Part shown: positions 1 through 17,751 of the stretch, piece after piece
Layout: each line of letters starts with the position of its first letter
Position numbering within the stretch: the first letter of the stretch is position 1
Assembly (NCBI GenBank): GCA_036679605.1
Contig: JAZDCZ010000051.1
Span: 1 to 17,751 of the forward strand
Origin: Gemmatimonadota bacterium
Lineage (GTDB): Bacteria; Gemmatimonadota; Gemmatimonadetes; Gemmatimonadales; GWC2-71-9
Length of the DNA: 17,751 bases
Direction of reading: 5' to 3'
Notes under the pieces: generated by a model
What the model was told of the DNA's origin: nothing
Database searches by the model: none
The model's input: only the letters and a program-made list of their open reading frames with translations
Made by a program: the position numbers and the translations under genes

Positions 1-405
1 GACATCGATCATTGCCGGGTGGTAATCGCGACTCTGCCCGAGGAACTCTGCATCAGCGAGGCCACGCTATTGGCGCGCGACATCCGCGCCCTGGGGATAG
101 AACTCGCACCACCGGTCGTCAACGGCGTCTATCCCGAATTCGCCGATGCACGACAGCAGGCCTGGCTCGAACGGGAATCCTCCTCCCTCCAAGCTCTCTC
201 CAAGGATGCAACGATGTATCTGAGAATCTGCAAGCGACAGCGCGAGTTGATAGAGCGGTTCCGCCGCAACGTCGGCCCAGCCCTATGTGTACCGTTTTCG
301 TTCTCCGGCCAGGCTACGGAGGCTGTGGATCCGGCCGCCGGGGCCTTTCCTTCTGCGCTCGACGCTACGGCGCTGGTGGAAAAGATCTTCGAGGGGGCGG
401 TATGA
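1..405 (+). CDS. ArsA/Get3-family ATPase, C-terminal part (gene begins before the window)
   Basis: Frame 1 is open from base 1: DIDHCRVVIATLPEELCISEA...PPVVNGVYP matches the 'V(T)LPEE..(V)xE...VVN' C-terminal signature of tandem ArsA-like ATPases. Its TGA (403-405) overlaps the next ATG (ATGA). Confidence 0.75.
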   Translation, partial: DIDHCRVVIATLPEELCISEATLLARDIRALGIELAPPVVNGVYPEFADARQQAWLERESSSLQALSKDATMYLRICKRQRELIERFRRNVGPALCVPFSFSGQATEAVDPAAGAFPSALDATALVEKIFEGAV

Positions 406-1529
406 AATCAGCAGTCATCCGGTTATTGACAGACAAGAACCTGGTCGTGTTCGTCGGCGAAGGCGGCGTCGGCAAGACCTCCGTGGCAGCAGCAACCGCG
501 CTGGCCGCCGCCGGTCGCGGTCGCCGGGTGGCAGTCTTGACCGTCGATCCCGCTCCCCGCTTAGGGGACGCGTTGGGACTTGCAGACATTGACGGTACCG
601 CACGCGAGGTGCAGCTTCCCCAGGGATGCGCACCCGGCGGTTCCTTGACCGCTCAACGCCTGGACACCAAGCACACGTTTGACCGTATGGTCGAGTCGAT
701 GTCGCCAACCACTGAGGCAGCACGTGTCTTGTTGGCCAATCCCATTTATCAGGCGATCTCGACCTCGCTGGGAGGCAGCGAGCACTACATGACATTCCAG
801 AGGCTTTACGAACTCGTCGAAGAACACCGCTACGACATGCTGGTCATCGACACCCCGCCTGCGGCCCACGCTGCCGATCTTCTTTCCACACCGGTTCGTC
901 TCGGCGCTCTACTCGAAACCGGAGCGCCAGCCATCCTTGCCGACCCGGCGCGAATTCTTGCGCGCACCGGATCGAGGCTGGCCAAGAATACCGCGCTGGC
1001 GCTGATTTCGGTCATCGAGAAAGTCAGCGGGCTTTCCCTGACCGGGCAGATCTCGGAGTTCATGACCAGCTTCGAGGGAATTTTGGAAGACTTGAGGGAT
1101 CGTACGGAGAAGATCAACGCTCTTCTCCGAGCCAAACAAACGGCCTTCTGCCTCGTTACCCGGCCTCAGCCCGAACGGGTGTCCTCAACGCTGGCTTTCG
1201 CCACCGCACTTGCAAGGGATGGGATCGAGCTAGACGCATTGCTGGTCAACCGCGTCACACCCGAACACAGAACAGAGGACGAGGCCGGGCAAGCAGAGGC
1301 GCGATCCGCCTACCAGGAAGCACCGCCCGGCACCGAGCAAAGCGTCCTCGCAATGGAAACAGCGGTCAACGAGCTCAGAAGTCGCGAAACCGAGGCCCTG
1401 CGGGCTCTCGAGGACGGCCTCGTCGCCAACCGTGTCGATAGCGTGCCGATACAGCAGGTCAGTTCGCTGAATAGCGACGTAAGCGGTCTTCGCGAGCTCG
1501 CGGAACTCGCCGTCCTTCTGTTCGGCTGA
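402..1529 (+). CDS. ArsA/Get3-family (anion-transporting-type, SIMIBI) ATPase, second of a tandem pair
   Basis: Deviant P-loop GEGGVGKTS, switch I VLTVDPAPRL, YDMLVIDTPP and LLVNRV. Real start is most likely ATG 402 (ATGA coupling, GAGGGGG upstream), not the ORF-track start at 12. Confidence 0.88.
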   Translation: MKSAVIRLLTDKNLVVFVGEGGVGKTSVAAATALAAAGRGRRVAVLTVDPAPRLGDALGLADIDGTAREVQLPQGCAPGGSLTAQRLDTKHTFDRMVESMSPTTEAARVLLANPIYQAISTSLGGSEHYMTFQRLYELVEEHRYDMLVIDTPPAAHAADLLSTPVRLGALLETGAPAILADPARILARTGSRLAKNTALALISVIEKVSGLSLTGQISEFMTSFEGILEDLRDRTEKINALLRAKQTAFCLVTRPQPERVSSTLAFATALARDGIELDALLVNRVTPEHRTEDEAGQAEARSAYQEAPPGTEQSVLAMETAVNELRSRETEALRALEDGLVANRVDSVPIQQVSSLNSDVSGLRELAELAVLLFG

Positions 1530-1576
1530 ACCTGTTCGACTGAATGCCTTGTAGGGTTACAGTCGGGGTCAGCGTC

Positions 1577-2083
1577 TCAGCGTGTCGACTTCCGTTTGCG
1601 CTTCCGCGTCGCCGTCTTACGGGAACGTGACGAAGATTTGGCGGGCGACTTGCGCGACAATGCCGACTTGGCGGCAGCCTTCCGGGCTGTCCCTTTCGCT
1701 TTTGCGCGCGTCGAGCTAGCCCGTCCTGCTCGTCCGTTACCGCGGCCCGTTGCCGCGGCACCGAGATCATCGGTTAAATGGTCGAGCTTGCGGTTCAAAT
1801 TCATGAGCGCACCTTGCAACGCATCGAGCTTGGTCTTCAAGCTCCGGTAATCGCGCTTGGAAGGAAGGTTGGCCAAGGTCAGCAATACCTCGATGTTCTT
1901 GTCGACGCGGGCCTTGGTACGAGCCGCGCCCTGCATGGCTTCGCCGAGCACGTTACCGACACGCTCTACCCCAAGATAACTGCCGACGCGGTCGATCCCG
2001 ACCCGTCCGGCAACGTCGGACACCCAACCTAACATCGATTTGTCACTGTTTTGGTTGCCGGTGTGAACCGTTTGCTTCGCCAT
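1577..2083 (-). CDS. Phasin/PhaF-like (PHA granule-associated-type) coiled-coil protein with K/R/A/S-rich basic C-terminal tail
   Basis: Motif LANLPSKRDYRSLKTKLDALQGALMNLNRKLDHL resembles phasin/PhaE C-terminal coiled coils, followed by a histone-like tail (AKAKGTARKAAAK...RKRKRK). ATG at 2083 has a GGAGG SD upstream. Confidence 0.6.
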   Translation of the reverse strand: MAKQTVHTGNQNSDKSMLGWVSDVAGRVGIDRVGSYLGVERVGNVLGEAMQGAARTKARVDKNIEVLLTLANLPSKRDYRSLKTKLDALQGALMNLNRKLDHLTDDLGAAATGRGNGRAGRASSTRAKAKGTARKAAAKSALSRKSPAKSSSRSRKTATRKRKRKSTR

Positions 2084-2142
2084 GGGATCCCTCCTCGGAC
2101 CTCCGATGCCCACTCGCTAGGTCTGCCTTCTACGCGATGCTC

Positions 2143-2156
2143 CTGACCATGGTCAG
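2143..2156. promoter_or_regulatory. Perfect 14-bp palindrome CTGACCATGGTCAG, possible operator
   Basis: Seen directly in the divergent intergenic region, about 60 bp upstream of the phasin-like gene. Confidence 0.3.
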
Positions 2157-2368
2157 ACTAGCGCAAGCCATGGCCCAGGGGCAAACGCGGACGCACACTC
2201 CCGCGAGCGGTGGGCAGCGCCCTGAGACCGCCGGGGCCGGGTTCGCACCCACACGGTGCGGATTTCCAGCTACGGGTACAGTTGCCCGCTACGGCCGCGC
2301 TTGGTAGGTAGGGGTTCTTGCGCTGGCCGGCCTGTATCGTTGGCGCAAAGGAATTCGAAAAGGAATTC

Positions 2369-2792
2369 ATGGGAAAAAAGGCTAAAAAAACCCAAAGCGT
2401 TGTCATTGCACCGCTGATCGTCGCAACGATCTGCACCGGGCTGGCCCTCGCCACGGTCGCATCAGCCGAAACGACGACCTATTTCCGTCGCGATTCGCCC
2501 GAGTTTCGCGCCAGCGCGATCTTCGGAAAGAAGATGTTCCAGGCCTACCAGTGCGCCAAGTGTCACGCCATTCGCGAGGGCGAGGCGCTGACCGACGATA
2601 TCATCGCCCCCAATTTGATCCTGTCCAAGGAGCGCCTGCGCCCACGAAGACGACGACGGCAACCCAATCTACGACGATGCGGACGCCCACGAGCAGTTCA
2701 AACTGATCGTTGCCTTGCGGGACTATCTGATGGTACTCGGGACCGAGCAGGAACCGGGTGGCCGGCTGGCTCCGGTAAGCGCCGGCCAGTAA
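2369..2792 (+). pseudogene. Exported c-type cytochrome, disrupted by an apparent internal deletion/frameshift near 2643
   Basis: ATG 2369 (AAGGA SD), signal peptide ending ASA, haem motif CAKCH, then APNLILSKERLRP. The natural-looking tail (EDDDGNPIYDDADAHEQFKLIVALRDYLMVLGTEQEPGGRLAPVSAGQ*, TAA 2790-2792) lies in the +1 frame. The usual W..W...P...PGT.MP segment with the distal Met is absent. Confidence 0.72.
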
Positions 2793-2908
2793 TAGACCGA
2801 CATCGGTCTGGCCGGACGCCCGGACTCGCCGAACTCACCGATGCCGGCGTCAACCGCGGCCAATTCGGCCGTGGATGTCTTCGAGGGCCAAGCTGGCCTC
2901 GGTCCACA
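2754..2908 (+). repeat. Left copy of ~150-bp imperfect direct repeat bounding the haem-uptake island
   Basis: Hand alignment to 16115-16260 gives 128/146 identities plus a 9-bp insertion (2832-2840). It includes an identical core CATCGGTCTGGCCGGACGCCCGGACTCGCCGA (2801-2832 = 16162-16193). Confidence 0.95.
2850..2908 (-). pseudogene. Duplicated 3' remnant of the C69 peptidase gene
   Basis: Translates as WTEASLALEDIHGRIGRG*, versus WTEASSALEDIHGRIGRV* at the end of the intact 16202-17578 gene. Confidence 0.85.
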
Positions 2909-3133
2909 CCGGTTTCGTATACAGGCCGGTACCTCATGCGTCCCGCCAGCGCCGTCCTTGCTTTCCGCTGCAATCTCGACTTCGGCGCCAGGGCTTGCCA
3001 CCTTCCGAGACCTTCGCTGGGCTGCCGCAATACCGGCTGAGACGCTGCTCGTACCCCGGATATCCCCACTGTTTGTCGCATTCTCTTTAGCCGCCCCTTG
3101 ACAAGCGGCCGTGGGTAAGACCTATTTGACTTT

Positions 3134-3152
3134 GAGAATGAAAGTCAATATC
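3134..3152 (+). promoter_or_regulatory. Fur box
   Basis: GAGAATGAAAGTCAATATC matches the consensus GATAATGATAATCATTATC at 15/19 positions. It is an AT-rich patch at the head of a haem-uptake operon and overlaps a candidate TTGACT(3126)-N17-TATCAA promoter. A perfect TTGACA also lies at 3098-3103. Confidence 0.8.
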
Positions 3153-3362
3153 AATAGTCAACCGGAGCAAGGAACCCCCGATGGACCCGAGGATATCCGC
3201 TGCTTCTGCAACAGCCTACTTGCGCGCCGTCGTGGCGACACCATCGAGCTCAAGTGTAGGCGTTGCCGGCGCACGCTCGCGATCCGTCTGTCCGACCTTA
3301 CCGTCGAGATGGCCGAAACATCGGCGGCGCCCGGAGACAGTCGGAAAGGAAAGGAGGAGTAA
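3138..3362 (+). CDS. Small Com-like (phage Mu Com family-like) 4-Cys zinc-ribbon protein, putative regulator
   Basis: EDIRCFCNSLLARRRGDTIELKCRRCRRT fits the Com-type pattern RC..C..LLA....IEIKC.RC, here with a CxC first pair. Start is uncertain; the in-frame ATG 3138 lies inside the Fur box. Confidence 0.7.
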   Translation: MKVNINSQPEQGTPDGPEDIRCFCNSLLARRRGDTIELKCRRCRRTLAIRLSDLTVEMAETSAAPGDSRKGKEE

Positions 3363-3428
3363 GCCCATGAGTCCCTAAAACCCTAGGAAAATCTACTCTC
3401 CACGCAACAACACAACTCCATGCGGCCC

Positions 3429-3492
3429 GCGGATCCCTCAGCCCAGAGCCCGGAACCAAGCACTTAAAAGCTAACGGGTAAGAGGTATCCGC
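3429..3492 (+). promoter_or_regulatory. Predicted leader hairpin sequestering the Shine-Dalgarno of the 3493 gene
   Basis: GCGGATCCCTC (3429-3439) is complementary at 10/11 positions to GAGGTATCCGC (3482-3492; SD up to the ATG). Inner pairing GCCCG 3448-3452 with CGGGT 3475-3479. Confidence 0.5.
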
Positions 3493-4665
3493 ATGAAAAC
3501 AACAAAAAAAACCATCAGCGCCTATCGTGCGACGCTTGTCGCACTCATGCTCGGTTGCGCCGCGACGACCACCGGAACGGCCGTCGCGCATGCAGCCGTA
3601 CTGACCATCGACCAAGCTACAGCCGGCACTCTTATAGATGGCCTTCTCGACGGCTTTCCCGGTGTCGCAACGTTCGACGGCGTCGCCGACTTCGCGGGCA
3701 ACCCCTTGGCGGTCGCACTCAAAGACGGCGCCACCGAGGAGCGTGGGATCATCGAGTATCCGCTCGACACACTCACCGGGTTAAGCTCGAGCGATATCCA
3801 GAGCGCGACTCTCACCTGGAATATCGATGATGTGCTCTCGACCTTCGGTCCCGGCACCGACTTCGACGGAACCGCTGCCGAAACCGTCATACTGTTCGAT
3901 TACGCCGGTAATGGAAGCATCGACCTGTCCGATTTCCAAAACGTAGCCGGTGCCCCTCTGGCGGTCGTGGACACAACGCCGTTCGGAGTGATCACCGATG
4001 CAAGCCTGGCGGGTACGGGACCGCTGGTCTTCGAGGTCGACGTCACGGCGGCCATTCAAGCCCACCTCGATGCTGCCGACACACACATGGGCCTGGTGTT
4101 CGCGACCAACGACGATCAAAGCGGTACGTCGCTCGATGACCTCGGGGACGGGGGTGCAGGACCACCAGGAGTCAACGGTGCCTCCCTGCCCTTCGTGACC
4201 ATTGTCACCGTCACCGGCGAACCCCCCGTATTCGGCAAGAAGGAACTCAAGTGCCAGAAGGCAATCGCCAAGACCGCCGGCAAATTCGTCAAGACCGCTC
4301 AGAAGGAACTAGGCAAGTGCCTGAATTCGGTGTTGCTGGCGGTGTCAAAGGGCCAAGACCTCACCGCGGTCGAAGCGAAGTGTCGCGCCGGAATCGACGC
4401 GGCAGATCCTGCATCCAAGCTGGCGAAAGCAAACACCGGGGCAATCAACAAGATCGTCGGTTCTTGCAGCGATGTTTCGCCAGGGGACATCAACAGCCCA
4501 TGTGATGCCTTGGCGACGGACGCCAACGCTATGGCAACCTGCGTCGTCAGCGATCACACAAAACGTGTGGAGCAGATGGTACGCGCGGAGTTCGCCGATG
4601 GCTGTAACCTGCTCGGCGCTGTCAATCTAGACGACCAATTCACGGAGTTGTGCACCGCCCCGTAA
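3493..4665 (+). CDS. Secreted protein A: signal peptide + ~200-aa acidic beta-rich domain (DNRLRE/CBM96-like sandwich pattern) + 8-Cys helical C-terminal domain
   Basis: SD GAGGT; signal peptide ending AHA (LGC at residues 20-22 is a weak lipobox alternative). The N-domain (3625-4209) is 117/195 identical, without gaps, to 7038-7622. The C-domain begins KCQKAIAKTAGKFVK...LGKCL. Confidence 0.85.
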   Translation: MKTTKKTISAYRATLVALMLGCAATTTGTAVAHAAVLTIDQATAGTLIDGLLDGFPGVATFDGVADFAGNPLAVALKDGATEERGIIEYPLDTLTGLSSSDIQSATLTWNIDDVLSTFGPGTDFDGTAAETVILFDYAGNGSIDLSDFQNVAGAPLAVVDTTPFGVITDASLAGTGPLVFEVDVTAAIQAHLDAADTHMGLVFATNDDQSGTSLDDLGDGGAGPPGVNGASLPFVTIVTVTGEPPVFGKKELKCQKAIAKTAGKFVKTAQKELGKCLNSVLLAVSKGQDLTAVEAKCRAGIDAADPASKLAKANTGAINKIVGSCSDVSPGDINSPCDALATDANAMATCVVSDHTKRVEQMVRAEFADGCNLLGAVNLDDQFTELCTAP

Positions 4666-4684
4666 ACCGGTAACGGGCCCCGTC

Positions 4685-4710
4685 CCGGGGGAGGCTCACG
4701 CCTCCCCCGG
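4685..4710 (+). other. Strong intergenic stem-loop (11-bp perfect GC-rich stem, no U tract)
   Basis: CCGGGGGAGGC-TCAC-GCCTCCCCCGG between secreted protein A and the TonB-dependent receptor. Confidence 0.75.
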
Positions 4711-4740
4711 CCGCGGGCGGGTATCACAGGACGTTGTGCA

Positions 4741-6906
4741 GTGAAATCAAACGTAGGTCCGAGGCAGGTAGCAACAAGTCTCGCTGTGGCTGGAAGTATT
4801 TTGCTTATGCTCGTTGCAACGCCGGCTAACGGTGAGACGCCGAAACACGCCTCCACCGGAAAAGGAGAAAACGACTCTAATGCTCTACCCGACTACCGAA
4901 CGCCGACGGTTGTCGTGACAGGAACGAAGACCGAACATTCCGCGTCTGACGCGCCCGTGCCTACTCAGGTCGTTCCGCGTGCGGTCCTGGAAGAAACATC
5001 GAGTGACAACATCGAGTCGGTGATCAATCAGATTCCCGACATCCACGTGCGCCGTAATGATCAATTTACCCTCGGGGCCAGCACCGTGCGAATGCAGGGC
5101 CTCGGCCCCAACAAGGCTGCAATCGTTATCGACGGGCAGAGATTTCGGGGCGGTATCGACGGCGTAGTGGACCTTCGCGACATTCCGGTGGCCGGCATCG
5201 AGCAGATCGAGATCATCCGCGGCCCGTCGTCGAGCCTTTACGGAAGCGACGCAATGGCCGGTGTCATCAATATCCGTACCCGCCAAGGGTCCGAGCAGCC
5301 CGTTGTGAATCTGACGGTGGCCGGCGGTACGGCCGATAAACGCCTGGTCACTCTCACTCACGGCTATCGCATAGGCAACCTTAGCTATTTTGTAAGCGCG
5401 CAACATGATGCTGTCGCAATAGGAAAGCTGTTCGGTCCGATAAGCGCGCAGTTCGAAGGGGGCAGGGACGAAGACCTGCAGGAGCGCAACAGCGTTCGGG
5501 CTCGTCTAGACTATCGACTCGAACACCACCAATTCAACCTGACGACAGACTTTCTGCGCGAAGACAACCCGCTCAGTTTCAACGATAATCTGACCACGTC
5601 AGCCGGGTGGCAATGGCGCCCCGCACCTCTCTGGAACTTGGATGCCAGCGCCAGTTTCTATCGATTCACCCGCCAAAACGACCTCCCTGGTTTTGCCGAA
5701 GACGTGGAGTTCGTTCGCCCTTCAGGCGAATTGCGGGTGAGTCGAACGATCGGCGCTTTGCTGGCTGCCGACCACGTCTTGAGCTTCGGCGCGAGGCTCG
5801 ACTCACAGGAACTCGAATCGCCGGCGATGGTGCGGGGCTCAAACATGGAATTTACCTCGCCGGCCATCGACGCCGACACCTTCCAGTACACCGTTTTTGT
5901 ACAAGACGAGATACTCGCCGGAGCAAAGTGGAGTTTCGTCGTCGGTGCTAGTTTTGACGATCATAACCGCTTCGGCCTCGAAACGAGCCCGCGTTTGACG
6001 CTTACTTGGGATCCCTATGATTCGCTGCGCGTATCCGCGAGCGTCGGCCGCGGGTTCCGAGCGCCCGACCTTCTCCAGCTCTTCGATGTCGACGTAAACA
6101 ACGTCCTGGTGGTCGACGGGCGCGTTACGGGCTACGCGTTGATCGGCAACCCCGACCTTCAGCCGGAAACCGACTGGGGCTACACGATGTTCGCCGAGTA
6201 CACGGCGAGTGACGCTGTAGGTCTCACCTTCAATGCGTTCTGGCACGAGGTGGATGATCTAATTGCCAACAATCTCGCCTGTCCCACCCCTACGACCTGC
6301 AAAGACGGTTTCGACAATCCACTGCCCGATCTGATCGGTCCGATATTTTCTTTTGAGAACGTCGATGCCGCTCGCACACGTGGGTTCGATTTGAACCTAA
6401 AACTCGTACCGCCTCACGATTGGCTGAGGCGCGAAGGCCCTCACGCTCTCGAAATCAACCTGGGAATCGGTTTTCTCGATACGCAGAACCTCAGCGACAT
6501 CGCCGGTCAACGCGGCAAGGATCTACCGTTCAATCCCCCTCTCAGGTTTCTTCCGGCTGTAGTTTATCGCCAACGGATACTAGGAACCCAGATCCGTGTG
6601 TGGGGCGAGTTTTCCGAGCGCCAATTCAGCGATCTGGCCGCCTCTGATGCCGGCCGGATTGCACCGCATTGGCTGTGGAACTTCAAGTTGACTCAACGCC
6701 TGTCGGCGCTCGCAACCGCCATCGGGATCAAGAAACATGCGTGGCTCGATACCGTCAGCGTGTTCGTCGAAGGTGACAACATTTTCGACCAAAGCGTCGG
6801 TTTTTCCGGACCACGCGGGCGCATAGCACCGAACGCCAATTTCGTCTTTGGACTGCGATTCAATACCGAGATGGGTTCGCATCACACCACAGTGGGACAA
6901 CAATGA
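4741..6906 (+). CDS. TonB-dependent outer-membrane receptor (probable haem/haemophore receptor by context)
   Basis: Signal peptide, TonB-box-like TVVVTGTKT, plug motif IEQIEIIRGPSSSLYGSDAMAGVINIRT, GFRAP...GNPDLQPE and beta-barrel strands. Confidence 0.93.
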   Translation: MKSNVGPRQVATSLAVAGSILLMLVATPANGETPKHASTGKGENDSNALPDYRTPTVVVTGTKTEHSASDAPVPTQVVPRAVLEETSSDNIESVINQIPDIHVRRNDQFTLGASTVRMQGLGPNKAAIVIDGQRFRGGIDGVVDLRDIPVAGIEQIEIIRGPSSSLYGSDAMAGVINIRTRQGSEQPVVNLTVAGGTADKRLVTLTHGYRIGNLSYFVSAQHDAVAIGKLFGPISAQFEGGRDEDLQERNSVRARLDYRLEHHQFNLTTDFLREDNPLSFNDNLTTSAGWQWRPAPLWNLDASASFYRFTRQNDLPGFAEDVEFVRPSGELRVSRTIGALLAADHVLSFGARLDSQELESPAMVRGSNMEFTSPAIDADTFQYTVFVQDEILAGAKWSFVVGASFDDHNRFGLETSPRLTLTWDPYDSLRVSASVGRGFRAPDLLQLFDVDVNNVLVVDGRVTGYALIGNPDLQPETDWGYTMFAEYTASDAVGLTFNAFWHEVDDLIANNLACPTPTTCKDGFDNPLPDLIGPIFSFENVDAARTRGFDLNLKLVPPHDWLRREGPHALEINLGIGFLDTQNLSDIAGQRGKDLPFNPPLRFLPAVVYRQRILGTQIRVWGEFSERQFSDLAASDAGRIAPHWLWNFKLTQRLSALATAIGIKKHAWLDTVSVFVEGDNIFDQSVGFSGPRGRIAPNANFVFGLRFNTEMGSHHTTVGQQ

Positions 6907-7886
6907 TGATCAGACAAAGGAGGCGACTCCCTTTCCTAACCCCGTATCGGCACGTCTTTATAATAGCGGCGCTTACACTGTGTATTCTCGGCTCGAGCGC
7001 CGACGCCGAGGAATTCGTGATTGGCGCCAACTCCCCCGGTACAGCCTTTGACGCCTTGATCGACGGCTTCCCCGGGCTAGCGTCGATGGACGGTATCGCC
7101 GATTTCGGCGGCAACAGGTTGGGTATCGCACTGAAAACGCAGGTTACCGAAGAGCGCGCCCTCCTCGAATTTTCACTGGATGCGCTGGCCGGTCTTACTG
7201 CACCCGACATCGAAACAGCGACGCTGACGTTCAACATTGACGATGTACTCACAACGTTTGGTCCGGGCACCTCATTCGACGCTACAGCGGCGGAGAGAAT
7301 CCTACTGTTCGCCTACGCGGGAAACGGAGTCATTGAGTTGGGCGATTTTGAAGAAGCGGTAGGGCCACCGTTCGCCGTAGTGGATACTTCCACCGTCGGC
7401 GTGATTGCCGACGCCTCATTGACCGTCTCCGGGCCCTTGTTTTTTTCAGTTGATGCGCACCCGGTACTCGCAAACCGCTTGATCGCCGGAGATACACACC
7501 TCGGTATTATTTTTGTGACCGACGACGATCAAACCGGGACCTCGCTCGACGATCTCGGCAACGGCGCCGGCGGTCCGCCCGGCATCGGCGGCTCGATCCT
7601 GCCCTTTCTCACTATCACGACGCGAATCGTTACGACCACGACCAGCACGACGATCAGTACGACAACGACCACGACGATGGAGTCGGCAATGTGTGGCGAC
7701 GCAAATTTGAACGGTAGGATCACGGCTTCCGACGCATTGATAGTTCTGCGTATTGCCGTCGGCGTGGGGTCGTGTCGGGCTCAGGTTTGCGACGTCGACG
7801 CGAACGGTACGATCTCGGCTAGTGATGCACTGCGGGTGCTCCAGGTGGCGGTGGGGCTACCGGTGGAGTTGAACTGCGTTGGTTAA
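6903..7886 (+). CDS. Secreted protein B: paralogue of protein A N-domain + Thr-rich linker + Cys-flanked dockerin-like (duplicated EF-hand-like) domain
   Basis: ATGA overlap with the receptor stop; signal peptide ending ADA; shared motifs DGFPG, NIDDVLxTFGPGT, YAGNG and GTSLDDLG. Poly-Thr linker, then CGDANLNGRITASDALIVLRIAVG / CDVDANGTISASDALRVLQVAVG (7692-7886). Confidence 0.88.
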   Translation: MMIRQRRRLPFLTPYRHVFIIAALTLCILGSSADAEEFVIGANSPGTAFDALIDGFPGLASMDGIADFGGNRLGIALKTQVTEERALLEFSLDALAGLTAPDIETATLTFNIDDVLTTFGPGTSFDATAAERILLFAYAGNGVIELGDFEEAVGPPFAVVDTSTVGVIADASLTVSGPLFFSVDAHPVLANRLIAGDTHLGIIFVTDDDQTGTSLDDLGNGAGGPPGIGGSILPFLTITTRIVTTTTSTTISTTTTTTMESAMCGDANLNGRITASDALIVLRIAVGVGSCRAQVCDVDANGTISASDALRVLQVAVGLPVELNCVG

Positions 7887-7952
7887 GAGTGAACCGCGAC
7901 GTTGAGTTTGCCGACAACGATGAGGAGCACCTAGCTCTGTATGGAGGAAAAA

Positions 7953-9026
7953 ATGAAAACACAGAGCAAACGCGCACCTGAAACACTGTCGCCCGGTGGC
8001 TTGTATGAAGCGTGGGCCGAGCTGCAACGCTATGAGCCCGGCGTACGTGCCCACGATGCGGCTGAGGCGCTCGAGGTTAGCGAAGCCGATTTGGTAGCAA
8101 GTACGTGCGGAGATACCGCTACACGGCTGGACGGTCCTTGGGACGAGATGCTGGCTGGGCTCCATCGAATGGGCCAGTTAACCACAGTAACACGGAATGA
8201 GTGTGCCGTTCACGAGACCGTCGGCCGTTACGGCCGTGTACATGTCATGGGTGGGAACCTCTTCGTCCGAGGTGTTGGAATCGACCTGCGTTTGTTAACC
8301 GGCAAGTGGCATGTGGGATTCGCGGTTCGCAGGTCGACGGAAGCGGGTCCGCGTTACAGCCTGCAGTTTTTCGACCGCCACGGGATCGCCGTACACAAGA
8401 TCTACCTGGGAGAGGAGGTACGCCAAGATGCGTACGAGAGCCTCGTCAACCGCCATGCGCACGATGACCAGAGCACCGCCCAAAACACGGATGCCCCCGA
8501 GAGTCGAACCGCCGACCATCCTGATGGCCAAGTCAATGTGGATACGCTTCGAACCCGGTGGGCGTCGCTCGAGGACACACACGACTTCACCCCGATGCTC
8601 GCAGAACAAGGCGTCTCGCGTCTGCAAGCACTGCGTTTGGCCGGCAACGATTTCGCTCGCCGACTCCCCCCACCGGCACTCCGCCGCCTGATGCACGGAG
8701 CCCACGCAGCAGGCATCCCCGTTATGGTATTCGTTCCTAACTCCGGGGCGGTTCAGATCTCCACCGGGCCCGTCGGTCGCGTACGCTTGACGAACGGATG
8801 GACAAACGTAACGTCACCGACATTCACTCTTCACGTCCGTGACGACCGTATCGATTCTGTATGGGTTGTACAAAAACCTACCGTTGACGGAGTCGTGACA
8901 TCCCTCGAACTGTATACCGCCGACGGTGAGAACGTCGTGCTCTTTTACGGCGAGCGAAATCCCGGACACGCCGAGTCGCTCGTTTGGCGTGATCTCGTTG
9001 CATGGGTGGAACGCGGCAAACGATGA
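7953..9026 (+). CDS. hemS: Haemin-degrading/haem-trafficking protein, HemS/ChuS/HmuS family
   Basis: Two-repeat HemS architecture: DAAEALEVSEADLV, TRNECAVHE, IDLRL, SLQFFDRHGIAVHKIYL, DTHDF (haem His), VMVFV.N.GAVQI.TG and WVVQKPTVDGVVTSLELY. ATG 7953 follows a GGAGG SD (ATG 7941 is the alternative). Confidence 0.92.
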   Translation: MKTQSKRAPETLSPGGLYEAWAELQRYEPGVRAHDAAEALEVSEADLVASTCGDTATRLDGPWDEMLAGLHRMGQLTTVTRNECAVHETVGRYGRVHVMGGNLFVRGVGIDLRLLTGKWHVGFAVRRSTEAGPRYSLQFFDRHGIAVHKIYLGEEVRQDAYESLVNRHAHDDQSTAQNTDAPESRTADHPDGQVNVDTLRTRWASLEDTHDFTPMLAEQGVSRLQALRLAGNDFARRLPPPALRRLMHGAHAAGIPVMVFVPNSGAVQISTGPVGRVRLTNGWTNVTSPTFTLHVRDDRIDSVWVVQKPTVDGVVTSLELYTADGENVVLFYGERNPGHAESLVWRDLVAWVERGKR

Positions 9027-9946
9027 AAACGTCGAGCATACTCGAGAAGCGCGCGTTTATCTCAGCGCTGCGAAGATGTCTGCGGTCAGTCGCGTTGATC
9101 GCTTTCCTACTGGTCTCGGTGTCGGGGCGCGTGAATGCCGCGGAGAACACACGCATTGTTTCGATCGGAGGCGCCGTAACCGAGACGATTTTCGCATTGA
9201 AAGCCGGGCATCTTGTAGTCGGAGTGGATACCACGAGCGGCTGGCCGAACGAGGTGACAAGGTTGCCGCAAGTCGGCTACAAGAGAACTCTCTCCGCCGA
9301 AGGAATTCTCTCACTAGCGCCTTCTCTGGTCATCGCATCCGGTGACGCGGGACCGCCGCAAGCTCTTGCCAGTCTGGCCGATGCCGGCGTGCGCACTGTA
9401 TCGATACCCTTGGCCCTATCGGTAGCGGCAGCACAAGGAAATATCCTACGTATCGGGGAACTGCTCGGCGCGAACGAGCAGGCCACCGCACTAGCCAGGA
9501 TCCTTGCCGAGGAAGTGACATCGGCGCACAGTCGCGTCTCGAGAGAGAATAGGGCGCCGCGTGTTCTGTTCGTGGTCAATCCCCCGGGTCTGGGGTTTGC
9601 GCTCGCTGCCGGACGCAACACGGCGGCCGATACGATGATTCGGCTTGCCGGCGGCACCAACGTAATCGACGCGTTCGAGGGTTACCGGCCGCTAACCGGC
9701 GAAGCCGCGGTCGCGTCTTCGCCAGGAATCATTCTGGTAACGCGGGGGACTTTACAACGCACCGGTGGAGTGGATCGTTTTCTCGAAGTTGCAGCGCTTC
9801 GTCTGACCCCCGCCGGGCGCAGGCACAGAGTAAAGGAAATACCCAACTACGCTCTCGATTTTGGCCCGCGAACGGGTCGTGCATTGCGCGAATTGGTCGA
9901 TTTATTGTACGCACCGCTCGAAAATCCCGAGGAGTCACCGTCGTGA
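9023..9946 (+). CDS. hmuT: Haem ABC transporter periplasmic binding protein
   Basis: RIVSIGGAVTETIFAL, VGVDTTS, QVGYKRTLSAEGILSLAP (haem-ligating Tyr motif) and FGPRT; ATGA coupling with hemS. Confidence 0.92.
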   Translation: MKTSSILEKRAFISALRRCLRSVALIAFLLVSVSGRVNAAENTRIVSIGGAVTETIFALKAGHLVVGVDTTSGWPNEVTRLPQVGYKRTLSAEGILSLAPSLVIASGDAGPPQALASLADAGVRTVSIPLALSVAAAQGNILRIGELLGANEQATALARILAEEVTSAHSRVSRENRAPRVLFVVNPPGLGFALAAGRNTAADTMIRLAGGTNVIDAFEGYRPLTGEAAVASSPGIILVTRGTLQRTGGVDRFLEVAALRLTPAGRRHRVKEIPNYALDFGPRTGRALRELVDLLYAPLENPEESPS

Positions 9947-10995
9947 GACCTTCCGCGTGGTTACTACCGACACTGGCTGTGTTGCTGGTATTGGTGGCGC
10001 TGACCTCGATGACCGTCGGAGCGGTGGAAACCTCAGCCGGTCAAGTGATCACGATTTTGGCCCGGCCGTTTGGCTTCGAATTGCCTTGGCCATCGACTCA
10101 TACCCAACAGGCCGTCGTCCTATACCTACGTCTGCCTCGCGTCATCCTCGGCTCGTTGGTCGGCGCTGCCCTCGCAGTCGCGGGCGCGGCCACACAGGGC
10201 TTGTTCCGAAACCCACTCGCCGACCCGGGTTTGATCGGTATTGCGGCAGGTGCCGCTCTGGCCGTCGTCACGACGATCGTGATTGGGGATCAAGTGCCGG
10301 TGATGAACTCGTCTGTCGCCGCCCTGCTGAACCGTCTCGCAGTTCCGACAGCGGCTTTTGTCGGCGCACTGGCAACAACGTTCATCGTCTATCGGTTATC
10401 GCTGGTATCGGGCCGCACCGTGGTCGCGATGATGCTGCTCGCAGGGATCGGTATCAACGCACTCGCCGGCTCGGCGACTGGATTGCTCGTTTACCTGGCC
10501 GACGACCAAGAGTTACGATCGGTTACGTTTTGGACCTTGGGAAGCCTAGCCGGAGCTTCATGGCCGTCTCTGTCGGTGGCCGGACCCATCATGTTCATCA
10601 CGGTGCTCGTGTTGCCGCGCTTCGGTTTGCCACTCAATGCCATGGTCCTGGGCGAGTCGGCGGCAACTCACCTAGGGATCGACGTACAGCGCACCAAGCG
10701 CATGCTTGTCACACTCGTCGCCCTGGGGGTGGGAGCGGCTGTATCGGTAGCAGGCATGGTAGGATTCATCGGGCTAGTCGTACCTCATTTGCTTCGCCTC
10801 ACCGTCGGGCCTGACCATCGTCGCCTTCTTCCCGCGTCAGCCCTGTTGGGCGCTAGCCTTACCATAGGAGCCGACTCGGCCGCTAGAACACTGGTTTCTC
10901 CGGCGGAACTGCCACTGGGCATTCTCACGGCACTTTGCGGCGCACCCTTCCTGCTCTGGTTGCTTCGTAGCGAACGGCGACAGGGGTATTTATGA
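9943..10995 (+). CDS. hmuU: Haem ABC transporter permease (FecCD family)
   Basis: LRLPRVILG...QGLFRNPLADPGLIG, GESAATHLGIDV and GFIGLVVPHLLR; GTGA overlap. Confidence 0.93.
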   Translation: MRPSAWLLPTLAVLLVLVALTSMTVGAVETSAGQVITILARPFGFELPWPSTHTQQAVVLYLRLPRVILGSLVGAALAVAGAATQGLFRNPLADPGLIGIAAGAALAVVTTIVIGDQVPVMNSSVAALLNRLAVPTAAFVGALATTFIVYRLSLVSGRTVVAMMLLAGIGINALAGSATGLLVYLADDQELRSVTFWTLGSLAGASWPSLSVAGPIMFITVLVLPRFGLPLNAMVLGESAATHLGIDVQRTKRMLVTLVALGVGAAVSVAGMVGFIGLVVPHLLRLTVGPDHRRLLPASALLGASLTIGADSAARTLVSPAELPLGILTALCGAPFLLWLLRSERRQGYL

Positions 10996-11837
10996 GCCTT
11001 ACAGTCGTTAACGGTACGGCCACACGGCTAGGAAAATCGGTTCTCGACAACGTTTCGGTTGAGATCACGCCGGGACGGGTATTAGCGATCATTGGTGCCA
11101 ACGGCGCCGGGAAATCGTCACTCATCAAGGTAGCCGCAGGCGACCTGAAGCTCGCGCGCGGCAGCGTGACACTCGGTGGTAAACCGCTGGCCGACTGGTC
11201 GATCAAACAACGCGCGCAGGTTCGCGCGGTACTTCCGCAGACCAGCGACGCCGCGATGGGCTTTCGGGTTTCGGATTTGGTTTTGCTCGGACGAATTCCG
11301 CACAACGGCGGCGTCGCAACCTGCAGTGATCACTCAATTGCTGCCCGCTGCTTGGAAGCGGTTGACGCATCTCACCTGGCGGGGCGTGTGTATTCTACAT
11401 TATCAGGCGGGGAGCAACAGCGGATCCATATAGCACGCGTGTTCACGCAGATTTGGGTGCCGTCGCAACAGAAACCCTGCCGTTATTTGCTTCTCGACGA
11501 ACCCACCACGGCTCTCGACTTGTGTCACCAGCACGAAATCTTGGGACTCGTCCGTAGGCTGGCTCGAAAAAACGTCGGGGTGGCTGTGGTACTACACGAC
11601 TTGAATCTGGCAGCTCGTTACGCCGACCGTATCTGCTTGCTGGATCACGGTCGCAGCGTTTCGATCGGGACTCCGGACGAAGTGTTGAACGCCAAGACAA
11701 TCGCCGGCGCATTGGGTATCCGCGTTGCTGTTCGCCGTCACCCGGATTTCGACTGCCCGCTCGTTCTTTACCTCGGCAAGACCGGATCGCGACTTCCGCC
11801 CACGCACCAGAATACTATGGAGGAAATAGCAGTATGA
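10992..11837 (+). CDS. hmuV: Haem ABC transporter ATP-binding protein
   Basis: Walker A GANGAGKS, signature LSGGEQQR, Walker B LLLDEPT and H-loop VLHDLNLA. Confidence 0.93.
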   Translation: MSLTVVNGTATRLGKSVLDNVSVEITPGRVLAIIGANGAGKSSLIKVAAGDLKLARGSVTLGGKPLADWSIKQRAQVRAVLPQTSDAAMGFRVSDLVLLGRIPHNGGVATCSDHSIAARCLEAVDASHLAGRVYSTLSGGEQQRIHIARVFTQIWVPSQQKPCRYLLLDEPTTALDLCHQHEILGLVRRLARKNVGVAVVLHDLNLAARYADRICLLDHGRSVSIGTPDEVLNAKTIAGALGIRVAVRRHPDFDCPLVLYLGKTGSRLPPTHQNTMEEIAV

Positions 11838-12055
11838 ATCACTCAAGCGAACTTCAAGCGCACGGCCAACGCATCGTAGCGCGATCGAAAGTGTGCGAGG
11901 TGCAATGTTGTGGTTGTGGGATGATCCATGTGTTGATCGGCTCGATTACACTGCATCTCACACCCAACGCGTTTAAATCCGTAAGCGACACTATGGGAAA
12001 CGCGGTGCGTCGCTTAACCAAGACCGACGAGCAGCCCCCCGAATTTCTTTGCTAA
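11834..12055 (+). CDS. Small Cys/His-rich hypothetical protein (73 aa)
   Basis: GGAGG SD; ATGA overlap with hmuV and TAATG overlap with exbB; motif CEVQCCGCGMIHVLIGSITLHL. Confidence 0.72.
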   Translation: MNHSSELQAHGQRIVARSKVCEVQCCGCGMIHVLIGSITLHLTPNAFKSVSDTMGNAVRRLTKTDEQPPEFLC

Positions 12056-12750
12056 TGCTTGACGCTTCGCTGCTTGGTGCGCTGGAGATTTTCGAGCGTG
12101 GCGGCGTACTCATGCCCGTCTTGCTATTGTTATCGGTGATTGCAATGGCAACCGCGCTGTTAAAGCTGTACCAGTTCCACCGCTACGCTCTTAGGCGCTT
12201 GGACTTCATCAACCCAGCCGTTGCCATGATCCGCTCCGGCGATACCGAGGCCGCGTTGAAAGTCCTGGCTGGCACGCACAATCCGATAGCGCGCGCTTTG
12301 GAGGCAGGCGGGCTCACGCTGGATGCTTCGGAAAGTGGAACCCCGGTCGACCCAAAAGCGGAGATGATTAGGGTCGGTAATTGTCAACTGCGTGAACTCG
12401 GGACTTGGCTGCGAGTATTGTCCTCCGTAACACAAGTCAGTCCGATGCTCGGTTTACTTGGTACGGTCGGCGGGATGATTTCAGCTTTCGGAAAACTGGA
12501 AGAGGCCGGTTCCTTGGCGAACCCGGCGCTTTTGTCGGGGGGAATATCGGCGGCTTTGTTGACGACCGCGTCTGGCTTGGTGATCGCCATACCGTCGATG
12601 ATCGCATTGCAGTACTTCGAAGGAGAAATTGACCGTGTCCGCGAGGCCATGCAGGACGCTGGTGCGCGCATCCTGAGTGGCATTCGTACGGCAGACGGTT
12701 TCGTCGAGCGCGGTAAGAGAGCATTACAGGCCGTAGGTCATGGAGCTTGA
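12055..12750 (+). CDS. exbB: MotA/TolQ/ExbB proton-channel protein
   Basis: GGVLMPVLLLLS, SPMLGLLGTVGGMISAF and LSGGISAALLTTASGLVIAIP; ATG 12055 overlaps the upstream TAA. Confidence 0.92.
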   Translation: MLDASLLGALEIFERGGVLMPVLLLLSVIAMATALLKLYQFHRYALRRLDFINPAVAMIRSGDTEAALKVLAGTHNPIARALEAGGLTLDASESGTPVDPKAEMIRVGNCQLRELGTWLRVLSSVTQVSPMLGLLGTVGGMISAFGKLEEAGSLANPALLSGGISAALLTTASGLVIAIPSMIALQYFEGEIDRVREAMQDAGARILSGIRTADGFVERGKRALQAVGHGA

Positions 12751-13141
12751 ACGTAGATCGAAGCTGGCGACTAAATTGGAACTGGCACCGCTTGTGGATG
12801 TCGTGTTTCTGTTGCTGATATTTTTTTTGCTAACCAGCGTGTATGTCGTTCCTCAGTCCGTAGAGGTGAATCTGCCGGTATCGGCGAACGCCAAATCGCC
12901 TTTGAGGGCGACGATCACAGTAAGCTTGGCTACCGATCGCTCCATTACCGTCGAAGGTAAACGAGTAGATTGGTCCGCGTTGCGTGCCCGCGTCGAATCA
13001 ATCCTGCAGCCCAATTCCAAGCAAACGATAGCCCTGCATGCGAGCGCAGATGTCTCCGTACAAGACCTGCTAGCAGTGATGGACGTATTGCGCGCCGCCG
13101 GTGGCCGCAACATCGCTCTGGCCGCCCGGCCTGAGGCCTGA
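12740..13141 (+). CDS. exbD: ExbD/TolR biopolymer transport protein
   Basis: LAPLVDVVFLLLIFFLLTS, VNLP and VMDVLRAAG. Confidence 0.92.
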   Translation: MELERRSKLATKLELAPLVDVVFLLLIFFLLTSVYVVPQSVEVNLPVSANAKSPLRATITVSLATDRSITVEGKRVDWSALRARVESILQPNSKQTIALHASADVSVQDLLAVMDVLRAAGGRNIALAARPEA

Positions 13142-13145
13142 GGGC

Positions 13146-13883
13146 TTGCGGATCACCCGACGACATCGAGTAGCCGCCCTTGCGGGCGCCCTCGCCATCC
13201 ATGTCGTCGCGTTGGCCGGCCTGGGCGCGATACGGTCGAAACACCCCATTGTTCCTGCCCCGCACATGGTCATTTCGATCCAGAAAGTGAGCCTTCGTGA
13301 GAGCGCACCGCTAACCCACATCACGTCGCCGCAGTCCCCCGTCGAAGACAGTACGGCGAAACCGGCCACGTCGAAAAGTATCCCACCTGCCGCTGCTGTC
13401 CCGAAGCGCACGCATACCGTCGCCAAGCCCCTGGAGCGCACCCATGTGACAAAACCGGCACGAACAGCGACATCTTCCAAACCCGAGCGGGATAGAAAAG
13501 CTGATGCCGACGACAAAACGAATATCGCCAAAACCGAATCCTCCAGCCGCATACGTCCGCAGTCGAACTCGGCCGTGACGCAGAACGAAGTGGTACACGC
13601 ACGCTATGTTCAGCTTCTTGCCGCGTGGTTGGACAAACACAAGTACTACCCACGACGCGCCGTGCGACTCGGGTTGGAAGATACGGTGATCGAACGTATC
13701 CGTATAGCGCGGGACGGCTCGGTGATTGCCCACAAACCTTCACGCCCAGCCGCGTACTCCATTTTCACCTCATCGGTAGAGGAAATGGTCGAACGTGCGG
13801 ATCCGTTTCCACCCATTCCCGATCAACTGACTGTCGACACGCTCGAGTTCGAGGTGCCGGTGCGGTTTACGCTTCCAGACTAA
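13146..13883 (+). CDS. tonB: Energy transducer TonB
   Basis: N-terminal TM with ALAIH, P/K/T-rich linker, C-domain KYYPRRAVRLGLED...ADPFPPIP...VPVRF. TTG 13146 is the probable start (ORF open from 13101). Confidence 0.85.
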   Translation: MRITRRHRVAALAGALAIHVVALAGLGAIRSKHPIVPAPHMVISIQKVSLRESAPLTHITSPQSPVEDSTAKPATSKSIPPAAAVPKRTHTVAKPLERTHVTKPARTATSSKPERDRKADADDKTNIAKTESSSRIRPQSNSAVTQNEVVHARYVQLLAAWLDKHKYYPRRAVRLGLEDTVIERIRIARDGSVIAHKPSRPAAYSIFTSSVEEMVERADPFPPIPDQLTVDTLEFEVPVRFTLPD

Positions 13884-13969
13884 CCGGAAGTTCCCACCGT
13901 CCGCCAGAGGTTCATCGTCGGTCGGTTCATGGCACGATACAACAGTTCCACTTTCCTTTTCTGGTCGAA

Positions 13970-14482
13970 TTATCTGTTTGCGATCATACGGTCGCGCAAT
14001 GCTTCGAATTTCTCTATTTGCGCGGGGATCAATCGCCGTTCTTCATCGCGGCCAAGATAAATCTTGAACATGCATCCCCCATCCCTATTATAGAATTGAA
14101 CCGAACGAGTGTCGCTCGAAAACAGCTTGCGGGAAACGAAGCTGATAGAGGCGCAGTCGTCGGCCTTCACGTGCCCGCCGATCGGCTTGCCCTGCAGATT
14201 GTAGAAGCCGTGGGCCATCTCGCCTTCGGGAACGCTACCCTTGACTTCCAGAATGAGGTCGGTCGTGTTTACAATAAAGGTGACCTCACCCCACGTTGCG
14301 ATCTCTAACATCACCCGCATGAATTCATCACCACCGATGGTCGAGACTTCTCTTTCCGGTAGGCAGGAAATTACATCGGCTGTTGTGACATCGTGCTGCT
14401 CGGCAATCTGCTCCAGGACCGCGCCTGGATTCTGCGCCAGCGACGCGGCAACGGCTTCACGTGTTTCTGCGGTCAAGTTCAC
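13970..14482 (-). CDS. hutX: Cytosolic haem carrier HutX/ChuX
   Basis: WGEVTFIVNT.D.ILE.KG..P.G..AHGFYNL.G..IGGH, SVQFYN.DG.CMFKIYLGRDE.R.L; adjacent to hutW. Confidence 0.92.
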   Translation of the reverse strand: MNLTAETREAVAASLAQNPGAVLEQIAEQHDVTTADVISCLPEREVSTIGGDEFMRVMLEIATWGEVTFIVNTTDLILEVKGSVPEGEMAHGFYNLQGKPIGGHVKADDCASISFVSRKLFSSDTRSVQFYNRDGGCMFKIYLGRDEERRLIPAQIEKFEALRDRMIANR

Positions 14483-14500
14483 GGTTTTTTCCTCATCATC

Positions 14501-15901
14501 TCACTTCAACAGAGAGTAGGACTTTCGTTTTTCGTTGATATTCTGATTGAGCCATTCCAGTAGATTCTGGGTCATGGTGACTTGCCAGAAGCGACCCGCA
14601 ATAGTGAGATCGACCCAGTCGGCCTTGCGGTTCAAGAGTCCCGCATACTGCCATTGCTCAAGGAGCGGCCCAATAATCGCATCCAGATCGAGCCCTGTGC
14701 GACGCTCCAGCTCTACCGCCAGACTAGTAAGATTGAGCCGCCCGCGCTCCATGCTCCCCTTGATGGGATCAAACAGTCCACGATGTTCGGATTGGTTCAA
14801 AAGGTGGGCCATCGGGTTTTCCCCTCGTTCTATCTGCGATCGGTAGGCCTTGAGATCGCCGTTGATGCGATAAGAGTAACCGTTCAAGGAGCCACCCGCG
14901 CCCGAGCCGAAAGCAAGGCAGTCAGCGCCTTTCTTCGCTTCCCGATTGTAGATATTGCGCTCTCGCGCGGTGCGCCTCCAATGGGTCGTCGAAATGGTTT
15001 CCCAGCACGCGTGCTCCAGCAGCTCGGAGCCACGTTCATAATAGGCGCCGTATTCGGTCTTTGCGGTAGGGGCAAATTTACCCTTCTCGATGGCGGTGAG
15101 CAGCGGCGTACCTGGTATGAGATTGAGGGCGTAAAGATCGACGCCGTCAAGGCCGATCTCGATGGCCGTGCGTACATCGGCCTCCCACATCTCCATCGAC
15201 TGATTAGGAAAACCGTAGATCAGGTCGATGATGACGGCCCCCTTGTCGACGGCGACCAGCTCTTCAAGGAATGCAATCACTTTCTCGCGCGACGCCTTGC
15301 GGCCCATTGAGCGGCGCAGTTCTTCATGAAAGCTCTGGACCCCGATAGACACCCGGTTGGCACCCGCGTCGAACACAGCCCTCATCTTGTCGCTCGTAAA
15401 ACTGTGGACGCGGCCCTCGATGGTAATCTCGCAGTCGGGTGCAAGCGGCAAATTCTTGCGCGTGGCTTGCACTAGCCGGGCAAGGTCGCGAGCCGATAGG
15501 GCGCTTGGTGTGCCACCGCCGAAATAGACCGCATGCACAGGACCTTGTGATTGATAGGGCAGGTCGGCTTCACGGCGTAGATTTTCGATCACGGCGTCCG
15601 TGTACGGCGTACCATTCTCATCGCGCCACCGGCTTTGGTAGAAGCCGCAGAACAGGCAGTGGTTCGCGCAAAAGGGGACATGCAGATAGGCAACGCTCTT
15701 GCCCCGGCGCGGCGTTGCGGTGATCTCTCGCCAGATTGACTCGCGCTCTTCTTCGGGCACAGGCGATATGCCGATAGAGGGATGCACAACCTTTCTCCCG
15801 TTGAAGGCATTCGCCAACGGGGTGCCATCCACGCTGGCAAAGAAATCCTCCAAGCTGCTCGGCGCCGCCATGCCGCCGTGGACCGGATGATGACGTTTCA
15901 T
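14501..15901 (-). CDS. hutW: Anaerobic haem-degrading radical SAM methyltransferase ChuW/HutW (HemN-like)
   Basis: YLHVPFCANHCLFCGF (CxxxCxxC), VYFGGGTPS, CEITIEGRV, ERNIYN and GRFWQVTM; paired with hutX. Start uncertain: ATG 15901 chosen, ORF open to TTG 15961. Confidence 0.9.
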   Translation of the reverse strand: MKRHHPVHGGMAAPSSLEDFFASVDGTPLANAFNGRKVVHPSIGISPVPEEERESIWREITATPRRGKSVAYLHVPFCANHCLFCGFYQSRWRDENGTPYTDAVIENLRREADLPYQSQGPVHAVYFGGGTPSALSARDLARLVQATRKNLPLAPDCEITIEGRVHSFTSDKMRAVFDAGANRVSIGVQSFHEELRRSMGRKASREKVIAFLEELVAVDKGAVIIDLIYGFPNQSMEMWEADVRTAIEIGLDGVDLYALNLIPGTPLLTAIEKGKFAPTAKTEYGAYYERGSELLEHACWETISTTHWRRTARERNIYNREAKKGADCLAFGSGAGGSLNGYSYRINGDLKAYRSQIERGENPMAHLLNQSEHRGLFDPIKGSMERGRLNLTSLAVELERRTGLDLDAIIGPLLEQWQYAGLLNRKADWVDLTIAGRFWQVTMTQNLLEWLNQNINEKRKSYSLLK

Positions 15902-16114
15902 CGGGAATTGCGCTTCGGCTTTAGTTCCGTTCCCACCAAACACGCTCAGAGCCTTCCGCAAAACCGGGTGCGATTCTAAAACGGTTCATCGCATTGGACA
16001 TCAAGACTTCGCTTCGGATTACCAAAAATAACGAGCCGGCCAGGTGATGCATGCCGTTCTACACAGACAAACGCGTGAAACACGATTGTTAGCATACAGA
16101 CTTGGGATACACCA

Positions 16115-16260
16115 CCCGGTGACCGCCTGGCACCTGTAGTCGCCGGACAGTAACAGGCCTGCATCGGTCTGGCCGGACGCCCGGACTCGCCGATGCCGGA
16201 GTCAGACGCGGCCGATTCGGCCGTGGATATCTTCGAGGGCCGAGCTGGCCTCGGTCCACA
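16115..16260 (+). repeat. Right copy of the direct repeat; includes a remnant of the cytochrome 3' end (16115-16153)
   Basis: 16115-16153 reads PGDRLAPVVAGQ*, versus PGGRLAPVSAGQ* at 2754-2792. The remainder covers the intergenic spacer and the last codons of the peptidase. Confidence 0.95.
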
Positions 16261-17578
16261 TATCCCCCATGAACACGCTCGTGGCCTCGTAGATTTTGGC
16301 GGCGACCGCATCGTCGCCGACGACGCCGGAGTGTCTCTGCACCGACTCGGCCGCGGTCGCAGCCGCGAGTTCAGCTTCGAGCTGACCGCGTAGGGCTTCG
16401 GCGCGCTCGGCCTGCCCTTGCTCCCAAGCGTCCCAAAACTTTCTAACCTCGGCCGCCCACCGTTCGGGAGCCTGTTCAACAGCGGTCAGCAGATCTTTGA
16501 AGCGCCACCAAGCACCGCCCGAGTCCGAACTGCCGCCTCCCTGCAACAACTCCTCCGGCAACTGTCCTTGAGGAAACAGCGGGAAAAACGGTCCGATACA
16601 TGGATTAGCCAGGGCCGCCCAGTACAGGGGCACAGCCTGCCCACGACGTAGTTCCGCGACCATCGATGCCGTAGTCGTGCCGACCGGATCGGCATGCATG
16701 CACACGCCGTAATAACGCTCGTCGTCCGGGCTTCGTCCCGGACGGTAGACCGAACCGCTGTCGTAGTGATCGCGCATGAGACGCTTTACCGCAGGTAAGT
16801 CGACGGAACCTTTGCCCACCTCACAGGTGCGCGCAAAGCGGGCCGAGGAGATCACCGGTGGCACGACAGAAACGTCACGGTAGGCGGCGGCGAAGTCCAA
16901 GCGCCCTCGTCCATCCCACCAGCCCTGCTCGCGCGCGTGTTCGCCACAGTCGGCCGACAAGCGACACCAATCGGCGCCAATCACCGCATGATTGCTCGCA
17001 CTGCCGGCGCCGTCGATTTCCCGCAGCGCCCAATGGCGCGCGGAAGCTTCGAGCAAAAACGCGCGGTCGGCATCGGCGATGAGGAAAGAATTATTGTAGG
17101 GCCAGTGGGTATCCAGATAGCCGGAGCCGCCTTGGCCGTGCTTTTCGATCAATGAGGTCGCCACGTTCACGGCCTTGAGTGCTGAGGGAGCCCGTTCGAG
17201 AGCCAGGCGAACCAAATCCATGCCCTGTAGTCCGGCGTCGGCGACCGGGTCTTTGGTAAAGATTGTATGATTGCCGGCAACGACACCGCACTCGTTCAAA
17301 CCGTGCTCGAGACCCCAGAGCCAGTAGGGCCCAGCGCCGAGCACGGCATAGGTATGGGGAACCTGATCGACTTCGATGTACTGGCACGATAATCGGCCGG
17401 CGGACGGCCAGTCGGCCGCGGCGATCTGCTTCAGGGGCTGACATTCGCCTGCGGGTCGATCGCTGTTCTTGGCGAAAACAGTATGTCCAGACATCGTTTT
17501 CTCGGCCAGGGCAACGAAGCTGTCACAAGCTATACGCGGATTTGCTACGGCATCTTCCTCGTTTTCTTCAACACGCAC
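16202..17578 (-). CDS. Peptidase family C69 (dipeptidase A / secernin-like Ntn-hydrolase)
   Basis: N-terminal nucleophile CDSFVAL, VFAKNSDRP, PYWLWGLEHGLNECGVVAGN, GMDLVRLALER, NNSFLIAD, VCMH and TTASMV. Confidence 0.88.
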   Translation of the reverse strand: MRVEENEEDAVANPRIACDSFVALAEKTMSGHTVFAKNSDRPAGECQPLKQIAAADWPSAGRLSCQYIEVDQVPHTYAVLGAGPYWLWGLEHGLNECGVVAGNHTIFTKDPVADAGLQGMDLVRLALERAPSALKAVNVATSLIEKHGQGGSGYLDTHWPYNNSFLIADADRAFLLEASARHWALREIDGAGSASNHAVIGADWCRLSADCGEHAREQGWWDGRGRLDFAAAYRDVSVVPPVISSARFARTCEVGKGSVDLPAVKRLMRDHYDSGSVYRPGRSPDDERYYGVCMHADPVGTTTASMVAELRRGQAVPLYWAALANPCIGPFFPLFPQGQLPEELLQGGGSSDSGGAWWRFKDLLTAVEQAPERWAAEVRKFWDAWEQGQAERAEALRGQLEAELAAATAAESVQRHSGVVGDDAVAAKIYEATSVFMGDMWTEASSALEDIHGRIGRV

Positions 17579-17751
17579 AGCAGCTATGGCAAGTAGCTAC
17601 ATCACAGGGTTCGGTTTCGCGTTCGGCCAGTGCCCGCCGCCGCTCCAACCAGAGATAATCACGATCTATATGGTGGTCGATGAAATCCCATGGGAAAAGT
17701 GCATCGTGGGGGTAGCTTGCGTACACGAAGCGATCCGGGTCGATGGCTACG

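Follow-up and report, generated by a model that had tools for sequence, protein, structure and literature searches.

The window (the whole stretch of DNA analysed, 17,751 nucleotides) contains the features listed below. Coordinates are those of the window. +, forward strand; -, reverse strand; SD, Shine-Dalgarno sequence.

2753..2908, no strand: direct repeat copy 1, 156 bp, 83% identical; 3′ end of a C69 peptidase gene and downstream DNA.
3126..3154, +: putative sigma-70 promoter (TTGACT, 17 nt, TATCAA).
3134..3152, +: Fur box, 15/19 positions matching the 19-bp consensus.
3138..3362, +: Com-like Cys4 zinc-ribbon reading frame, ribbon from 3201.
3424..3450, +: conserved RNA hairpin GGCC[AC]G[AC]GG-loop-CC[AC]G[AC]GCC, 27 nt, candidate Com-like operator.
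3429..3492, +: competing stem between the hairpin and the SD of gene A (3480-3485), from predicted folding.
3493..4665, +: secreted protein A; signal-peptide-like start (by eye), acidic jelly-roll domain (3586-4209), Cys-rich tail.
4741..6906, +: TonB-dependent receptor; FRAP at 439, Tyr465 four residues before GNPDL.
6903..7886, +: secreted protein B; same domain as A (6999-7622), Thr-rich linker, dockerin-like tail.
7941..9026, +: hemS (PF05171, E 2e-70).
9002..11837, +: hmuT, hmuU, hmuV (NF010068, above cut-off); conserved Tyr in the hmuT motif VGY.R.L.
11834..12055, +: small Cys/His protein, four strands and one helix, recurrent in the Com-like regulon.
12049..13883, +: exbB, exbD, tonB (matched families).
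13970..14482, -: hutX (TIGR04108, 207 bits, cut-off 110).
14501..15961, -: hutW/chuW, anaerobic haem-degrading radical SAM enzyme (TIGR04107, 545 bits, cut-off 400).
16114..16260, no strand: direct repeat copy 2.

Twelve co-oriented genes are confirmed, at the positions given in a preliminary description of this DNA. When longest-ORF starts are used, 8 of the 11 gene junctions overlap by 4-41 nt and the other three are gaps of 130, 75 and 54 nt, in agreement with the largely coupled run that had been described. The core families are matched, so that hemS, hmuTUV and tonB-exbBD form the standard haem import core that had been proposed. The locus reaches beyond 13883: convergent hutX and hutW, both above NCBIfam cut-offs, adjoin the run and belong to the haem cluster, which is flanked by the two direct-repeat copies. 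HemS, HmuTUV, TonB-ExbBD and haem-degrading enzymes are thus all present, as in Phu/Hmu/Hut haem uptake (PhuR, HemS, HmuTUV, HutWX), from which the window differs by two additional secreted paralogues. No match to HemP or to an ECF sigma pair was found among the scanned genes. The small Cys protein belongs to the wider Com-like regulon rather than to the haem core. Its fold search returned weak PC4/Pur-like matches (Z up to 5.6) and nothing at E<=0.001, DUF6686 is a low Atlas lead (0.82, 10% of members), and a single-sequence search recovered the protein itself only.

The contig is probably Binatia DNA binned into another assembly. The assembly measures 6.7 Mb, against 3.7 Mb for a genus relative, and by tetranucleotides the contig groups apart. 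A flanking ATPase is matched in 3/3 Binatia-class genomes and in 0/2 of the assembly's own kin. A class-wide search around that assembly was therefore off target; it returned the A domain in one other genome of 300, as a marginal match. Comparisons are given for 201 Binatia-class genomes, which are kin and not independent. Single-sequence searches found nothing for the A domain in genome contigs or for the zinc ribbon in longer proteins, and no convincing match for the zinc ribbon in phages.

The Fur box lies over the promoter, as in a Fur-regulated operon. It is the best site in the window when scored against the 19-bp Fur consensus, and its score exceeds the best of 30 shuffles (maximum 14); a Fur box thus does head the operon, as had been claimed. 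Sites of 13-16/19 are found at most 260 nt upstream of 10 of the 31 other zinc-ribbon genes. A strict Fur consensus with three mismatches gave no site. A like promoter spacing is seen by eye upstream of the zinc-ribbon genes of loci L014, L040 and L043; a promoter and terminator scan performed at chance level and missed the putative promoter of the window.

Proteins A and B, previously listed as two unrecognised secreted paralogues around the receptor, are indeed a pair (57% identity over 204 aa) without known-family match. They have in common a 205-residue acidic domain (30 D/E, 2 K/R; invariant Asp, Glu and Gly) with a CBM96-like jelly-roll fold. The domain has no match in Pfam or PHROGs, including no sequence match to the CBM96 family PF24517, its profile has none among PDB sequences, and the whole proteins have none in NCBIfam. 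It contains no conserved His, Met or Cys; the only Tyr that is conserved (23/26) is located in a core strand. The A family is found in 25 of the 201 genomes, all ribbon-positive, 23 of which carry 2-3 copies. In 32 of 58 loci it adjoins a receptor of the same clade; the remaining loci are for the most part short contigs. The homologues are thus not scattered, and no known haemophore family is matched. A and B resemble the haemophores HasA, HmuY, HphA, HusA, NEAT and HtaA as secreted accessory proteins whose genes flank the receptor of a haem operon, but have no family or sequence match to them. Known haemophore folds are absent among the listed fold matches of the A domain, the best of which are CBM-type jelly rolls. 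No description of the A/B family was found in the literature searched (mostly non-subscription, main texts without supplements).

The role favoured for the jelly-roll domain, with a confidence slightly short of even, is to assist the receptor: it would gather haem, haem proteins or iron-loaded polyanions at the cell surface, with no classical His/Met ligand involved. The predicted complex of receptor and A domain scored 0.00 and carries no weight either way. Because the fold is CBM-like and conserved His, Met and Cys are lacking, A and B may also be surface lectins or metal binders. It is a serious though less probable alternative that the regulation and the haem core stand, A and B being Ca2+-binding CBM96-like lectins or adhesins for anionic polysaccharides induced by iron starvation. 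The closest folds are indeed chondroitin-binding and alginate-binding modules of the CBM96/DNRLRE type, which have the same beta-sandwich (PDB 8wab, Z 13.9, rmsd 4.0, 163 aligned; PDB 7vbo, Z 12.4, rmsd 3.5, 161 aligned; Foldseek E 1e-6). Further points in favour are Atlas matches to CBM96 clusters (0.93-0.95), the strong acidity of the domain with its invariant Asp, Glu and Gly, and extra copies that adjoin feoAB or imelysin genes. Identity to these modules is however only 12-14% at the rmsd given, the A domain is about 30 residues longer, and its acidic surface would be ill-suited to a polyanion unless bridged by metal. The A/B family also differs in being confined to iron operons, where it keeps to the one receptor clade. 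No fusion of the A domain to a glycan-degrading enzyme was found among 41 homologues scanned.

The preliminary description counted the zinc ribbon, A and B among four uncharacterised genes. This stands for A and B; the zinc ribbon is homologous to Com (matches to PHROGs 'translational regulator' and 'gpCom'; hhalign with Mu Com, 93.4%), as expected for the Com-like switch gene also proposed there. Neither the ribbon of the window nor four relatives match PF10122 or any other Pfam family. The family has four invariant Cys and is found in 74 of the 201 Binatia-class genomes. In the window, the ATG at 3138 is located inside the Fur box, between the putative -35 (3126) and -10 (3149) elements, and the sole ATG with an SD before it (3181) is in a different frame from the ribbon. 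A second, independent contig, probably from the same sample, agrees letter for letter. No other Com-like copy was found in the assembly. On its sequence, the gene of the window seems to have no in-frame transcribed start and may be broken or non-functional in this strain.

A conserved hairpin is located upstream of the ribosome site of gene A, as expected of a Com-type target. Rfam covariance models gave no match near 3424 at E<=1. The pattern, which was devised on the same 58 loci as it was counted in, has 50 matches, in 45 of these loci and in the window; every one is on the sense strand, and 20 shuffles gave 1-11 matches. It is found downstream of 30 of 32 zinc-ribbon genes. In loci chosen by the zinc ribbon alone, the pattern matches in 24/36, always on the strand of the ribbon; six of these are training loci. 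Because a loose DNA pattern gave 1-11 matches in each of five whole genomes, mostly chance according to a reversed-pattern control, a covariance model was used. The test covers Binatia-class genomes and metagenome contigs. At E<=0.02, the hairpin is found in 31/40 ribbon-positive (9/40 have no match) and 3/40 ribbon-negative whole genomes; at E<=0.01, in 30 and 0 (40 each). Four of the positives are training sequences of the model. The inner stem has seven cells altered on both sides, a count equalled by 0/500 shuffles and higher than in slid controls; the three outer pairs are invariant and thus uninformative on structure. The possibility of a leader peptide was discarded, since spacer lengths do not come in multiples of three and no frame shows an upstream start in more than 8/30 cases.

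In isolation the hairpin is predicted to fold in 48/54 cases. Within the complete leader it hardly ever does so (mean P 0.003) and is predicted to pair with the start region (0.40, versus 0.12 in shuffled leaders; higher in 38/52). In the leader of the window, forcing the hairpin raises SD accessibility from 0.15 to 0.84 and leaves the whole start region unchanged (0.29). The leader had been described as structured. This holds for the conserved, covarying hairpin and not for overall stability, which is not unusual (z -1.48 and -1.62); the significance of the leader thus comes from conservation of the hairpin, not from stability. The hairpin before gene A probably gates translation, and folding predicts that it pairs with the ribosome site, in the manner of Mu com-mom. 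Before targets other than A, it often overlaps a terminator (terminator form in 15/35 of these leaders, versus 2/50 A leaders). The switch also heads porin-like, cupredoxin and other operons, and is not haem-specific.

The Com-mom system of phage Mu (PF10122 family) has a homologous Cys4 ribbon, a regulator gene immediately upstream of the target and a predicted leader structure hiding the ribosome site. The Mu sequence before mom has GCCTGCG, close to the half-site GCC[AC]G[AC]G; this stretch is presumably the Com site. The Binatia version differs in being chromosomal, behind a Fur box and in iron-uptake operons. What it targets is a two-fold symmetric internal loop that is mostly located outside coding sequence, occurs several times per genome and has an additional terminator form. 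Non-phage com-like genes of unexplored role precede bacteriocin and levansucrase genes in Pseudomonas, according to the available part of PMC6240691. They are likewise short, often unannotated and located before a secreted-protein gene; unlike in Binatia, neither an iron link nor an RNA target is given in that part (PMC6240691). No description of a Com-like iron switch or of its hairpin was found in the same body of literature as searched for A/B.

An activating sign of the zinc ribbon is suggested by analogy with Mu, as is its binding. Without bound protein, the leader is predicted to be closed, either through pairing of the ribosome site or through a terminator using the 3′ half of the hairpin, so that stabilisation of the hairpin should open it. 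This argues against the unlikely alternative that the Com-like protein, though binding the hairpin, is no plain activator and instead represses, or senses metal, its binding being set by Fe or Zn in the Cys4 site. The four invariant Cys could bind either metal, a Fur-controlled activator in the same transcript would add little unless it senses something, and the island persists in the window though its Com-like gene may be broken.

Haem as the substrate is indicated by the gene context and by the receptor. Tyr465 is invariant in 31/31 receptors and is located at the spacing of the PhuR haem ligand Y529, a match of position that makes it a candidate ligand. Of the FRAP/NPNL loop with an axial His or Tyr that marks TonB-dependent haem receptors, FRAP and NPDL are present; His is absent from the loop, and Tyr465 would be the axial residue. 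The receptor scores 123 and 111 bits with the haem-receptor models TIGR01785 and TIGR01786, far below the cut-offs of 317 and 324, which sets it apart from Phu/Hmu/Hut. Among loci with receptor and permease, a strict haem marker is found in 18/27 and a broader one in 25/27. The haem enzymes differ between lineages (haem oxygenase, 4 loci; ABM, 8; HutX-like, 6; HemS, 3; HtaA, 2). A point against is that about half of the cassettes use a second type of binding protein, in the consensus of which the Tyr motif of HmuT is missing (16 loci versus 14). Import of a siderophore or corrinoid by the receptor clade with A and B, the haem genes being neighbours of convenience, is quite improbable. It would fit the best sequence matches of the receptor (CirA and BtuB), the FRAP loop without His and the 9/27 cassettes without strict marker. 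It fits poorly with the receptor gene of the window, which shares its run with hemS, hmuT of the Tyr type and the gene of a haem ABC ATPase and has hutWX nearby, with different lineages bringing different haem enzymes, and with the invariant Tyr at PhuR spacing. It is very improbable that the leader motif is a double-stranded DNA operator, with tandem CC[AC]G[AC]G repeats recognised by a transcription factor. In favour are its direct-repeat structure with numerous invariant letters and the annotation of some Com homologues as DNA-binding. Against it, the motif is strictly sense-oriented, inside the transcript downstream of the promoter, continuous in length (24-36 nt) without helical phasing, and has compensatory pairs in its stem.

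The cassette is found repeatedly in Binatia loci, as would a recurrent system, and the proposed two-tier control gains comparative support from the Com homologue followed by a conserved, covarying hairpin. Sequence comparison thus supports a conserved arrangement with two-tier control. According to established Fur biology, the promoter would be repressed when iron is ample. Under iron starvation, the first gene would yield the Mu Com-like Cys4 zinc ribbon, which would bind the two-fold symmetric hairpin of the next leader (a GGC/GCC stem, C-[AC]-G-[AC] on both strands and an inner GG(U)/(R)CC stem). Left unbound, the hairpin would be unstable and pair instead with gene A at its SD and start region, which binding would free; at other regulon genes, the same hairpin would overlap a terminator. 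A and B would be held at the surface by generic Binatia extracellular tails. Haem would enter through the PhuR-like Tyr-ligand receptor, HmuTUV and TonB-ExbBD, and be broken down by HemS, HutX and HutW (established families). In the strain of the window, the activator gene may be broken and A may remain poorly translated. As a whole, this account of a Binatia haem-import cluster under two control layers is considered rather probable. A bolder version is possible but somewhat unlikely: the Com homologue would be a domesticated, metal-sensing, RNA-binding switch that controls a Binatia iron regulon through the one symmetric hairpin, by SD freeing in haem cassettes and by antitermination at other targets, and A and B a new class of CBM-fold haemophores or iron-capture proteins with a dedicated clade of Tyr-ligand receptors.

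Work on Com has so far concerned its part in phage regulation, and what chromosomal com-like genes do is unexplored according to PMC6240691. With a defined target of 24-36 nt and a protein of 40 residues, the question can be tested directly. If the account is true, a protein-RNA tier would be added to bacterial iron control. One hairpin for control of both translation and termination would be a neat modular switch, and hairpin and zinc ribbon might together serve RNA engineering as a new pair of tools. Should A and B prove to bind haem or complexes of iron, the known haemophores would gain a CBM-like fold, and a route of iron acquisition would be revealed for a widespread uncultured lineage.

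The run at 3138-13883, previously described as co-oriented, is so throughout: all twelve genes, from the zinc ribbon through tonB, lie on the + strand and overlap at 8 of their 11 junctions (longest-ORF starts). Features of the haem cluster are the following.

3134-3152: Fur box
3138-3362, + strand: zinc ribbon (Com-like Cys4 reading frame)
3424-3450, + strand: hairpin (conserved RNA element, candidate Com-like operator)
3493-4665, + strand: gene A (secreted protein)
between A and B, + strand: receptor gene (TonB-dependent)
6903-7886, + strand: gene B (secreted paralogue of A)
downstream of B to 13883, + strand: hemS, hmuT, hmuU, hmuV, small Cys protein, exbB, exbD, tonB, in this order
13970-15961, - strand: hutW-hutX

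The preliminary description had proposed a standard haem-import core with four uncharacterised genes in the accessory slots. Pfam and NCBIfam matches confirmed the core, which is ordinary, and gave no family for the four proteins except a dockerin tail on B. The convergent genes hutX and hutW, both above NCBIfam cut-offs, are members of the same haem cluster. The Fur box (15/19 to the consensus) is the top site in the window and exceeds all 30 shuffles. No site of at least 12/19 to this consensus was found upstream of hutW-hutX. A weak palindromic Fur-like site (17648-17672; 13/19, within shuffle range) lies upstream of a C69 peptidase gene. A GC-rich inverted repeat without U tract (4680-4715, by eye) separates gene A from the receptor gene; it could stabilise the upstream mRNA.

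Taxon-labelled homologues of A and B are mostly Candidatus Binatia, and the own class of the window's assembly gave one marginal A-domain match among 300 other genomes. The assembly looks mixed; this contig and many of its short dockerin-gene contigs are probably from a Binatia organism. Searches were therefore centred on the class of the genome holding locus L052 (here Binatia class, a name inferred from the taxon labels of homologues). Within sequencing run X1, a single 13.4-kb contig covers 2803-16191 of the window with zero differences, and contigs from a related strain (1-5% divergent) cover only the flanks of the haem cluster, which is possibly a strain-variable island. A direct repeat (2753-2908 and 16114-16260; 156 bp, 83% identical) brackets the cluster. 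No integrase was seen within the window. A cytochrome c-like gene (2318-2790; CAKCH motif, by eye) has an apparent internal deletion near 2645, where a related contig of run X3 is ~75 letters longer.

The zinc ribbon matches the PHROGs families 'translational regulator' (E 5e-5) and 'gpCom' (E 9e-4), and its family alignment matches Mu Com at 93.4% probability. The family is large, at 2291 proteins, and its best 120 include members from Sorangium and Polyangiaceae. The role of Com in Mu and com-like prophage genes are covered in PMC3299994; chromosomal com-like genes, whose role is given as unexplored, appear in PMC6240691. In the window, the in-frame ATG (3138) lies within the Fur box, between the inferred -35 and -10, and the one preceded by a ribosome site (3181) is in a different frame. 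The X1 contig, probably from the source sample of this DNA, is identical over this start. No second zinc-ribbon copy was found in the assembly. The gene of this strain may be broken; alternatively, it may start unusually or be driven by a promoter further upstream. Observations on relatives are as follows. At L049 (3474-3604), the zinc-ribbon start and a short ORF upstream of it overlap (by eye). In several relatives, the start lies ~9 nt past the inferred -10 (by eye), which suggests near-leaderless mRNAs. At L111-L115, L117, L119, L120 and L124, the zinc-ribbon gene is convergent with a gene that, by eye, looks ferritin-like; most of these loci have a hairpin ~1.1 kb downstream, before a 94-aa ORF without assignment.

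The hairpin, GGCC[AC]G[AC]GG-loop-CC[AC]G[AC]GCC, emerged from the comparison of leaders and has no match in Rfam. The pattern gives 50 matches, all on the sense strand, in the window and in 45 of the 58 A/B loci on which it was itself devised (20 shuffles: 1-11 matches). Among 32 zinc-ribbon genes, 30 have the pattern downstream. Across 46 copies, the outer three pairs are invariant; in the inner stem, 7 cells are altered on both sides, a number reached by 0/500 shuffles, and slid controls are lower. Lengths are continuous from 24 to 36 nt, which argues for RNA. A covariance model matched 24 of 36 loci selected by the ribbon only (E<0.01; 6 being training loci and 4 weak ribbon matches), always on the ribbon's strand. 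Over whole genomes, it matched 5/5 ribbon-positive versus 0/5 negative genomes in a first set. The larger set gave 31/40 versus 3/40 (the three at E 0.015-0.019); here, 4 of the positives belong to the training set, 25 of the negatives were so classed because they were absent from the zinc-ribbon matches listed, and the genomes are kin and thus not independent. Some genomes carry 2-4 hairpin copies, so the zinc-ribbon protein would act in trans. Upstream of mom, the Mu sequence contains GCCTGCG, which closely resembles the hairpin half-site and is the site of Com.

In predicted folds, the isolated hairpin closes in 48/54 cases. Within the whole leader it almost never forms (mean P 0.003), as the 3' half is then taken up by pairing with downstream sequence (0.69). 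Pairing with the start region reaches 0.40 versus 0.12 in shuffled leaders and is higher in 38/52 (two long leaders excluded). Imposing the hairpin opens the predicted start region in 23/54 and closes it in 3/54, ten matches lacking a clear start having been dropped. The unbound window leader is predicted to be paired over 3429-3492, with its SD hidden; with the hairpin imposed, predicted SD access rises from 0.15 to 0.84, the whole start region staying at 0.29 both ways.

A terminator follows the hairpin in 2/50 A-gene leaders versus 15/35 others (the latter including chance matches and a few long-leader A genes). Further targets encode porin-like proteins, cupredoxin, DUF4198, acyl-CoA dehydrogenases and small Cys proteins. 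The commonest non-haem target is a secreted protein of 440-480 aa that has a coiled coil at its N-terminus and matches porins weakly, a candidate iron porin (L142:1599-3041, L148:1575-2960, L154, L164, L134, L167). Hairpin and terminator stand immediately 5' of an acyl-CoA dehydrogenase gene at L144 (1619-2779), L151 and L161 (1588-2751), perhaps linked to siderophore or lipid. Relatives of the small Cys protein lie near a ribbon or hairpin (L006, L007, L036, L094) and distant look-alikes directly 3' of a hairpin (L149, L158, L160, L165), at 14-33% identity. Its model consists of four strands and one helix and resembles PC4/Pur-like folds weakly (Z up to 5.6); that it might be a second nucleic-acid or metal binder is a lead, no more.

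A and B have in common a domain of ~205 residues, 57% identical. In a full search without a profile, 60 representatives were retrieved (E<=0.001). Tails are swapped among relatives (Cys-rich helical, dockerin-like, DUF4215, others). Dockerin-like tails have 24 further matches in the assembly; the tails are thus generic, and what is specific is the shared domain. This domain is present in 25 of 201 Binatia-class genomes (2-3 copies in 23), all 25 being among the 74 with the zinc ribbon. Neighbourhoods were tabulated for the 58 loci, part redundant and many short: 32 have one receptor clade and 27 receptor and permease. These 27 include a strict haem marker (Tyr-type HmuT, HutX-like, haem oxygenase, HemS or HtaA) in 18 and a broader one in 25. 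A clustered iron gene is absent from 17/58 loci, mostly short contigs or contigs ending at the A gene. The observed arrangement is real and conserved. HtaA-domain proteins, known from Actinobacteria, adjoin the Binatia cassette at L012 (1470-2585) and L035.

No solved structure matched the domain by sequence. Its model (pLDDT 96) is a jelly-roll; Foldseek and Atlas results agree with a binding-module fold. Nearest are chondroitin- and alginate-binding modules at 12-14% identity (8wab: Z 13.9, rmsd 4.0, 163 aligned; 7vbo: Z 12.4, rmsd 3.5, 161 aligned). Invariant residues are Asp, Glu, Arg, Gly, Pro, Thr, Ser and small aliphatics. His reaches at most 13/26 at any position, and the sole conserved Tyr (23/26) is within a core strand. 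A and B make up an undescribed family, built on a known fold and linked to iron operons; their haem binding is putative.

The receptor has CirA and BtuB as top matches, is far under haem-receptor cut-offs, and has FRAP and NPDL motifs with no His in between. Its Tyr465, invariant in 31/31, lies four residues ahead of GNPDL. In PMC10418163, the PhuR haem ligand Y529 lies four residues ahead of PNPNL. This spacing and the operon context favour haem as substrate, by position only. L050 (9530-10441) and 15 other loci encode a second type of periplasmic binding protein, with conserved DLGSPH and HGdP motifs where HmuT has its Tyr motif. In cassettes with this type, a conserved 212-aa protein (L059:9232-9867 and 11 other loci) follows the ABC genes; its weak PNPOx-fold match (E 0.004) makes it a candidate HugZ/HutZ-like haem enzyme.

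In the main texts of openly available papers, no account was found of a Com-like iron switch, of the hairpin or of the A/B family. Judged from sequence, control of the cluster would resemble Mu Com-mom grafted onto a Phu/Hmu/Hut haem system. The Com-like protein and its predicted RNA target would be a new version of a known mechanism, a reading that comparative data support well.

Follow-up and report, generated by a model that had tools for sequence, protein, structure and literature searches.

The window (the whole 17,751-nucleotide stretch of DNA analyzed here) holds a haem-uptake operon within a block bounded by an imperfect direct repeat, the left copy of which (2753..2908) matches the right copy (16114..16260, covering the 3' end of a C69 peptidase gene) at 83% over 156 bp. 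The best Fur-like site in the window, a Fur-box-like operator upstream of the operon (3134..3152, + strand), agrees with a Fur consensus at 15/19 positions; no sigma-70 promoter signal stood above shuffled sequences. First in the operon is a small gene for a Cys-x-Cys…Cys-x-x-Cys zinc-ribbon protein (3111..3362, +; start codon uncertain), which has relatives in 36/60 loci; zinc-ribbon Pfam models match two of these relatives weakly and the window copy not at all. It is followed on the same strand by protein 1 (3493..4665, 390 aa), a CirA/BtuB-like TonB-dependent receptor identified by sequence comparison (4741..6906), and protein 2 (6903..7886, 327 aa), whose start overlaps the stop of the receptor gene (ATGA). 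Next come hemS, encoding a haem-degrading or haem-binding protein (7941..9026, +; PF05171, E 2e-70), the hmuT-hmuU-hmuV haem ABC transporter (9002..11837, +; PF01497, PF01032 and NF010068 above cut-off), whose HmuT-type profile matches hemin-binding proteins at E 1e-91, and exbB-exbD-tonB (12055..13883, +; PF01618, PF02472, PF03544). Convergent to the operon run hutX and hutW, for anaerobic haem breakdown (13970..15961, -; TIGR04108 and TIGR04107 above cut-off).

Proteins 1 and 2 share an acidic domain (copy 1, 3595..4209; copy 2, 7008..7622; both +). The original prediction that they form a gapless 195-residue pair holds: 3625-4209 and 7038-7622 are identical at 117/195 residues (BLASTP E 7e-72), every motif listed for the pair is present in both copies, and the Tyr of YAGNG and the His of DTH are the sole Tyr and His common to them. 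DNA identity at codon positions 1/2/3 is 69/79/36%. Silent sites are thus saturated while the protein is kept and, as read from this codon pattern, the copies are an old duplication under purifying selection. The signal peptides were also borne out, each protein having a Sec-like basic, hydrophobic and AxA N-terminus as judged by eye; an AxA motif occurs in 89/120 homologues and a lipobox-like motif in only 4/120.

The C-termini differ, a point that had gone unmentioned. In protein 1 the acidic domain is followed by a helical domain with 8 invariant Cys (4216..4662, +; alignment of 62 sequences, pLDDT 96), and in protein 2 by a Thr-rich linker and a dockerin type I domain (7695..7838, +; PF00404 above cut-off, E 1.7e-6). 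The 8-Cys domain has weaker relatives on other contigs of the same genome, matched no known fold clearly (best Z 8.0), and had no relative among longer proteins in what was a weak test. We dropped it as a candidate haem site, as its His is present in 36/62 sequences and its Tyr in 59/62, with Phe at the Tyr position in the window copy. A signal peptide by itself delivers only to the periplasm, and both proteins could stay there as haem buffers or chaperones between the receptor and HmuT. Their Sec-type signals, the lack of a conserved lipobox and the absence of a dedicated secretion gene from the window would all fit such a role. However, Thr/Pro-rich stalks, dockerins and disulfide-rich tails are typical surface-protein features, and classical-receptor loci with the same HmuT manage without these proteins, so we regard a purely periplasmic role as highly improbable.

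We next consider the fold of the acidic domain. At about 21 kDa and without cysteine, the domain was modelled with confidence as a beta-sandwich (AF2 pLDDT 97). Foldseek placed the model with the 7VBO/8WAB fold (E 4.7e-6), and VIA-align gave Z 13.9 to 8WAB (rmsd 3.5, 163 residues aligned) and Z 12.3 to a second CBM96/DNRLRE structure (rmsd 3.5, 158 aligned), both standing clear of the next unrelated rows. Together with a top ESM Atlas feature match of 0.96 for CBM96/DNRLRE, these results support the fold first guessed from strand pattern. Profile and sequence searches were silent: neither window domain matched Pfam or NCBIfam (searched to E 1 and 0.1, respectively), the CBM96/DNRLRE models PF24517 and NF033679 found none of 22 homologues (threshold E 0.01), PDB sequence searches returned nothing useful (best E 0.037; no match in a second search), and a scan of genome contigs with a single protein as query gave no match. 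HasA, HmuY, HusA, HphA, NEAT and HtaA have no sequence match to the domain and are not among the fold matches listed, which include no haem-binding protein at all.

Alginate- and chondroitin-binding modules lead the fold matches, and protein-binding domains (TGF-beta prodomains, BamH) are also among the fold relatives. This raises the prospect of a structural or glycan-related role, in which the domain would form a cap that aids folding of the receptor or shields it, or would tether the cell through carbohydrate to haem-rich material. BamH, which shares the fold, is described as a canopy that covers an outer-membrane complex at the surface (PMC12611786). However, the Lys/Arg of a basic groove are reported to mediate alginate binding by CBM96 (PMC9971899), and the window domains are strongly acidic, with net charges of -27 and -22 and Lys+Arg totals of 2 and 5. 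The domain also lacks any match to the CBM96/DNRLRE models and was never found on a glycan-degrading enzyme in the 22 members scanned. A role of this kind is quite unlikely.

Relatives of the domain number 134, the named ones mostly from Candidatus Binatia, and were arranged in a quick tree. Across 140 domains, D53, D66, R84, E88, D112, D113, D147, S213 and D215 are invariant, and F118, P120, F124 and P56 are each kept in at least 136. The invariant residues are mostly Asp, sited on loops rich in Phe, Pro and Gly. The original prediction had proposed a classical haemophore in which Tyr137 and His198 act as an axial pair. Tyr137 is the only possible ligand conserved in more than 90% of members (130/140), and His135 and His198 tend to exclude each other (12 domains have both, 24 and 68 only one), such that 97/140 combine Tyr137 with His135 or His198. 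The proposal fails on His198, which is His in only 80/140 members (Phe in 31, Ala in 16). Neither His is present in 36/140, 13 domains have no His at all, and Tyr137 is Phe or Trp in 10. Because the His pattern tracks the type of paralogue, the mutual exclusion carries no independent weight. No conserved His/Tyr/Met axial ligand pair was found across the 140 domains. Tyr137 opens a calcium-loop-like motif, G-D/N-G-x-V/I-x-L-x-D. By topology, with ends assigned from strand alternation in predicted secondary structure and not from coordinates, Tyr137 and His198 both lie at the end of the sandwich that is less conserved (7/60 conserved positions vs 38/99). Mutual-information analysis, at an effective depth of 69, was too shallow to place either residue. 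An axial Tyr137-His198 pair is very unlikely.

The tie between domain and receptor proved far stronger than adjacency in one window had indicated. The domain occurs in 26/401 Binatia-class genomes, and all 26 carry one single-copy TonB receptor type, which outside these genomes appeared only as one contig-edge fragment. The receptor was seen in 35/60 loci; in the remaining 25 the sequence breaks off within ~1 kb from the domain. All 26 genomes are related to one another, and genes linked in a block can pass down together. The haem-uptake context is likewise supported, with a haem-type binding protein in 32/35 receptor loci, split between two separate classes (HmuT type, 16; IsdE type, 16), and a Fur-like site scoring at least 13 within 1.5 kb upstream in 39/45 related loci, against 0.086 expected. 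HemS, haem oxygenase and IsdG-like proteins, three unrelated haem-degrading families, alternate beside the same domain-receptor core. An unnamed protein family, encoded after the ATPase in IsdE-type loci, may be a new haem-degrading enzyme; PDB profile searches with two unnamed neighbor families gave no significant match. Region L106 has the domain-receptor pair and, within 19 kb, no haem ABC genes. Seven genomes have HmuT without the domain; the domain HMM had no match in four loci fetched from such genomes, and two receptors read from them, both in related haem loci, are classical, scoring above the cut-off of the haem-receptor model TIGR01785 (442 and 447 bits). Cobalamin was discarded as a cargo: no riboswitch was found in the window or six loci, and the binding proteins are haem-type.

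The receptor itself is nearest to CirA (E 6.5e-57) and BtuB (3e-39), with PhuR at 3.7e-24. All 30 receptors aligned have a FRAP-NPxL loop without His, no plug His is conserved, and all 30 have a loop Tyr four residues before the G-NPxL motif, which in the window is Tyr465 (codon 6133-6135). The haem ligand Y529 of PhuR, as described in PMC10418163, occupies this same position; CirA has Cys there. Three members of the receptor type scored 123, 126 and 128 bits against TIGR01785, below its cut-off of 316.85. The likeness to CirA and BtuB might suggest that the receptor imports non-haem iron, free Fe3+ or a chelate bound by carboxylates of the domain, with the haem genes as co-regulated neighbors. 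Many invariant carboxylates would be available, FeoAB or imelysin genes lie close to some loci, and a siderophore lid protein, XusB, has been described (PMC13142918). Against this stand the two separate classes of haem-type binding protein beside the receptor and the lack of any other outer-membrane receptor found in the window operon. Non-haem iron as the cargo is improbable.

Taken together, the two exported proteins probably help the adjoining receptor to catch haem. The operon content, the strict co-inheritance of domain and receptor, the predicted CBM96/DNRLRE-like fold, and the concentration of conserved positions in loops rich in Asp and in Phe/Pro/Gly are observed. Of the interpretation put forward originally, the fold, the haem context and the receptor tie stand, and His198 as an axial ligand does not. 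One way to meet the evidence is a domain that holds no haem of its own, whose acidic, calcium-shaped surface docks haemoproteins (e.g. basic cytochromes or globins of lysed cells) from which the receptor's loop Tyr strips haem. The strong net negative charge, the conserved face without a conserved iron ligand and the protein-binding fold relatives, TGF-beta prodomains and BamH, are consistent with docking, and the one to three diverged paralogues per locus could cover different carriers. Near-invariant loops in proteins only 40-70% identical would suggest instead one fixed small ligand or partner, and we consider docking unlikely.

We tentatively prefer a dedicated surface partner, shaped by calcium, that would catch haem without using His and hand it over to the receptor within a Fur-controlled haem-uptake operon, a reading to which we give somewhat less than an even chance. 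Both proteins would be exported and held at the cell surface, anchored through interchangeable C-terminal modules (the 8-Cys helical domain, dockerin or Cys-rich repeats). Several Ca2+, bound by the invariant Asp, would rigidify the loops that crown one end of the sandwich, and these loops may enclose the porphyrin in a pocket lined by Phe/Pro, with no His as ligand, much as HusA, a precedent for haem binding without iron ligation (PMC6173696), might suggest by analogy. The receptor would then take over the haem at its invariant loop Tyr; lacking the His residues of classical haem receptors, it would depend on its partner. HmuTUV would import the haem, and HemS and HutW would release its iron. 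Prediction of a complex of receptor, domain, haem and three Ca2+ scored 0.03 against a mark of 0.32, which speaks neither for nor against this reading. Several observations weigh against it. The family's strong acidity (median net charge -21) is unfavorable for haem propionates unless calcium screens the charge. The missing haem-binders among the fold matches listed, the receptor's 123 bits, far under the haem-receptor cut-off, the placement of the conserved loops by strand alternation, the kinship of the genomes and L106 point the same way.

Most known haem-capture proteins come from pathogens and gut bacteria, and the new folds of HmuY, HusA and HphA each altered the picture of haem binding. 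We see about an even chance that the proteins described here form a new haem-capture class in free-living uncultured Binatia: a calcium-stiffened sandwich resembling CBM96 and TGF-beta prodomains, acting as a His-free haemophore or haemoprotein dock, with an obligate, His-free, CirA-like receptor recruited to haem separately from the ShuA/HasR/PhuR line. If so, haem capture would gain a fold that until now had been linked to sugars and to growth-factor prodomains, the haem receptor would have a second, separate origin, and it would become visible how bacteria of soil and water scavenge haem.

Like HmuY-HmuR and HusA-HusB of Bacteroidota, HasA-HasR and HphA-HphR, the present system joins an exported protein to a TonB receptor encoded beside it, at a haem locus under iron control. 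The acidic domain is unrelated in sequence to HmuY, HusA, HasA and HphA; it is a predicted beta-sandwich where HusA is helical. It differs further from these systems in that neither His nor Met is conserved, in its presence as one to three paralogues at each locus, and in its swappable C-terminal modules in place of a lipid anchor. XusB, BtuG and SusD are lipoproteins with other folds. These lids resemble the acidic domain in their one-to-one inheritance with a specific receptor and in the capture and hand-over proposed for them (PMC13142918), but serve other cargo, and the receptor contact of the acidic domain is putative. The receptor shares with PhuR of Pseudomonas aeruginosa the Tyr four residues before a P/G-NPxL motif and, in 5/30 receptors, an equal loop length of 19 residues, yet is closer overall to CirA/BtuB and falls under the TIGR01785 cut-off. 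With CBM96/DNRLRE (PF24517, NF033679; 7VBO, 8WAB) the domain shares its predicted beta-sandwich, and 7VBO is reported to bind one structural Ca2+ through Asp (PMC9971899). Unlike these modules, the acidic domain is only 12-16% identical to them, has no HMM match, carries long Asp/Phe/Pro loop insertions, is strongly acidic where a basic groove for polyanionic sugar is described for CBM96 (PMC9971899), and occurs in haem loci next to a single type of TonB receptor and nowhere else.

The two copies of the acidic domain (3625-4209 and 7038-7622) align without gaps over 195 residues and share 117 identities (BLASTP E 7e-72), exactly as originally counted. At the DNA level, the copies agree at only 36% of third codon positions versus 79% of second positions, which argues for an old duplication maintained by selection and not an echo of assembly. 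Protein 1 (3493-4665) consists of a signal peptide, the domain and a helical domain with eight invariant cysteines, while protein 2 (6903-7886), whose start codon overlaps the stop of the receptor gene, has a signal peptide, the domain, a Thr-rich linker and a dockerin. A profile of the domain recovered no third copy from G000, the genome bin of the window. In a quick tree, the window's copies sit in separate parts of the family, and the dockerin, long-tail and Cys-repeat types share one branch (support 95), suggesting that the paralogue types are old. The helical domain (4216-4662) was modelled with confidence, and no known fold matched it clearly. More weakly matching copies occur on four further G000 contigs and in unnamed Atlas clusters from Binatota and Myxococcota; it may serve across the lineage to anchor proteins at the surface or to tag them for secretion.

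The domain represents a real, unnamed protein family that, in haem loci, goes strictly with one unnamed type of receptor. Two scans (22 and 38) provided 60 loci, with near-duplicates among them (L039/L040, L046-L048, L008/L030 and L013/L014). The receptor type of the window (4741..6906, + strand) is found in 35; in the remaining 25, the sequence runs out no more than about 1 kb from the last match to the domain. In the class that includes the Binatia-labelled record G401, 26 of 401 genomes encode the domain in 1-3 copies each and 27 encode the receptor type, always in single copy: the 26 domain carriers plus G612, where the receptor is truncated at the contig start. Because the receptor scan scored only three candidates per genome, and the genomes are kin and many of them incomplete, no statistic is attached to this overlap.

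By sequence, the receptor is nearer to CirA/BtuB than to PhuR/ShuA, and it scores 123-128 bits with TIGR01785, for which the cut-off is 317. A His in the FRAP-NPxL loop was found in 0/30 receptors, and none of the plug His is conserved. Four residues ahead of the G-NPxL motif, all 30 have a Tyr, whereas CirA has a Cys there; the same position in PhuR, Y529, is described as a haem ligand in a cryo-EM structure (PMC10418163). Seven of the 21 genomes with an HmuT-type binding protein lack both the domain and the receptor type. Two receptors from these genomes pass TIGR01785 (442 and 447 bits) and have the FRAP-loop His, and the domain profile had no match in four loci fetched from them. Thus, on a small sample, classical receptors stand alone while the His-free receptor accompanies the domain. 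The tallies of 26, 27 and 21 each count G584, flagged as unpublished and, from its identical length and positions, apparently the same record as locus L012; its removal lowers each by one and leaves the outcome unaltered.

The cargo of these loci is most likely haem. An HmuT/PhuT-type binding protein with an invariant GY motif is encoded in 16/35 receptor loci, its profile matching hemin-binding proteins (E 1e-91), and an IsdE/Lmo2184-type protein (E 1e-25), in which two His aligned with the IsdE MEP and HG motifs are invariant, in another 16/35. The two never occur together (0/35); of the other three loci, two break off right behind the receptor gene and the third encodes a shortened version of it. 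Haem-breakdown-type genes are present in 13 of the 16 HmuT-type loci (HemS in 4, haem oxygenase in 4, IsdG-like in 5). IsdE/Lmo2184-type proteins are known from Gram-positive bacteria; that at L022:14692-15543 serves a TonB system and has His where IsdE has Met. An unnamed 200-residue family with the motif NVWWHNxxFHG (L022:17381-18016 and 13 further loci) follows the ABC ATPase in 14/16 IsdE-type loci and in none of the HmuT-type loci, the latter having HemS, haem oxygenase or IsdG-like genes instead. Its searches gave one weak PNPOx match and none in the PDB, and it is a candidate new haem-degrading protein. An HtaA haem-binding domain protein (PF04213; L035:1470-2585) adjoins another locus, with its own Fur-like site ahead. 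Of the 45 loci offering 700 bases or more of upstream DNA (15 had too little and were excluded), 39 have a Fur-like site of at least 13 matches within 1.5 kb, versus 0.086 expected from G000. Searches of the window and six loci for a cobalamin riboswitch were negative. Counting against haem, L106 encodes the domain, receptor and TonB genes with zero haem ABC matches in 19 kb. That the domain binds non-haem iron is decidedly unlikely.

Downstream of the domain and receptor genes, the window encodes hemS, hmuTUV and exbBD-tonB, with hutX and hutW on the opposite strand; HemS, HmuV, HutX and HutW pass curated cut-offs. The window's best Fur-like site (3134-3152) matches a Fur consensus at 15/19 bases. 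A small zinc-ribbon gene (3111-3362) lies near the operon head in 36/60 loci, where proteobacterial haem operons have HemP/HmuP. Its product resembles phage Mu Com by eye, with no corresponding Pfam match, and is possibly a regulator. Directly 5' of this gene, six loci (L049:1840-2226 and five others) encode an exported small protein that contains the motif CxCCPPSDC and has no Pfam match. A 73-residue Cys-containing ORF (11834-12055), also without a Pfam match, lies between hmuV and exbB and overlaps both; in L106, a relative precedes the zinc-ribbon gene. A direct repeat of about 155 bp (83%; 2753-2908 and 16114-16260) encloses the 13.4 kb haem block. Its left copy duplicates the final 19 codons of a C69 peptidase gene and directly follows a cytochrome c-like ORF that degrades into nonsense (~2366-2703). 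In run X1, one contig runs across 2803-16191 with a depth of 16, and variant contigs with depths of 35-48 include just the flanks. Judging by this, the block seems to be an insertion that differs between strains; the window encodes no integrase.

Pfam and NCBIfam models did not match the domain. Among 90% clusters whose length is similar, we found 134 relatives; 50% representatives gave 60, and a profile also spanning C-terminal parts gave 251. Most named records come from Candidatus Binatia or are unclassified, with a few labelled Polyangiaceae, Myxococcales or Deltaproteobacteria, and the L013 genome groups in the same class sample as Binatia genomes. Among 401 genomes of its own class, only G000 has the domain, plus one weak match elsewhere (E 1.9e-4). 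At 6.7 Mb, G000 is nearly twice as large as a genome of its genus (3.7 Mb). In a two-cluster split by 4-mer content, the window's contig co-clusters with small dockerin-bearing contigs (7/7 checked). G000 thus looks like a mixed bin, and the contig is probably a stray fragment of a Binatia-like organism. Some 20 small dockerin-bearing contigs in G000 differ in 4-mer content.

An AlphaFold2 model of the domain (140-row alignment; pLDDT 97, pTM 0.92) best matches 8WAB, a chondroitin-binding module, by both Foldseek and VIA-align (Z 13.9, rmsd 3.5, 163 aligned). Second by VIA-align is 7VBO, an alginate-binding CBM96 (Z 12.3), ahead of TGF-beta-family prodomains (Z 9-10) and Bacteroidota BAM complex chains (~8.5); the ESM Atlas agrees. 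The original prediction of a DNRLRE/CBM96-like protein therefore holds for the fold but not for the family, given 12-16% identity, no HMM match and the acidic surface of the domain, whereas the CBM96 groove is described as basic (PMC9971899). We consider a structural or glycan role quite unlikely.

A haemophore with Tyr and His as axial ligands, as first proposed, is very unlikely. Tyr137 is kept in 130/140 domains, with Phe or Trp in the other 10, but the proposed His198 is found in only 80 (Phe in 31, Ala in 16), and 13 domains lack any His. His135 partly stands in for His198, yet 36/140 have neither. Tyr137 is followed by G-D/N-G-x-V/I-x-L-x-D, resembling half a calcium loop, a stretch with weak calmodulin matches (E 0.8). 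D53, D66, R84, E88, D112, D113, D147, S213, D215 and several Gly/Pro are invariant, and F118, P120, F124 and P56 nearly so. Judging by strand alternation, most of these residues would be on loops clustered at one end of the domain. At that end, 38/99 positions are at least 90% conserved, versus 7/60 at the end with Tyr137 and His198.

The analysis establishes the operon, the co-inheritance, the predicted fold and the conservation pattern. The domain proteins probably have a role in haem capture, whichever the route. Tentatively, and at somewhat less than an even chance for the whole, we favor a route in which they would be displayed at the cell surface via interchangeable tails; action in the periplasm is most improbable. 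A crown of loops may be stiffened by calcium, and Phe/Pro residues would grip the porphyrin without His, as is described for HusA (PMC6173696). Haem would then pass to the Tyr of the receptor, on the model of lid proteins (PMC13142918); that the domain instead docks haemoproteins is unlikely. In literature searches covering few subscription journals, nothing was found on Binatia heme TonB or Binatota dockerin, titles and abstracts for Binatota heme/iron and CBM96 heme held nothing on the present subject, and haem was absent as a topic among the matches listed for DNRLRE. Related work includes PMC12611786, PMC6449446 and 10.64898/2026.04.07.716877. In its putative working, the domain family resembles haemophores or lid proteins, yet it does not appear to belong to any of the families of this kind that we tested.
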